Origin: Alphaproteobacteria bacterium
GTDB taxonomy: Bacteria > Pseudomonadota > Alphaproteobacteria > Bin95
Assembly: GCA_964291285.2 (NCBI GenBank)
Contig: OZ219787.1
Coordinates: 608,001 to 672,000 of the forward strand
Direction of reading: 5' to 3'
DNA length: 64,000 nt
Numbering within the stretch: the stretch's first letter is position 1; every line of letters begins with the position of its first letter. The notes beneath the pieces were generated by a model. That model worked only from the letters and a program-made list of their open reading frames with translations. It did no database searches and was not told where the DNA came from. Of this stretch, positions 1 to 64,000 are shown in pieces. Both the position numbers and the translations under genes were made by a program.

Positions 1-2
1 AG

Positions 3-962
3 GCCATGATCGCCCGGGCCGACGTGATGATCGAGAATTTCGCGCCCGGCGCCATCGAGCGCCTCGGCCTCGGCTACGAGGTGGCGAAGGAGATCAACCC
101 GCGCATCATCTACGCCCAGGTGAAGGGCTTCGCGCGCGGCGGGCCCTACGAGAAGTTCCTCTCCTTCGACATGATCGGCAAGGCGGTGGGCGGCGTCATG
201 GCGATCACCGGCGACCCGGACGGGCGGCCGATCAATCCCGGCCCCACCATCGGCGACACCGGCACCGGCCTGCACATGGCGATCTCGATCCTGGGCGCGC
301 TCTACCAGCGCGGCCGCACCGGCAAGGGCCAGCATATCGAGGTCGCGATGCAGGACGCGATGATCAACTATTGCCGGCTCGCCTATGCCGTGCAGGCCAC
401 GACCGGCGCGGCCGCGCCCCGGCGCGGCAACGAGGTCATCATGGCGGGCAGCGCGCCCTCGGACGTGTTCCTCTGCGCGCCCGGCGGGCCCAACGACTAT
501 GTCTATATCTACACGACCCGCGCCTCGAACCTCCACTGGGAGCGGCTCTGCGAGGTGATCGGCAGGCCGGAGTTGAAGGACGACCCGCGCTTCGCCACGG
601 CGCCCGCGCGCTCGGCCAACCAGAAGGACCTCGACGAGGCGATCACCGCCTGGACCAGCCAGCGCAGCAAGGAAGAGGCGATGGAGGCCATCGGCGCGGC
701 CGGCGTGCCGGTCGGCGCGGTGTTCGATTCCAAGGAGCTCTCGGACAGCGAGGACATGCGCGCGCGCGGAATCTTCCAGACGGTGAAGCATCCCGAGCGC
801 GGCGATTTCCTGATGCCGGGCTGGCCCGTGAAGATGTCCGGCAACGACGTGCCGGTCCAGTGCTCCCCCACGCTCGGCGAACATACCGACGAGGTGCTGT
901 CGGACTGGCTCGGCCTCTCCGGCGGCGAGGTGGCGGCGCTGCGCGACAAGGGTGCCGTCTGA
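3..962 (+). CDS. Family III CoA transferase (CaiB/BaiF, formyl-CoA transferase-like), 5'-truncated by the window edge
   Basis: ADVMIENFAPG, NPRIIYAQVKGF and GPTIGDTGTG (catalytic Asp region), C-terminal PTLGEHTDEVL; frame is open to the window start. Confidence 0.9.
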   Translation, partial: AMIARADVMIENFAPGAIERLGLGYEVAKEINPRIIYAQVKGFARGGPYEKFLSFDMIGKAVGGVMAITGDPDGRPINPGPTIGDTGTGLHMAISILGALYQRGRTGKGQHIEVAMQDAMINYCRLAYAVQATTGAAAPRRGNEVIMAGSAPSDVFLCAPGGPNDYVYIYTTRASNLHWERLCEVIGRPELKDDPRFATAPARSANQKDLDEAITAWTSQRSKEEAMEAIGAAGVPVGAVFDSKELSDSEDMRARGIFQTVKHPERGDFLMPGWPVKMSGNDVPVQCSPTLGEHTDEVLSDWLGLSGGEVAALRDKGAV

Positions 963-1012
963 GCGGCCTGCGCCCAATCACAACCGATAGAACGTAAGGA
1001 ACCCTCCGTCCC

Positions 1013-1744
1013 ATGTCAGACAATATCGCCGAGCAGCTGGCGCCGACCGGCGTGCTGCGCGCGGGCATCAACATGTCCAACTTCCTGCTGGTCACGGGCC
1101 GGACCGAATCCGGCGACCCCGACGGCGTGTCGCCCGACATGGCGCGCGCGCTGGGCGAGCGGCTGGGCCTGCCGGTCAAGATGGTGCCCTTCGCCACCCC
1201 CGGCGAACTGGCGGACGCAGCCGCCGACGACGCCTGGGACATCGGGCTGATCGGCGCCGAGCCGCAGCGCGCGGAGAAGATCGCCTTCTCGCTTGCCTAT
1301 TCCGAAATCGAGGCGACCTACCTCGTGCCGCCCGGCTCGCCGATCCGGTCGGTCGAGGAGGTGGACCGGCCCGGCATCCGCATCGCCGTCTCGGCCCGCA
1401 GCGCCTACGAGCTCTGGCTCTCGCGCAACATCCGCCATGCCGAACTGGTGCTGGCGCACGGCCTCGGCGCCGCCTTCGAGATGTTCGTCGAGAAGGGCTA
1501 CGAGGCGCTCGCCGGCCTGCGTCCGGGGCTGATCGGCGATGTCGAGAAGCTGCCCGGCGCGCGCATCCTGGACGGGCAGTTCTCCGCCGTGCAGCAGGCC
1601 ATCGGCGTGCCCCGCTCCCGGCCGGACTCCGCCGCGGCCTTCGTCGCGGCGTTCGTCGAGGAGGCCAAGACGAGCGGCCTGGTGGCCAGCCTGATTGCCC
1701 GCCACGGCGTCGAGGGCCGCCTCATGGTGGCCGCGGCGGGATAG
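1013..1744 (+). CDS. Family 3 (polar amino acid type) substrate-binding protein
   Basis: LAPTGVLRAGIN, GVSPDMARAL and VDRPGIRIAV motifs; AAGGA RBS upstream; no permease adjacent. Confidence 0.8.
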   Translation: MSDNIAEQLAPTGVLRAGINMSNFLLVTGRTESGDPDGVSPDMARALGERLGLPVKMVPFATPGELADAAADDAWDIGLIGAEPQRAEKIAFSLAYSEIEATYLVPPGSPIRSVEEVDRPGIRIAVSARSAYELWLSRNIRHAELVLAHGLGAAFEMFVEKGYEALAGLRPGLIGDVEKLPGARILDGQFSAVQQAIGVPRSRPDSAAAFVAAFVEEAKTSGLVASLIARHGVEGRLMVAAAG

Positions 1745-1773
1745 CGCCGCGCCGGTTCGGAAGGGCCCTGCCC

Positions 1774-2703
1774 ATGCGACCGACGGCGGCCCTGCGCAGA
1801 CCGGGGGCGTTCGCCCTGGTCCTGGCGGCCGGGCTCTGGACGGCGGCTGCGCACCCGGCCGGGGGCGAGGATCGGCTGACAGCGGTCGTATCGGCCTTCC
1901 CGCCGGAGATGGCCGTCTTGCGGGCGGAGCTTGAGGACGCCGCCTCGCAGTCCGTGAACGGCGTGGAGTTCGTCACGGGCCGGCTCGAGGGCCGCAAGAC
2001 CGTGCTCTTCCTCAGCGGCATCAGCATGGTCAACGCGGCGATGACCGTGCAGCTTGCGCTCGACCGCTTCCCCATCGACCGGATCGTCTTTTCCGGCATC
2101 GCCGGCGGCGTCGATCCGGGCCTCGACATAGGCGATGTCGTCGTCGCCGAACGCTGGGGGCAGTATCTCGAAGCCGTGTTTGCGCGGAAGGCCGGGGACG
2201 GCTGGGAGAAACCGCCCTTCTTCGAATATCCCTACGCCAATTTCGGCATGATGTTCCCGCGCTCCGTCACCGTGGCCCGCGCCGGTGCGGCCGGGCCCGA
2301 AACGCGTTTCTGGTTCCCGGTGGACGAATCTCTCCTCGACGGCGCGCGGCGGGCGGCGGCGGGCGTGGCGCTCGAGCGCTGCGCCGGGGAGGGCGAATGC
2401 CTGCCGCAGGCCCCGAAGATCGTCATCGGCGGCTCGGGCGTGTCGGGCGGCGCCTTCATCGACAATGCGGAGTTTCGCGACTACGCCTTCCGCACCTTCG
2501 GCGCGCGCCTGCTCGACATGGAGAGCGCGGCCGTCGCCCATGTCGCGCTGGCGAACGGTGTGCCCTTCATCGCCGTCCGCAGCCTGTCGGACCTTGCCGG
2601 CGGCAGCGGGCAGGCGAACCGGCTGGAAGTGTTCTTCCGCCTCGCGGCCGGCAATGCCGCCCGCGTCGTCAGGGCCCTGCTCCGGGAAATGCCGGACGGC
2701 TAG
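1774..2703 (+). CDS. MTA/SAH nucleosidase family (PNP_UDP_1) protein with N-terminal signal peptide
   Basis: SGISMVNAA, FSGIAGG, IGDVVV, LDMESAAVAHVA and RSLSDLAGG motifs; N-terminus is basic, then hydrophobic, then Ala-rich cleavage-like. Confidence 0.85.
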   Translation: MRPTAALRRPGAFALVLAAGLWTAAAHPAGGEDRLTAVVSAFPPEMAVLRAELEDAASQSVNGVEFVTGRLEGRKTVLFLSGISMVNAAMTVQLALDRFPIDRIVFSGIAGGVDPGLDIGDVVVAERWGQYLEAVFARKAGDGWEKPPFFEYPYANFGMMFPRSVTVARAGAAGPETRFWFPVDESLLDGARRAAAGVALERCAGEGECLPQAPKIVIGGSGVSGGAFIDNAEFRDYAFRTFGARLLDMESAAVAHVALANGVPFIAVRSLSDLAGGSGQANRLEVFFRLAAGNAARVVRALLREMPDG

Positions 2704-2729
2704 TGCGGCCCCCGTTCCGACAAAGCCGT

Positions 2730-2791
2730 ATTTCGGTCCGAGTCCGAAATCGTCGCCCCGGATCGTCGCTGGCGCACCGTCCGGGGTGACG
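2730..2791. repeat. Two adjacent intergenic stem-loops (REP-like)
   Basis: ATTTCGG/CCGAAAT (2730-2750) and CGTCGCCCCGGA/TCCGGGGTGACG (2751-2791, one G-U pair). Confidence 0.5.
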
Positions 2792-2869
2792 GTAGTGTGC
2801 GTTGCTCCAAAGGCGGTCCGGACCGAACGGACTCCGCTCCAATGCTGCAAGGCGAAGGAGAAACGCGGC

Positions 2870-3073
2870 ATGCGCGCTCTCGATATTTCCGACTGCATCA
2901 ACGAGACCTGCCCCTGGTCCGGCAAGCCGGTGCAGGCCGATTCGCTCGTCGAATTCGACGGCCGCGTCGTCGGCTTCTGCAACACCGGCTGCCGCGACAA
3001 GTTCGAAACCGCGATTCGCCATTTCGAACAGGCGAAGGCCGCGAAGACGGGCGGCGGGCGCCACGGATCGTGA
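2870..3073 (+). CDS. Small YHS/TRASH-like Cys-motif metal-binding protein (67 aa)
   Basis: AAGGAG RBS at 2855-2860, ATG at 2870; INETCPWSGKPV...VVGFCNTGCRDKF; it is the C-terminal part of track ORF 2285..3073. Confidence 0.75.
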   Translation: MRALDISDCINETCPWSGKPVQADSLVEFDGRVVGFCNTGCRDKFETAIRHFEQAKAAKTGGGRHGS

Positions 3074-3302
3074 ACGATGCCCGATGCTTGTTCGTACTGT
3101 CAGAAATAACTTTCTATAGAACTCGATTTCTGGCGGTCTGCGATACAACGGAGCGGCAAGAAGGAAGCGGCATCCGCGGCATCGCCCTCGCCCCCGTCCC
3201 CTGAGCAACCGGATAGATGGGTAACAGTTTTCTGTGTTCGTTCGGTCTCCGCCCGGCCGGCGGACAAAGCCCGGCAACCGTCCGCGCAAGCCGCGAGGCC
3301 CT

Positions 3303-3351
3303 CTCCCGCCTGCGCGGGGGCAGACCTCCGGCACCTCCCACCAGGCGGGAG
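3303..3351. terminator. GC-rich inverted repeat between the convergent YHS and HTH genes (possible terminator or REP-like element)
   Basis: CTCCCGCCTG (3303-3312) / CAGGCGGGAG (3342-3351), 10-bp perfect stem; no clear U-tract. Confidence 0.35.
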
Positions 3352-3392
3352 GGTAGTTAGAGGGGAAGGAGGAAGAAGCGGGAGCGGCGCCG

Positions 3393-3833
3393 CTACCGTT
3401 CGGTCCACCGCTTCCACTGCTTCCGCCGGGGGCGGGCGATGCGGCGGGTGCGCTCCAGGCCGTGGCGCTTCAGGAAATTCTGCACTGTGGCCGCGTGGAA
3501 CGGGAACCCCTCCGCGGCGAGCGCGTCGCGCAGTTCGTACATGGAAATCGCCGGGCGCGCCTCAAGGATGCGGAAAATGCGCTCCCGGTGCGGCTCGATC
3601 CGCGAGGCACTGCCGCCCATGCGCTTGCGCCGTACATGGCCCTGCTCGCGGAAGCGCTGCAGCCAGCGGCAGACGCTGGACACCGCCAGCCCGAACCGCC
3701 GGGCGGCGGCCGACGCGCTCATGCCCTCCTCCACCACCGCCATGACCGCCCGGCTCCGCAGCTCCTCGCCGACCGGGCGGCCTCGCCCCGGCCGCCGCAG
3801 CGCGCCCGCCGGTCCGCTCATCGATCCATCCAT
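3393..3833 (-). CDS. Stand-alone IS630 transposase-type N-terminal DNA-binding (HTH/winged HTH) protein, 146 aa, no DDE domain
   Basis: ELRSRAVMAVVEEGMSASAAARRFGLAVSSVCRWLQRFREQG and PAISMYELRDALAAEG...TVQNFLKRHGL match IS630 OrfA; AAGGAGG RBS upstream of ATG 3833. Confidence 0.75.
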   Translation of the reverse strand: MDGSMSGPAGALRRPGRGRPVGEELRSRAVMAVVEEGMSASAAARRFGLAVSSVCRWLQRFREQGHVRRKRMGGSASRIEPHRERIFRILEARPAISMYELRDALAAEGFPFHAATVQNFLKRHGLERTRRIARPRRKQWKRWTER

Positions 3834-3909
3834 CTTCGTGCTTCCTCCTTGTTCCGCCGCGCCCGCGCGACTTCCATCAACGTCCCAACCCGAACCCGAT
3901 TTCCCGGCT

Positions 3910-4021
3910 CTCCGGCCGCCCAGCCGGACCGCGACAAACGGCAGCGGACGACAGCGAATGTTGCAGCCGGAATGAGCGTCCCCGACCCCTCCGGCCACCC
4001 AGGCAGACCGCGACAAACGGC
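3910..4021. repeat. Two 33-bp direct repeats, starts 79 bp apart
   Basis: CTCCGGCCGCCCAGCCGGACCGCGACAAACGGC (3910-3942) vs CTCCGGCCACCCAGGCAGACCGCGACAAACGGC (3989-4021), 30/33 identical. Confidence 0.85.
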
Positions 4022-4156
4022 CGCCGGCGCGCGCGGCCGGGTTTGCCGCCGCGGGGTGGCGGGTTCGCGGCAGAGGTCCGGAAAAGGCGGCTTGCGCGGC
4101 TGCGCCAGCCCATCAGGTCCAGATCATGGCCCTTTCACTCCGTCAGGGATGTAAAG

Positions 4157-4190
4157 GAACATATATAGAACCAATGGGAGGAATGTCAAG
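4157..4190 (-). promoter_or_regulatory. Leftward sigma70-like promoter overlapped by an alphaproteobacterial LexA (SOS) box
   Basis: Plus strand GAAC-ATATATA-GAAC at 4157-4171 (GTTC-N7-GTTC on minus); minus strand reads CTTGACA-ttcctcccattggtt-CTATATAT. Confidence 0.65.
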
Positions 4191-4273
4191 CGCATTGCCG
4201 CCGCCCCGGCCGCCCCGTAGCATGGAAACGGACGCCGCCGCCCCGACCGGCAGACCCCGAGGAGACGACGCAT

Positions 4274-5062
4274 ATGCCCTTTCTCACCGAGCAGCACGGC
4301 CATGTCGTGACGGCGACGCTCAGCCGCCCCGAGGCCCGCAACGCCTGGGGGCAGGACTTCTATGACGGCATCGCCGAGTGCTTTCCCCGCTGGGCGGACG
4401 ACGACGGCGTGCGCGCGGTGGTGGTGACCGGCGACGAGGACGGGCGCGCCTTCTCGGCCGGGGCCAACCTGAAGGACCCGAACACCCATGCGATGCCGCC
4501 GGTTGCCGAGTTCGTCAAGAATTTGTCGAAGCGGGAGCGTTTTCCGTTCGACGTCTTCATGGACTTCCCGAAGCCGATCGTCGCCGCGGTCAACGGCTAC
4601 GCCATCGGGATCGGCTGCATCCTGACCTTCTGCTGCGACCTGGTCGTGGCGAGCGACCGGGCGGAGTGGCGGCTGCCGCAGACCGCGCTCGGCATCCTGC
4701 CCGCATACGGCGGCTCCGTGCGCCTGGCGCGGCTCGTCGGCAAGGGCCTCGCCATGCGGCTTGCCATGGGCTTCCCGCTCGACGGCGAAGAAGCGCACCG
4801 CATCGGCCTCGCCCAGTGGCTGGTTCCGCACGGGGAGCTGATGGGCAAGGCGATGGACGTGGCCGGCCATGTCGCCGCGCTGCCGCCGCTGGCCGTCCGG
4901 CTCACCAAGGAATCGCTCAACCGCGGCATGGACATCCCGAACCTCAAGGACGCCGCCCTCGTCGACCTCTACCGCTTCATGACGCTGGAATTGACCGAGG
5001 ACAAGGAAGAGGCCCACAGCGCCTGGCGGGAACGGCGCACGCCGAACGTCCGGGGCGTCTGA
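4274..5062 (+). CDS. Enoyl-CoA hydratase/isomerase family protein
   Basis: LSRPEARNA, AFSAGANL, KPIVAAVNGYAIGIG crotonase motifs; AGGAG RBS. Confidence 0.9.
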   Translation: MPFLTEQHGHVVTATLSRPEARNAWGQDFYDGIAECFPRWADDDGVRAVVVTGDEDGRAFSAGANLKDPNTHAMPPVAEFVKNLSKRERFPFDVFMDFPKPIVAAVNGYAIGIGCILTFCCDLVVASDRAEWRLPQTALGILPAYGGSVRLARLVGKGLAMRLAMGFPLDGEEAHRIGLAQWLVPHGELMGKAMDVAGHVAALPPLAVRLTKESLNRGMDIPNLKDAALVDLYRFMTLELTEDKEEAHSAWRERRTPNVRGV

Positions 5063-5085
5063 CCGGGAGAAGGAGGACGGCCGCC

Positions 5086-5922
5086 ATGCCTTTCGAGATA
5101 CGCCCGCTGCCGGGGGTGACCGGCGCCGAGGTGATCGGGTTCGACATCGGCCGCGACGGCGCGGACGGGGCGGCCCGGCGGCGCTTGCAGGACGCCTGGA
5201 CCGACCGGGTGGTGCTGGTGTTCCGCGACATGGAGATCGACGAGGCGGGCTTCATGCGCCTCGCCGGCCTTTTCGGCGAGAACGTCCCGCAGCCGGTGCA
5301 GCGGCCGGAATACCGCGTCGAGGGCTTCCCCTTCATCCGGCTGCTCTCGAGCTGGCATCGCGATTCGCTCGGCGACAACAAGCCGCTCAATGTCGGCGGC
5401 ACCTGGCACACGGACCACTCCCACCTGCCCGACCCGCCCCGCGGCACGGTGCTGCGCGCCATCCGCCTGCCCGGCGAAGGCGGCGACACGAGCTTCACCA
5501 ACCAGCGCGCCGCCTACGAGGCGCTGGACGAGGAGACGCGGCGCGAGGTGGACCCGCTGGTCGGCCTCCACATCTACAACAGCCGCTACGCGCCGCGCCG
5601 CATGGCGACGATGACGCCGGAGGAGGAGCGCGAGGCGCCGAGCGCCCGCCATCCGCTGGTGCGCCCGCACCCGGTGAGCGGGCGGAAGGCGCTCTATTTC
5701 AACCCGATCCGCGTCGAGCGCTTCGACGGCATGGACGCCGCCGCCTCGCAGGCGCTGATGGACCGGCTGGTGGCACATTGCGAGCAGGACCGGTTCGTCT
5801 ACCGCCACCGCTGGCGCGCGGGCGACGTGCTGATCTGGGACAACGCCCAGGCGCTGCACATGGTCCGCCACGACTACGACCCCGCCCGGGAGCGGGTCAT
5901 GCACCGCACGCTAGTCGGCTGA
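5086..5922 (+). CDS. TauD/TfdA family Fe(II)/2-oxoglutarate dioxygenase
   Basis: AAGGAGG RBS then ATG 5086 (MPFEIRPLPGVTGAEV); WHTDHS, GGDTSF, HPLVRPHPVSGRKALY, WDN...H, MHRT. Confidence 0.9.
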   Translation: MPFEIRPLPGVTGAEVIGFDIGRDGADGAARRRLQDAWTDRVVLVFRDMEIDEAGFMRLAGLFGENVPQPVQRPEYRVEGFPFIRLLSSWHRDSLGDNKPLNVGGTWHTDHSHLPDPPRGTVLRAIRLPGEGGDTSFTNQRAAYEALDEETRREVDPLVGLHIYNSRYAPRRMATMTPEEEREAPSARHPLVRPHPVSGRKALYFNPIRVERFDGMDAAASQALMDRLVAHCEQDRFVYRHRWRAGDVLIWDNAQALHMVRHDYDPARERVMHRTLVG

Positions 5923-6600
5923 GTGCTCCTGCAGCACGCCGTCTTCCAGCCGCACCATCCGGTCCAGCTGGCGGGCGAGGTCGATATTGTGGGTGGCGAC
6001 CAGCGCGGCGACGCCGGCCTCGTGCGCGAGCTGGAGAAAGGTCTGGATGACGAGGCGCCCATTGGCCTCGTCGAGATTGCCGGTCGGCTCGTCGGCCAAT
6101 AGCAGGCGGGGCGCGTTCGCCGTGGCGCGCGCGATCGCGACGCGCTGCTGCTCGCCGCCGGAAAGCCGCGCCGGACGGTGGGCCGCCCGGTTCGACAGGC
6201 CGACCATGGCGAGCAGCGCATCCGCGCGCTCGCGCGCCTCGCGCTTCGACCGGCCGGTGACGAGCTGCGGGATCACGAGGTTCTCGCGCGCCGAGAATTC
6301 CGGCAGCAGCTGGTGGAACTGGAAGACGAATCCGAGATGCCGCGCCCGCATGGCGCTGAGCCGCCTGTCGCTGAGGCCGGAGGCGCTTTCGCCGGAAATC
6401 CGGACCTCGCCGGCGTCCGGGCGGTCCAGCAGGCCCGCGATCTGGAGCAGCGTCGTCTTGCCGGAGCCGGACGGCCCGATCAGCGCCACGGTTTCGCCCT
6501 CGCTCACGGCGAGGTCGATCCGCCGCAGCACCGGCAGCCTCGTGTCGCCCTGCACGAAGGTGCGCTGCACGCCATCGAGCTCCAGCGCCGCCCTACTCAT
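5911..6600 (-). CDS. lolD: Lipoprotein-releasing ABC transporter ATP-binding protein
   Basis: GPSGSGKTT, GFVFQFHQLLPEFSAREN, LSGGEQQRV, LADEPTGNLD; follows lolC/E; start refined to ATG 6600. Confidence 0.92.
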   Translation of the reverse strand: MSRAALELDGVQRTFVQGDTRLPVLRRIDLAVSEGETVALIGPSGSGKTTLLQIAGLLDRPDAGEVRISGESASGLSDRRLSAMRARHLGFVFQFHQLLPEFSARENLVIPQLVTGRSKREARERADALLAMVGLSNRAAHRPARLSGGEQQRVAIARATANAPRLLLADEPTGNLDEANGRLVIQTFLQLAHEAGVAALVATHNIDLARQLDRMVRLEDGVLQEHSAD

Positions 6601-7840
6601 AGCGCAGCGCATCCGCCGGGTCCTGCCGCGCGGCCCGCCAGCAGGGATAGAGCGGCGCCAGGATCGAAAGGACAAGACTCATCGCCACCACCGCCGCCAC
6701 CTCGGTCGAGTCCACCCTGGCCGGCAGCCGGGACAGGAAATAGATCTCCGCCTGGAACAGGTCGGTCCCGGTGAAGCCCTCGATCCACCGGCGGAGGCGC
6801 TCGATGTTCGTCGCGCAGACAAGGCCGAGACCGAAGCCGACGGCGGTGCCGATGATGCCGACGGACGAGCCCGTGAGGAAGAAAATGCGCATCATCGAGC
6901 CGCGCGTCGAGCCGATGGCTCGCAGGATGGCGATGTCGCGCGCCTTGTCCTTCACCAGCATGATCATACTGGAAAGGACGTTGAACGCCGCTACCATGAT
7001 GATGAGCGTGAGGATGAGGAACATCACGTTCCGCTCGACCTCGAGCGCGCTCACGAAGCTCGCATTTGACTGGCGCCAGTCGAACACCTGCACGCCGGGA
7101 TCGGTGGCCACGAGGATGCGTGCGCCGACATCGCGGACATCTTCCGGATCGGCGATCTTCACCTCGATATTGGTGATCCCGTCGCCGATCTTGAAGAAGC
7201 GCTGTGCCGTTTCCAGCGGCATATAGACGTAGCTGTTGTCGTATTCGTACATCCCGACATGGAAAGTCGCGAGCACACGGAACGCCTTGGTCCGGGGTAT
7301 GGCGCCGAACGGCCCGGCAGCGCTCTTCGGCGCCACCATGGAGATACGCCCGCCGGGCCCGACCCCGAGACGGGCGGCCAGCCGGTCACCGAGCACCACG
7401 CCGGAGGGGTCCCCGAACGCATCCAGCGCGCCGGATCGCAGATTGTCCGAAATGATCGCGAGCGAACGGAGGTCTTCCGCCCTGATGCCGCGCGCCAGCG
7501 CTCCCGACGCCACGCCCTCGCGCACGATCATCGCCTGCCCTTCCACGGAAGGATGGGCGCTCGTGACCCCTTCGACCGACCGCACCTGCCCGCTGAGCCT
7601 GTCGAAATCGCCGAGCGGCCCGCGGTCTATCGCCATCACCGCGATATGGCCGTTCAGTCCCAGAACGCGGTCGAACAGCTCGGCCCGGAAGCCGTTCATC
7701 ACCGCCATCACGACGATCAGCGTCGCGACGCCGAGCGCAATGCCGATCAGCGAAATGATCGCGGTCAGCGAGATGAACCCTTCCTGCCGCCGCGCGCGCA
7801 GATAGCGGAACGCGACGGTGCGCTCGAACGCCGAGAACAT
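6593..7840 (-). CDS. lolC: Lipoprotein-releasing ABC transporter permease (LolC/E family)
   Basis: AFRYLRARRQEGFIS, VMAVMNGF, ERNVMFLIL, YFLSRLPA, DPADALRYE; ATG 7840 overlaps the proS stop. Confidence 0.92.
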   Translation of the reverse strand: MFSAFERTVAFRYLRARRQEGFISLTAIISLIGIALGVATLIVVMAVMNGFRAELFDRVLGLNGHIAVMAIDRGPLGDFDRLSGQVRSVEGVTSAHPSVEGQAMIVREGVASGALARGIRAEDLRSLAIISDNLRSGALDAFGDPSGVVLGDRLAARLGVGPGGRISMVAPKSAAGPFGAIPRTKAFRVLATFHVGMYEYDNSYVYMPLETAQRFFKIGDGITNIEVKIADPEDVRDVGARILVATDPGVQVFDWRQSNASFVSALEVERNVMFLILTLIIMVAAFNVLSSMIMLVKDKARDIAILRAIGSTRGSMMRIFFLTGSSVGIIGTAVGFGLGLVCATNIERLRRWIEGFTGTDLFQAEIYFLSRLPARVDSTEVAAVVAMSLVLSILAPLYPCWRAARQDPADALRYE

Positions 7841-9156
7841 CAGGCGAGCCGCGCCAATGCCGACTCCACCGAAATCTCCTCGCGCTCGCCGGTGGCGCGG
7901 CATTTAAGCTCGACGCTTCCCTTGTCGAGGCCGCGCGGGCCGACGATCACCTGCCAGGGCAGGCCGATCAGGTCCATGTCCGCGAACTTCACCCCGGCCC
8001 GCTCCGAACGGTCGTCATAGAGCGGTTCGCGATGGGCAAGCCTGGCATAGAGGTCGTCGCAGGCGCTGTCGCAGCGCGTATCGCCCTGGCGCAAATTCAC
8101 GATCCCGACTCCGTAGGGCGTGACCGATTCCGGCCAGACGATGCCCTGCTCGTCGTGGCTGGCCTCGATCACCGCGCCCGCCAGCCGCGAAACGCCGACG
8201 CCGTAGGAGCCCATATGCACCGGAACCTCTTCGCCCCCGGCGGATGTGACGCTGGCGCCCAGCGGTTCGGAATATTTGGTGCCGAAATAAAAGATGTGGC
8301 CGACCTCGATGCCGCGCCCGACATAGCGCCGTTCGGGCGGTACCCCGGCCTCGAAGGCGGCCTCGTCATGCTTCTCGTCGGTGCGCGCATAGGGCCGGGT
8401 GAACTCCTCGACCACGGCCCGGACCGCGTCCGGGTTCTCGTAATCGACCTCGCGGGCGAGCATGTCGAACTCCACGCAGTCCCGGTCGCACCAGACGCTG
8501 CTCTCCCCCGTGTCCGCGAGGATGAGGAACTCGTGGCTGAGATTGCCGCCTATGGGTCCTGACTCCGCTTCCATCGGCACGGCTTTCAGGCCGAGCCGGG
8601 CGAATGTCCGGAGGTAGGAGACGAACATCTTGTCGTAGGAGAGGCGCGCGGCTTCGAAGTCGAGGTCGAAGGAGTAGTTGTCCTTCATCAGGAACTCCCG
8701 CCCCCGCATCACGCCGAAGCGGGGCCGGACCTCGTCCCGGAACTTCCACTGGATGTGGTAGAGCATCTTGGGCAGATCGCGGTAGCTGCGGATATGGGTC
8801 GCGAAGATCTCGGTGATCTGCTCCTCGTTAGTCGGCCCGTAGAGCATGTCGCGGTCGTGCCGGTCCCGGATGCGCAGCATTTCCGGGCCATAATCGTCGT
8901 AGCGGCCGGAGCGACGCCAGAGGTCCGCCGACTGCACCGTCGGCATCAGCACCTCCTGGGCCCCCGCCCGGTCCTGCTCCTCGCGGACGACCTGCTCGAT
9001 CTTCTTCAGCACGCGGAAGCCGAGCGGCAGCCACGAATAGATGCCCGCCGAGGCCTGCTGGACCATGCCGGCGCGAAGCATGAGGCGGTGCGAGACGATC
9101 TGCGCCTCGGAGGGCACGTCCTTCAGGGTCGGCAGGAAAAGGCGGGTTCGGCGCAT
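7840..9156 (-). CDS. proS: Proline--tRNA ligase (short alphaproteobacterial type)
   Basis: [55 protein letters not shown]. Confidence 0.97.
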
Positions 9157-9219
9157 GGCTGGAGTGCTCGACTGACGGTCCCGGGAAGCGGCGCCAATCT
9201 ACCGCGTCCGCTTGAGCAT

Positions 9220-9774
9220 TCAACAGCCCGCCGGCGCAACCGCTTCGCGCATCCAGGGCGGATCGAGCGCCGCGATGCGGGCATAGACCGGGCAGCCGGG
9301 ATCGTGCGCGCCCGGCAGATAGCCGGTACTCATCAGGAATTCGCCGACGATCTCCCCGCCCATGAACTTGAAGGTCTTTCTGAACAGCCTGACCCAGTCT
9401 TCCTTCGGCAGAGGATGGTGCTTGTCGATCCAGGAGGCGAAGGATCCGTATTCGGACTGGATCGCGACGACACGGCGCGCATTTTCGATCACGGCAGCGA
9501 CCTTGAGACGGTTGCGGATGATTCGCGCATCCCCGAGCAGCCGCGTCCGGTCCTCCTCGTCGAAACCGGCGACGACCTTCGGATCGAAGCCTCGGAACGC
9601 CTCGAAGAACGCCGCCCGCTTCTTCAGGACCGTGAGCCAGGAAAGGCCCGCCTGGTTGATCTCCAGTGCCAGACGCTCGAACAGCACGGCATCATCGCGG
9701 GTCGGAAAGCCGTATTCCTCATCGTGATAGGGGCCGTGCCAGGGATGGCCGGGTGCAATGCTGCAATAGCTCAT
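9220..9774 (-). CDS. tag: DNA-3-methyladenine glycosylase I
   Basis: YHDEEYG, LFERLALEINQAGLSW, IIRNRLKV, FKFMG, HDPGC. Confidence 0.93.
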   Translation of the reverse strand: MSYCSIAPGHPWHGPYHDEEYGFPTRDDAVLFERLALEINQAGLSWLTVLKKRAAFFEAFRGFDPKVVAGFDEEDRTRLLGDARIIRNRLKVAAVIENARRVVAIQSEYGSFASWIDKHHPLPKEDWVRLFRKTFKFMGGEIVGEFLMSTGYLPGAHDPGCPVYARIAALDPPWMREAVAPAGC

Positions 9775-9781
9775 CGCGAGA

Positions 9782-10018
9782 TCACGGCTTGCGGAATGTC
9801 AGCCATTCGCTGTCGATCAGCAGGAAGGCAAGCAGGGTCAGCAGTCCGGCGACCACCGTGGTCACAGCTGCTTTCATGCCCAGCCTCGCCCTTTCCGGTG
9901 CACCGGGATCGTTGCCGCGCTCGACCTCGCGCGCCCGCCGGACGCCGACGGGTAGCGTCATGAAGAAAACCAGCCACCATACGATGACAAAGACGACGAC
10001 CCCGGACAGCCACGACAT
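9782..10018 (-). CDS. DUF1467 family small membrane protein
   Basis: MSWLSGVVVFVIVWWLVFFMTLPVG...GNDPGAP; usual position after mce. Confidence 0.85.
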   Translation of the reverse strand: MSWLSGVVVFVIVWWLVFFMTLPVGVRRAREVERGNDPGAPERARLGMKAAVTTVVAGLLTLLAFLLIDSEWLTFRKP

Positions 10019-10422
10019 CAGGCCTGCTCGATCTCGATCAGCGTGCCGCAGAAGTCCTTCGGATGCAGGAACAGGACCGGTTTGCCATGCGCCCCGATTG
10101 CCGGCTCGCCGCTGCCAAGGACCCGGGCTCCCGATTCCTTCAGCGCGTCCCGGGCCGCCAGGATGTCGTCCACCTCGTAGCAGATATGGTGCATGCCGCC
10201 GGCGGGGTTCTTCTGCAGGAACCCCGCAATCGGGGACTCGTCGCCGAGCGGTTCCAGCAGTTCGATCTTCGTGTTCGGCAACTCGACAAAGACAACGGTC
10301 ACGCCATGGTCCGGCAAGGCTTGCGGAGCCGAGACATAAGCCCCCAGCGCACCCCTGTAAGCGCAGGCTCCCGCCTCCAGGTCCGGCACGGCAATGGCGA
10401 CATGGTTCAGGCGGCCGATCAT
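10018..10422 (-). CDS. mce: Methylmalonyl-CoA epimerase
   Basis: [60 protein letters not shown]. Confidence 0.95.
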   Translation of the reverse strand: MIGRLNHVAIAVPDLEAGACAYRGALGAYVSAPQALPDHGVTVVFVELPNTKIELLEPLGDESPIAGFLQKNPAGGMHHICYEVDDILAARDALKESGARVLGSGEPAIGAHGKPVLFLHPKDFCGTLIEIEQA

Positions 10423-12104
10423 CGCGAATGTCCTCCATCGATGCGCATGACATGGACCTCGACAAGCGGCCGGCGGTTGTACTGCTCCCGGACATGCCGG
10501 CGCATCGCCCTGCGAGCCGCTTCTTCCACCGTACCGTCGTCGCGGCGCTGGATGCCGGTCAGCCTTCCGATAGCCTGGTTGCAACGGCTGACCAGTTCGG
10601 AGGCAAGGTCCACGACCTCGTCCTCGGCCACAATGCCCCGGCTGGATACCGACGGCTCGACAAGAGTCCTGCCTCCGCCGTTCAGCACGATCGACGCCGT
10701 GACGACGCCCTGTTCCGAAAGGCGCCGCCTCGCCCGGACATGTTCCGATTCGAGCGGCACCAGACGACCGCCGTCCAGTCCGAGTCGCCCTACCCGAACG
10801 TCGCCGAGACGCTCCACCCTGTCCCCGGCAATCCGCAACAGCACGCCGTCCTCGATCTCGGCAACAGTCCCGACACCGCACTCGCGCGCGAGTTCCGCAT
10901 GGGCGCGAAGGTGGTGCAATTCGCCATGGACCGGAACCGCTGCCTTCGGCCTTATCCACTCATACATGCGCCGGAGTTCTGCCCGGCCCGGATGCCCCGA
11001 TACATGCACGAATGCGTCCCTGGAAGTCACAATCTCGACGCCCATTCGCAGGAACCGGTCCCGCAGTCTGGCGACGCCCCGCTCATTGCCGGGAATGGTA
11101 CGGGACGAGAAGACCAGCGTGTCGCCGCTCTCCAGCGCAACATGCGGATGGGAGCCGGACGCGATCCGCGCAAGGGCGGCGCGCGACTCTCCCTGGCTCC
11201 CCGTGCAGATCATCGCCGTGTTGGAACGCGGCAGGTAACCGGCATGTTGCTCCGATACGAAGGCAGGAATATCCGCCAGATAGCCGCACTGGCGGGCTAT
11301 GTCGTCCATGCGCTTCAACGACCGGCCCACCAGCGCCGTGGACCGTCCATTGGCACCGGCGGCCCGCGCCACTGTATCGAGCCGCGCCACGTTGCTTGCA
11401 AAACAGGCGAAGACGACACGGTTGCTTCGGGAGGCGATCAAGCTCGTCAGACTCTCCAGAAGATCCGCTTCCGAACCGCTTGCGCCGTCTATGGTGGCGT
11501 TGGTCGAGTCGCAGATCATCGCTGCGATGCCTTCATCCCCGAGACGGCGGAAGAGACTTTCGTCCACCGGCGCCCCGACGACCGGGCCGGGATCCAATTT
11601 CCAGTCTCCGGTATGGAAGACCGAGCCTGCCGCGGTGCGCAGCACGAGCGCGTTCGGCTCCGGAATGGAGTGGGCCAAAGGCAGATATTCGAGTTCGAAC
11701 GGCCCGACCGTAAAACGCACGCCCGGCTCGTGCTCGACGATGGGCACTTCGCCCTCGGCGCCTTCGTCCCGCAGCTTGCGGCGCAGGAAGGCGGCGGAAA
11801 ACGGCGTGACATGCACCGGCGCCCCCAGATCCGACCAGAGATGAGGAACGGCGCCTATATGATCCTCATGCGCGTGGGTAATGACGATCGCGTCGAGCCG
11901 ATTCCGAACCGCTTCGGCAGCGGCTGTATCCGGGACGATGACCTCGATTCCCGGTGTCATTTCGTCGCCGAACATGACGCCGAGATCGACCATGATCCAG
12001 CGTCCGGCATGTCCGTAAAGCGCACAGTTCATGCCGATGTCCCCGACGCCGCCCAGCGGGACGAACAGGATTTCGTCTGCGGCGGGAACCGGCAGGTGCA
12101 TCAC
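10419..12104 (-). CDS. rnj: Ribonuclease J
   Basis: [47 protein letters not shown]. Confidence 0.95.
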
Positions 12105-12877
12105 GAGGCGCTTCCGTTACGCCGGTGAACTTCCAGCAGGCCGCGAAGCGTCAGGTCGCTGTCTATGTGGTCGATAACGTCGGTTGCACCGGCAAACAGC
12201 GGAGCCAGACCGCCCGTGGCCACGACTGCCATGGGTTCGCCGGCCTCTTGCTCGATCCGCTGCACCACACCTTCGATCATGCTGACATAGCCCCAGAAAA
12301 CACCGGACTGCATGGCGGCAACTGTATTGCTGCCGACTACCCGTTCCGGCCGGCCGACCGCAATCAGCGGCAGCTTGGCGGCGGCCTGATGGAGAGCCTC
12401 CAGAGACAGGTTTACGCCGGGAGCGATAACGCCCCCGCAATAGTTGCCTGCAGTATCCACGACATCGAATGTCGTTGCGGTCCCGAAATCGATGACGATC
12501 AGCGGGCCGGGATAGGCGCTGTGCGCCGCAACGGCATTGACGATCCGGTCGGCTCCGACTTCCGACGGGTTATCGACCTTCAACGCCATCCCGAGATCGA
12601 TGCCGGGATCGCCGATGACGAGAGGAGACACACCGAAATAGCGCTGGCAGAGATGGCGCAGGTTGAACAGCGACGCCGGCACGACGGTCGCTACGATGCC
12701 TGCATCGACAGCCTCGGCATCGACACCTTCGAGGTCCATCAATTGCATCAGCCAAACGGCGTATTCGTCGGCGGTGCGGTGCGGATCGTTGCCCGCTCGC
12801 CACAGGCCCTTGCGGGTTTCGCCGTCGTAAACCGCGAAAACGATATTGGTGTTGCCGGCATCGATTGCGAGCAGCAT
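12101..12877 (-). CDS. coaX: Type III pantothenate kinase
   Basis: [41 protein letters not shown]. Confidence 0.95.
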
Positions 12878-13608
12878 CAGGCCTCCAGCGGGAAAACTTC
12901 TCCGGCGGCAACGCGGCGTTCTACTCCGGCGGCGTCGCAGACGACAAGCGATCCGTTCTCATCCACCGTCCGCATCACCCCTTCCACGGCGCCCTGCCCC
13001 TCTCCGACCCGAACGGTGCGGCCGATCCAGGCCGCCCGCCCCAGCCACTCGTCGCGCATGGCGGGGAAACCGCCGACCAGCCATTGCCGGTAACGCTGCA
13101 GCACGGCTCCGACAACCCGCTCCAACGCCGTCTCCACCGGCATATCGGGGCCTATGCAGGTCGTCGGGCGGTCAAGCGCCGGCGCCCCGGCCAGATTGAG
13201 TCCGATGCCCACGGCCATCCAGTCCAGCCTGCCGCCTTCGGAACCCGCCTCGACGAGAATGCCGGCCAGCTTGGCATCTTCGACCAGAACATCGTTCGGC
13301 CACTTGATACACGCATCCGCCCCCCACTCCCGGGCACAATCCGCAACCGCGAGACCGGCCGCCAGGGCCATGGAGCCGGCTTCGGCAGGAGAGCGGTCGG
13401 GGTGCAGCAACAGGCTCACCATCAGATTGCCGTGCGGACCTGTCCAATTTCGTCCGCTGCGGCCCCGGCCACTCGGTTGTACCGCGGTCCAGACTGCAAG
13501 CGGTCCGCGCCGGCCCACTTCCACCAGGCGCCTTGCTTCGTCGTTTGTGCTTCCGAGAACCGAATAGGCGAACAGGTCAATGCCTGCCACCGACAGTTTC
13601 TGGTTCAT
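12877..13608 (-). CDS. birA: Biotin--protein ligase
   Basis: [41 protein letters not shown]; ATG 13608 overlaps the nuoN stop. Confidence 0.92.
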
Positions 13609-15041
13609 CCTGCGAACAATGTGCTGGCGGCGGTTCCGGCAAAATCGGTAATCGTCCATGGGACGACAACGAACAGGACGACCACTGCAGCACTCAAGCC
13701 CGCTACCACACCGATTTCCGAGGGCAGCGGGCGATCCATGTCTTCAACCGCCTCGTCGAAATACATCACCTTCACGATGCGCAGATAGTAATAGCAGCCA
13801 ACGACGCTCGCGAGCACACCGAAGACCGCCAGCGGCACCAGCCCGGCGTTTACGGCAGCCATGAACACGTAAAACTTGCCGAAGAATCCGGCAAGCGGCG
13901 GAATCCCTGCCATAGAGAACATGAGGGCGGCGAAAATTCCCGCCACCAACGGACGAGACTTCGAAAACCCGGCGAGATCGGAAATATTCTCGACTGCGCT
14001 TCCGTTCTGACGCATCGCCAGGATACAGGCGAAGACGCCAACATTCATGAAGAGGTATATGGCGAGATAAATCAGCACCGCGCGGACGCCTTCTTCGGTG
14101 CCCGTTGCAACGCCGACCAGCGCATAACCCACATGCCCGATGGACGAATACGCCATCAGGCGTTTGATGTTCTCTTGCGCAATCGCGGTAAAGGCGCCAA
14201 TCGCCATAGACAGGATCGCCACCACGACAATGATCTGTTGCCACTTGTCGGCAAGATCTCCGAAGGGCTCCATCAGGACGCGGACAAACAGGGCCAGGGC
14301 CGCAATCTTCGGCGCGACGGAAAACAGCGCCGTTACAGGTGTCGGGGCCCCTTCATAGACATCCGGAGTCCACATGTGAAACGGCGCAGCGGACACCTTG
14401 AAACAAAGGCCAGCCAGCAAAAACACCAACCCGACGACGAGGCCAAGAGAAGGCTCGCCGCCCCCGCCCACGGCGGCGGCAATCGCATCGAAGCCCGTTG
14501 CTCCAACGAAACCGTAAACCATCGTGCAACCGTAGAGCAGCATGCCCGACGAAAGCGCGCCAAGGACAAAGTACTTCAGCCCGGCTTCGCTCGAACGCAG
14601 GGTATCGCGACGAAAGGCAGCCAGCACATAGAGCGACAGGCTTTGCAACTCCAACCCGAGATACAACGCGATCAGGTCGTTGGCCGACACCATCATCAGC
14701 ATGCCGAGGGTCGCGAACAGGACCACGATCGGAAATTCGAAGCGGTCGAGTGACTCTCGCTCGTTGAATGTGAAGGACATGACGATGGCAAGCGCGCTAC
14801 CAAGCAGGACCAGAACCTTCACATAGACGGCAAATGCCCCGGTGACGAAAAGCCCGCCGAGGCCCACCACGCGGTCCGTCCCGCCCGCCAGCACGAGCAG
14901 GAGTGTGACCGCCAGGGACACGACGCAAAGCCAGGAGACCGTTCGACCCCGCTCCAGCCCGAATACGCCGGCCATAAGCAATGCCATGGCAAGGCATGCC
15001 AGAACGATTTCGGGAACGGCGAGGGCATAGGTCATATCCAT
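13605..15041 (-). CDS. nuoN: NADH-quinone oxidoreductase subunit N
   Basis: [55 protein letters not shown]. Confidence 0.96.
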
Positions 15042-15045
15042 GGCT

Positions 15046-16575
15046 TCAATGACCTTTCGCCGCAACGGCCGCCGTTTCGCCCATTGCGTGCATGGCTGCC
15101 TGATGCTGGTCCACGAGGTTCTGCACGGACATCTGGATCGGATCAAGGAACGAAGACGGGTAGATCCCCATCCATAGCACCAGCACCACAAGCGGCGCGA
15201 ACACCGCGATCTCGCGCGGATTGAGATCCAGCATCGTCTGGAGCTCGACCCGCTCCAGCTTGCCGAAGATCACACGACGATAGAGGTACAGCATATAGGC
15301 GGCACCCAGAATGACACCCGTCGCCGCAAGGAAGCAGACCCAAGTGTTTACTTCGAACGCCCCAAGCAGCACCAGGAACTCCCCGACGAAACCGCTAGTG
15401 CCCGGCAGCCCGACAGATGCCAGGGTGAACACCATGAATACCGCCGCATAGGCAGGCATGCGGTGAACGAGGCCGCCGTAACGGGCAATTTCGCGCGTAT
15501 GCAGCCTGTCGTAAACGACCCCGACGCAGAGGAACAGCGCGGCCGATACAATGCCGTGGCTCAACATCTGGAAAATGGCACCGGCAATACCCTGGTTGGT
15601 CGCCGTGAAGATACCGATGGTCACGAAGCCCATATGCGCGACGGAAGAATAGGCGATGAGCTTCTTCATGTCTTCCTGCGCCAACGCCACCAGCGAGGTA
15701 TAAATCACGGCCACACAGCTCAGCACGAAGATCAGTGGAGTGAAAAACTCGCTCGCTTCCGGAAACATCGGCAGCGAAAACCGGATGAAGCCGTATCCGC
15801 CCATCTTTAACAGCACACCGGCCAGAATAACCGAGCCGGCGGTCGGCGCTTCGACATGCGCATCCGGCAGCCAGGTGTGTACAGGCCACATCGGGATCTT
15901 GACGGCAAAACTGGCAAAAAAGGCGATCCAAAGCCAAATCTGGAGGTCGGGAGCAAAGGAATAGACGAGCGCCTCGACAATGCTGGTGGAGCCTACCTCC
16001 AGATACACGGCCAAAAGGGCGAGGAGCATCAATACGGAGCCGAGCAGGGTAAAGAGAAAGAACTTGAACGCCGCGTAGATACGCCTGGCTCCCCCCCAGA
16101 CCCCGATAATGAGGAACATCGGGATCAGCACGCCCTCGAAGAAAATATAGAAGACAACGAGATCCAGGGCACAGAACATTCCGACCATGAGAGTCTCGAG
16201 GACCAGGAATGCAATCATGTACTCCTTTACCCGGACCTGAACGGCTGTCCAGCTGGAAAGAATGCATATTGGGGTCAGAAATGTAGAAAGCAAAACAAAG
16301 AACAGGGAAATACCGTCGATACCCATCCGGTATGCGATATTGAATTCCGGCAGCCACTCCACATGCTCTACGAATTGAAAGTCGGCAGTTCCCGGGTCGA
16401 ACCTGAACCAGAGAAACAACGACACAACGAAGGTCGCCAACGAGGTCCATAACGCGGCCATGCGCGCATTTCTGATCGCATCCTCACCCGTCCCACGGCA
16501 AAGCAGCAGGATCGCGAGTACGCCGACAAGCGGCAGAAAGGTAACGATCGAAAGCAGGCCGACTCCTGAGCTCAT
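15046..16575 (-). CDS. nuoM: NADH-quinone oxidoreductase subunit M
   Basis: [40 protein letters not shown]. Confidence 0.97.
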
Positions 16576-16579
16576 GCCT

Positions 16580-18517
16580 CTAGAACCCCGCCGAGAACAG
16601 ATACCAGGAGACCAGGGCGACCACGCCTACCATCATCGCGAAAGCGTAATGGTAGATGTACCCGGACTGGAAAATGCTGGCGCGGCGAGCGAGTGCCCTG
16701 GTGACTGCGGCCAGTCCGTCCGGTCCGAAGCCGTCAATTAAGAAGCCGTCTCCGCCCTTCCAGCAGAGCCGGGCCAGAAACCTCGCCGGCCGCACGAATA
16801 CGACGTCGTAGATCTCGTCGAACCACCACTTGTTGAACGAGAGCTGGTATGCCGGCTCGAAATGCTTCCTGAGCGCGGCCGGGGCATCCGGCTTCTGGAT
16901 GTACATGTACCAAGCAACCAGAATACCGATCACCGCAGCCGCGAGCGGCAGCTTCTTGATGTACCAAGGAGCGTGGTACCCGTCCATCATTGCCGAATTC
17001 TGTTCCAAGATGAGGACGGACGTCCCCCAGAACCGGTCCCAGTCCTCGCCGACGAATGCGTCGACAAAAACGAACCCCGTCACGATCGCTCCAGCCGCAA
17101 GGATGTAGAGCGGCACCAGCATGACGGCCGGTGATTCATGGACATGCGCCATGACCTTTTCATCCGCACGAGGCGCGCCCATGAAGGTCATGAACAGGAG
17201 CCTCCAGGAATAGAAGGCCGTCATCACGGCGGCCAGAATTCCGAAGGTAAAAGCGTAGGCGCCGATGCTGCTATGCGCGCCCCAGGCGCTTTCCAGGATG
17301 GAATCCTTCGAGAAATAGCCGGAGAAGACCGGCAGTCCGGCAAGGGCGAACGAACCGATCCACATCAGGACATGGGTCTGCTTGACGTGTCGCCATATTC
17401 CACCCATGCGGCGCATGTCCTGCTCCCCCGACATGGCGTGAATGACGCTGCCGGCGCCCAGGAACAGCAGCGCCTTGAAGCAGGCATGGGTCATGAGATG
17501 GAAGATCGCCGCCGGATAGGCGGAAACACCGATGGCAAAGAACATGTAGCCGAGCTGGCTGCATGTGGAATAGGCGATCACCCGCTTTATGTCTGTCTGC
17601 GTCAGCGCGCAGGTCGCGGCGAAAAAGGCGGTTGTCGCACCGATGAAGGTAATGAAGGCCAGCGTGTCCGGTGCGAATTCGAACAGGGGCGACAGGCGCG
17701 CGCACATGAAGACGCCCGCCGTCACCATGGTCGCGGCATGGATCAGTGCGGATACAGGCGTCGGGCCTTCCATGGCATCGGGCAACCAGGTGTGCAGTCC
17801 GATCTGGGCCGATTTGCCCATCGCGCCGATGAACAGCAGGAAACACAGCAATTCGATGGCCGGCAGTTCCATGCCGAGGAAACTGACGTTTTCGCCGGCA
17901 TAGTCCGGAACGGCCGCGAAGATCGACGAAAACTGGACCGTTTCGAACACGAGCCAGATGCCGAATATTCCCAGCGCAAAGCCGAAGTCCCCCACCCGGT
18001 TCACAATGAACGCCTTGATGGCGGCGGCATTGGCCGCCGGGCGGTCGTACCAGAAGCCGATCAGGAGGTAGGAGCAGAGGCCGACGCCTTCCCAGCCGAA
18101 GAAGAGCTGCACGAGATTGTCGGCCGTCACCAGCATCAGCATGGAGAAGGTAAAGAGGCTCAGATAGGCCATGAACCGCGGCTTGTGCGGATCGTGGCTC
18201 ATGTAGCCGATCGAATACCAGTGGACGCAGGCCGACACGCCGTTGACGACCACCAGCATGACTGCGGAGAGCGTGTCGAAACGAAGCGTCCAGTGCGCCT
18301 CGAACCCGCCGGACCTGATCCAGTCAAGGACATGCACCGTTTCGGTAACGCCGCTGCCATAGGCGATGTCGATGAAGATGACGATCGAGCACGCTGCCGC
18401 CGCCGTCACAGCAAGGCATGTCACCAGCTGCGACGGACGGTCTCCCATAAGGCGTCCGAACAGGCCGACGACGATTGCCGCCAGAAGCGGGAGAAATATG
18501 GAGGCCAGATACAACAT
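16580..18517 (-). CDS. nuoL: NADH-quinone oxidoreductase subunit L
   Basis: [48 protein letters not shown]. Confidence 0.97.
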
Positions 18518-18537
18518 TCGCGTTCGACTGCCCCGCC

Positions 18538-18849
18538 TCAGCCCTTCATCAGATTGACGTCTTCGACGGCGATCGATCCGCGGTTGCGGAAATAGACCAC
18601 CAGGATCGCGAGGCCGATGGCGGCTTCGGCGGCCGCAACAGTGAGCACGAACATGGCGAAGACCTGCCCCGTCATGTCTTCGAGAAATCGGGAAAACGCG
18701 ACCAGATTGATGTTAACCGCGAGCAGCATGAGTTCGATCGACATCAGGATGATGATGACGTTCTTGCGGTTGAGAAAAATACCGAAGATGCCGAGCGTGA
18801 AGAGGATCGCGGCAAGGGTCAGATAGTGCGCAAGGCCGATTTCCAGCAT
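18538..18849 (-). CDS. nuoK: NADH-quinone oxidoreductase subunit K
   Basis: [10 protein letters not shown]...[20 protein letters not shown]...[10 protein letters not shown] (C-terminal part of track ORF 18538..19659). Confidence 0.96.
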
Positions 18850-19457
18850 TACCGGCCTCCCCTTGCCGGAACCTTGACGACCTCGATGGTATCTTCCCGC
18901 CGACGGTCGAGCTGCGTCGCGATCCGCTGCCTGTGGACCCCCGTACGTCTGCGGTGCGTAAGCACGATTGCACCGATCATGGCGACCAGCAGCACGAGAC
19001 CCGCAGCCTGGAAGAGATAGATGTAGTCGGTGTAGAGGACGTGGCCCAACGCATGTGTATTGGTCATTTTTTCGCCGGGAACCGGCAATGATGTCTTCCC
19101 GGCTCCCTCGGAAAGCACCCAGCTGCCGCCGACCAGCGCCAGTTCGGCGAGCAGCACCACTCCGACGACGGCGCCGACCGGCAGATATTGCAGGAAGCCT
19201 TCGCGCAGTTCCGCGAAGTTGATGTCGAGCATCATCACCACGAACAGGAACAGGACCGCCACGGCGCCGACATAAACCACCACCAGGAGCATCGCGAGGA
19301 ACTCGGCCCCCAACAGGACGAACAGGCCCGCCGCGTTGAAGAAGGCAAGAATCAGGAACAGAACCGAATGCACCGGGTTCCGGGATGAAATGACCATGAC
19401 TCCGGCGGCGGTCGCTACCGCTGCGAAGACATAGAACGCCAGTGCTTGAACGACCAC
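18849..19457 (-). CDS. nuoJ: NADH-quinone oxidoreductase subunit J
   Basis: [39 protein letters not shown]. Confidence 0.96.
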
Positions 19458-19472
19458 TGCCTGCTCCCTGTC

Positions 19473-19961
19473 TCAGCGGTAAGGCGCGTCGAGGGCGAGA
19501 TTGTCGGCAAGCGACGCTTCCCAGCGGTCGCCGTTCGCGAGGAGCTTTTCCTTGTTGTACATGAGCTCTTCGCGCGTCTCCGTTGCAAACTCGAAGTTCG
19601 GGCCTTCGACGATGGCATCGACCGGACAGGCCTCCTGACAGAAGCCGCAATAGATGCACTTCGTCATGTCGATATCATAACGCGTCGTACGACGGCTGCC
19701 GTCTTCGCGCGGCTCCGCCTCAATGGTGATCGCCTGCGCGGGACAGATGGCTTCGCAGAGCTTGCAAGCAATGCACCGTTCCTCGCCGTTCGGATAGCGG
19801 CGCAAGGCGTGCTCGCCCCTGAAGCGCGGACTGAGGGGCCCTTTTTCGTAGGGGTAGTTCAGTGTCACCTTCGGTTTGAACATGTACTTCAGCGTGAGCC
19901 ACATGCCGGAAACCAGTTCCGTCAGCAGGAAGCTGCGCATGCCGCGGTCGAGAGCTGCCAT
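19473..19961 (-). CDS. nuoI: NADH-quinone oxidoreductase subunit I
   Basis: Two 4Fe-4S motifs [12 protein letters not shown] and [12 protein letters not shown]. Confidence 0.97.
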
Positions 19962-19981
19962 CGTTCAATACTCCCTGCGCT

Positions 19982-21025
19982 TCACGACCGCGCCACGACG
20001 GGCTCGGGTACCCAGTCGAATGCCACAAGCGCACCAGCCGTCACCACCACCCAAAGCAGGGACAGCGGCAGGAACACCTTCCAGCCGAGCCGCATCAACT
20101 GGTCGTAGCGGTAACGCGGGAAGGTCGCCCGCACCCAGAGGAAGGTGAACAGCACCAGTGCCGTCTTGAGCGCGAACCAGACGATACCCGGAATCCAGGT
20201 GAACGGCTCATAGGGAATGGGCGGCAGCCAGCCGCCCAGAAAGAGCACAACCGCCATCGCGCTCATCAGGATCATGTTCGCGTATTCGCCGAGGAAGAAG
20301 AGCGCGAACATCATCGCCGAGTATTCGACATTGTAGCCCGCGACGAGTTCGGCCTCCGCCTCCGGCAAATCGAAGGGTGCGCGGTTGGTTTCAGCCAGAG
20401 CGGACACGAAAAACACGATGAACATGGGCAGCAGCGGCAGCCAGAACCAAGAGAACAGCCCGGCCGACCCTTCTTGCGCCTGGACGATAACCGATAGATT
20501 CGGGGAGCCGGCGCACAGGAGCACGGTCACGATCACGAAGCCTATCGAGACCTCGTAGGAGACCATCTGTGCCGCAGACCGCAAGGCGCCCAAAAACGGG
20601 TAGCGGGAATTGCTGGCCCATCCCGCCATCAGGATGCCGTAAACGCCGAGCGACGAAATGGCGAAGAGGTACAGCACCCCCACATTGATGTCCGCCAGAA
20701 CCCAGCCGAGGTCAAAAGGAATCACTGCCCAGGCGACCAGCGCCAGCATAAAGGTCAGCATCGGCGCCAGAAGGAAGACCACGCGGTTGGCGCCGGCGGG
20801 AATAATCGTCTCCTTGGTCAGCAGTTTCAGCCCGTCGGCGATCGGCTGGAACAAACCAAAGGGACCGACGACATTCGGCCCCTTGCGCATCTGCATGGAG
20901 GCGATGACCTTGCGCTCGGCCAGTATGAGATAGGCGATGCAGCCGAGAAGCGGCAGAACGATCAGCAGGATGTAGCCGACGATCGCCGCTGCGGGCCAGA
21001 CATAGGCGGTCCAGACGCTAACCAT
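19982..21025 (-). CDS. nuoH: NADH-quinone oxidoreductase subunit H
   Basis: [41 protein letters not shown]. Confidence 0.97.
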
Positions 21026-23057
21026 TGCAGACTTCCGCGGCGAGGAAGGTCTCTGTGCAGACCGCCATCGTCTCCGAGGCGCGCGAGATCGGGTCGGTCA
21101 TATAGTAGTTGGCGACCGGACTGGCGAACGGCGCATCGTCGATCCGGCCCGCCGGAACCGCACCGCCCCATGCCGCCGCCACGATTTCGTCCTGCGTATC
21201 GAACACGGAATTGGCACGTGCCATGCGCGCACGCAATGCCGACAGCGAATCGTAAGGCAGCGGCCTGCCGAGCACGTCGGAAAGGGCGCGCAGCACCGCC
21301 CAGTCCTCGCGCGCCTCGCCGGGCGGGAAGGTCGCCCTCTCGCTGCGCTGGACCCGCCCCTCCAGATTTACCCAGGTACCCGGCTTTTCGGTGTAGGCCG
21401 CCCCCGGCAGGATGACATCGGCGCGCGCCGCGCCGGCATCGCCATGATGGCCCTGATAGATCACGAAGGCATCGCCCAGGCCGGACAGGTCGATCTCATC
21501 GGCGCCGAGCAGGAAGAGCGTATCCACGGCCCCGGACAGCATGCCGCCGGTATCCGCGCCGCCCTCGCCCGGCACGAAGCCGAGGTCGAGGCCGCCAACC
21601 CTCGACGCGGCCCGGTTCAGCACATTGAAGCCGTTCCAGTCCCTTGAGATCAGTCCGTTCAGTTCCGCCATACGTTGCGTCGCAGCAAGCACGGCCGCGC
21701 CATCCGGCCGTGCAAGGGCGCCGGCGCCGACAATGAGCATCGGACGCGACGCATCCTTCAGCACGGCGCAGAACCGGTTCCTGCCGGCGGCCGCGCCGCG
21801 CAAGGTCTGCCCGCCCGTTCCGAGATGGTCATAGCGATAGCCGAGTTCATGCGCCTCGCCTATCACGCCGACCTGCAAGCCGCCGGCCAGCCACCGCTTG
21901 CGGACCCGCGCATTGAGGACCGGCGATTCCCAACGCGGATTGCAGCCGATCAGTAACAGCGCATCGGCCTCTTCGATACCCTGGACGGTCGAGTTGAAGA
22001 GATAGCTAGAACGCTGGCCGGGAATGGCGGCAGCGCCGTCCTGCCTGCAGTCCAGATGCGGCGAACCGAGGGCCTGCATAAGATCCTTGAGCGCCTGCAT
22101 CGACTCGGCATCGACCTGGTCGCCGGCAATCGCGCCGATATCGGTGCCGGTCCGACCCTCCATCCTTTTCCGGATTGCCTCGAACGCTTCGCTCCAGTTC
22201 GCCGGATGCAGCCGGCCGTTGCGGCGCACATAAGGCCGGTCCAGACGCTGGCGCCGGAGTCCGTCATGCGCGAAGCGGCTCTTGTCGCCCAGCCACTCCT
22301 CGTTCACCTCTTCATTAAGGCGCGGCAGAATACGCAACACTTCCGAGCCCCGTGAATCGATGCGAATGTTCGCACCGAGCGCATCGAAGACATCGATGCC
22401 TTCGGTCTTGCGAAGCTCCCAGGGACGGGCATTGAAGGCATAGGGCTTCGAAGTAAGCGCGCCTACCGGACAGAGGTCGATGACATTTCCGGAAAGCTCG
22501 CTTTCCACCGCACGCTCGAGCGTGGTGATCTCCATATGCTCGCTGCGCCCGACCGCCCCGATCGACGGCACGCCGGCCACCTCCTCGGCGAAGCGGATGC
22601 ACCGGGTGCAATGGATGCACCGCGTCATCGTCGTCTTGATGAGCGGCCCCATGTCCTTGTCCGGCACGGCGCGCTTGTTTTCCTCGAAGCGGCTTGTGTC
22701 TGCTCCGTAGAAGAGGGCTTGGTCCTGGAGGTCGCACTCGCCGCCCTGATCGCAGATCGGGCAGTCGAGCGGGTGGTTGATGAGCAGGAACTCCATCACG
22801 CCCTTGCGCGCCTTCTGCGTCATTGGGCTCGAGGTCAGCACTTCCATATTGTCGCCCGCCGGCATGGCGCAGGACGCGGCCGGCTTTGGCGGACCGGGCC
22901 GGATTTCGACCAGGCACATGCGACAATTACCCGCGATCGACAGGCGCTCGTGATAGCAGAAGCGTGGCACTTCCTTGCCGGCAGCCTCTATCGCCTGCAG
23001 CACCGTGCTGCCGGGCGGGACCTCGACCTCAATCCCGTCGACGGTAAGCTTCGGCAT
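21018..23057 (-). CDS. nuoG: NADH-quinone oxidoreductase subunit G
   Basis: [40 protein letters not shown]. Confidence 0.97.
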
Positions 23058-23075
23058 ATGCTCCGCCCTCCGGGG

Positions 23076-24359
23076 TCAGGCCGCCGCGGCCCGGCTTCGG
23101 TAACTCAGGATGCGCTCCTCCATTTCGTGCCTGAAATGGCGGATCAGTCCCTGGATCGGCCAGGCGGAACCGTCGCCATGCGCGCAGATGGTGTGCCCTT
23201 CAATTTCCTTCGACACATCCAGCAGCATGTCGATTTCCTCTACCCGGGCCCGCCCGGAAGCCATCCGCTCCATCACGCGCATCATCCAGCCCGTGCCCTC
23301 CCGGCACGGCGTGCATTGTCCGCAACTTTCGTGCGCGTAGAAGCGCGCAAGCCGCGCGATCGCCCGCACCACGTCCGTGGACTTGTCCATCACGATCACG
23401 GCCGCAGTGCCAAGCCCGCTCTGCGCGTCCCGGAGCGCGTCGAAATCCATCAGCACCTCGTCGCAGATGCTCTTCGGCAGGATCGGCGTGGACGACCCTC
23501 CCGGAATGACCGCCTTGAGATTGTCCCAGCCGCCGCGCACACCGCCGGCATGCGTCTCGATGAGTTCCCTCATCGGGATGCTCATCGCCTCTTCCACATT
23601 GCACGGCCGGTTCACGTGGCCGGAAATGCAGAACACCTTGGTGCCGGTGTTGTTGCTGCGCCCGAAGCTGGAGAACCAGGATGCGCCCCGGCGCAGAATG
23701 GTCGGTGCCACCGCGATGGTCTCGACATTGTTGACCGTCGTCGGGCAGCCATAGAGGCCCGCCATGGCGGGAAAGGGCGGCTTGAGGCGGGGCTGGCCCT
23801 TCTTGCCCTCCAGACTCTCGATCAGCGCGGTCTCCTCGCCGCAGATATAGGCGCCGGCGCCCCGATGGAGAAACACGTCGCAGTCGATGCCCGAACCGCA
23901 GGCATTCCGGCCGATCAGGCCAGCCTCATACGCCTCGTCTATGGCATGCTGCAGGTGCCGCGCCTCGTTGTAGAACTCGCCGCGCACATAGATATAGGCG
24001 GCACCCGCGCCCATCGCCGCGCAGGCGAGGAGGCACCCCTCGACCAGCTTGTGCGGGTCCCAGCGCATCATGTCGCGGTCCTTGCAGGTGCCAGGCTCGC
24101 CCTCATCGGCATTGACCACGAGATAGGCCGGGCGCCCGTCGTTCTCCTTGGGCATGAAGGACCATTTGAGTCCGGTGGGGAAACCTGCCCCGCCGCGCCC
24201 CCGCAGGCCCGATGCTTTCACTTCCTCAACAAGCCACTCACGCCCCCTGGCGATCAACTCGGCCGTGCCGTCCCAGTCGCCGCGGGCACGGGCGCCCTTC
24301 AGCGTCCAGTCATGCTCGCCGTAGAGATTGGTGAAGATGCGGTCCCCGTCGCTCAGCAT
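23076..24359 (-). CDS. nuoF: NADH-quinone oxidoreductase subunit F
   Basis: [43 protein letters not shown]. Confidence 0.97.
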
Positions 24360-24952
24360 CGGGCGTCAGCCTCCAGCAGAGTCGTCTTGCCGCCTTCCGG
24401 CGCGGAGTTGAGGCGTTCCGCCATGGTCCCGACAGGCGGCTGGCGGCCTTCCGCCAGCGCATCGAGCAGCGCGGCCGTCCGATCCGCGTCCAGATCCTCG
24501 TAGTAGTCGTCGTTGACCTGAAGGATGGGCGCATTGACGCAAGCCCCGAGGCATTCCACTTCCAGCAGGGTGAAGAGCCCCTTCTCGTCGGTCCCGCCGA
24601 AATCGATCCCGGTCTTTTCCTTGCAGACCCGGACGACCTCGTCGGACCCGCGCAGCCAGCACGGCGTGGTCGTGCAGACATGCAGGCGGTACCGGCCCAC
24701 CGGCTCGCGGTAGTACATCGTGTAGAAACTGGCGACTTCCCAGACGCGGATCGCCGGCAGGTCCAGGAACTCCGCGACATATTCGATAACCGCAGGAGAG
24801 GTCCAGCCGAGCTGCCTCTGCGCCAAGTCCAGCAGCGGCATGACGGCGCTTTGTTGCCGGCCCTGCGGGTATTTGGCGACCACGGCCTTCGCCGCCTTCA
24901 GATTGTCGGCCGTGAAGGCGAAGCTTTCGGCCGATCCGGCGCGCACGCTCAT
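24353..24952 (-). CDS. nuoE: NADH-quinone oxidoreductase subunit E
   Basis: [24 protein letters not shown] 2Fe-2S motifs. Confidence 0.96.
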
Positions 24953-26127
24953 CGATCGATCTCTCCGAACACGATGTCCATGGCGCCCAGGATCGCAACG
25001 CTGTCCGCAAGCATATGGCCGCGCGACAGGAAGTCCATGGCGGCAAGATGTGCGAAACCCGGCGCCCGGATCTTGCAGCGGTAAGGCTTGTTGGTGCCGT
25101 CCGACACCAGATAGACGCCGAACTCGCCCTTGGGCGCCTCCACGGCGGTATAGGTCTCGCCGGCCGGCACGCGGTAGCCCTCGGTGTAGAGCTTGAAGTG
25201 GTGGATCAAGGCTTCCATCGACTGCTTCATCTCACCGCGCTTCGGCGGGGCTACCTTGTTGCTCTCGGTGACGACCTCTCCTTCGGGCATGTCCCGCACG
25301 CACTGGTCGATGATGCGGAGTGACTGGCGCATCTCCTCCACCCGGACAAGGTAGCGGTCGTAGCAGTCGCCGTTCTTGCCAATGGGGATGTCGAAGTCGA
25401 TCCGGTCGTAAACATCGTAGGGCTGCGTCTTGCGCAGATCCCATGGAACGCCGGAGGCCCGCAGCATCGGCCCGGAGAAGCCCCAGTCGAGCGCGTCCTC
25501 CACCGACACGCGGCCGATATCCACGGCCCGCTGCTTGAATATGCGGTTCTCGTTGAGCAAGGTCTCCATGTCGGCGACGAATTTCGGGAAGGCGGCGGCC
25601 CATTCGGCAATATCGTCCAGCATGCCCTCCGGAAGGTCCTGGTGGACGCCGCCCGGCCGGAAATAGGCGGCATGCAGCCGCGCGCCGCTGGCGCGCTCAT
25701 AGAACTCCATCAGCAATTCGCGCTGTTCGAAGCCCCAGAGCATCGGCGTCATCGCGCCGACATCCATTGCGAAGGCGGTCAGGTTCAGCAGGTGGTTCAG
25801 GATGCGCGAGATCTCGGAGAACAGCACCCGGATATACTGGCCCCGCTCCGGCACTTCGATGCCGAGCAGCTTCTCGGTCGCCAGCGCGAAGGCATGTTCC
25901 TGGTTCATCGGCGCGACATAATCGAGCCTGTCGAAATACGGGACCGCCTGAAGATAGGTCTTGTGCTCGATGAGCTTCTCGGTGCCGCGGTGCAGCAGGC
26001 CGATATGGGGGTCGATGCGGTCCACGACCTCACCGTCGAGCTCCATGACCATGCGCAGCACGCCATGGGCCGCGGGATGCTGAGGGCCGAAATTCAGCGT
26101 GTAGTTCCTGATCTGGGCTTCGGCCAT
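24949..26127 (-). CDS. nuoD: NADH-quinone oxidoreductase subunit D
   Basis: [33 protein letters not shown]. Confidence 0.97.
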
Positions 26128-26720
26128 CAGGCGCCCTCCCCCTTTTCGTCGCCGGGCAACGGCCCTTCCCAGGGGCTGAGATAGTCGAAGGACCGGAACT
26201 CCTGCGTCAGGGAGACGGGCTCATAGACCACTCGCTTCTGTTCGTCGTCATAGCGGACCTCGACATATCCCGTAAGCGGGAAGTCCTTGCGCATGGGATA
26301 GCCTTCGAAACCGTAGTCGGTCAGCAGGCGGCGCAGGTCCGGATGGTCGGAAAAAAAGATGCCGTAAAGATCCCAGGCCTCGCGCTCGAACCAGGAGGCC
26401 GAGTTGAACAGGCCCGATACCGAGGGCACAGGCGTGTTCTCATCCGTGGACGTCTTGATCCGGACACGAAGATTGTGACGGTGGCTCAAAAGGTTATAGA
26501 CGATCTCGAACCGCTCCAGACGCTCCGGATAATCGACGCCGCAAAGGTCCACGAGACATTTGAAATGGCAGTTCGCGTCGTCGCGCAGGAAGGCGAGCAC
26601 CTCGACCAGCGCGTCGCGGCCGACGCGAAACACCAGTTCCGACCCCGCATGTTCCAGAGCGGCCTTCTCGCCGACCACCGCCTCGACATGTTCGGCGAGG
26701 TCTTTCAGGGCTTCGTCCAT
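26127..26720 (-). CDS. nuoC: NADH-quinone oxidoreductase subunit C
   Basis: [34 protein letters not shown]. Confidence 0.96.
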
Positions 26721-26733
26721 CTGCCGGTCCGGT

Positions 26734-27270
26734 TCAGCGCGTTATCGTGCCGGTACGCTGGATCTTCTTCTGCAGCAGCAGCACGCCGTAAAGCAGCGCT
26801 TCGGCCGTTGGCGGGCAACCGGGCACATACACATCGACCGGCACCACGCGGTCACACCCCCGGACCACCGAATAGGAATAGTGATAGTAGCCACCGCCAT
26901 TAGCGCAGGAGCCCATCGAGATCACCCAGCGCGGCTCGGCCATCTGGTCGTAAACCTTGCGGAGCGCCGGCGCCATCTTGTTGGTAAGCGTCCCGGCCAC
27001 GATCATGACATCGGATTGTCGCGGGCTCGGGCGGAATACGACGCCGAAACGGTCGAGGTCGTAGCGCGAGCATGCAGTGTGCATCATTTCCACGGCGCAG
27101 CAGGCAAGCCCGAAGGTCATGGGCCACAACGACCCCGAGCGCGCCCAGTTCACCAGCTTGTCGAACCGGGCGACCACGTAGCCCCGGTCCTGAAGCTCGT
27201 CGCTCACTCCGCGCAGCAACCCATCCTGTTCCGCTCCCGGCCCCAGCGCCGGCTGGCCGATCACTCCCAT
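26734..27270 (-). CDS. nuoB: NADH-quinone oxidoreductase subunit B
   Basis: [31 protein letters not shown]. Confidence 0.97.
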
Positions 27271-27626
27271 TCAAGCGCTCCCTTGCGCCATTCGTAGATG
27301 AATCCGACCGTCAGCACGCCCAGGAAGATCACCATCGACCAGAATCCCAGCATGCCGATGCCGCCGAGGGAAATCGCCCAGGGAAACAGGAACGCCACCT
27401 CAAGATCGAAGATGATGAACAGGATGGCGACCAGGTAGAAGCGCACATCGAAGCGTCCCCGCGTATCGGTGAACGCCTCGAAGCCGCATTCGTAGGTCGA
27501 AAGCTTTTCGGAGTCGGGCTTCTGCCGGGCCACGATCATCGAAGCGACGACGGCGCCTGCCGCCAGCGCCCCGGCGACAGCCGTAAAGATGAGTATCGGG
27601 ACATACTCTACGAGCAGCGCATCCAT
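27261..27626 (-). CDS. nuoA: NADH-quinone oxidoreductase subunit A
   Basis: [41 protein letters not shown]. Confidence 0.97.
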
Positions 27627-27745
27627 CGTCCTGGGCCCGTCTCCATGTTTCCCAAGCCCGAACCGGGCGCACCATAGATTACCGGAGGCGCGGCCGCAAA
27701 GCCCCGCCGGGGCCTTCCGGACATGCAGCCGCCGGCGGGTACGGG

Positions 27746-27822
27746 TGGCGGGAGTGACGGGACTCGAACCCGCGGCCTCTGGCGTGACAGGCCAGCGCTC
27801 TAACCGACTGAGCTACACCCCC
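27746..27822 (-). tRNA. tRNA-Asp (GTC)
   Basis: Minus strand GGGGGTGTAGCTCAGTCGGTTAGAGCGCTGGCCT-GTC-ACGCCAGAGGCCGCGGGTTCGAGTCCCGTCACTCCCGCCA; 77 nt, encoded CCA. Confidence 0.95.
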
Positions 27823-27897
27823 GCAGGTGCAACGACATCCGTCTAAACAAGACGCGCAGCAGGGTCAAGAACGGGGCCGCCGGAGCTCTTCCGTTCC

Positions 27898-28995
27898 TTA
27901 CAATACCCTTTCGGACTCCGGGTCGATCAGGTGCATCTGGCTCTTGTCCACCGTGAAGTCCATCGAGGAACCCACGCCCGATACGCTCTTCGGCTCGCAT
28001 CTGGAACAGATTTCCGTCTCGCCGATATCGAAAAATACCATCGTGTCCATTCCCATCGGCTCCACGACCTTGACGCCCGCGCTGAAATCCTCGAAGTCCG
28101 CATGGCTGTGGGTGCGCCGGTTGGTCACATGCTCCGGGCGGATGCCGAGCATGAGGTCGTGACCCGAAAACGGCGCGTAGCGCTGCTCGCGCTCCGTCGG
28201 CACCGTTAGCGAAATGCCGCTGCCCAGGCGAAGCGACAATCCGCCTGCCGTCTTGTCCAGTTGGCAGGGCATGAAGTTCATGGAAGGCGACCCGATGAAG
28301 CTCGCGACGAATTGCGTGCGCGGCGCGTTGTACATCTCGTCCGGCGTGCCGACCTGCTCGATCACGCCGTGGTTCATCACCACAATGCGGTCCGCCAGGG
28401 TCATCGCCTCGATCTGGTCATGCGTCACATAGACCACCGTGGTCTGGAGCCGCTGGTGGATCTTCTTGATCTCGGTGCGCATTTGTACGCGCAGCTTGGC
28501 GTCCAGGTTGGACAGGGGCTCGTCGAACAGAAACACCCTCGGCTGCCGCACGATGGCGCGCCCCATGGCCACCCGTTGCCGTTGGCCGCCGGAAAGCTGG
28601 CGCGGACGTCGATGCAGCAATTCCCCGATATTCAGGATCTCCGCCGCCAGGGCGACCCGGGAGTCGATTTCCCCCTTGTCAGTCCTCCGCAGCTTCAACC
28701 CGAACGCCATGTTGTCGTAGACGCTCATATGCGGATAGAGCGCGTAGTTCTGGAACACCATCGCAATATCGCGGTCTTTGGGCGGAACCTCGTTCACCAC
28801 CTTGCGTTCGATCGCGACTTCGCCGCCGGTGATGTCTTCCAGTCCGGCAATCATCCGCAAGGTGGTGGTCTTTCCGCAGCCGGACGGACCCACGAGCGCA
28901 ATGAATTCGCTGTCCTCGATATCAAGGTTGATCCCGCGCACGGCCGGCACATCCCCGTAGTATTTCCACAGGTCCACCAGCTGGATATCAGCCAT
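27898..28995 (-). CDS. CUT1 carbohydrate ABC transporter ATPase (MalK/UgpC family)
   Basis: [45 protein letters not shown]; GGGAGG RBS before ATG 28995. Confidence 0.93.
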
Positions 28996-29027
28996 TTGGT
29001 TTCCTCCCGGCTTCGATTGGCCGACGG

Positions 29028-29951
29028 TTACTTGATTGCGCCTGACGTCAGGCCGGAGACGTAGTAGTCCATGAAGAAGGAGTAGAGCACGACGATGGGA
29101 ATCGTTCCTGCAAAGCACGCCGCCATCAGCGAACCCCAGTAATAGACGTCGCCGCGGATCAGTTCGGTGAACACACCGACACCGATGGTCTTGGCCTCCT
29201 GCGCCTGGATGAACACCAGCGAATACAGAAACTCGTTCCAGCTCAGCGTGAACGCGAACAGCACAGCGCAGATGATTCCAGGCATAGCCATCGGCAACAC
29301 CACACGCCATAACGCCCCGAGCCGCGAACACCCGTCGAGGTAAGCGCATTCCTCCACCTCCACCGGGATGGTCTTGAAGTAACCCAGGAGCAGCCAGATG
29401 ACGAACGGCGTCAGGAACGTGGGATAGGTGATGATGAGCGACCAGTAAGTGTCGCGAATCGGCACGATGTCGTCAATGAAGTTGATGACGTCGATCAACG
29501 GAATGAACAGCAGCGGCTGCGGAACGAGATAGGTCACGAATACGGCGATGCCGAATACCTCGACACCCTTGAATCTCAGCCGCGCGAGCGCGTAGGCGGC
29601 AAGAATACCGATGGAGACCGAAATGACGGTCGACGCGACCGAAACGATAATCGTGTTCACCAGCCAGTCTTCAAAGAAGGCCGTCTTTTCCGCCAGATAG
29701 ACGTAGTTGTCTACCGTCATTCCCGTCGCCCAAAACGGCGTCTGGCCGAGATTGGCAATCTCCTGATCCGATTTGATCGACGTGATCAGGATAATGTACA
29801 GCGGGAACAGGGCGAATGCCACAAACGGAATGAGCGCAAGGTAGTTGTAGGTCGCCTTTCGCCGGCGCCAGACCGGAGTCCTGTTTCGCAGGGTTTCGTC
29901 AAGCGCCGGGTCCGTCGCTGCATCCATCGTCGCGGTGCGGCTAGAGTTCAT
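29028..29951 (-). CDS. Carbohydrate ABC transporter permease (MalG type)
   Basis: AAYALARLRF; EAA-like IPVEVEECAYLDG; SWNEFL. Confidence 0.9.
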   Translation of the reverse strand: MNSSRTATMDAATDPALDETLRNRTPVWRRRKATYNYLALIPFVAFALFPLYIILITSIKSDQEIANLGQTPFWATGMTVDNYVYLAEKTAFFEDWLVNTIIVSVASTVISVSIGILAAYALARLRFKGVEVFGIAVFVTYLVPQPLLFIPLIDVINFIDDIVPIRDTYWSLIITYPTFLTPFVIWLLLGYFKTIPVEVEECAYLDGCSRLGALWRVVLPMAMPGIICAVLFAFTLSWNEFLYSLVFIQAQEAKTIGVGVFTELIRGDVYYWGSLMAACFAGTIPIVVLYSFFMDYYVSGLTSGAIK

Positions 29952-30906
29952 AGGATGTATCCCGCCTTACGAGTCGGAGCAGTCCGATGACGATCATCAC
30001 CAGAATGGGGAACAGGAACAACGATATCGCCGCCCCCAGTCCGATTTCATGATTGCTGATTCCGGTGACGTACGAATAGGTCGCAAACAGGTGGGTCGAG
30101 TTGATCGGCCCTCCCCGTGTCAGAACGAACACTATATTGAAGTCCGCCAGGGTGAAAATGGTCGAGAACAGGATGATGATCGCCAGGATCGGGCGCAGGA
30201 GCGGGACGGTGATCTTCCAGAACTTGTCCCACGCGGTCGCGCCGTCTATGTCGGCCGCCTCGTAGAGATGTTCGGGAATGGATACCAGCCCGGCCAAGAT
30301 CGTAATTATGAAAAAAGGAAGCCCGCGCCAGATATTCACGAAAATGCAAGTGTAAAGCGCCAGGTCCGGATTCCCAAGCCAATGATACGGCCCGATACCC
30401 AGCGCGTAGAACGGCCACACATTTTCAAGAATCCAGTTTATATGGCTGTAGGTAGGATCGAAGATCAGCCACCAGCCCAGCGTCGTCAACGCCGTGGGTG
30501 CTACAAACGGGATTAACAGGGAACCTCGTAAAAACTTCTTGAGCCTCAGGGCCTTCAGCAGGAGCAAGGCGGCAGCCATTCCCAGCACGATCTTGAATGC
30601 GACCGAGAAAAATGCAAACAGAAGCGTATTCCGTATAGTTATCAGGAAAATATCGTCTTCGGTAAGGATATACTGAAAATTTTCGAGCCCGATGAACTCA
30701 GATTCTTCACCAATAAAGGCATCGCTCAAACTGAAATAAACCGCTAGGCAAAACGGATAAACCACCAGCGCAATCATGATGAAGGCAGCCGGCAGGATAA
30801 AGCCGTAGCCATCGATATCGGGGCCGGCCATCTTTCGCAACGCCCTGAGCAAGGGGCGCGCAGGCGGACGAACCAGGTCTTCGCGGCCTTGATTCACTGC
30901 TTCCAT
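29941..30906 (-). CDS. Carbohydrate ABC transporter permease (MalF type)
   Basis: FIGLENF, LYEAADIDGA, TRGGP; GGAGG RBS before ATG 30906. Confidence 0.9.
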   Translation of the reverse strand: MEAVNQGREDLVRPPARPLLRALRKMAGPDIDGYGFILPAAFIMIALVVYPFCLAVYFSLSDAFIGEESEFIGLENFQYILTEDDIFLITIRNTLLFAFFSVAFKIVLGMAAALLLLKALRLKKFLRGSLLIPFVAPTALTTLGWWLIFDPTYSHINWILENVWPFYALGIGPYHWLGNPDLALYTCIFVNIWRGLPFFIITILAGLVSIPEHLYEAADIDGATAWDKFWKITVPLLRPILAIIILFSTIFTLADFNIVFVLTRGGPINSTHLFATYSYVTGISNHEIGLGAAISLFLFPILVMIVIGLLRLVRRDTSYEL

Positions 30907-30932
30907 GGCCAGCCTCCGATGCGGCAGACAGG

Positions 30933-30958
30933 CCGGTCCGGCATCATTGCCGGACCGG
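30933..30958. other. Intercistronic hairpin after the binding-protein gene (mRNA-stabilising or partial terminator)
   Basis: CCGGTCCGGCA-tcat-TGCCGGACCGG, 11-bp perfect stem. Confidence 0.6.
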
Positions 30959-30981
30959 TTCGTCTGTCGGCTCAAACAGCC

Positions 30982-32337
30982 TCAGTATTTGCGGTTGAGG
31001 CGCTTGTAGACCCGCTTCATCTGGGTTTCGAGCTTGGCGACCGCCTCTTCCGGAGACAACCGGTCGGTTGCGCATTCGGCCAGGGTGTCGGGCAGCAGAT
31101 ACTGGTCGTAGACCGTCTGAGCCGCCGCAGTCGGCACTCCCGGCCAGCCGAGCGAATGCGTGTACTGGCCGATCTCGGTCGCGAAGGCATATTTCGGGTC
31201 CGACGAATAGAGCGGGTGATCCGCGAACTGCGCCAGAACCGGCTGGTTGTAGCCCTTGCTCGCAATCAGGAGCCTGTTCTGATTGTCCTTCTGGAAGTGG
31301 TATTTCAGGAACTCCTTCGCGAGCTCCTTCTCCTTGGCGAACTTCCAGACGCCGATGCCGTTGAAGGACGCGGCCATATGCCTGCCCGCCGGCCCCTTGG
31401 GCGGAATCACATGCTCGATCTGCTCCGCAATCAGGTTCTGCGTGCCCGGAATCAACGCATTCTCGCGCACGGCCGCCCGATAGGCGCTGACCGGGTTGAG
31501 GATCATCGAGCACTTGCCGGAGATCACGCAGACATTGTTGTTGCGGTCGTCCCAGGCCAGCACTTCCTCTTCCATGCAGTCCTTGTAGAGCGCGCGAACG
31601 AACTTGAACGCTTCGACCGTCTCCGGCGTGTTGACCGCAACGGTCCGGCTGTCCTCGGCGACCAGCTTGGCCCCATGCGACCAGAGAATGCCGCGATTGA
31701 TCCAGTTGGCGTCGGCGGAATGCCCGAGCTGGATGCCGAGCGGATGGCCCTTCGCCTTCAGCTTCATGCCGACCCGGTGCACGTCCTCCCAAGTGTCCGG
31801 CACCTTCTCGCCGACCTCGGCGATCAGGTCCTTGCGATACACAAGGGGGAAGGAGATGAAATACCAGGGCAGAGCCGCCTGTTCGCCCTTGCGGCCCTTG
31901 CCCATGGTGTCGGCGGTCCAGCCGCCGCCCGCCGCGCCGATCTCCTCGTAGACGTCGCTGATGTCCTCGAGGTGGTCGGAGTAGAGGTGCGGATTGGAAT
32001 TCGACACGTTGACAATGTCGTGGCCCTTCTGTCCCTGCACCTCGCCGGCGAGCACCGCCGGCAACTGCAGATGGGCGACATGGTCCAAGCGGACCGAAAC
32101 GCCGGCCTGCTTGCCGAACTCCTCGAACTGGCGCTTGAGCTCCTCGTCCGACGCCGGCACGAAGTGCGACCATGCCAGCATCCGCAATTCCCGCTCCTGC
32201 GCATAGGCAGGCGCCTGGCCGGCCGCAAGGATCGCGGCGATGCCGCCACCCACCTTTGCCGACGTTCCAAGGAATTCGCGCCGGCTCTGGGGATGTCCGA
32301 GCAGGCCCCCCTTCGGCGTCAGCGTTGTCTTCTCCAT
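30982..32337 (-). CDS. Family 1 extracellular solute-binding protein with Tat signal
   Basis: SRREFL twin-arginine motif plus AYA cleavage site; VPDTWEDV; first gene of the CUT1 operon; AGGAGG RBS. Confidence 0.88.
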   Translation of the reverse strand: MEKTTLTPKGGLLGHPQSRREFLGTSAKVGGGIAAILAAGQAPAYAQERELRMLAWSHFVPASDEELKRQFEEFGKQAGVSVRLDHVAHLQLPAVLAGEVQGQKGHDIVNVSNSNPHLYSDHLEDISDVYEEIGAAGGGWTADTMGKGRKGEQAALPWYFISFPLVYRKDLIAEVGEKVPDTWEDVHRVGMKLKAKGHPLGIQLGHSADANWINRGILWSHGAKLVAEDSRTVAVNTPETVEAFKFVRALYKDCMEEEVLAWDDRNNNVCVISGKCSMILNPVSAYRAAVRENALIPGTQNLIAEQIEHVIPPKGPAGRHMAASFNGIGVWKFAKEKELAKEFLKYHFQKDNQNRLLIASKGYNQPVLAQFADHPLYSSDPKYAFATEIGQYTHSLGWPGVPTAAAQTVYDQYLLPDTLAECATDRLSPEEAVAKLETQMKRVYKRLNRKY

Positions 32338-32682
32338 CGGTTACCTCCTAAGGTGATGGTCGCGAGCCGTGATGTGCTGCGCCGGCATCTCCATGTACTT
32401 CGTCGCGACGTCGCAACGCCCGCCCGGAATCGATCTGGCGATGTTCACGGTCACCCCTCTCCCCCCGGAGCGTGTGGGAAGACGCCACGCCACACAAGCA
32501 CCACAACAAGATAACTCTGCAGGCAGACGGCGGAGAGGACAAGCAATTTTTGCACAAAAAGCGAAAAAGTTTCTTCTATGCCGCAGCTAATCCCGGAACA
32601 AACTAAACGGCATGCCGACTCAGTCCGGGCACGAAAGCCGGCCAAGTCCCGGAATTGTCAATTGGCTATGCAGAAACATTGA

Positions 32683-32758
32683 TGGTGGGCGATGACGGGA
32701 TCGAACCGCCGACCCCCTCGGTGTAAACGAGGTGCTCTCCCGGCTGAGCTAATCGCCC
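32683..32758 (-). tRNA. tRNA-Val (TAC)
   Basis: Minus strand GGGCGATTAGCTCAGCCGGGAGAGCACCTCGTT-TAC-ACCGAGGGGGTCGGCGGTTCGATCCCGTCATCGCCCACCA; 76 nt. Confidence 0.95.
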
Positions 32759-32786
32759 CCCAGGCCCGGGCTCGCCCGACCTGCCG

Positions 32787-33059
32787 TTAATTCACGGCGT
32801 CTTTCAGGCCCTTCCCGGCCCTGAACTTCGGCTGGTTCGACGGCGCAACATCGATCGTCTCACCTGTCCTGGGGTTCCGCGCCTTCGAAGCCGGCCGATG
32901 GGCCACCGAAAAGGTCCCGAAACCGATCAGGCGCACATCCTGACCGTCGGCAAGTGCTTTGCTGATCGTATCGAAAACAGCCTCCACAGCCCGCGCGGCC
33001 TCGGCGCGCTGCAAGTTCGCGGATACTGCGACAGCTCCAACCAGATCGTTCTTGTTCAT
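32787..33059 (-). CDS. hupB: DNA-binding protein HU
   Basis: MNKNDLV...LIGFGTF...ARNPRTGE...KFRAGKGLKDAVN; follows lon. Confidence 0.95.
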   Translation of the reverse strand: MNKNDLVGAVAVSANLQRAEAARAVEAVFDTISKALADGQDVRLIGFGTFSVAHRPASKARNPRTGETIDVAPSNQPKFRAGKGLKDAVN

Positions 33060-33169
33060 TATATCTCCCTCCCGTCTTCGCTGAGGACGGTGCAGTAGCT
33101 AACCCGATTCACTGCATCCGTCCAGAGAAACAATACACAATCGGGAACAATATAGAACCCGATTGCATA

Positions 33170-35578
33170 TCAATGCGTAACCATCCCTCCGAAAGTTGCC
33201 CCTTCTACGGCCGGCGGCGGGGTTTCCGCCGCCTCCGGAGGTTGCCAGTCTATCGGCGTCGGGATATCGGTCAGCGCTCGGCCCAGCACTTCGTCGACGG
33301 TCTCTACCGGAACGATCTCGAGGCTGTTCTTCACACTGTCGGGTATCTCCGCGAGGTCCTTCATGTTTTCCTCAGGGATCAACACCGTGGTGATTCCGGC
33401 CCGCAGCGCCGCGAGCAGCTTTTCCTTCAGTCCGCCGATCGGCAGAACCCGGCCGCGCAGCGTGATCTCTCCGGTCATGGCGACATGGCGACGAACCGGG
33501 ATCCCGGTCAACGCCGAAACGATCGACGCGCACATGGCCACGCCTGCCGACGGTCCATCCTTGGGTGTCGCCCCTTCCGGAACATGGACGTGAATATCCC
33601 GGCGGTCGAACTCCGGTGGCGCGATGCCGAACCGCAACATCCGGGACCGAACGAAGCTGCGCGCCGCCTCGACGGATTCCTGCATCACATCGCCAAGCTT
33701 GCCCGTATGCTTCACATTGCCCTTGCCCGGCATGACGACGGCTTCGACCGACAGGATCTCGCCGCCGACTTCCGTCCAGGCGAGCCCCGTCGACACGCCG
33801 ACGAGGTCTTCCAGCTCGGTCTGCCCGAAGCGGAACTTGCGTACGCCCGCATAGGTCTCGAGATTGTCGCTCTCGATCTCGACTGCGCCGGCCTCGCTCG
33901 TCGCCAGCTCCTTCACTGCCTTGCGCTGCAGGTTTGCAAGCTCACGCTCAAGATTCCGGACGCCGGCCTCGCGCGTGTAGTAGCGGATAAGGTCGCGCAG
34001 CGCGCCGTCCGAGATCGTCCACTCTTCACTCTTGAGCCCGTGTGCGGCCAGCTGCTTGTCGATCAGGTGACGGCGGGCGATCTCGACTTTCTCGTCTTCG
34101 GTGTATCCGGGAATGCGGATCACTTCCATGCGGTCGAGCAGGGGCTGCGGCAGCCGGAGCGTATTCGCCGTCGTGATGAACATCACATCCGACAGGTCGT
34201 AGTCCACTTCGAGATAGTGGTCGTTGAAGGTGCCGTTCTGCTCCGGGTCGAGCACTTCCAGAAGCGCCGACGACGGATCGCCGCGCCAGTCGGCGCCCAG
34301 CTTGTCCACCTCGTCCAGCAGGAAGAGCGGGTTGGACGATTTGGCCTTCTTCATGCCCTGGACCACCTTGCCGGGCATGGAGCCGATATAGGTGCGCCGA
34401 TGCCCCCGGATCTCGGCCTCGTCGCGCACCCCGCCGAGCGACATGCGCACGAAATTGCGGCCCGTGGCGCGCGCGATCGACTTGCCCAGCGAGGTCTTGC
34501 CGACACCGGGCGGACCGACCAGGCAGAGGATCGGCCCCTTCACCTTCCGCACGCGGTTCTGGACCGCCAGATATTCGACGATCCGTTCCTTCACCTTTTC
34601 CAGACCGTAATGGTCTTCGTCGAGGATGCGCTCCGCGCCGCGGACATCCCGCTTTATCCTGGTCCGTTTCTTCCAGGGGATCCCCAGCATCCAGTCGAGA
34701 TAGTTGCGCACGACGGTCGCCTCGGCCGACATCGGGCTCATGCTGCGCAGCTTCTTGAGCTCGGCGGTCGCCTTTTCCGCCGCTTCCTTCGAGAGGCGCG
34801 TGTTCTTGATCTTCTCGTCGAGTTCCGAGAGCTCGTCGCGGCCTTCCCCACCGTCGCCCAGCTCCTTCTGGATCGCCTTCATCTGCTCGTTCAGATAGTA
34901 CTCGCGCTGCGTGCGCTCCATCTGCCGCTTGACGCGCGAGCGGACCCGTTTCTCGACCTCGAGCACATCCATCTCGCCTTCCATGCAGGCATAGACGCGC
35001 TCCAGGCGCTCGAAGACCGGTATGGTTTCGAGCAGCTCCTGCTTCTCGGCGATCTTCAGGCTCAGATGTGCCGCAACCGTATCCGCAAGCTTCGAGGGGT
35101 CTTCGATCTGGCCGACCGTGGCGATGACCTCGGGCGGGATCTTCTTGTTGAGCTTCACATAGTTCTCGAAATGCGACACCACCGAGCGGACCAGCGCGGA
35201 CAGTTCCTGCGGGTCCCCATGGGCGCTTTCCGGAATGTCCCGGGCCGCCGTCTCGAAGAACTCGGGCCGCTCGGTATAGGCCAGGATTTCGGCGCGGCTC
35301 TGCCCCTCCACCAACACCTTCACGGCGCCGTCGGGCAGCTTCAGCAGCTGGAGCACGGAGCCCACCGTGCCGATCCGGAAAATATCGTCCGGGCCTGGCT
35401 CGTCGACGGCCGCATCCTTCTGCGTGACCAGCAGGATGTGCTTGTCGTTCTTCATCGTCTCTTCGAGAGCCAGCACGGACTTCTCGCGCCCGACGAAGAG
35501 CGGCACGATCATGTGCGGAAAGACTACGATGTCCCGCAAGGGAAGAACGGGATAGAGATCGCCGCTGGTACTACTCAT
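33170..35578 (-). CDS. lon: ATP-dependent protease La
   Basis: [38 protein letters not shown]. Confidence 0.97.
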
Positions 35579-35679
35579 GATGCATCCTCGGGAGGCTCTG
35601 TGAGTGGCAAGGCTGCCTCGATGACATCATTTTACAACCGCCTCGCACGGTTCTTATCTGGGAAGGGGCCGCGGCCCGT

Positions 35680-36942
35680 TCAAGCGCCCGCCTTGGTCTC
35701 GTTGCCCCGCTCGACGTAGATCTGCAAGGGTCGCGCCCGCCCCTCCACCACTTCGCGGCTGATGACGATCTCCTCGACCCCCTCCATGCTCGGCAGCTCG
35801 AACATGCTGTCGAGAAGGATGCTCTCCATGATCGCCCGGAGTCCGCGCGCGCCCGTCTTGCGCGAAATCGCCTTGGCGGCGATGCCCTTCAAGGCATCCT
35901 CGGCAAATGTGAGACGCACATCCTCCATGTCGAACAGTCGCTGGTACTGCTTGACGAGGGCGTTCTTCGGCCGGGTGAGGATTTCGATCAGCGCGCCCTC
36001 CTCAAGGTCCTCGAGGGTGGCGATGACCGGCAGCCTGCCCACAAACTCGGGAATGAGACCGAACCGCAGCAGGTCTTCCGGTTCGATACCCTTCAGAACC
36101 TCGCCGGTCTGGCGGTCCTCGGGCGCGCTCACATCGGCACCGAAGCCTATCGACGACCCCCTGCCCCGCTGCGAGATGATCTTTTCCAGCCCTGAAAAGG
36201 CGCCGCCGCAGATGAACAGGATATTCGTCGTGTCCACCTGCAGGAATTCCTGCTGCGGGTGCTTGCGCCCGCCCTGCGGAGGCACTGAGGCGACGGTCCC
36301 CTCCATGATCTTGAGCAGTGCCTGCTGCACGCCTTCGCCGGAGACGTCCCGCGTGATCGACGGGTTGTCCGACTTGCGGGAAATCTTGTCCACCTCGTCG
36401 ATATAGACGATCCCGCGCTGAGCCCGCTCCACATTGTAATCCGCGGCCTGCAACAGGCGCAGAATGATGTTCTCCACATCCTCGCCGACATAGCCGGCTT
36501 CGGTCAGCGTCGTCGCGTCCGCCATGGTGAACGGCACATCGAGAATGCGGGCCAGCGTCTGCGCGAGCAGCGTCTTGCCGCATCCCGTCGGGCCGATCAG
36601 CAGAATATTCGACTTCGCGATCTCGACATCGCCCGCCTTGGCGTTGCTGCCGAGACGCTTGTAGTGATTGTGCACGGCAACGGAGAGGACACGCTTGGCG
36701 CGATCCTGGCCGATAACATAGTCGTCGAGGACCTTGCAGATACGCGCCGGAGTCGGAACACCGTCTCTCGATTTCACGAGGGAACTTCGATTCTCCTCGC
36801 GAATGATGTCCATGCACAGTTCGACGCACTCGTCGCAAATGAACACGGTCGGCCCCGCGATCAGCTTGCGGACCTCGTGTTGACTTTTTCCGCAGAACGA
36901 ACAGTAAAGCGTGTTCTTGGAATCGCCGCTCGATTTGCTCAT
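35680..36942 (-). CDS. clpX: Clp protease ATPase subunit ClpX
   Basis: CSFCGK...CDECVELC Zn finger, [11 protein letters not shown] loop; start refined to ATG 36942. Confidence 0.97.
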
Positions 36943-37063
36943 CTTCGATCCCAACATTCCCCGAAGCGGCAGCCCGAAAGCCGCACCGGCATGTTAGCGG
37001 GGTTTGCCCGCCGGGCCAACGCTTTCCGTATCGACATGGATTGCCGCGCCTGCAGCAGCTTTT

Positions 37064-37696
37064 TCAGGCCGGTTCCTCTTCGCCCGGGATACGGTGTTCG
37101 ACCACCTCGTCCACGATGCCGAATTCCCGGGCTTCCTCCGGGCTCATGAAGCGGTCGCGGTCAAGCGCTTCCTCCACCTTTTCAAGCGATTGGCTGCAGT
37201 GCTTCACATAGATTTCGTTCAGCCGCCCCCGGAGCGCCAGGATCTCGCGCGCATGAATTTCTATGTCGCTGGCCTGGCCGTGAAATCCGCCGGAAGGCTG
37301 ATGCACCATCACCCGCGCATTGGGCAGTGCGTAGCGCTTGCCCGGGGCCCCGGCGGACAGCAGCAGCGACCCCATCGAAGCGGCCTGCCCGATGCACACG
37401 GTCGAGACGTCGCAGCGGATATATTGCATGGTGTCGTAGATCGCGAGGCCGGCCGTCACCGCGCCGCCCGGCGAGTTGATGTAGAACGAGATGTCCTTGC
37501 TGGGATTCTCCGCCTCCAGAAACAGCAACTGCGCCGCAATTAGCGCGCCCACCTGGTCGAAGACCGGCCCCGTCAGAAAGATGATCCTCTCCTTGAGCAG
37601 CCGGGAATAAATGTCATAGGCGCGTTCGCCCCGGTTGGTGCTCTCCACCACCATGGGCACGAGCGTGTTCATATGGACTTCCTTCGGATCGCGCAT
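37064..37696 (-). CDS. clpP: Clp protease proteolytic subunit
   Basis: [34 protein letters not shown]. Confidence 0.97.
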
Positions 37697-37705
37697 GGCC
37701 GCCGC

Positions 37706-39058
37706 CTACTCCTCTTCGGAAACGCCTTCGGACGCCGCGATCAACTCCTCGGCGCTCACCTCGCGGGTCGTGACCTGGGCGAGTTCGAGAATGAATTCGA
37801 CCACCTTGTTCTCCAGAATCGGCCCCTCGAACTGCGACAGGGCCGACGGGTTCTTGCGATAGAAGTCCAGTACGACCTGTTCCTGTCCGGGAAACTGCTG
37901 AACCTGCGAAGCCATGGCCCGCTGCAGGTCTTCCTGATTGACCTCGATATTGTTCTGCCGGCCGACTTCGGCAAGCAGCAGGCCGAGGCGGATGCGCCGC
38001 TCCGCGACCTTCCTGTACTCGTCCTTCAGCTCGTCGTCGGTCTTGCCCTCGCGAACCTCTTCCGCGTCGGATTCCTCCAGCCGCTTCTCGATTTCGCCCC
38101 AGATCGACCCGAACTCGGTCTCGACCATGCTCTCGGGCAGGGGGAAGTCGTGCTCCTCCTCCAGCCGGTCGAAGAGCTGCCTTTTGACGACCATGCGGGC
38201 GACCCCGCCATAGTGTCCCTTGATACGGTCGACGACGCTCTGGCGCAGTGCTGCAAGATCGTCGAAACCGACCCGCTTCGCCATCTCGTCGTCCGGATCG
38301 ACGGCCTTCCGCTCCCGGATTTCCTTGATCTCCACCGAAAACACCGCGGCTTTGCCGGCCAGGTGCGCCGCGTTGTACTCCTCCGGGAACTCGACCTCGA
38401 CATCGCGGGACTCGCCGGCGCGGGCGCCGACCAGCTGGTCCTCGAAGCCGGGAATGAACTCACCGGTGCCGAGTTCGATCTCGTAGTCTTCCGCAGCCCC
38501 GCCCGCAAACGCCTCGCCGTCGATCTTGCCTTCGAAGTCGATGGTCAGGGTATCGCCCTGCGCAGCGCCGCGGTCGTCCTCTACAGGCGCCAGCTCGGCG
38601 GTGGCCTTGGCGATGCGCTCGATTTCTTCTTCCACGACCTCGTCGGCGGGCTCGGCTTCAAGGCGCTCGAGTTCCAGGGAAGCGAAGTCGATAGGCTCGA
38701 TGTCCGGCAGCGCCTCGACACTGACGGTGTATTCAAGATCCGCCCCGGCCGGCAGCCCGTTCGCGAGGTCCGAGACCATGTCGATCTGCGGCATGACCGC
38801 CGGCTTCAGGCCCCGTTCTTCTATCGCCTGCTGCGTGCCGCGGTTGATGGTGTCCTCGAGAATCTCCCCCTCGACCGCCCTGCCGAAGCGCTGGCGCAGG
38901 ATCTTCAACGGCGCCTTCCCCGGCCTGAACCCAGGCAGGCGCATGTTCGCGCCGTATTCGGCGAGCTTGTCGTCGATCTTTGAGCGCAGGTCTTCGGCCG
39001 GCACGACAACACGGAAATCGTGCTTCAGCCCATCGGCAAGTGTCTCGGTAATCTGCAT
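37706..39058 (-). CDS. tig: Trigger factor
   Basis: PGFRPGKAP ribosome-binding motif; FIPGFEDQLVG FKBP domain. Confidence 0.96.
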   Translation of the reverse strand: MQITETLADGLKHDFRVVVPAEDLRSKIDDKLAEYGANMRLPGFRPGKAPLKILRQRFGRAVEGEILEDTINRGTQQAIEERGLKPAVMPQIDMVSDLANGLPAGADLEYTVSVEALPDIEPIDFASLELERLEAEPADEVVEEEIERIAKATAELAPVEDDRGAAQGDTLTIDFEGKIDGEAFAGGAAEDYEIELGTGEFIPGFEDQLVGARAGESRDVEVEFPEEYNAAHLAGKAAVFSVEIKEIRERKAVDPDDEMAKRVGFDDLAALRQSVVDRIKGHYGGVARMVVKRQLFDRLEEEHDFPLPESMVETEFGSIWGEIEKRLEESDAEEVREGKTDDELKDEYRKVAERRIRLGLLLAEVGRQNNIEVNQEDLQRAMASQVQQFPGQEQVVLDFYRKNPSALSQFEGPILENKVVEFILELAQVTTREVSAEELIAASEGVSEEE

Positions 39059-39108
39059 ATGAAGGGCTTCAACTGGTTACGGTCGACGGCGCCCGGCCGG
39101 GCGGTCCC

Positions 39109-39194
39109 TGGTGCGGGCGGAGGGACTTGAACCCCCACGGCCGCCGGCCACCGGATCCTAAGTCCGGCGCGTCTACCAATTCCGCCACGCCCGC
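39109..39194 (-). tRNA. tRNA-Leu (TAG)
   Basis: Minus strand GCGGGCGTGGCGGAATTGGTAGACGCGCCGGACT-TAG-GATCCGG, long variable arm, GGTTCAAGTCCCTCCGCCCGCACCA; upstream of tig. Confidence 0.94.
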
Positions 39195-39233
39195 CGGGGA
39201 GGGGCGGAGACTTATATCGAAAAGCCGGCTGGC

Positions 39234-41522
39234 TCAAGAGCGCAGCGAAAGCTTCGCGGCCGCCCCGAGAATGGCATCCGTATCCAGGCCGTGAGCCTGG
39301 TAAAGGTCGGGGATGTCGCCCGACTGGCCGAAATCCGTCGTCCCCAGCGCCTCGACACGATGTCCGGCAACCGAGCCGAGCCACCCGAGCGCGCTCGGGT
39401 GGCCGTCAAGAACGGTCACCAGCCCGCCCTTGCGCGACACCGGACCCAACAGCCGGGCCACGCAACTCCCGTCGCCGCGCGCCAGCCAGTCGTCATGCAA
39501 GCGGTCGATAGAGGTGACCGCCAGCAGGCCCGCTCCGGGGACGTCTTCGCGTACTGCCGCAAGCGCTGCCAGGGCTTCGGGAAGCACCGGCCCCATGGCG
39601 ACGATCGCGAGCTCCGTGCCGTCTGCCGGCGGCTCCAGCCAGTAGCCTCCAGAGATCACAGCTGAAACATCCAGCTCGCGCTCCGGCTGACCGAGCGGCC
39701 GGGTCGAAAGGCGCAGGTAAACCGATCCGCCCTCCCTAGCCTGCATGTGTTCGAAACCCCAATGCATGATTGCGGCGAGCTCGTCCGCGTAAGCCGGTTC
39801 GAATGCAGTCAGACCGGGCTGGGCAATGCCGATGTTCGGCGTGGTGCTGGACTGGTGCGCGCCGCCTTCCGGAGCAAGCGTGATGCCCGAGGGGGTCGCC
39901 ACGACCATGAAGCGCGCGTCCTGGTATGCGGCGTAGTTGAGGGCATCCAACCCCCGGGCGATAAACGGGTCGTAAAGCGTTCCAACCGGAAAGAGGCGCT
40001 CGCCGGTAAGTTCCGCCGAAAGGCCGAGCGCGGCCAAGCAAAGGAACAGGTTGTTCTCCGCTATGCCGAGTTCGACATGCTGGCCGGTCGGACCCTGCCG
40101 CCACCGCTGCGCCGAGACGACATTCTCTTCCCGGAAGACATCCTCCACGACTTCGCGCGCGAATATGCCGCGCCGGTTCACCCAGCCGCCGAGCCCTGTG
40201 GAAACCGTGACATCCGGCGAGGCGGTCACGATACGGTCTGCGAGCGGTCCGCCTTCCCGGGCGATTTCGACCAGAATTCGCCCGAACGCCTCCTGGGTAG
40301 ACATGCGCGCGCCAGCCGGCGCCTCCAGCCGGCCAGGCAGCGCGACCGGCGGCGCTTCCCGGCGGCGGGGTGGACTGCAGAAGAAGGACGAGCCTTCAAT
40401 GGCCGCGTGCAGCCGTTCCGGCGCGATGTCCAGCCCGGCTTCGGGTTCCCACTCCTCGCCCGGCCGGATGCCGACGGATGCCCGGAACGCTTCCATCTGA
40501 TCCGGATTCATGAGTCCGGCGTGGTTGTCCTTGTGGCCCGCGAAAGGCAGGCCGTAGCCCTTGATCGTGTAGGCGATGAAGCAAGTCGGCCGGTCGTCCT
40601 CGACCGCGGCGAACCCTTCGAGCACGGCAGCCATGTCCTGCCCGGCAAGATTGGTCATGAGGCCGTGCAGCTGCTCGTCGTCATGGCGCTTCAGCAGGCT
40701 GCGGATTCCGGCGAGATGGCCGAGGTCGTCCTCCAGCGCCTCTCTCCAAGCTGCCCCACCCTTGTACACGAGGGCCGAGTAGCGGGAGTTCGGGCAATCG
40801 TCGATCCAGCGTTCCAGAGCCTTGCCGTCCCGTTTCCGGAAGGCCGCCTGAAGGCGTTTTCCGTATTTGAGCGTGTGGACCTGCCATCCCATCGCCCGGA
40901 AAATGCCGTCGAAGCGCCGGAACAGGCGGTCGGTGACGACCGAGTCCAGGCTCTGGCGGTTGTAGTCAATGATCCACCACAGATTGCGGACATCATGTTT
41001 CCAGCCTTCGAGCATCGCTTCGAAGATATTGCCCTCGTCGATCTCGGCATCGCCCATTACGGCCACCATCCGTCCGGGCGGGCTGCCGTCCCCCAGCCCT
41101 TTCAGGCGCACATAGTCCTGCATGATGGAGGCGAATGTGGTGATCCCCACCCCGAGCCCGACCGAGCCGGTGGAGAAATCGACGTCGTCGCTGTCCTTGG
41201 TGCGCGAGGGATAGCTTTGTGCGCCGCCGAACGCGCGAAAGCGCTCCAGTTTCTCGCGCGACTGCCGCCCGAGCAGATACTGGATGGCATGATAGACCGG
41301 GCTTGCATGAGGCTTCACCGCCACCCGGTCGCCCAGCTTCAGCGTGTCGAAATAGAGCGCCGTCAAGATCGTCGCGACCGACGCGCTGGACGCCTGGTGC
41401 CCTCCCACCTTCAACCCGTCGCGGCTCTCGCGGAGGTGGTTGGCGTTGTGGATCATCCAGGAAGACAGCCAGAGCACCTTGCGCTCGAGCGCTTCCAGGT
41501 CTGCAAGGCGTTCCGCGTCCAT
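39234..41522 (-). CDS. Transketolase-family / AceE-like pyruvate dehydrogenase E1-type TPP enzyme
   Basis: KVGGHQASSAS, QSYPSRTKD, TPP motif GDAEIDEG...NRQSLD, ELGIAENN, EGGAHQS; start refined to ATG 41522. Confidence 0.85.
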   Translation of the reverse strand: MDAERLADLEALERKVLWLSSWMIHNANHLRESRDGLKVGGHQASSASVATILTALYFDTLKLGDRVAVKPHASPVYHAIQYLLGRQSREKLERFRAFGGAQSYPSRTKDSDDVDFSTGSVGLGVGITTFASIMQDYVRLKGLGDGSPPGRMVAVMGDAEIDEGNIFEAMLEGWKHDVRNLWWIIDYNRQSLDSVVTDRLFRRFDGIFRAMGWQVHTLKYGKRLQAAFRKRDGKALERWIDDCPNSRYSALVYKGGAAWREALEDDLGHLAGIRSLLKRHDDEQLHGLMTNLAGQDMAAVLEGFAAVEDDRPTCFIAYTIKGYGLPFAGHKDNHAGLMNPDQMEAFRASVGIRPGEEWEPEAGLDIAPERLHAAIEGSSFFCSPPRRREAPPVALPGRLEAPAGARMSTQEAFGRILVEIAREGGPLADRIVTASPDVTVSTGLGGWVNRRGIFAREVVEDVFREENVVSAQRWRQGPTGQHVELGIAENNLFLCLAALGLSAELTGERLFPVGTLYDPFIARGLDALNYAAYQDARFMVVATPSGITLAPEGGAHQSSTTPNIGIAQPGLTAFEPAYADELAAIMHWGFEHMQAREGGSVYLRLSTRPLGQPERELDVSAVISGGYWLEPPADGTELAIVAMGPVLPEALAALAAVREDVPGAGLLAVTSIDRLHDDWLARGDGSCVARLLGPVSRKGGLVTVLDGHPSALGWLGSVAGHRVEALGTTDFGQSGDIPDLYQAHGLDTDAILGAAAKLSLRS

Positions 41523-41576
41523 GCTTCTTTTCAAGCGCCTTCCAGACTGGTTCAATCGCTGCCGGGAGGAAACGCC

Positions 41577-42437
41577 ATGACCGTCACCTTCAAGCAACTG
41601 ACCCCGGTGTTCGGCGCCGAAGTCTCGGGCGTCGATATCGCCAAGGGTGTGAGCAACTCCGACTTTGCCGAAATCGCCCGCCTTTTCAACGATTATTCGG
41701 TTCTGGTGTTCAGGGGCCAGCATATAGACGACCGGCAGCAGATCGAATTTTCAAGGCGGTTCGGGCCGCTGGAAGGCACCGTGCGCTCCAATGTCGGCGC
41801 GGGGTCCGAGATTGCGGTCATCTCCAATATCGATCCGGAAACCGACACGATCCTTCCAGTGGAAGACTGGCGCAATGTGTACAACTCCGGCAACGAGATG
41901 TGGCACACGGACAGTTCGTTCAAGCGCGTGCCCGCCACGGCTTCGCTGCTGTCCGGGCGCGAGGTGCCTCCCGAAGAGGGCGAAACCGAATTCGCCACCG
42001 GCCGCGCCGCCTGGGACGATCTGGAGGATGCCCTCAAGGAGGAGCTGGACGGTCTGATCGCCATCCATGACTTTGCTTATTCGCGCGGGTTGATACGCGG
42101 CGACCTTGTGGACGAGGCGCAGCGCAGCGAAACGCCGCCGGTGCCGCAGGCCGTGGTCCGCAGCAACCCGGCCAACGGCCGCCGCAACCTCTACGCCGGC
42201 GCCCATGCGAGCCACATACGCGGCCGCGATGTCGAGGAGAGCCGTGCCCTTATGCGCAGGCTGACCGAGCGCATCGTGCAGGAGCGCTACACCTACGCCC
42301 ACAGCTGGCGGCAGGGCGATCTGGTCATGTGGGATAACCGCTGCTGCCTGCATCGCGGCCGGCCCTGGAACAAGGGGAAATACCGCCGGGTGATGCATCG
42401 CACGACCGTCGCCGGAATCGGACCCACCGCCGCGTGA
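41577..42437 (+). CDS. TauD/TfdA family dioxygenase (TfdA/SdpA-like)
   Basis: GGAGG RBS, ATG 41577 (MTVTFKQLTPVFGAEV); WHTDSSFK, GETEFA, WDNRCCLHRG, MHRTTV. Confidence 0.9.
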   Translation: MTVTFKQLTPVFGAEVSGVDIAKGVSNSDFAEIARLFNDYSVLVFRGQHIDDRQQIEFSRRFGPLEGTVRSNVGAGSEIAVISNIDPETDTILPVEDWRNVYNSGNEMWHTDSSFKRVPATASLLSGREVPPEEGETEFATGRAAWDDLEDALKEELDGLIAIHDFAYSRGLIRGDLVDEAQRSETPPVPQAVVRSNPANGRRNLYAGAHASHIRGRDVEESRALMRRLTERIVQERYTYAHSWRQGDLVMWDNRCCLHRGRPWNKGKYRRVMHRTTVAGIGPTAA

Positions 42438-43606
42438 GAAACGGCTGGGGCGTCGTCGGGGCGACCTTCGTCGTCCTGTTCGTCGGATTCGGAGCTGCCT
42501 ACACCTTCTCGACCTTCTTTCCCTCGCTCGAGCGGGAGTTCGGCGCGACTCGCGCCGAGACGAGCCTGGTCTTTTCGCTGGCGGCGTTTCTCTATTTCGG
42601 CTTCGGGGCGGTCTCGGGGCGGATCGCCGACATCATGGGGCCGCGAGAACTGTGCATTGCCGGCATGGCCGTGGTCGGGGCCGGCCTGCTTGTCGCCGCC
42701 CATGCGACCACGCTCTGGCAGGTGTGCCTCGGATACGGCCTCGGGGTCGGCTTCGGTGTCGGGCTGGCCTATGTGCCGGCGGTCGGCGCGGTCCAGCGAT
42801 GGTTCACCGCGAGGAGGGGCACGGCCTCCGGTTTCGCCGTTGCCGGCATCGGCGTCGGCACGCTTGCCGCCCCCCTCATAGCCGTCGTCCTGATCGAGGC
42901 GGTGGACTGGCGCTTTGCTTATCTGGTGCTGGCGCTCGGCGTGCTGGTGCTGGGCGGCGGCGCGGCGCATTTCGTAACCGCGCCGGAGACCGGACCGGCC
43001 GCCAGTCCCGCCCTACCGGGCTTTACCGTCGGCGATGCGCTGTCCAGCCGCACGTTCTGGATACTCTACGCCGCGACCCTGGTGCTCGCGTTTGGCATCT
43101 TCATTCCGTTCGTGCATGCGGTGCCCCATGCGCTCGACCGGGGGTTTTCGCTGGTCGAGGCGAACGCTCTCGTGCCTCTCGTCGGGGTCGGCAGCACGAT
43201 CGGGCGCTTCGTCCTGGCTCCTGTGGCGGACCGTATCGGACGGAAGCTCTGCCTCTCGCTGCTCTATGCCGGCATGGGGGCGATGCTGGCGGCATGGGTG
43301 CTGGTCGGGCCGTTCTGGCATCTGGCGGCCGTCGCCGGCGTTTTCGGGCTCTGCTATGGCGGCTTCGTCGCGCTGGCGCCGTCCGTGACGGCGGACCTGT
43401 TCGGGCTGCGCTCCGTCGGGGCCATCATCGGGCTGCTCTATTCGAGCGTCGGCATCGGCACGCTGTTCGGCCCGCCGCTGGCCGGCCTCGCCTACGATGA
43501 GCTCGGCAGCTACGAGTGGCCGTTTTTCGCGGTTGCCGTCTGCGCCGTCGCGGCGGCCTGCGCCATCGCCTTCATCCCGCCCGCGGGACGGTCCCGTCCA
43601 AGATGA
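42434..43606 (+). CDS. MFS transporter (OFA/monocarboxylate-like)
   Basis: About 12 hydrophobic segments; GRIADIMGPR and ADRIGRK motif A; WFTARRGTASG; GTG start overlaps the dioxygenase stop. Confidence 0.88.
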   Translation: MRNGWGVVGATFVVLFVGFGAAYTFSTFFPSLEREFGATRAETSLVFSLAAFLYFGFGAVSGRIADIMGPRELCIAGMAVVGAGLLVAAHATTLWQVCLGYGLGVGFGVGLAYVPAVGAVQRWFTARRGTASGFAVAGIGVGTLAAPLIAVVLIEAVDWRFAYLVLALGVLVLGGGAAHFVTAPETGPAASPALPGFTVGDALSSRTFWILYAATLVLAFGIFIPFVHAVPHALDRGFSLVEANALVPLVGVGSTIGRFVLAPVADRIGRKLCLSLLYAGMGAMLAAWVLVGPFWHLAAVAGVFGLCYGGFVALAPSVTADLFGLRSVGAIIGLLYSSVGIGTLFGPPLAGLAYDELGSYEWPFFAVAVCAVAAACAIAFIPPAGRSRPR

Positions 43607-43713
43607 GCCGGTTCGGCCGCTTGCCGGATGCTTCGGCCGCACTATGCTCTTGCCCACGAGGCGCGGGGGGCGTCCGCGCTGATCGACCTTTCGCCTGACG
43701 AAGACAGAAGCCC

Positions 43714-44136
43714 ATGGACATGCGGGAAGCCAAATTCGGGATCGGCCAGGTGGTGCGGCATCGTCGCTACCCGTTCCGGGGCGTGATCTTCGATGTCGAT
43801 CCGACCTTTTCCAACACCGAGGAATGGTGGGAGTCGATCCCGGCGGAGGTGCGCCCGCGCCGCGACCAGCCCTTCTACCACCTGCTCGCGGAGAACGCCG
43901 AGTCGACCTATATCGCCTACGTCTCCGAGCAGAACCTTCTCGAAGACCATTCCGGCCGCCCTTGCCGGCATCCGCAGGTGGACGAGATGTTCGGCGAATA
44001 CGAGGACGGCCAGTCCAGTACACGCCCCTGCCCCACTACAAGAACTGAATTCAACCGGAGTGAGCCGCCATGGCGGAGCCTCTTCTTGCGGGCCTCAAGG
44101 TTCTTGACGTGGCCAGCTTCATCGCCGCGCCGGTAG
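43714..44136 (+). CDS. hspQ: Heat shock protein HspQ with frameshifted C-terminus (likely ancestral stop at 44048)
   Basis: AKFGIGQVVRHR..PFRGVIFDVDP, RPRRDQPFYHLLAEN, AYVSEQNL; CCAGT tandem duplication at 44010-44019 shifts the frame. Confidence 0.88.
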   Translation: MDMREAKFGIGQVVRHRRYPFRGVIFDVDPTFSNTEEWWESIPAEVRPRRDQPFYHLLAENAESTYIAYVSEQNLLEDHSGRPCRHPQVDEMFGEYEDGQSSTRPCPTTRTEFNRSEPPWRSLFLRASRFLTWPASSPRR

Positions 44137-45281
44137 CGGCCACCATGCTCGCGGACTTTGGCGCGGACGTCGTCAAGATCGAGCCGCCGACCGGCGATTC
44201 CTATCGCGGCCTGTCGGCCTTTCCCGGGTTTCCTTCGTCCCATGTGGACTATTCCTGGATGATGGACAACCGCTCGAAGCGCGGTCTTGCGCTGGACTTG
44301 CGACAGGAGGCCGGGCGGGAGGTGCTGCGGGAACTCGCGGCGGCGGCCGACGTGTTCATCACCAACTATCCGCCCCGCGTGCGCGAACAGCTGGAGCTCC
44401 GTTACGAGGACATAGCCCCCCTCAACGAGCGGTTGATCTACGCCTCGCTCTCCGCCTATGGCGAGGCGGGGCCGGAGGCCGGCAAGACCGGTTTCGACTC
44501 CACCGCGCTCTGGGCGCGCACGGGGCTGATGGACCTGGTCCGTCCCGACCCGGAGGGCTCGCCCGCGCGCTCGCTCCCCGGCATGGGCGACCATCCGACG
44601 GGCGTGGCGCTGTTCGCCGCGATCATGACCGCGCTCTACCGCCGCCAGGTTACGGGCAAAGGCGGCAAGGTCCACACCAACCTCATGGCGAACGGCGTGT
44701 GGTGCAACGCCTTCTACGCACAGGCGGCGCTTTGCGGCCTCGACATCCCGACCCGGCCGAAGCGCGAGAACTGGGCGACCGGCGTCGCCAACCATTACCG
44801 CTGCGCCGACGGACGCTGGTTCATTCTGAGCCTGGTAAACGAGGACAAGCAGTGGCCGAACCTGCTGCGCGCGCTCGACCGTCCGGACCTCGGCACGAAC
44901 CCGCGCTTCGCCGAGAAGCCCGCCCGGCACCGCCATGCGCGCGAGCTGATCGCCATTCTGGACGAAGTCTTCATCCGCGAGCCCTGGTCCGTGTGGCGGG
45001 AGCGGCTGGAGGCGGAGGGCCTGGCATTCGGCGTGGTCGGCAGGACCGAGGACATTCCGGAAGACCCTCAGATGAGGGCTGCGGAGATCGTCGTGCCCCA
45101 CGACGACCCGTCGGGCCTCTCCACCCACACGGTCGCGGCGCCGGTCTGGGTCGAAGGCTCGGAGAAGACGGCGCCCGGCCCCGCGCCGGAGACCGGCCAG
45201 CACACGGATGAGATTCTGGCCGAACTCGGCCGCGCGCCGGAGGACATCGCCGCGCTCAGGGCTTCGGGCACCGTGGCCTGA
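44070..45281 (+). CDS. Family III CoA transferase (CaiB/BaiF)
   Basis: LAGLKVLD, LADFGADVVKIEPP.GD, NRSKRGLALDL, PGMGDH, GQHTDEILAELG. Confidence 0.92.
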   Translation: MAEPLLAGLKVLDVASFIAAPVAATMLADFGADVVKIEPPTGDSYRGLSAFPGFPSSHVDYSWMMDNRSKRGLALDLRQEAGREVLRELAAAADVFITNYPPRVREQLELRYEDIAPLNERLIYASLSAYGEAGPEAGKTGFDSTALWARTGLMDLVRPDPEGSPARSLPGMGDHPTGVALFAAIMTALYRRQVTGKGGKVHTNLMANGVWCNAFYAQAALCGLDIPTRPKRENWATGVANHYRCADGRWFILSLVNEDKQWPNLLRALDRPDLGTNPRFAEKPARHRHARELIAILDEVFIREPWSVWRERLEAEGLAFGVVGRTEDIPEDPQMRAAEIVVPHDDPSGLSTHTVAAPVWVEGSEKTAPGPAPETGQHTDEILAELGRAPEDIAALRASGTVA

Positions 45282-45305
45282 CAACGGGGCCGCGGAGGGC
45301 GCCAA

Positions 45306-46922
45306 ATGCTGGCCGACAATGCCGAGTTCGACTTCATCGTGTCCGGCGCGGGCTCGGCCGGCTGCGCCGTGGCAGCGCGCCTCTCCGAGTCCGGGCGCTA
45401 CAGCGTTTTGCTGCTGGAGGCGGGCCCGCGGGACACCGACCCGTGGATCCACATTCCGCTCGGCTTTCCCAAGCTGTTCATCGACGGGCGGGTCAACTGG
45501 AAGTTCGAGACCGAGCCCGTCGAGGCGCTGAACGGCCGCCGGCTTTTCCAGCCGCGCGGGCGCGTTCTCGGCGGCAGCAGCTCGATCAACGGCACGATCT
45601 ACATGCGCGGCCAGCCGCGCGACTATGACGGCTGGCGCCAGCGCGGGCTGGAGGGCTGGGACTGGGACTCGGTGCTGCCCTATTTCGTCAAGGCCGAGGA
45701 CAACGAGCGCGGCGCGGATGCGCTGCACGGCGCGGGCGGTCCGCTACGGGTCTCGGACGTGCCGACCGAATGGGAGCTGCACCGCGCCATGGTGGCCGCA
45801 GCGGTCGAGGCCGGCATCCCCGCCAACCCGGACTTCAACGGGCCGGAGCAGGAGGGGACCGGCTTCTACCAGTTCACCGCCTCGCGCAAGCGGCGCTGGA
45901 GCTCTGCGAAAGCCTATCTCGCGCCGGCCAGGAAGCGGCCCAACCTGCATGTCGAGACCTCGGCCCAGGCGCGTCGGCTGCTGATTGAGGACGGCCGCGC
46001 CGCGGGCATCGAATATCAGACGCCGGCCGGACCGAAGCGAGCGAATGCGAGGCGCGAGATCGTCGTGTCCGGCGGCACGTTCGGCTCTCCCCACCTGCTC
46101 CAGCTTTCAGGCATCGGCCCGGCGGAACATCTCGCTGAGATGGGCATCCGGCCGGTGCAGGACCTGCCCGGCGTCGGCGCTCATCTTCGCGACCACTTCA
46201 ACACCTATATCAGCTTCCGTTGCGCCCGGCCGGTGACCGCGAACGACCTGGCGCTGAGCCTGCCGCGCCGCCTGGTGGCCGGCGCGCGCTATGTGCTCTT
46301 CGGTGACGGCCCGCTCACCAGCACGGGCATCTGCGCCGGCGCCTTCGTGCGCACCGACCCGCGGCTCGACGGCCCCGACCTCCAGATCAACATGCTGAGC
46401 TGGAGTGCGGCCAGTCGCACGCCCGACATGATCGTGCCGCACCCCTTCTCCGCCTTCACGCTCAGTCCCGTGCACCTCTGCCCGGACTGCGACGGCTCGG
46501 TGCGCCTCAAGAGCCCGGACCCGCTTGCCGCGCCGGCGATCCGCTACGAGTTCCTGCGCAGCGAATACGACCGGCAGGCGATCCTCTACGGCATGCGCCT
46601 GTGCCGGAAGATCGCCGGCCAGCCGGCACTCGCGCCCTTCATGGCGGAGGAAGTGCTGCCCGGCCCGGACTGCGAGAGCGACGAGGACCTGCTGGCCGAC
46701 GTGCGGGCCCGCGCCGTCGCCAACTACCACCCCGTCGGCACCTGCCGCATGGGGCCGCAGACAGACTCTGCCACAGATTCAAGGCTGCGCGTCCACGGCG
46801 TCGCCGGCCTGCGCGTCGCCGACGCCTCGATCATGCCCACCATCGTCGCAGGCAACACCAACGCCCCCAGCATCATGATCGGCGAGAAGGCCGCTGCGAT
46901 GGTGCTGGAGGACGCGTGGTAG
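45306..46922 (+). CDS. GMC family FAD oxidoreductase (choline dehydrogenase-like)
   Basis: GAGSAGC, PRGRVLGGSSSING, YHPVGTCRMG, GLRVADASIMP, GNTNAP. Confidence 0.92.
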   Translation: MLADNAEFDFIVSGAGSAGCAVAARLSESGRYSVLLLEAGPRDTDPWIHIPLGFPKLFIDGRVNWKFETEPVEALNGRRLFQPRGRVLGGSSSINGTIYMRGQPRDYDGWRQRGLEGWDWDSVLPYFVKAEDNERGADALHGAGGPLRVSDVPTEWELHRAMVAAAVEAGIPANPDFNGPEQEGTGFYQFTASRKRRWSSAKAYLAPARKRPNLHVETSAQARRLLIEDGRAAGIEYQTPAGPKRANARREIVVSGGTFGSPHLLQLSGIGPAEHLAEMGIRPVQDLPGVGAHLRDHFNTYISFRCARPVTANDLALSLPRRLVAGARYVLFGDGPLTSTGICAGAFVRTDPRLDGPDLQINMLSWSAASRTPDMIVPHPFSAFTLSPVHLCPDCDGSVRLKSPDPLAAPAIRYEFLRSEYDRQAILYGMRLCRKIAGQPALAPFMAEEVLPGPDCESDEDLLADVRARAVANYHPVGTCRMGPQTDSATDSRLRVHGVAGLRVADASIMPTIVAGNTNAPSIMIGEKAAAMVLEDAW

Positions 46923-46937
46923 CGTCCTGACTCGGCC

Positions 46938-48995
46938 CTACACGACAGCGATGTCCAACCAGCCGAGCGGGGTCACGGTCGCGCGGTCCCCGGGGCGGAG
47001 GACGACGGTCGTGAGGTCGCTCTCCACCACTGCGGGCCCTTCCAGCGCCTGCCCGGGCCTGAGCGCGGCGAAGTCGAAGATCGGCGCTTCGAGCCAGCCG
47101 CCCATATGGACCTGCCTGCGCACACGGGGCGCGGCATCCGCGCCCGTGTCGGGCACACGCTCTTCCGGCAGGCCCGGCAGGCGCCCGACCGCGGCGGCGC
47201 GGGCGTTCACCAGCACCACATCGTCCTCGCGCAGCGCATAGGTGAACAGCGCCTCATGGCGGTCGTGGAAGCGCTCCGCGATCCGCTCCAGCAGGTCGTC
47301 CGCCTGCCAGTCGAGGCCGTCCAGCGCGACATCCACCTCGAATATCTGCTCGCCATAGCGCATGTCGGCAGCGCGGCGCACCGCCACCTCGCCGGAATGA
47401 CAGGCGGCAAGGCGCTGGCGGGCGGTGCTCTCCAGCTCATCATAGACGGACCGCACAGCGGCGGCGTCGAGCGCCGCCGCGTCCCCGATATGCGTGCGGG
47501 AGGCCTCGAAGCGCAGGTCGGTCGCGAGCATGCCCCAGGCGGACAGCACGGAGGCGACCCTCGGCACCACGACCCGCGCGATATCCAGCTGGCGCGCGAC
47601 GTCGGTGATGTGGAGGCCGGCGGCCCCGCCGAAGGCAAGCAGCGCGAACCGCCGCGGGTCCACGCCGCGCCTGACGGATACCAGGCGGATACCCTCCGCC
47701 ATATTGGTATGCACCACGCGGTGGACGCCCTCCGCTGCCGTCATGCGCTCTACTCCCAGGTCGGCCGCGAGCGCGTCGAGGGCCGCTTCCGCCGCCCCGG
47801 TATCCAGCTTCTCGCGCCCTCCGAGGAAGTTCGATGGATCGAGGAAGCCCAGCACCAGGCTGGCATCGGTCACGGTCGGCAGCGAGCCGCCGCGGCCGTA
47901 GCAGGCCGGGCCCGGGTCGGCCCCGGCGCTCTCGGGGCCCACATGCAGCACACCGCCCGCATCTACATGTGCGATGGAGCCGCCGCCCGCCCCGATGCTG
48001 GCGATATCGAGCGAGGAGAGCGCGATCCGCTCCCCGGCAATGCCCCGGTCGGACGACAGCGCCGCCTCGCCGCCGGAGATGAGCGAGATGTCGGTGCTGG
48101 TGCCACCCATGTCGAACGGGATGAGGTCGCCCGAGCCGAGCAGCCGGGCCGAGTAGCGCGCGCCCGCAACGCCGCCCGCAGGTCCCGACAGCACCGTCCC
48201 CGCCGCCAGCCGGACCGCCTCTTCCAGCGGCGCAACGCCTCCGTGGCTCAGGATGATGAGCAGCGGCCCGGCATAGCCGTTCTCCTCCAGCCGGGCGGCG
48301 AGACGGCCGAGATAGCCGGAAAGGGCCGGACCGACATAGGCGTTGACCACTGTGGTGGAGACGCGCTCGAACTCCTTGATCTGCGGGAACACGTCCGAGG
48401 ACAGCGACAGATAGGCTTCCGGCATCGCACGGCGCACCGCGTCCGCCGCCGCGCGCTCATGGGCATTGTCCCGCCAGGCATGCAGGAAGCAGATGGCGAC
48501 CGAGTCGACGCCCTGCCCGCGCAGCGCCTCGACCGCCCGGTCCAGCGATGCCGGATCGAGCGGCGCCTCGACGGCCCCGTCGGCGCGCACCCGCTCCGTC
48601 ACGCCGAGCCTGCGGCGGCGAGGCACCAGCGGTTCCGGCGGCGGGATGCGGAGATTGTAGCGGTCCGGCTTCAGGCCCTCCCGCATCTCCAGCACGTCGC
48701 GGTGGCCCTCCGTCGTCAGCAGGCCGACCGTGGCGCCCTTGCGTTCCAAGATGGCGTTGGTCGCAACCGTGGTGCCATGCACGATGCGTTCGGTCCGCGC
48801 CAGCAGGGTTGCTACATCCAGCCCTATCGTCCCGGCCAGGCGCTCCAGCCCGTCCAGCACGCCGGCAGACTGGTCCGCCGGGGTCGAGGGTGCCTTGGCG
48901 ATCCGGGTCTCGCCCCTGCGGTCCACGGCGACGAGGTCCGTGAAAGTGCCGCCTATGTCGATACCAATCCGGTATTCGGTCCCGGATTCACTCAT
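46938..48995 (-). CDS. Hydantoinase A / 5-oxoprolinase family ATP-binding subunit
   Basis: IGIDIGGTFTD, HGTTVATNA, SGPAGGV, DMGGTSTD, GAGGGS, AFGGAAG; start refined to ATG 48995. Confidence 0.92.
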   Translation of the reverse strand: MSESGTEYRIGIDIGGTFTDLVAVDRRGETRIAKAPSTPADQSAGVLDGLERLAGTIGLDVATLLARTERIVHGTTVATNAILERKGATVGLLTTEGHRDVLEMREGLKPDRYNLRIPPPEPLVPRRRRLGVTERVRADGAVEAPLDPASLDRAVEALRGQGVDSVAICFLHAWRDNAHERAAADAVRRAMPEAYLSLSSDVFPQIKEFERVSTTVVNAYVGPALSGYLGRLAARLEENGYAGPLLIILSHGGVAPLEEAVRLAAGTVLSGPAGGVAGARYSARLLGSGDLIPFDMGGTSTDISLISGGEAALSSDRGIAGERIALSSLDIASIGAGGGSIAHVDAGGVLHVGPESAGADPGPACYGRGGSLPTVTDASLVLGFLDPSNFLGGREKLDTGAAEAALDALAADLGVERMTAAEGVHRVVHTNMAEGIRLVSVRRGVDPRRFALLAFGGAAGLHITDVARQLDIARVVVPRVASVLSAWGMLATDLRFEASRTHIGDAAALDAAAVRSVYDELESTARQRLAACHSGEVAVRRAADMRYGEQIFEVDVALDGLDWQADDLLERIAERFHDRHEALFTYALREDDVVLVNARAAAVGRLPGLPEERVPDTGADAAPRVRRQVHMGGWLEAPIFDFAALRPGQALEGPAVVESDLTTVVLRPGDRATVTPLGWLDIAVV

Positions 48996-49086
48996 GTCCG
49001 CATACCCCTCCCGGCCGCCGCCCCGCAGCGGCGGCACTGTAGCAGACTATCGGGCGGGCGCTATCCGGCGGGCGACGGCGCCGGGG

Positions 49087-49293
49087 TCAGGTGGACCATC
49101 GGTACGCGATCGAGACGGCGGCGCCGGCGAGACACGCCCCCACGACACGCCGGTCCCGGAACCCGCGAGGGTGGGTGCGTATATGGATGACGAAGACCAG
49201 GACGCAAAGCAGCGCGATCCAGATCGCGACGGTATCGGCCCCGGCATCGAGGCGGGCCCACCATCCGTCGTGAGGCTGTTGCGGCTCGGACAA
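49087..49293 (-). CDS. Possible small membrane protein (68 aa)
   Basis: GGAGG RBS 10 nt before TTG 49293; MSEPQQPHDGWWARLDAGADTVAIWIALLCVLVFVIHIR...VVGACLAGAAVSIAYRWST has two hydrophobic stretches. Confidence 0.35.
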   Translation of the reverse strand: MSEPQQPHDGWWARLDAGADTVAIWIALLCVLVFVIHIRTHPRGFRDRRVVGACLAGAAVSIAYRWST

Positions 49294-49428
49294 AGCGTCA
49301 ATTCCTCCGGATCGCCGGCTGCGATTTACCCTAGCAGCGTTGGGCCGGGCCCTGGAAACGCAATATGCATCTGCCATCGAAGATTGATTCGGCGTCCGGT
49401 TCCACCGAAACTGGAATGTCGAATAGGG

Positions 49429-50644
49429 CAGGGCAATCGCTTTTGGGCCTGTCATGCGGCGGCCCGGATCAAGTTGAGGAGCAAGTCGTCATTCCAGGCT
49501 GCGCGTTTGAGTTTTCCGCGCATGGCGTCTTTTGTGGGTTCGCGGCGTGCGATGTTGAGGGCGAGGCGTCGGATCAGGGCGAGGTTTTCGGGTCCGTGGT
49601 CCTTGCGGTTTCGCTGTCGGTCCTCGTTCATGGTCACGTCGAGCACCCAGTGCAGGCAGTTTTCGATGGTCCAATGGGCGCGCGCGGCGTGCTGGAAGCG
49701 CTCGGGCGCGAGCGGCGCGCTCATGATGTAGTAGCGGGTTTCGGTTTTGGTGCTCCTTGCGGTTTCGCGCCTGGCCTGGATCTTGCCGATGGCGGCCAGC
49801 CCCGGCCAGTCATGGCGCTCGCGCAGCCATGCAATCTCGTGGCAGACCGAGGCGCGGCGCGTCTCGATGCGCCCGTGATCGCCATCGACATGCTGACATG
49901 ATTGGAGTTTGTCCGCCTGGGCGGGATCGTCCAGATACAGGCGCACATCCTCATACAGGCTGCCCTGATTGCCCTTGAGCGCCAGCACATAGTCCCCGCC
50001 CTTGGCGGTAACGGCCTCGGCCGTCGCCCGCTGGGTATGCATCGCGTCCGCCGTCACGATCCGGCCCTTGAGCGCCAGCATCTCCAGCAGCTTCGGCATC
50101 GCCGCAATCTCGTTGGACTTGTCATCGACCTTCACCTGGCCGAGCATCAGGCGGGTCCCGGCGGCGAAGGCCTGCACCAGATGCACCGGCGAGCGCGCCG
50201 CGGCATCGGCGAAGGAACGCCGCAGCGACTTGCCGTCAACCGCGATCACATCGCCGTCCAGAACCGCCGCCCAGTCCTCCAGAAGCCGCAGCAGCACTTT
50301 CTGCAGGCTGTCGGGATCGAGGGCGTTGAACAGGTCCGAAAACGCATCGTGGCTCGGAATGCCGTGCTTCAACTCCATGAAACGGCGCAGAAACCCTTCC
50401 TTCGCCCGACCGAAACGCTCCATGTCCGCGCATCCCTCCCCACCGCACAAGGTCGAGAGCAGCGCGATCATCAGCATCTCGTGCAGAGAGTGGCGCGTCG
50501 CATTGCTGCGACGCGGATCCGTAACTCCTTCGAATACTGACGAAAACTCCTCCATCTCACACCCCAACTCACCAGATACGGAAACCGGAGTGTGAATCGA
50601 AAACGCAAACTCCTAAAAGCTAATCTTCAAAAGCGATTCCCCTG
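49429..50644 (-). mobile_element. Complete ISAs1-family insertion sequence (1,216 bp)
   Basis: IRs CAGGGCAATCGCTTTTG (49429-49445) and CAAAAGCGATTCCCCTG (50628-50644), 16/17 match; 10-bp TSD TCGAATAGGG at 49419-49428 and 50645-50654. Confidence 0.95.
49452..50555 (-). CDS. ISAs1 family transposase
   Basis: DPRR, IPSHD, IAVDGK, KSNEI, TADAMHTQ, LALKGNQ, HGRIETR, HWTIEN.LHW.LDV..NED. Confidence 0.95.
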   Translation of the reverse strand: MEEFSSVFEGVTDPRRSNATRHSLHEMLMIALLSTLCGGEGCADMERFGRAKEGFLRRFMELKHGIPSHDAFSDLFNALDPDSLQKVLLRLLEDWAAVLDGDVIAVDGKSLRRSFADAAARSPVHLVQAFAAGTRLMLGQVKVDDKSNEIAAMPKLLEMLALKGRIVTADAMHTQRATAEAVTAKGGDYVLALKGNQGSLYEDVRLYLDDPAQADKLQSCQHVDGDHGRIETRRASVCHEIAWLRERHDWPGLAAIGKIQARRETARSTKTETRYYIMSAPLAPERFQHAARAHWTIENCLHWVLDVTMNEDRQRNRKDHGPENLALIRRLALNIARREPTKDAMRGKLKRAAWNDDLLLNLIRAAA

Positions 50645-50767
50645 TCGAATAGGGCCAAGTCCATTGCTGGATATAGCGAAGTCGATTATTGGAATAAGGA
50701 ATTGTGTTTCCTGCGGAAATCACCTGGATTTCAGGAGGCGATTCAGCCGGACACGAGGGTAGCGGAG

Positions 50768-51922
50768 ATGTTGAACGCGCCGTCTGCCTATATTGAAGGC
50801 CACGAGAAAGCCCAGCGTTACGACAGCACGCTGGCCGACAGGTATATCCGGCACACCACGATCGGCGACCCGGAGCTCGATCCGGTGATGGAGGAGGTCT
50901 ATTCGCTGCATCCCGCAGAACTTCACAGGTTCATCGGAGCGGGGATCGAGCAGCGGGAAGCGGAAATGCGGGCCGCGCCGGAGCCGCTGCGCCGTTTCTT
51001 CGAGGATTTCCGGGAGCCGGAATGGCTGGACTACAGCGCCTTTCAGCCGGGAGTGCGCGCCTTTCACGCCAATGCGGACCTTATGCTGGTCGCATTCGTC
51101 GCCGGCGTGCTCGTGGAAGGCTTTTCGACCCTCATAGCCAAATCGTTCAGCATTACCGGCCGCGTCGCGGCCACCAAAAGGCGCCTCCAGCAGAACAACC
51201 GCCAATTGCTCGAAATCTTCTTCCCCGGCGGCCTGCAGCGCGACGGGGACGGGTGGAAGCTCTCGACCCGGGTACGCTTCGTGCACGCCCGGATCAGGAG
51301 CCTGCTGGCGAGGCACGAGGAATGGAACGGCGACGCCTGGGGCACGCCGCTGAGCGCAGCTCATCTCGGTTTCGCCATTTCGGTCTTTTCCAAGCGGCTG
51401 CTGGATTACGCGCAACAGGTTGGCGCGTCCTTCACGGAAGAGGAAAAGGCGAGCATCCTCGACGTCTGGCGCTATTCCGGCTACCTGATGGGCATTCCCG
51501 AATCGATCCTTTACGAGGACGGCGCGGAGGCGGACAGGATTTACCGCATTGCAAACCTGTGCGAGCCGCCGCCCGATTCGGATTCGGCGGCGATGGCGAA
51601 CGCATTGATCGGCGCCATTCCCGGCATCGTGGACATCCGGGACGATGAGGAACGAAAACAGGTCATCGCCCTTGCTGACAAACTGTCCCGCGCGCTCATA
51701 GGGAACGAACTGGCCGGGCATTTCCAGTATCCCGCGACCCGGACCTTCGGAACCCTGTTCGGTTTCCGGCTGAAACAACGTCTCCAGCGCTGGCTGAAGA
51801 GCGGGCTGGTGGTCCGGGCGGACAATTTCAGCCAGCTTCTCCAGATTTCCGTATATGAAGAGAGTGGCCTGACCTACAATTTGCCGGACCACGTCAAACA
51901 CGAGAAGTCCCAACCATGGTAG
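50768..51922 (+). CDS. MpaB / DUF2236 / Lcp-like heme-b oxygenase family protein
   Basis: IGDPELD, RRLQQN, RVRFVHARIR (RxRxxHxxxR heme-His motif), WG.PLS, WRYSGYLMGIPE; GGAG just before ATG 50768. Confidence 0.75.
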   Translation: MLNAPSAYIEGHEKAQRYDSTLADRYIRHTTIGDPELDPVMEEVYSLHPAELHRFIGAGIEQREAEMRAAPEPLRRFFEDFREPEWLDYSAFQPGVRAFHANADLMLVAFVAGVLVEGFSTLIAKSFSITGRVAATKRRLQQNNRQLLEIFFPGGLQRDGDGWKLSTRVRFVHARIRSLLARHEEWNGDAWGTPLSAAHLGFAISVFSKRLLDYAQQVGASFTEEEKASILDVWRYSGYLMGIPESILYEDGAEADRIYRIANLCEPPPDSDSAAMANALIGAIPGIVDIRDDEERKQVIALADKLSRALIGNELAGHFQYPATRTFGTLFGFRLKQRLQRWLKSGLVVRADNFSQLLQISVYEESGLTYNLPDHVKHEKSQPW

Positions 51923-52001
51923 GCGGCGCAGGCTTCCTTCGGACCGCTCCGCTCGCAGCGGCCGGAACCGGAAAGGCAATGACGGTTGCCCGTTTCGGGC
52001 G

Positions 52002-54305
52002 ATGGACCGGATGATGGCGCCCTCGGCCCTTGAGCGCTATATCGGCTTCGTTCTTCGACGCCGATGGACGGTCCTGCTGTTCGCCGGCCTGGTTATGCTG
52101 GCGGTGACGGCAGGCGCTCCCTTCATCGGCGTGACCAACGATTACCGCAGCCTTTTCGATGAGGACAATCCGCAGCTCGCCGCGCTGGACGCGCTGGAGG
52201 AGACCTACTCCGCATCCGACATTGCGCTCGTCGCCATTGCCCCGCGGCAGGGTTCGGTCTTCACCCGCGAGACCCTCGCCGCGGTTGAAGAGCTGACCGA
52301 AGCGGCCTGGCAGGCGCCGTTCTCAACCCGGGTCGATTCCCTGACCAACTATACCCACAGCGAGGCGTCCGAGGACGACCTGGTCGTCGGCCCGCTTGTC
52401 AGGAACGCGGGCGCGCTCGCCGACGAAGGGCTTGTACGGGTCGAAGAGATCGCGCTGAACGCAATCGACCTTGCCGGCCGACTGGTCTCCCATGACGGGC
52501 GCGTGGCGGGGCTGACGATAAACTTCTCCTTGTCCGACGACCGGGATGCTTCGGTCGCCGAGATCAACAATTTCCTCCGCGCCCTTCTGGAGCAGGCCCG
52601 CGCCGGCCATCCGGACCTCGACTACCACCTGACCGGCGACGTCGTCATGCACCAGGTCTTCGCCGACACGACCCAGGACGACGTGCGCACCCTCACGCCT
52701 CTGGTGTTCACGATAATTGCGGTTGCGATCGGGCTCCTGCTTCGTTCCTTGTCGGGCGCCCTCGCCCTCATCATCGCGCTGATATTCACCGTCAACACGA
52801 CGATGGGCTTCGCCGGCTGGGTCGGAACGGTACTCAACCCCGCCAACTCCGGCATCCCGATCATCGTGATGACCGTCGCCGTGGCGCATTCAATCCATAT
52901 CGTTGCAAGCGTTCTGGAGCGATTGGGACGTGGCCTCGGCAGGAGTGACGCCGTTGCCGAGGCGCTCCGCGACAATATCTGGCCCGTTTTCCTTACCACC
53001 GCGACCACTGCAATCGGATTCCTCAGCCTGAATGCGTCCGATTCGCCGCCCTTCCACGTGCTGGGCAACATGGTCGCTTTCGGAGTGCTGTGCGCCTTCC
53101 TCTACTCGGTTACCGTCCTGCCGGCCCTGCTTTCAATCCTGCCGCTGCGCGCGCCTCCCGCGCCGGGCGGGCAGCCCGGTTTTTTCGAACGGTTCGGCGA
53201 TTTCGTCGTGGAGCGCCGGAGGGCGCTGCTCATTTCCGTGCCCCTCCTCGCCGCGGTGCTGGTATCCGGCATCCCGCACATCGACCTGACGGACAACTGG
53301 CCGCGATATTTCGACGAGCGCTACGAGTTCCGGCGCGACACGGATTTCGTCATCGACAATCTGACGGGCATGGAAACGCTCGAATATTCGCTCGATTCGG
53401 GGCGCGACAACGGCATCACCGACCCCGGATATCTGCAGGCCGTGGATGCCTTTGCGGAGTGGGGCCGGGCGCAGCCGGAAGTGATCCATGTCCAGGCGTT
53501 CCCGGACATCATGAAGCGCCTCAACAGGAACATGCACGGCGACGACCCGGCCTACCACCGCCTGCCCGAGGACGGGGCCCTGGCGGCCCAGTACCTCCTG
53601 CTTTACGAGCTTTCGCTTCCCTTCGGCAGCGACCTCAACGACCGCATCGACGTCGCCAAGTCCGCAACCCGGCTGAGCGTCGTCACGCGAAGCCTGACCT
53701 CGCGGCAGCAGCGCGAACTCGATACGCGGGCCCAGCAATGGCTCCGGGCAAACGCGCCCGACCTGCTGACGGAAGCATCGGGGTTCACCATCGTTTCCGC
53801 GCATCTTTCGCAGCGGAACATCAGGAGCATGCTGACCGGGACAATCATCGCCATGGCGTTGATATCCCTCATACTGATCGGGATTTTCAGGAGTATCCGC
53901 CTGGGCCTCGTCAGCCTGGTGCCCAACTTCATCCCGGCCGCCATGACCATCGGCCTCTGGGGCTATCTTGTGGGGCGGGTCGGTCTCGCCGGGTCGGTGA
54001 TGACGGCGATCGCCTTCGGGATCGTCGTGGACGATACGATTCACTTCCTGACCGCCTATCTGAGGGCCCGCCGCGAGGGGCTCGATCCCGCCGGAGCCGT
54101 TCGCAGCGCGTTTCGTACAGTCGGCCGGGCGCTGTGGACCACCACGATAGTCCTGTCGCTCGGATTCCTGGTGTTTGCCTCATCCGGGTTCGAGGTAAGC
54201 TGGGCGCTCGGCCTGATGGTGGCGATCACACTCGTCTTCGCGCTGCTTGCCGACTTCCTGCTTCTCCCGGCCCTTCTGATGGCGATCGACCGCAGGAGCC
54301 CGTGA
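52002..54305 (+). CDS. MMPL/RND superfamily transporter
   Basis: Two repeats of one TM, a large loop and five TMs; LTTATTAIGFLSL, GIVVDDTIHF, LLPALL. Confidence 0.88.
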   Translation: MDRMMAPSALERYIGFVLRRRWTVLLFAGLVMLAVTAGAPFIGVTNDYRSLFDEDNPQLAALDALEETYSASDIALVAIAPRQGSVFTRETLAAVEELTEAAWQAPFSTRVDSLTNYTHSEASEDDLVVGPLVRNAGALADEGLVRVEEIALNAIDLAGRLVSHDGRVAGLTINFSLSDDRDASVAEINNFLRALLEQARAGHPDLDYHLTGDVVMHQVFADTTQDDVRTLTPLVFTIIAVAIGLLLRSLSGALALIIALIFTVNTTMGFAGWVGTVLNPANSGIPIIVMTVAVAHSIHIVASVLERLGRGLGRSDAVAEALRDNIWPVFLTTATTAIGFLSLNASDSPPFHVLGNMVAFGVLCAFLYSVTVLPALLSILPLRAPPAPGGQPGFFERFGDFVVERRRALLISVPLLAAVLVSGIPHIDLTDNWPRYFDERYEFRRDTDFVIDNLTGMETLEYSLDSGRDNGITDPGYLQAVDAFAEWGRAQPEVIHVQAFPDIMKRLNRNMHGDDPAYHRLPEDGALAAQYLLLYELSLPFGSDLNDRIDVAKSATRLSVVTRSLTSRQQRELDTRAQQWLRANAPDLLTEASGFTIVSAHLSQRNIRSMLTGTIIAMALISLILIGIFRSIRLGLVSLVPNFIPAAMTIGLWGYLVGRVGLAGSVMTAIAFGIVVDDTIHFLTAYLRARREGLDPAGAVRSAFRTVGRALWTTTIVLSLGFLVFASSGFEVSWALGLMVAITLVFALLADFLLLPALLMAIDRRSP

Positions 54306-54560
54306 ACCGCCGGTGTGTCACGGCATGTCCTGGCCGGGTTCTTCGACGAAGCACCTGTTCATATTTTTTGAATTATTTCTACTATAGAGCTTGATTTTTT
54401 AAAAGTTTATGGTAATTTGACCCTGAGGATGAGGGCGACGTTCGCGGGGCCGCCTCGTCTTCCGCGTCGGCGTCGGCGCGAAAAAAGCGGGGATTATCCG
54501 CTTGACTAAATGACGGCGAGTCCCCATATTCTGACTCAAGCAGTCGGAACGGAGGCCGTC

Positions 54561-55529
54561 ATGGCTGGCAAGCACTACCGCGAAGGCGTGACCATCATGG
54601 AGTTGGGAGAGATGTTCCCGACCGAGGAAAGCGCCCGCGAATGGTTTGAGGCGAAGGTCTGGCCGAACGGTCGCCATTGCCCGCGCTGCGGCCATACCGA
54701 GACGATTGAATGCACCGGCAACCCGCCGATGCCCTACTACTGCCCCGGCTGCAAGCGGCATTTCAGCGTCCGCATCGGCACCGTCATGGAGCGGTCCAAG
54801 CTCTCGTTCCGCAAGTGGGTTTGGGCGATCTACCTGCACCTGACTTCGCTCAAGGGCGTCTCCAGCGTGAAGCTGGGCCGGGACATAGGCGTCCGGCAGG
54901 CAACCGCATGGTTCATGCTCCAGCGCATCCGCGAAGCCTTCAAGCGCGACGACGAGCCGCCCATGGACGGGCCGGTAGAGGTGGACGAGGTCTATCTGGG
55001 CGGGCTGCGCAAGAACATGCACAAGGCGAAGCGGGAGAGCCTTGAGGGTCGCGGCGCTGTCGGCAAGGACATTGTCGTTGGCGTGAAGGACCGGGGCACG
55101 AAGCAGGTTCGCGCCCGCCATGTCCAGCACGCGGACGCGCCGTCGCTGGCAGGCTTCGCCGCTCACAACGCCCGCATCGGCACGACGGTCTATTCGGACG
55201 AGGCGACGGTCTATCGGGCGCTGCAAGTGTGGTTTCAGCATGAAGCGGTCAATCACTCCGCTGGCGAGTATGTCCGCCAGCAGGCGCATACCAACGGGAT
55301 CGAGAGCTTCTGGGCCATGTTGAAGCGGGCGCACAAGGGCGTCTATCACAAGTTCTCGCCGAAGCACCTTCACCGCTACATCGCGGAGTTCGCCGGGCGG
55401 CACAACATCCGCGAAGCCGGGACGCTGGCACAAATGGCGGGACTGGCGGCCGGCATGGTCGGGAAGCGCCTGACCTACGCCCGGCTGATTGCCGAGAACG
55501 GGCTGGCGAGCGGGGCGCGGCCATACTAG
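54561..55529 (+). CDS. IS1595 family transposase
   Basis: GGAGG RBS, ATG 54561; Zn ribbon CPRC...CPGC, KGVSS..L, VEVDEVYLGG, VYSDE, VNHSAGEYV, HTNGIESFW, YIAEF..RHN. Confidence 0.95.
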   Translation: MAGKHYREGVTIMELGEMFPTEESAREWFEAKVWPNGRHCPRCGHTETIECTGNPPMPYYCPGCKRHFSVRIGTVMERSKLSFRKWVWAIYLHLTSLKGVSSVKLGRDIGVRQATAWFMLQRIREAFKRDDEPPMDGPVEVDEVYLGGLRKNMHKAKRESLEGRGAVGKDIVVGVKDRGTKQVRARHVQHADAPSLAGFAAHNARIGTTVYSDEATVYRALQVWFQHEAVNHSAGEYVRQQAHTNGIESFWAMLKRAHKGVYHKFSPKHLHRYIAEFAGRHNIREAGTLAQMAGLAAGMVGKRLTYARLIAENGLASGARPY

Positions 55530-56732
55530 TCACGCCTCTATCAGCCACGGGAACAGGGCGGCGCGCTTCTGCATACGCTCTTTCAGGAATTGCTCTTGCG
55601 AGCGCGTTCCCTTCGACGAATTGCAGGCGCCGCACAGCAGCCAAAGGTTCTCAAGGTGGTCGGTCCCGCCATGCGCTTGCGGGACGATATGGTCCACCGT
55701 CAGATTGCGCTTGCGGAAATGCTCCCCGCAACCGCCGCAAAAGCCTTCCTGCTGGCCGTAGAGCAAGTCCAGGTGCGTCCGGTAGTGGGGAAGGTCTCCC
55801 AGGTCCGTGCGGCCCGGCTGGTCCGTCCTGTGGACAACATCGCCGGTCTTGTAGAGCGGGATTTCGTCGAGGATGCCTTGCAGGCGCGTCGTGACGAGCT
55901 CGGCCGCCTTCGCGGAAATGTCGATGCCGATCCACTGGCGCTGTAGCCGCTCCGCCGCCACGGCGGCCGTCGCGCAACCGCAAAATGGGTCCAGCACGAC
56001 ATCGCCCTCGTTACTCGACGCCTTGATGATGCGGTCCAGAAGGGCAAGCGGCTTCTGCGTCGGATAGCCGACATATTGCGCCTTTTGGCGGGGCGCTATG
56101 GCGAGTCCATTTCCTTTCTCTTGCGGCCACCATGTTTCAGGGACTTTGCCGTCCGTCAGCCCATATTCGCCCTCGATAAATCCAGAACCGCGCAAACCGT
56201 CTTTGAAATTCGCCTTGGTCTTGCCATGGTGCTGAATACGCACGGCGTCGGCATTGAAGGTCCATGTCTCGCCGACTGAATACCAGTGGATTGTATCGTG
56301 CTTTCGGTTGAACTGGCGCATATGCGGTGAGCCGGGGCCAGTATAGCACCAGATAATCTCGTTCCGGTGATTAAGGCGTCCGAAAATCGCGTCCATGAGC
56401 ATCTTGAGATAATGCGACGCGAACGGGTCACAATGCAGATAGATGCTGCCGGTCGGCTTCAGGACACGCCGCATTTCGACGAGGCGTTGCGCCATCATGC
56501 CGAGATAGGCCGCCATGCCGCGCCCGTGCGCCAGCCGGGCCGCGTCGATTATGGCGAAAGTCGTCGGGTCACGCTCTTGCAGCAGTGCCAGATAGACGCG
56601 GTCCGCGTCGTCGAAGGTCCATGAGTCCTTGAAGGCAGCCCCGGCCGCCTCCGAGCCTATGGGTGCGCTATAGGTGCGGTTGGAGTTGAAGGGCGGGTCG
56701 AGATAGATGAGATCGACCGTGGCGCTGTTCAT
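55530..56732 (-). CDS. Beta-class N6A/N4C DNA methyltransferase fused to a C-terminal HNH endonuclease (frame open to 56819; true start uncertain)
   Basis: VDLIYLDPPF (motif IV) precedes YPTQKP and VLDPFCGCAT (motif I); C-terminal CGGC...VDHIVP..HGG...N...LCGACNSSKG Zn-HNH. Confidence 0.9.
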   Translation of the reverse strand: MNSATVDLIYLDPPFNSNRTYSAPIGSEAAGAAFKDSWTFDDADRVYLALLQERDPTTFAIIDAARLAHGRGMAAYLGMMAQRLVEMRRVLKPTGSIYLHCDPFASHYLKMLMDAIFGRLNHRNEIIWCYTGPGSPHMRQFNRKHDTIHWYSVGETWTFNADAVRIQHHGKTKANFKDGLRGSGFIEGEYGLTDGKVPETWWPQEKGNGLAIAPRQKAQYVGYPTQKPLALLDRIIKASSNEGDVVLDPFCGCATAAVAAERLQRQWIGIDISAKAAELVTTRLQGILDEIPLYKTGDVVHRTDQPGRTDLGDLPHYRTHLDLLYGQQEGFCGGCGEHFRKRNLTVDHIVPQAHGGTDHLENLWLLCGACNSSKGTRSQEQFLKERMQKRAALFPWLIEA

Positions 56733-57167
56733 GCCTCTCAGGACATGGAGATTGTCGCGCGTCCAGATGGTGCGGTTGCGCCAGTTGGCTTCCTGCGTCG
56801 CCGCTGCGTCGCCTGCCTTCTACCCTATCAGATTTCCTCGCCATGCTTGATCTCCCGCTGTGAAGAGCACAGGCTAGGAGACGGGCTGATATTTAGTCAA
56901 ACGGATAATCCCCAAAAAAGCCGTTGAGAAACGGACGGGATAAGTGCGTCCCGTGCCACGCCCGCGGGCAGGTACAGGCGCAATCAGGCGCACGATACGC
57001 GCGGATAAGGGTCCCGCCGCCCGGATGAGCCGGCGGCGGAGAGGACGGAACGAAACCGGAGCGACAGGAAGAACCCATGCCGAAGACAGAGGGCCACCGA
57101 AACCGGATGGAATACCCGTACCCCATGCCCGAACGGACGACAGGGTATGCGTCGCGTGCATGCAAAC

Positions 57168-57237
57168 CATGACATCTCATGACACATCGCAGGAGAGGCT
57201 CGGGACGCCTCATGACAAAACATGACATCTCATGACA
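57168..57237. repeat. Five CATGACA heptamers with 10-bp phasing
   Basis: Copies start at 57168, 57178, 57211, 57221, 57231; the 17-mer CATGACATCTCATGACA occurs twice. Confidence 0.85.
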
Positions 57238-57335
57238 TTCCCGTGGAGTGGGCCCCTGGGTCGCTGCAGCCCTGCCGCACTGCCTCTGCCCGACTCCGGC
57301 CATGGTTTGCCGGCTCCGGGACCCGGCCCGTCGCG

Positions 57336-58136
57336 TCAGACCGCCTCCAGCGGCGGCGGAGGCGGCGGGTCGGCAAAGAGAGCCTGCGCCCCCACGATAT
57401 CGAGGTCATGCCCCGGCGAGCGGGCTATGGTGGCATGCACCGTGCCGGCGGCGAGTGCCATGGCCTCCGCCCAGCCGTCCCGCCACCGGGCCGCAAGCAG
57501 AGCGGCGAACAGGTCGCCCGCCCCGTAACCCGGATGCGCGACCTGCGGCACCACAGCCTGCCTGGCCTCGCCTTCCGATATGCCGACACAGGCGATGCGC
57601 CCCTCCCCCGCCGGGACGCTTGTCGCCACGACGAGGGAGGGCCCGAGCCCGGCGGCAACCTCGGCGGCTCGCGCCGGCCCGTCCACCTCCCGGGCCCCGA
57701 GCAGGGAAAGCTCGAACCGGTTGGGCGTTGCCGCCGCGGCCCGCGGCAGGAGTTCCCGCCGGATGGCTTCGGGCAGGTCCGGGGCCACGAACAGCCCCTT
57801 CGGATCGTCGCCCATGACCGGGTCGAGCAGGTAGGGCGCGCCCACACGGTCAACCGCGCGCGCCACCGCTTCCGCATTGGCGGCCGAGCCCAGATAGCCG
57901 GAAAGGACGAGATCGATGTCCTCCAGGAAACCGCGTTCCTCCAGCCCGCTCACAATGCGGTCGATGCTCTCGGCCGGATGCACCTCCCCCCGGAACCCGC
58001 CATGGGCGGGATGGTTGGAATAGGCGACCGTGTCGATGCAGGTGACCTGATGACCTAAGCGCTGGAGCACGAACACCGCCGTGCGATTGCCGACGAAACC
58101 GCGCGCCACCGAGGACTGGATCGATAGAATGTGCAT
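57336..58136 (-). CDS. pdxY: Pyridoxal kinase
   Basis: ILSIQSSVARGFVGN, SNHPAH, VLSGYLG, DPVMGD, TPNRFEL, GAGDLF. Confidence 0.88.
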   Translation of the reverse strand: MHILSIQSSVARGFVGNRTAVFVLQRLGHQVTCIDTVAYSNHPAHGGFRGEVHPAESIDRIVSGLEERGFLEDIDLVLSGYLGSAANAEAVARAVDRVGAPYLLDPVMGDDPKGLFVAPDLPEAIRRELLPRAAAATPNRFELSLLGAREVDGPARAAEVAAGLGPSLVVATSVPAGEGRIACVGISEGEARQAVVPQVAHPGYGAGDLFAALLAARWRDGWAEAMALAAGTVHATIARSPGHDLDIVGAQALFADPPPPPPLEAV

Positions 58137-58185
58137 GATGTCCGCCCCGTCGCCGACGACTCGCCCGCACAAGGAATCCGCCTTC

Positions 58186-59061
58186 ATGCCCCAAGCCGTC
58201 AAGCCGCGCCGCAGCGCCCTCTACATGCCGGCCTCCCGCGCCGGCGCGCTGGAGAAGGCGAAGACGCTGCCTGCCGACGTGTTGATCTTCGACCTCGAAG
58301 ACGCCGTCAGCCCCGACGCAAAGGAAACGGCCCGCGCGCAGGCGGTGGCGGCGGCGCGTTCGGGAGCCTACGGGCCGCGCGAGATCGTCATTCGCGCCAA
58401 CGGCCTCGACACGCCCTGGGGGCACGACGACCTCGCGGCCATCGCCGGATCGGGCGCGGATGCGGCGCTGCTGGCGAAGGTCGAGAGCGAGGCGACGGTC
58501 CGCCAGGCCGCCGCCCTGCTCGAACGGCACGGCGCTCCTGCCGGAATGGCCGTCTGGGCGATGATGGAAACGCCGCTGGCCATGCTGCGCGCGGACGCTA
58601 TTGCAGGGGCCGGGCATCGCCTGTCCGCCCTCGTCATGGGCACGTCCGACCTGGCCAAGGAGCTGGGCGCGGCGCATACGCCGGACCGGCTGCCCTTCAT
58701 CACCGGGCTCGGCCTCTGCCTGCTGGCGGCGCGCGCCCACGGTCTCGCCGTCCTGGACGGGGTCCATCTGGACCTCGCCGACGACGAGGGATTCGCCGCC
58801 GCCTGCCGGCAGGGGGTCGAATTCGGCTTCGACGGCAAGACACTGATCCACCCGAAACAGGTCAGCCCCTGCAATGCCGCCTTCTCGCCGGGCCCCGGCG
58901 CCCTTGCCGAGGCGGAGCGGATCATCGCCGCCCATGCCGAAGCGGAGGCGGCGGGCCGGGGCGTCACCGTGGTGGACGGACGGCTGATCGAAAACCTGCA
59001 TGTCGAAATGGCGAGACGGACGGTCGCGCTCGCCGAAGCCGTCGCCGCGCGCCGGGGCTGA
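58186..59061 (+). CDS. CitE/HpcH family CoA ester lyase (malyl-CoA lyase/thioesterase-like)
   Basis: PRRSALYMP, FDLEDAV, MMETP, MGTSDL, GFDGKTLIHPKQ, DGRLIENLH; AAGGA RBS before ATG 58186. Confidence 0.88.
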   Translation: MPQAVKPRRSALYMPASRAGALEKAKTLPADVLIFDLEDAVSPDAKETARAQAVAAARSGAYGPREIVIRANGLDTPWGHDDLAAIAGSGADAALLAKVESEATVRQAAALLERHGAPAGMAVWAMMETPLAMLRADAIAGAGHRLSALVMGTSDLAKELGAAHTPDRLPFITGLGLCLLAARAHGLAVLDGVHLDLADDEGFAAACRQGVEFGFDGKTLIHPKQVSPCNAAFSPGPGALAEAERIIAAHAEAEAAGRGVTVVDGRLIENLHVEMARRTVALAEAVAARRG

Positions 59062-59129
59062 CACCGTGTGAGCGCAATGACACGGTTGTCGGCTAACATG
59101 CGCAATCCGGCTGGGGGACGCCCTTTCGC

Positions 59130-60503
59130 ATGACCTACCGCACCCTCCGTTCCTGGCTCGACCGGTTGCAGGCCACCGACCGGCTTGCTGTCGCCCGGCC
59201 GGGCGTTTCGCTGGATTTCACCCTCGCCGCGCTCGCCAAGCGGTGGGATGCGCAGAAGGCGGTGCTCTTCCCCGAGCCGCTCGGCCTCGACGGCCGCCGC
59301 CACGAGATACCGGTCGTCTCCGGCCTCGTCTCGGACCGGGGCTGGATTGCCGAGGCGATGGGCGTCGAGCCCGGCGCGGTGCTCGACCGTTTCCGCGCCG
59401 CAGCCGAGCAGCCGCTTCCCTGGCGGGAGGTGGCCGACGGCGCGTGCCAGGAACGCATCGACCGCAGCCCCGACCTCACGACCGCCCTTCCGATCCCGAA
59501 GCACAATGCGCTCGACGCCGGGGCCTATATCTCCGCGGGCCTCGTCATCGCGCGCAACCCGGGGACCGGCATCCAGAACGTCTCGATCAACCGCCTCCAG
59601 ATCACCGGGCCGAGGCGGATGGGCATCCTGATCCTGCCCCGCGACCTGCATCATTTCTTCGCGGCCGCCGAAGCAGCCGGGGAACCGCTCGACGTGGCCG
59701 TCGCGGTCGGCGTCGATCCGCTGACCCTGCTCGCCAGCCAGGCCATCCTGCCCATCGACCATGACGAGCTGGAGGTGGCGGGCGCGCTGCATGGCGCACC
59801 GCTGGAAGTGGTGAAATGCGCGACGAATGAAGTCCGCGTGCCCGCCGGTGCCGAGATCGTCGTCGAAGGGCGCCTGCTGCCAGGCGTGCGCGAGACCGAG
59901 GGGCCGTTCGGCGAGTTCCCGCAATATTACGGGCCTGCCGGCGAGCATCCGGCCATCGAGGTGCAGGCCGTGACGACACGCGAGAGGCCCGTCTTCCACA
60001 CCATCGTGCCGGCGGCGATGGAGCACCTGCTGCTTGGCGCCATCCCGCGCGAGGCCACCATCGCCGCGCATCTGCAGCGCACCTGCCCGACCGTGCTCGA
60101 CGTGCACCTCTCGCGCGGCGGCGTCTGCCGCTACCACCTCCACGTGAAACTGCGGAAGACACAGGAGGGCCAGGGGCGCAATGTCATCATGGCCGCCTTC
60201 GCCGCCCATGCCGATGTGAAGCAGGTGACGGTGGTGGACGAGGATGTCGACGTCCACGACCCGACGGCGGTGGAATGGGCGGTGGCGACCCGCTTCCAGG
60301 CCGGGCGCGACCTGTTCGTCGTCCCGCGCGCCCAAGGCTCGAAACTCGACCCCTCCGCGGACAACGGCGTCTCGGACAAGCTCGGTCTCGACGCCACCAT
60401 GCCGCTCGACCGCGACGGTTTCACCTACACCGTCGTCCATGTCCCCGGAGAAGACGACCCCGGCCTCGACACATTGCTCACCGACGAGCACTACGAGTTC
60501 TGA
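59130..60503 (+). CDS. UbiD family prFMN-dependent decarboxylase
   Basis: DAGAYIS, NVSINR, EIVVEG, EGPFGEF, VVDEDVDV...VEWAVATR, LDPS. Confidence 0.9.
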   Translation: MTYRTLRSWLDRLQATDRLAVARPGVSLDFTLAALAKRWDAQKAVLFPEPLGLDGRRHEIPVVSGLVSDRGWIAEAMGVEPGAVLDRFRAAAEQPLPWREVADGACQERIDRSPDLTTALPIPKHNALDAGAYISAGLVIARNPGTGIQNVSINRLQITGPRRMGILILPRDLHHFFAAAEAAGEPLDVAVAVGVDPLTLLASQAILPIDHDELEVAGALHGAPLEVVKCATNEVRVPAGAEIVVEGRLLPGVRETEGPFGEFPQYYGPAGEHPAIEVQAVTTRERPVFHTIVPAAMEHLLLGAIPREATIAAHLQRTCPTVLDVHLSRGGVCRYHLHVKLRKTQEGQGRNVIMAAFAAHADVKQVTVVDEDVDVHDPTAVEWAVATRFQAGRDLFVVPRAQGSKLDPSADNGVSDKLGLDATMPLDRDGFTYTVVHVPGEDDPGLDTLLTDEHYEF

Positions 60504-60540
60504 ACCGGCGGCGCGACTGCCCACAGGAGACCTCCGACCC

Positions 60541-61920
60541 GTGACCGACATCTTCCTGGCCGATGCGCCTGACGCCGTGCCTGTCCTGATCGTGGACAAG
60601 GAAAGCCTGCAAGGCTGGCTGGAGAGCGCCGCGCCGGCCGCACGCAACTGGGTGGCCGCCAACGGCTTCGAGGCGGAAGCCGGCAGCGCCCTGGTGCTTC
60701 CCGATGCAGACGGCAGGCCCTCCTGTGTGCTCGCCGGCTCGGACGGGCCCGGTGACATGTGGGCCCTGGGCGGCCTGCCGCGCAGACTGCGCAGCGGAGC
60801 GTTCCGCATCGAGAACGATCTCGACGCTGCGGAAGCGACGCGGGCGGCGACGGCCTGGGGGCTCGGCTGCTACGCTTTCGACGCCTATTCCGACAGCAAA
60901 GGCCGCAACCATGCGAGCCTCCTCTGGCCTGCGAATGCCGACCGGAACGCCGCCCTGGCGACGGTCGAAGCGCAGTCGCTGGTGCGCGACCTCATCAACA
61001 CGCCTGCGAACGACATGGGGCCGGAGCGGCTGGAAGCCGCCGTCCGGGAACTCGGCGAGCGCCACGGGGCGCGGGTCTCGGCCATCGTGGGCGATGAGCT
61101 GCTCGCCGCGAACTACCCGACCGTCCATGCCGTCGGCCGCGCCGCCGCCATTGCGCCGAGGCTGATCGACCTCGTCTGGGGAGACGAAGACCGCCCGAAA
61201 CTCACGCTTGTCGGCAAGGGGGTCTGTTTCGACAGTGGCGGGCTGGACCTGAAGCCCCCTGCCGGCATGAGGCTGATGAAGAAGGACATGGGCGGCGCGG
61301 CGAACATGCTGGGACTCGCGCACATGGTCATGTCGACTGCCTTGCCCGTCCGGCTCCGGCTGATGGTGCCGGCGGTCGAGAACAGCGTGTCCGGCAATGC
61401 CATGCGGCCCATGGACGTGATCCGCACGCGCAAGGGCCTGACGGTCGAGATCGGGAATACGGATGCCGAGGGCCGGCTCATCCTCTGCGATGCGCTGGCC
61501 GAAGCCTCGGGCGAGACGCCCGACCTGATCCTCGACTGCGCAACCCTGACCGGCGCCGCCCGGACCGCGCTCGGCGCCGACCTGCCGGCGCTCTTCTGCA
61601 ATGACGACGCCGTGGCGGCGGCGCTTCTCGAAGCCTGCGAGGCGGAGCAGGACCCGGTCTGGCGGATGCCGCTTTTCCAGCCCTACCGAAAATTGCTCTC
61701 CAGCGATGTCGCGGACATGAACAACGTGTCCGACGGGCCGCTTGCCGGGGCGATAACGGCGGCGCTGTTCCTGGAACGCTTCGTCGAGCCCGGCACGCCC
61801 TGGGCGCATGTGGACATGATGGCCTGGAACCGCGAGAACCGGCCCGGCCGGCCGCGCGGCGGCGAGGCGCAGTTCATCCGCGGCGCCATGGCCATGCTGC
61901 GCCGGCGCTATGCCGTATAG
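60541..61920 (+). CDS. M17 leucyl aminopeptidase family protein
   Basis: AGGAG RBS, GTG 60541; LVGKGVCFDSGG, MKKDMGG, NTDAEGRL, ATLTGA. Confidence 0.92.
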   Translation: MTDIFLADAPDAVPVLIVDKESLQGWLESAAPAARNWVAANGFEAEAGSALVLPDADGRPSCVLAGSDGPGDMWALGGLPRRLRSGAFRIENDLDAAEATRAATAWGLGCYAFDAYSDSKGRNHASLLWPANADRNAALATVEAQSLVRDLINTPANDMGPERLEAAVRELGERHGARVSAIVGDELLAANYPTVHAVGRAAAIAPRLIDLVWGDEDRPKLTLVGKGVCFDSGGLDLKPPAGMRLMKKDMGGAANMLGLAHMVMSTALPVRLRLMVPAVENSVSGNAMRPMDVIRTRKGLTVEIGNTDAEGRLILCDALAEASGETPDLILDCATLTGAARTALGADLPALFCNDDAVAAALLEACEAEQDPVWRMPLFQPYRKLLSSDVADMNNVSDGPLAGAITAALFLERFVEPGTPWAHVDMMAWNRENRPGRPRGGEAQFIRGAMAMLRRRYAV

Positions 61921-61926
61921 CCGCCC

Positions 61927-62895
61927 TCAGTAGAACAGCTTTCTCCGGTCCATTCCCTCGTAGAGATGGGCCACGAACTCGCCATAGCCGTTGTAGAGCA
62001 GGGTCTTGCGGCGCTCGTCGGTGCCGATCATGCGCTCGGTCGCCTGGCTCCAGCGCCGGTGCGGCACCTCCGGGTTCACATTCGCCCAGAAGCCGTATTC
62101 GCGGCCCTGCACCTTCTCCCAGAAGCTCTTGGGCCGCTTCTCGGTGAAGGTGAAGCGGACGATCGACTTGATCGACTTGAAGCCGTATTTCCACGGCAGC
62201 GCGAGGCGCAGCGGCGCGCCGTTCTGGGCCGGCACCGGCTTGCCGTAGAGGCCGGTGACGATGAAGGCGAGCTCGTTGGTGGCCTCTTCCATGGTGACGC
62301 CCTCGACATAGGGCCACGGATACCAGAACTCCTTCTGGCCGGACGCCATGTCCGAGTCGTTGAAGGTCTCCATGCGGACATATTTCGCCTTGGCGAGCGG
62401 CTTCGCGAACTCGACCAGCTTCGCCATCGGGAAGCCGGACCAGGGCACCGCCATCGCCCAGGCCTCGACGCAGCGGTGGCGGTAAAGGCGCTCCTCGACG
62501 CCCATCTTGCGCACCAGGTCGTCGAACCCGATCTCGATGGGTTTTTCGACGTCGCCGTCGAGATGCACGGTCCAGGGGCGGATGCGCAGATTGTCGCGGG
62601 CGCGCTTCCAGATGCCCTTGCTGGAGCCGAATTCGTAGAAGTTGTTGTAGGTGGTCGCGACCTCTTCAGGCGTCAGCGGCCGGTCGAGCGTATAGGCCTC
62701 GTTACGCGGTCCCGGGTAGAGGTCGGCAGTCGGGTCCGATTCCGGCGTGGCGGCGCGCGCCGCAAGAGGCCATGCCGCCGCCGCGATGCTGCCGGCCGCC
62801 GCCGCCTGGATCAGCCGCCGCCTGTCGCGGAATACCGCCTCCGGCGTCGCCTCGCTCTCGGGCAGCTCCCAGCCCCGTCGTCTCAGGATCTGCAT
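61927..62895 (-). CDS. msrP: Protein-methionine-sulfoxide reductase catalytic subunit
   Basis: Tat signal RRRLI, YNNFYEFG, RHRCVEAW, NGAPLRL..PWKYGFKSIKSI, EYGFWANVNP, HRRWSQATER. Confidence 0.93.
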   Translation of the reverse strand: MQILRRRGWELPESEATPEAVFRDRRRLIQAAAAGSIAAAAWPLAARAATPESDPTADLYPGPRNEAYTLDRPLTPEEVATTYNNFYEFGSSKGIWKRARDNLRIRPWTVHLDGDVEKPIEIGFDDLVRKMGVEERLYRHRCVEAWAMAVPWSGFPMAKLVEFAKPLAKAKYVRMETFNDSDMASGQKEFWYPWPYVEGVTMEEATNELAFIVTGLYGKPVPAQNGAPLRLALPWKYGFKSIKSIVRFTFTEKRPKSFWEKVQGREYGFWANVNPEVPHRRWSQATERMIGTDERRKTLLYNGYGEFVAHLYEGMDRRKLFY

Positions 62896-62967
62896 GCCGT
62901 GCACTCCTTTGCCCATCTTGACGCAACAAATGCGCGGGAAATGCCCCGGCCGCCAATCACTTTCCTG

Positions 62968-63999
62968 TTATGCCGGCTGAGCCGCCGGGCGGACGATGGG
63001 CTTGTCGGCGATGGGCAGATGGATGATCGCGGCGAAGACACCGAGCGCGATGTTGATCAGCCAGATCGCTTCATAGCTGCCCGTCTGCTCGTACAAGTAG
63101 CCGCCGAGCCAGGCGCCCGAGGACGCGCCTGCCTGGTGGCCCAGAAATACGATGCCGAACAGCGTGCCGAAATAGCGTATGCCGAAAATCTGCCCGACGA
63201 TCCCGGAGGTGAGCGGCACCGTGCTGAGCCATGCGAGGCCGAGGCCGGCGGCAAAGATGAGCGTCGTCGTCGTCGTGACAGGCGTAAAGGCATAGACCGC
63301 GAACATGAGCGCGCGCACCGCATAGAGGCCGCTCAGCAGGTATTTCTTGCGGTACCGGCTGCCGAGGAAACCGACCGCGATCGTGCCGATCAGATTGCAG
63401 ATGCCGATAACACCGATCGCCCAGCCGCCCGTGTCGGCCGGCAAGCCGCTTTCGGTGATGAATTTGGGCAAGTGCGTCACGATGAACTGCACGTGGAAGC
63501 CGCAGACGAAGAAGCCTGCGGTCAGCAACAGGTAGCCGGAATGGCCCCTTGCTTCCGCGAGCGCCTCGTGCAGGCTCTGCTCCGCTTCCATGCCCCGTGC
63601 CGGCGTCACCGGCCTGCTCCGCAGTACGGCAGCCAGCAGAGCGACGATGGCCATCAACCCCAACAGGGACAACAGCCCGGTCCGCCACCCGAAAGCCTCG
63701 ATAATGTGGGGCGCGGCCGGCGCGACGAAGAACTGCCCGAGCGAGACCCCCGTCGCCGTCAGCGCCATGACCAGGGGGTGGCGGTCCCTGGGAAAGGCGC
63801 GCACCACGGCCGTCATCACGATGGGCATGCCGCAGCCGGCGGCCCCGAGGCCGACCAGCAGGCCCAGCGAGAGATAGGCTCCTTCGGGCGTCTCCATGCG
63901 GCTGGCCCAGTAGAGGCCGGAGGCGTAGATCGCGCTGCCGATGAGCAGCGTCCGTCCGGTTCCGAAACGGTCCGCCAGCCAGCCGAAGAACGGCTGCCC
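62968..63999 (-). CDS. MFS transporter, 5' end beyond the window
   Basis: Frame open to the edge with GWLADRFG motif A; GFFVCGFHV.FI.THLP, WLSTVPLT, HQAG.S.GAWLGG. Confidence 0.9.
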   Translation of the reverse strand, partial: GQPFFGWLADRFGTGRTLLIGSAIYASGLYWASRMETPEGAYLSLGLLVGLGAAGCGMPIVMTAVVRAFPRDRHPLVMALTATGVSLGQFFVAPAAPHIIEAFGWRTGLLSLLGLMAIVALLAAVLRSRPVTPARGMEAEQSLHEALAEARGHSGYLLLTAGFFVCGFHVQFIVTHLPKFITESGLPADTGGWAIGVIGICNLIGTIAVGFLGSRYRKKYLLSGLYAVRALMFAVYAFTPVTTTTTLIFAAGLGLAWLSTVPLTSGIVGQIFGIRYFGTLFGIVFLGHQAGASSGAWLGGYLYEQTGSYEAIWLINIALGVFAAIIHLPIADKPIVRPAAQPA

Positions 64000-64000
64000 G

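What the first reader, a model, noticed from the sequence alone, without database searches (positions are those of the whole stretch)
54481..56921. IS1595 transporter element carrying a single-chain beta-class methyltransferase-HNH nuclease fusion
Seen: 23-bp IRs and a perfect 8-bp TSD enclose exactly two convergent genes whose stop codons abut with no gap (TAG 55527-55529, TGA 55530-55532): an intact transposase and a protein with DPPF...YPTQKP...DPFCG followed by a linker and a complete Zn-binding HNH domain. Known: IS1595-family elements can carry passenger genes; classical fused RM enzymes (Type IIG/IIC) have an N-terminal PD-(D/E)xK nuclease and a gamma-class MTase, which is a different architecture. 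Inference: a minimal self-mobilising restriction-modification, addiction or anti-phage unit, or an epigenetic writer spread by transposition. The segment between motifs IV and I may be an exchangeable target-recognition domain.
Basis: partly seen in the sequence, partly recalled or inferred. Interest (0 to 1): 0.85.

Follow-up and report, generated by a model that had tools for sequence, protein, structure and literature searches.

The report
Jumping gene carrying switchable methylase-nuclease fusion
This is a recently active insertion sequence whose cargo is a DNA methyltransferase fused to an HNH nuclease, an uncharacterised but widespread protein family whose genes often carry slippery on/off repeats and often sit next to this kind of transposase.

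Summary
Window 54489-56913 is a 2425-bp IS1595-family transporter IS. It has terminal inverted repeats, a perfect 8-bp target duplication, four near-identical copies in the genome, and an empty site in another sample of the same organism. Its cargo is a beta-class N6-adenine-type DNA methyltransferase fused to an HNH nuclease with a conserved active site.

- The 400-aa ORF is N-terminally truncated. The conserved first ~22 residues are encoded upstream, but an 11-bp tandem repeat (2 or 8 copies) puts the start codon out of frame in all four copies. Similar repeats sit at the same spot in 8 of 80 homologous loci, which is the signature of phase variation.
- The fusion is widespread. At least 572 genomic loci across many phyla encode it, and none was found in the plasmid or phage collections searched.
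- A methylase plus HNH nuclease is a recurrent cargo of IS1595/IS1 transposases. This holds for 18 of 80 loci and for four separate element families in this genome, in fused and split forms.

The best reading is a mobile, phase-variable, single-chain restriction-modification-like unit that is currently OFF. Enzyme activities and function are inferred. I found no paper describing the fusion.

The parts
54481..54488 (.). Left copy of the 8-bp target-site duplication AAAAAAGC
   Evidence: Read. It is present only once in the empty-site contig of run X2, where 8 letters fit both sides of the joint.
54489..54525 (+). Left terminal inverted repeat. The core is GGGGATTATCCGCTTGACTAAAT, 54489-54511.
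   Evidence: pair I1 (37 nt, 81%). The core matches at 22 of 23 by reading. The ends are identical in all four copies.
54502..54530 (+). Promoter-like site (TTGACT, 17 nt, CATATT) partly inside the left repeat, facing the transposase gene
   Evidence: This is a consensus match only: 1 was found against 0.9 expected in shuffles, so it is weak evidence.
54561..55529 (+). IS1595-family DDE transposase. It is 322 aa from ATG 54561; the mechanical ORF starts at 54510 and gives 339 aa.
   Evidence: Pfam DDE_Tnp_IS1595 1.1e-38 and Zn_ribbon_IS1595 5.4e-08. NCBIfam transpos_IS1595 5.6e-54. Homologues begin near the 54561 start.
55530..56819 (-). Open frame of the methyltransferase-HNH cargo gene. The called ORF is 55530-56732 (400 aa). 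The frame continues upstream to 56819 and encodes the conserved N-terminus ANWRNRTIWTRDNLHVLRG, with no in-frame start codon.
55896..56717 (-). Beta-class N6/N4 DNA methyltransferase domain (residues 6-279): motif IV DPPF at residues 12-15, TQKP at 225-228, DPFCGCAT at 248-255
   Evidence: Pfam N6_N4_Mtase 4e-46. Foldseek top matches are M.BceJIV, M.RsrI and M.MboIIA, E 1e-12 to 6e-11. PDB sequence hits.
56088..56282 (-). Hypervariable segment (residues 151-215), the candidate target-recognition domain
   Evidence: Mean pairwise identity 0.33 (minimum 0.04) and length 61-117 aa among 30 homologues, against 0.68-0.69 for the flanking lobes.
55602..55739 (-). HNH nuclease domain (residues 332-377) with CxxC...DH...N...CxxCN
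   Evidence: Pfam HNH 4.8e-14 and HNH_5 3.4e-13. C332, C335, D347, H348, N362, C367 and N371 are invariant in 30 homologues, and C370 is in the 90%-or-more class. Each site is kept in 72-76 of 81 sequences. The nearest named HNH models are IscB (4.4e-11) and Cas9d.
56793..56813 (-). 11-bp tandem repeat tract (unit CTGCGTCGCCG on the + strand): 1.9 copies here, 7.9 copies in two other copies of the element
   Evidence: This is the only length difference among the four copies.
56842..56856 (-). Likely true start of the cargo gene: ATG 56844-56842 with GGGAGA 6 nt upstream. It is out of frame with the methylase frame at the present repeat number and opens a 58-aa ORF (56668-56844).
   Evidence: The distance from this ATG to M1 is 112 nt (178 nt in the long copies), both 1 mod 3. 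It would be in frame when the repeat number is a multiple of 3.
56877..56913 (-). Right terminal inverted repeat
56914..56921 (.). Right copy of the target-site duplication AAAAAAGC
56921..56934 (-). Terminator-like hairpin of the flanking DNA. Its T-tract is the insertion target.
   Evidence: This is a consensus match only.

Best explanation
Window 54489-56913 is an active transporter insertion sequence of the IS1595 family. Its DDE transposase binds the GGGGATTAT... terminal repeats and inserts the element into AT-rich 8-mers, duplicating them. The element carries one cargo gene: a single-chain enzyme with a beta-class, probably N6-adenine, DNA methyltransferase, a hypervariable recognition segment and a C-terminal zinc-stabilised HNH nuclease.

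I read the cargo as a self-contained restriction-modification-like unit. The methylase part recognises a short DNA motif and marks the host's own DNA, and the tethered HNH cuts or nicks DNA that carries the motif unmarked. Expression is governed by a slippery 11-bp repeat placed between the start codon and the conserved N-terminus. The gene is translated in full only when the repeat number is a multiple of three. In this genome all four copies (2 or 8 repeats) are in the OFF frame.

Shown: the anatomy, mobility, copy-number variation of the repeat, frame state, conservation, and recurrence of the cargo with IS1595/IS1 transposases.

Inferred: methylation, cleavage, self/non-self discrimination, switching in a living population, and any defence or addiction benefit.
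For: Mobility:
- There are four copies differing by 2 SNPs and a 66-bp repeat expansion.
- Two of the four copies have perfect 8-bp duplications. The other two carry each other's flanks.
- Run X2 holds an empty site: a 1173-nt contig that skips 54481-56913.
- In run X1 the element contig has depth 497.5 against about 136 for the flanks.

Cargo identity:
- Pfam N6_N4_Mtase 4e-46 plus HNH 4.8e-14.
- The fold matches beta-class N6-adenine methylases M.BceJIV, M.RsrI and M.MboIIA.
- The motif IV sequence is DPPF.

Nuclease under selection:
- C332, C335, D347, H348, N362, C367 and N371 are invariant in 30 homologues of 59-93% identity, and C370 is nearly so.
- Each of these sites is kept in 72-76 of 81 sequences.
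- The HNH domain is as conserved as the methylase lobes (0.63 against 0.68-0.69), while residues 151-215 are hypervariable at 0.33.

Switch:
- The upstream ATG with its ribosome-binding site is out of frame in both the 2-copy and the 8-copy alleles.
- 67 of 78 homologous loci have an in-frame ATG at least 13 codons upstream of the window's M1. Six of 78 have no start at all, and 4 of those 6 carry a repeat tract there.
- There are 9 tracts in 8 of 80 loci in the 210 bp at the gene's 5' end, against 0.45 expected from the rest of the loci. They include (GCGACCG)x20, (GCCAGCCC)x7 and runs of C16, C14 and G12.
- A second cargo family in this genome has a run of C at the same spot.

Stand-alone unit: the only recurrent functional neighbours in 80 loci are IS1595 transposases (14 loci in the ORF clustering) and a second methylase (5 loci). 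No helicase or separate restriction subunit recurs.

Split form: family B encodes a methylase and a separate HNH protein whose start codon overlaps the methylase stop codon, like a two-gene restriction-modification operon.
Against: - No activity was or could be measured. The recognition motif is unknown, so motif avoidance and methylome data could not be examined.
- All four copies are out of frame. The cargo here may simply be dead rather than switchable.
- A 2-copy tract slips rarely, and only contigs were available, not raw reads, so switching within a population is not shown.
- The enrichment window for repeats was chosen after seeing the first repeat scan, so its P value is descriptive.
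- Homopolymer lengths in metagenome-assembled genomes may be sequencing errors, so ON/OFF calls for those loci are uncertain.
- PADLOC recognises only the methylase part and no known defence system.
- No fused form was found in 72,556 plasmid or 50,697 phage records, which is unusual for a defence or addiction gene.
- The structure model is of moderate confidence (mean pLDDT 67.7).
Confidence: 0.58

Rival explanations
1. Epigenetic writer rather than restriction system. The methylase is an orphan, phase-variable regulator (a 'phasevarion') spread by transposition. The HNH domain is a nickase or DNA-binding module with a role other than restriction, for example strand marking or repair.
For: Repeats at the 5' end of the coding region are typical of phase-variable methylases. 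PADLOC scores the methylase part almost as well against Type III Mod models (7.8e-46) as against Type II models. No fused form was found in the phage or plasmid collections.
Against: The HNH catalytic residues are conserved as strongly as the methylase core across phyla, so nuclease chemistry is being selected. Family B keeps the nuclease as a translationally coupled second gene, the layout of restriction-modification operons.
Confidence: 0.15
2. Transposon accessory module. The methylase-HNH works for the transposon itself. It might cut unmethylated or empty sites to stimulate copying of the element, or methylate the element's ends or promoter to time transposition. That would explain why IS1595/IS1 transposases carry it so often.
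For: - 15 of 80 homologous loci have an IS1595 transposase within 5 kb, and 3 more have an IS1-type transposase.
- Four distinct element families in this genome pair these transposases with a methylase plus HNH.
- Transposase and cargo distances correlate modestly (Mantel r 0.39, permutation p 0.014, 16 pairs).
- Inverted repeats enclose both genes in loci from other phyla.
Against: - 62 of 80 loci have no such transposase within 5 kb, and none of the 59 solo loci examined has flanking inverted repeats.
- Most IS1595 elements, including a transposase type that gave about 16 tblastn matches in this genome, lack the cargo.
- Gene order and orientation differ between element families, which suggests repeated capture.
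- The element evidently transposed while the cargo frame was OFF, or the OFF state arose independently in every copy.
Confidence: 0.12
3. Dead cargo. The passenger gene in this element is a frameshifted pseudogene that hitch-hikes on an active IS and has no present function.
For: No in-frame start codon precedes the conserved N-terminus in any of the four copies. Many short fragments of this family exist in the protein database. 3 of 80 homologous loci have interrupted frames. Family D in this genome looks decayed: no intact ORF covers its methylase match.
Against: Downstream of the repeat the 1290-nt frame is fully open with all catalytic motifs intact, and it is identical in four copies. The only lesion lies exactly in a repeat tract that changes length between copies. 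The same position carries repeats in 8 of 80 relatives, which points to reversible switching rather than decay.
Confidence: 0.12

Closest known systems
Transporter IS (tIS) of the IS1595 family, e.g. tISCpe8 and MTnSag1; probably the ISNwi1 subgroup with passenger genes
   Same: It has an IS1595-type DDE transposase with an N-terminal zinc ribbon, short terminal inverted repeats, an 8-bp target duplication, and passenger gene(s) inside the repeats. tISCpe8 and MTnSag1 are described as IS1595-family elements with 25-bp repeats in passages of PMC5704250.
   Different: The known examples carry lincomycin resistance and mobilisation functions. This one carries a methylase-HNH fusion. The subgroup assignment (ends GGnnatTAT, DDEK+ER4 signature) rests on my recall of the ISfinder table and could not be checked. 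Siguier et al. 2009, which Furuta et al. 2010 cite for modification genes in IS elements (passage of PMC2853133), is not held.
Single-chain Type IIG/IIC/IIL restriction-modification enzymes (MmeI, Eco57I, BpuSI kind)
   Same: It shares the concept of one polypeptide with one recognition module serving both methylation and cleavage. Some members of that group are phase-variable (recalled).
   Different: Here the order is a beta-class methylase followed by a C-terminal HNH. The HNH passages I read in the Type II review PMC4081073 and the 2025 review PMC12707154 mention no methylase-HNH fusion.
Type IIS systems with HNH endonucleases and beta-class N6-adenine methylases (MboII, HpyAV, MnlI)
   Same: M.MboIIA is among the best structural matches. 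MboII, MnlI and HpyAV are listed as HNH enzymes in PMC4081073. Family B of this genome has the same two-gene layout.
   Different: In those systems the nuclease is a separate protein with its own recognition domain. Here it is fused behind the methylase.
Type III Mod methylases and their phase-variable 'phasevarions'
   Same: It is a beta-class methylase with a central variable recognition region. PADLOC MTase_III scores 7.8e-46, and structures of Mod subunits match. Simple repeats lie in the 5' coding region.
   Different: No Res helicase-nuclease subunit is present in the element or recurs in the 80 loci. The nuclease is a fused HNH.
Accessory nucleases of insertion sequences (TnpB, IscB)
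   Same: It is a nuclease gene carried next to a transposase. The HNH domain's best named matches are IscB (4.4e-11) and Cas9d.
   Different: There is no RuvC domain, no Rfam match to any guide RNA or other RNA family in 53900-57600, and a methylase domain takes the place of RNA guidance.

Membership tests
IS1595 family insertion sequence | DDE transposase of the IS1595 (ISXO2-like) type with an N-terminal zinc ribbon | tested here: met
   Pfam PF12762 1.1e-38 (profile 2-153 of 153) and PF12760 5.4e-08. NCBIfam NF033547 at 183 bits against a cut-off of 75.
IS1595 family insertion sequence | Terminal inverted repeats and an 8-bp target-site duplication | tested here: met
   Inverted repeats of 37 nt at 81%, with the core matching at 22 of 23. 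Perfect 8-bp duplications in 2 of 4 copies, with swapped flanks in the other two. An empty site holds one copy of the 8-mer.
IS1595 family insertion sequence | ISNwi1-subgroup signature (ends GGnnatTAT; DDE with K at +7 and an E-x3-R motif) | tested here: inconclusive
   The ends read GGGGATTAT, and the protein reads GIESFWAMLKR...AEFAGR. The subgroup definitions are recalled, and ISfinder was not available.
Transporter IS (tIS) | A non-transposition gene lies inside the inverted repeats and moves with the transposase | tested here: met
   All four copies carry both genes between identical ends.
Beta-class N6/N4 DNA methyltransferase | Motif IV (DPPY/F) lies N-terminal to motif I (FxGxG), with a variable region between, and the fold is that of the class | tested here: met
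   DPPF at residues 12-15 and DPFCGCAT at 248-255. PF01555 4e-46. Foldseek matches M.BceJIV, M.RsrI and M.MboIIA at probability 1.00.
Beta-class N6/N4 DNA methyltransferase | Complete N-terminal strand/helix preceding motif IV | tested here: not met
   The called ORF starts at MNS. The conserved NW.N.T.WTGDNL..MRG segment is encoded upstream but has no in-frame start. It would be present only in an in-frame repeat allele.
Beta-class N6/N4 DNA methyltransferase | Methyl transfer to DNA at a defined motif | not testable with these tools
   This needs a methylome or an enzyme assay.
HNH (beta-beta-alpha-metal) nuclease | Catalytic D-H...N...N/H with two CxxC zinc ligand pairs | tested here: met
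   C332, C335, D347, H348, N362, C367, C370 and N371 are present. Seven are invariant in 30 homologues and C370 is nearly so. PF01844 4.8e-14.
HNH (beta-beta-alpha-metal) nuclease | DNA cleavage or nicking | not testable with these tools
   This needs an enzyme assay.
Type IIG/IIC single-chain restriction-modification enzymes (classical) | N-terminal PD-(D/E)XK nuclease joined to a gamma-class methylase | tested here: not met
   The domain order is a beta-class methylase followed by a C-terminal HNH. It may work like these enzymes but is not a member of that lineage.
Type IIG/IIC single-chain restriction-modification enzymes (classical) | Restriction of unmodified DNA and protection by the enzyme's own methylation | not testable with these tools
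   This needs plasmid or phage challenge experiments.
Type III restriction-modification | Mod methylase partnered with a Res helicase-nuclease subunit | tested here: not met
   Nothing else lies inside the element. No helicase cluster appears among the neighbours of the 80 loci.
Phase-variable contingency locus | A simple repeat, with a unit length not divisible by 3, lies between the start codon and the functional domains | tested here: met
   The 11-bp unit lies at 56793-56813, between ATG 56844 and the conserved N-terminus.
Phase-variable contingency locus | Repeat number varies between otherwise identical copies or strains, and relatives show both in-frame and out-of-frame states | tested here: met
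   There are 2 against 8 units among four copies that otherwise differ by 2 SNPs. Among relatives with a 5' tract, L011, L040 and L076 have an in-frame ATG upstream. L012, L044, L052 and L089 have no in-frame start.
Phase-variable contingency locus | Switching within a growing population | not testable with these tools
   Only assembled contigs of the runs were available, and these drop minority variants.
Known anti-phage defence systems (PADLOC) | A match to a model of a defined system beyond a generic methylase | tested here: not met
   Only MTase_II, MTase_III and orphan-methylase models appear among the 25 best of 66 matches. The transposase matches nothing.

The most novel reading that the evidence does not exclude
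The methylase-HNH fusion may define an undescribed class of single-chain restriction-modification enzyme: a beta-class methylase with a C-terminal HNH. It would be phase-variable and a co-evolving partner of IS1595/IS1-superfamily transposons. The transposon supplies mobility. The cargo supplies a switchable nuclease-methylase that enforces retention of the element or drives its spread, for example by cutting unmethylated genomes or empty sites.
Probability: 0.2. Interest if true: 0.85.

Novelty: new variant of a known kind. Interest (0 to 1): 0.62.

Why it matters
If the fusion restricts and modifies, it would be the smallest kind of restriction-modification unit built on an HNH nuclease. It would be one 420-450-aa protein with an exchangeable recognition segment.

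It would also be moved by a 2.4-kb insertion sequence and gated by a slippery repeat. That joins three themes usually studied apart: selfish restriction-modification genes, transposon cargo and phase variation.

The family is large and lies mostly in uncultured bacteria, many of them sponge-associated by their record titles. That may be why it has escaped characterisation.

It offers candidate new DNA specificities for methylome work and enzyme discovery. It is also a tractable test of whether restriction-modification cargo helps a transposon persist.

Tried and rejected
- Complex prediction of the transposase with the methylase-HNH returned 'no answer' (score 0.00, mark 0.32). This is not evidence either way.
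- The run search listed no RNA holder, so nothing can be said about expression.
- Runs X4-X23 hold only small shares of the sampled words. Only X4 was laid, and I draw no conclusion about habitat from these runs.
- The laid runs were contigs only, so repeat-length heterogeneity within a culture could not be seen.
- The Rfam scan of 53900-57600 at E up to 0.1 found nothing. I therefore dropped the idea of a guide or regulatory RNA of a known family.
- A DNA search of the plasmid collection with the whole element found only short methylase or transposase pieces at 70-78% identity (6 records, none covering 80% or more).
- A DNA search of 40 related genomes did not find the whole element. It found only transposase pieces at 66-77% identity, in 10 of 16 same-genus genomes and 1 genome of another family.
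- Solo methylase-HNH genes as transposase-less cassettes: none of the 59 solo loci examined has flanking inverted repeats with 17 or more matches. I rejected this idea.
- Strict co-divergence of transposase and cargo: the correlation is only modest (r 0.39) and is inflated by one near-identical pair, L013/L070. It is neither rejected nor established.
- The sigma-70-type scan gave one promoter-like site for the transposase and none for the cargo.
- The search of shorter proteins with the HNH region returned mostly C-terminal fragments of the same fusion, with no new architectures.
- Literature: the searches found no paper describing this fusion or this cargo. I read passages only, not whole papers, of PMC3129680, PMC5704250, PMC6471742, PMC2853133, PMC4081073, PMC4752239, PMC12707154, PMC10305163, PMC9296519 and PMC3467074. 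Siguier et al. 2009 is not held and may already list methylase passengers. Supplementary files were not consulted, and REBASE and ISfinder were not available.

Full report
**1. The observation**

Reading the sequence and the repeat search confirm the terminal inverted repeats at 54489-54525 and 56877-56913. They span 37 nt at 81% complementarity, and the outer 23 nt match at 22 of 23. They are flanked by AAAAAAGC at 54481-54488 and 56914-56921.

Between them lie two convergent ORFs, 54510-55529 (+) and 55530-56732 (-), with abutting stop codons. The first ORF has the IS1595 DDE domain (1.1e-38) and the IS1595 zinc ribbon, and NCBIfam transpos_IS1595 scores 5.6e-54. The second has N6_N4_Mtase (4e-46, residues 6-279) and HNH (4.8e-14, residues 332-377).

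The likely transposase start is ATG 54561. It lies downstream of a promoter-like TTGACT/CATATT pair that begins inside the left repeat, and it matches where homologues begin.

**2. It is a live mobile element**

The genome (5 contigs, 6.1 Mb) holds four full copies. They differ only by 2 SNPs in one copy and a 66-bp expansion in two copies.

The window copy and the copy at C3:1312203-1314693 have perfect 8-bp duplications, AAAAAAGC and TTTGGTTA. The other two copies carry each other's flanks, AATCCGAA/CATTACTG and CATTACTG/AATCCGAA. That pattern is the signature of recombination between copies or of an unresolved cointegrate.

Contigs from another run of the same organism (X2) include a 1173-nt record that joins 54480 to 56914, with the 8 bases fitting both sides. 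This is an empty site. In run X1 the element is a separate 2425-nt contig at depth 497.5, against about 136 for the flanks.

The insertion lies between an MMPL-family transporter gene and a kinase gene with a Phos_pyr_kin match. It sits in the T-tract of a terminator-like hairpin. All seven duplicated targets seen for this element and family B look AT-rich against a genome of 68% G+C.

**3. The cargo protein**

The predicted structure has mean pLDDT 67.7. It matches beta-class N6-adenine methylases M.BceJIV, M.RsrI and M.MboIIA at E 1e-12 to 6e-11, and the PDB sequence hits agree. Motif IV reads DPPF, which by general knowledge of the class suggests adenine-N6 rather than cytosine-N4.

The HNH domain carries CxxC...DH...N...CxxCN. 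C332, C335, D347, H348, N362, C367 and N371 are invariant in 30 homologues of 59-93% identity, and C370 is in the 90%-or-more class. Each of the eight sites is kept in 72-76 of 81 sequences when the 80 genomic loci are added. The DPPF and DPFCG motifs are invariant there by construction, because they were the search patterns.

The HNH domain is as conserved as the methylase lobes (0.63 against 0.68-0.69). Residues 151-215 average 0.33 identity and vary from 61 to 117 aa. The closest named HNH models are IscB and Cas9d.

**4. The gene is truncated by a repeat: a probable on/off switch**

In 67 of 78 homologous loci an in-frame ATG lies at least 13 codons upstream of the position of the window's M1, and the conserved segment NW.N.T.WTGDNL..MRG follows it.

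In the window that segment is encoded in frame (ANWRNRTIWTRDNLHVLRG), but no start codon precedes it. The frame is closed by a stop at 56820-56822. An ATG with a good ribosome-binding site sits at 56844 in another frame, and between the two lies an 11-bp tandem repeat at 56793-56813. The distance from ATG 56844 to M1 is 112 nt, or 178 nt in the long copies, so both alleles are out of frame. Any repeat number divisible by three would put them in frame, and all three frames are open through the repeat.

The repeat is the only length-variable site among the four copies: 1.9 units against 7.9 units.

The same position carries simple repeats in 8 of 80 homologous loci. These make 9 tracts: (GCGACCG)x20, (GCCAGCCC)x7, a 10-mer x3.6, and runs of C or G of 9-16. 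Only 0.45 tracts are expected from the density in the rest of those loci. I chose that window, so the Poisson value of 1.5e-9 is descriptive.

Of the six loci with no in-frame start, four carry such a tract. In L012 and L089 the upstream ATG is visibly in another frame. L011, the closest relative at 82% identity, has C9 and C11 tracts and is in frame. The family-E cargo of this genome has a run of C right after its start codon and is in frame.

This mixture of states at a conserved position is what contingency loci look like. Two caveats apply. Homopolymer lengths in assemblies can be wrong, and switching within a population was not observable.

**5. How widespread, and in what company**

Of the 120 best hits, 117 carry both domains, and the few that have a source name are called only 'DNA methyltransferase' or 'hypothetical protein'. 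They lie in Alpha- and Gammaproteobacteria, Chloroflexota, Acidobacteriota, Poribacteria, Latescibacterota and other groups. The protein atlas shows several clusters with this architecture.

No plasmid record (0 of 39 matching) and no phage record (0 of 54 matching) covers 80% of the protein. Only the methylase part matches there.

In the 80 loci, an IS1595 transposase lies within 5 kb in 15 (one of them partial at a contig end). An IS1-type transposase lies there in 3 more.

Clustering of flanking ORFs gave the following recurrent groups:
- the IS1595 transposase, in 14 loci;
- an ORF on the opposite strand of that transposase gene, in 7 loci, which I regard as spurious;
- a short-chain-dehydrogenase-like ORF, by my reading of its sequence, in 6 loci;
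- a second methylase paralogue, in 5 loci.

No helicase or separate nuclease recurs. Inverted repeats of the GGG(G/A)ATTA(T/C) kind enclose both transposase and cargo in L017, L029, L045, L077 and L080, and L080 has the 8-bp duplication AAAGTAAT.

**6. The same genome holds further versions**

- Family B has 3 copies of 2574 bp, with ends GGGGATTATAGGG... and perfect 8-bp duplications in all three. It encodes a transposase, a 314-aa methylase and a separate HNH protein whose ATG overlaps the methylase stop codon.
- Family C is a single copy with a transposase followed by a 446-aa fusion.
- Family D looks decayed: no intact ORF covers its methylase match.
- Family E has 3 copies, a 22-bp repeat core GGTAGTGTCTCACTTTGACTTT, and an 8-bp duplication in one copy. 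It pairs a 430-aa fusion with an IS1-family transposase.

Related transposases in same-genus genomes also sit next to methylase or HNH pieces in 6 of 23 loci.

The cargo therefore recurs with this transposase superfamily in fused and split forms and in three gene orders. Transposase and cargo distances correlate modestly (Mantel r 0.39, p 0.014, 16 pairs, with one near-identical pair included). That fits some long-lived pairings plus reshuffling.

**7. Mechanism**

The best-supported reading (about 0.58) is a mobile, phase-variable, single-chain restriction-modification-like unit. The recognition segment directs both methylation of the host's DNA and HNH cleavage of unmarked DNA. The repeat gates translation of the full-length enzyme, and in this genome all four copies are OFF.

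The anatomy, mobility, conservation and frame logic are shown. The chemistry and biology are inferred from the established behaviour of beta-class methylases, HNH restriction enzymes, single-chain restriction-modification enzymes and phase-variable Mod genes.

The rivals are:
- an epigenetic regulator whose HNH has another role (0.15);
- a transposon accessory module (0.12);
- a dead passenger (0.12).

**8. Comparison with what is known, and novelty**

The element passes every testable criterion for an IS1595-family transporter IS. The ISNwi1-subgroup assignment is from recall only.

The cargo is not a member of the classical Type IIG/IIC lineage, because both the nuclease type and the methylase class differ. 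It is not Type III, because there is no Res subunit. It may work like either.

Its nearest functional relatives may be Type IIS systems that pair a beta-class methylase with an HNH nuclease, such as MboII. Family B keeps that two-gene layout.

I found no paper that names the fusion, and none of the review passages I read mentions it. Siguier et al. 2009, REBASE and ISfinder could not be consulted, and methylase passengers in IS1595 elements were probably already noted there.

I rate it a new variant of known kinds, with interest about 0.62.

Noticed in passing
G000 C3:2119247-2121671 and C2:1045193-1047683 (L001, L004): Two copies of the element carry each other's 8-bp flanks (AATCCGAA/CATTACTG against CATTACTG/AATCCGAA). 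This indicates recombination between copies on two contigs, or an unresolved cointegrate from replicative transposition. An assembly join cannot be excluded.
   Followed up: partly
G000 C3:12159-15226 and two further copies (L117); full left end about 70 bp further left: Family E is an IS1-family transporter IS. Its terminal repeats have a 22-bp core and one copy has the 8-bp duplication ATGGGCCG. It carries a 430-aa methylase-HNH with a run of C after the start codon. One copy lacks its left end. The left flank of copy 1 equals the right flank of copy 2 (GGGCGTCA), which suggests an inversion between them.
   Followed up: partly
G000 C1:811248-813821 (L114) and copies on C2 and C3: Family B is a 2574-bp IS1595-type element with three genes: a transposase, a 314-aa methylase and a separate HNH protein. 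The region of the HNH protein in front of the HNH domain has no Pfam match. The methylase stop codon and the HNH start codon overlap.
   Followed up: partly
window 56957-57260: The right flank of the insertion belongs to a dispersed repeat family of roughly 300 bp. There are 156 BLAST rows for the two flanks, those listed all matching the right flank, and read depth at 57167-57287 is about 18 times that of the flanks. It may be a MITE-like or REP-like element.
   Followed up: partly
window 54360-54420: A strikingly AT-rich stretch of about 60 bp lies just after the MMPL transporter gene, in a genome of 68% G+C. It has no Rfam match. Contigs of a sponge metagenome run (X4) match this flank with few differences.
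   Followed up: no
L013 and L070: Two metagenome-assembled genomes with different taxon labels (a Poriferihabitaceae MAG and a Halioglobus MAG) share a 100% identical IS1595 transposase and a 94% identical methylase-HNH. This suggests recent transfer of the whole unit.
   Followed up: no
L011, L034, L058, L059, L086: In 5 of 80 loci a second methylase paralogue sits next to the methylase-HNH gene. No HNH motif is visible in the printed part of its representative sequence. This resembles the two methylases of some asymmetric-site systems.
   Followed up: no
runs X2 and X3 laid on window 54489-56400: Sister samples carry a diverged relative of the element. It has the same left end and a transposase region with 23-50 other letters per laid piece, and in X2 764 different letters replace part of the cargo region. 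This suggests cargo exchange within the species.
   Followed up: no
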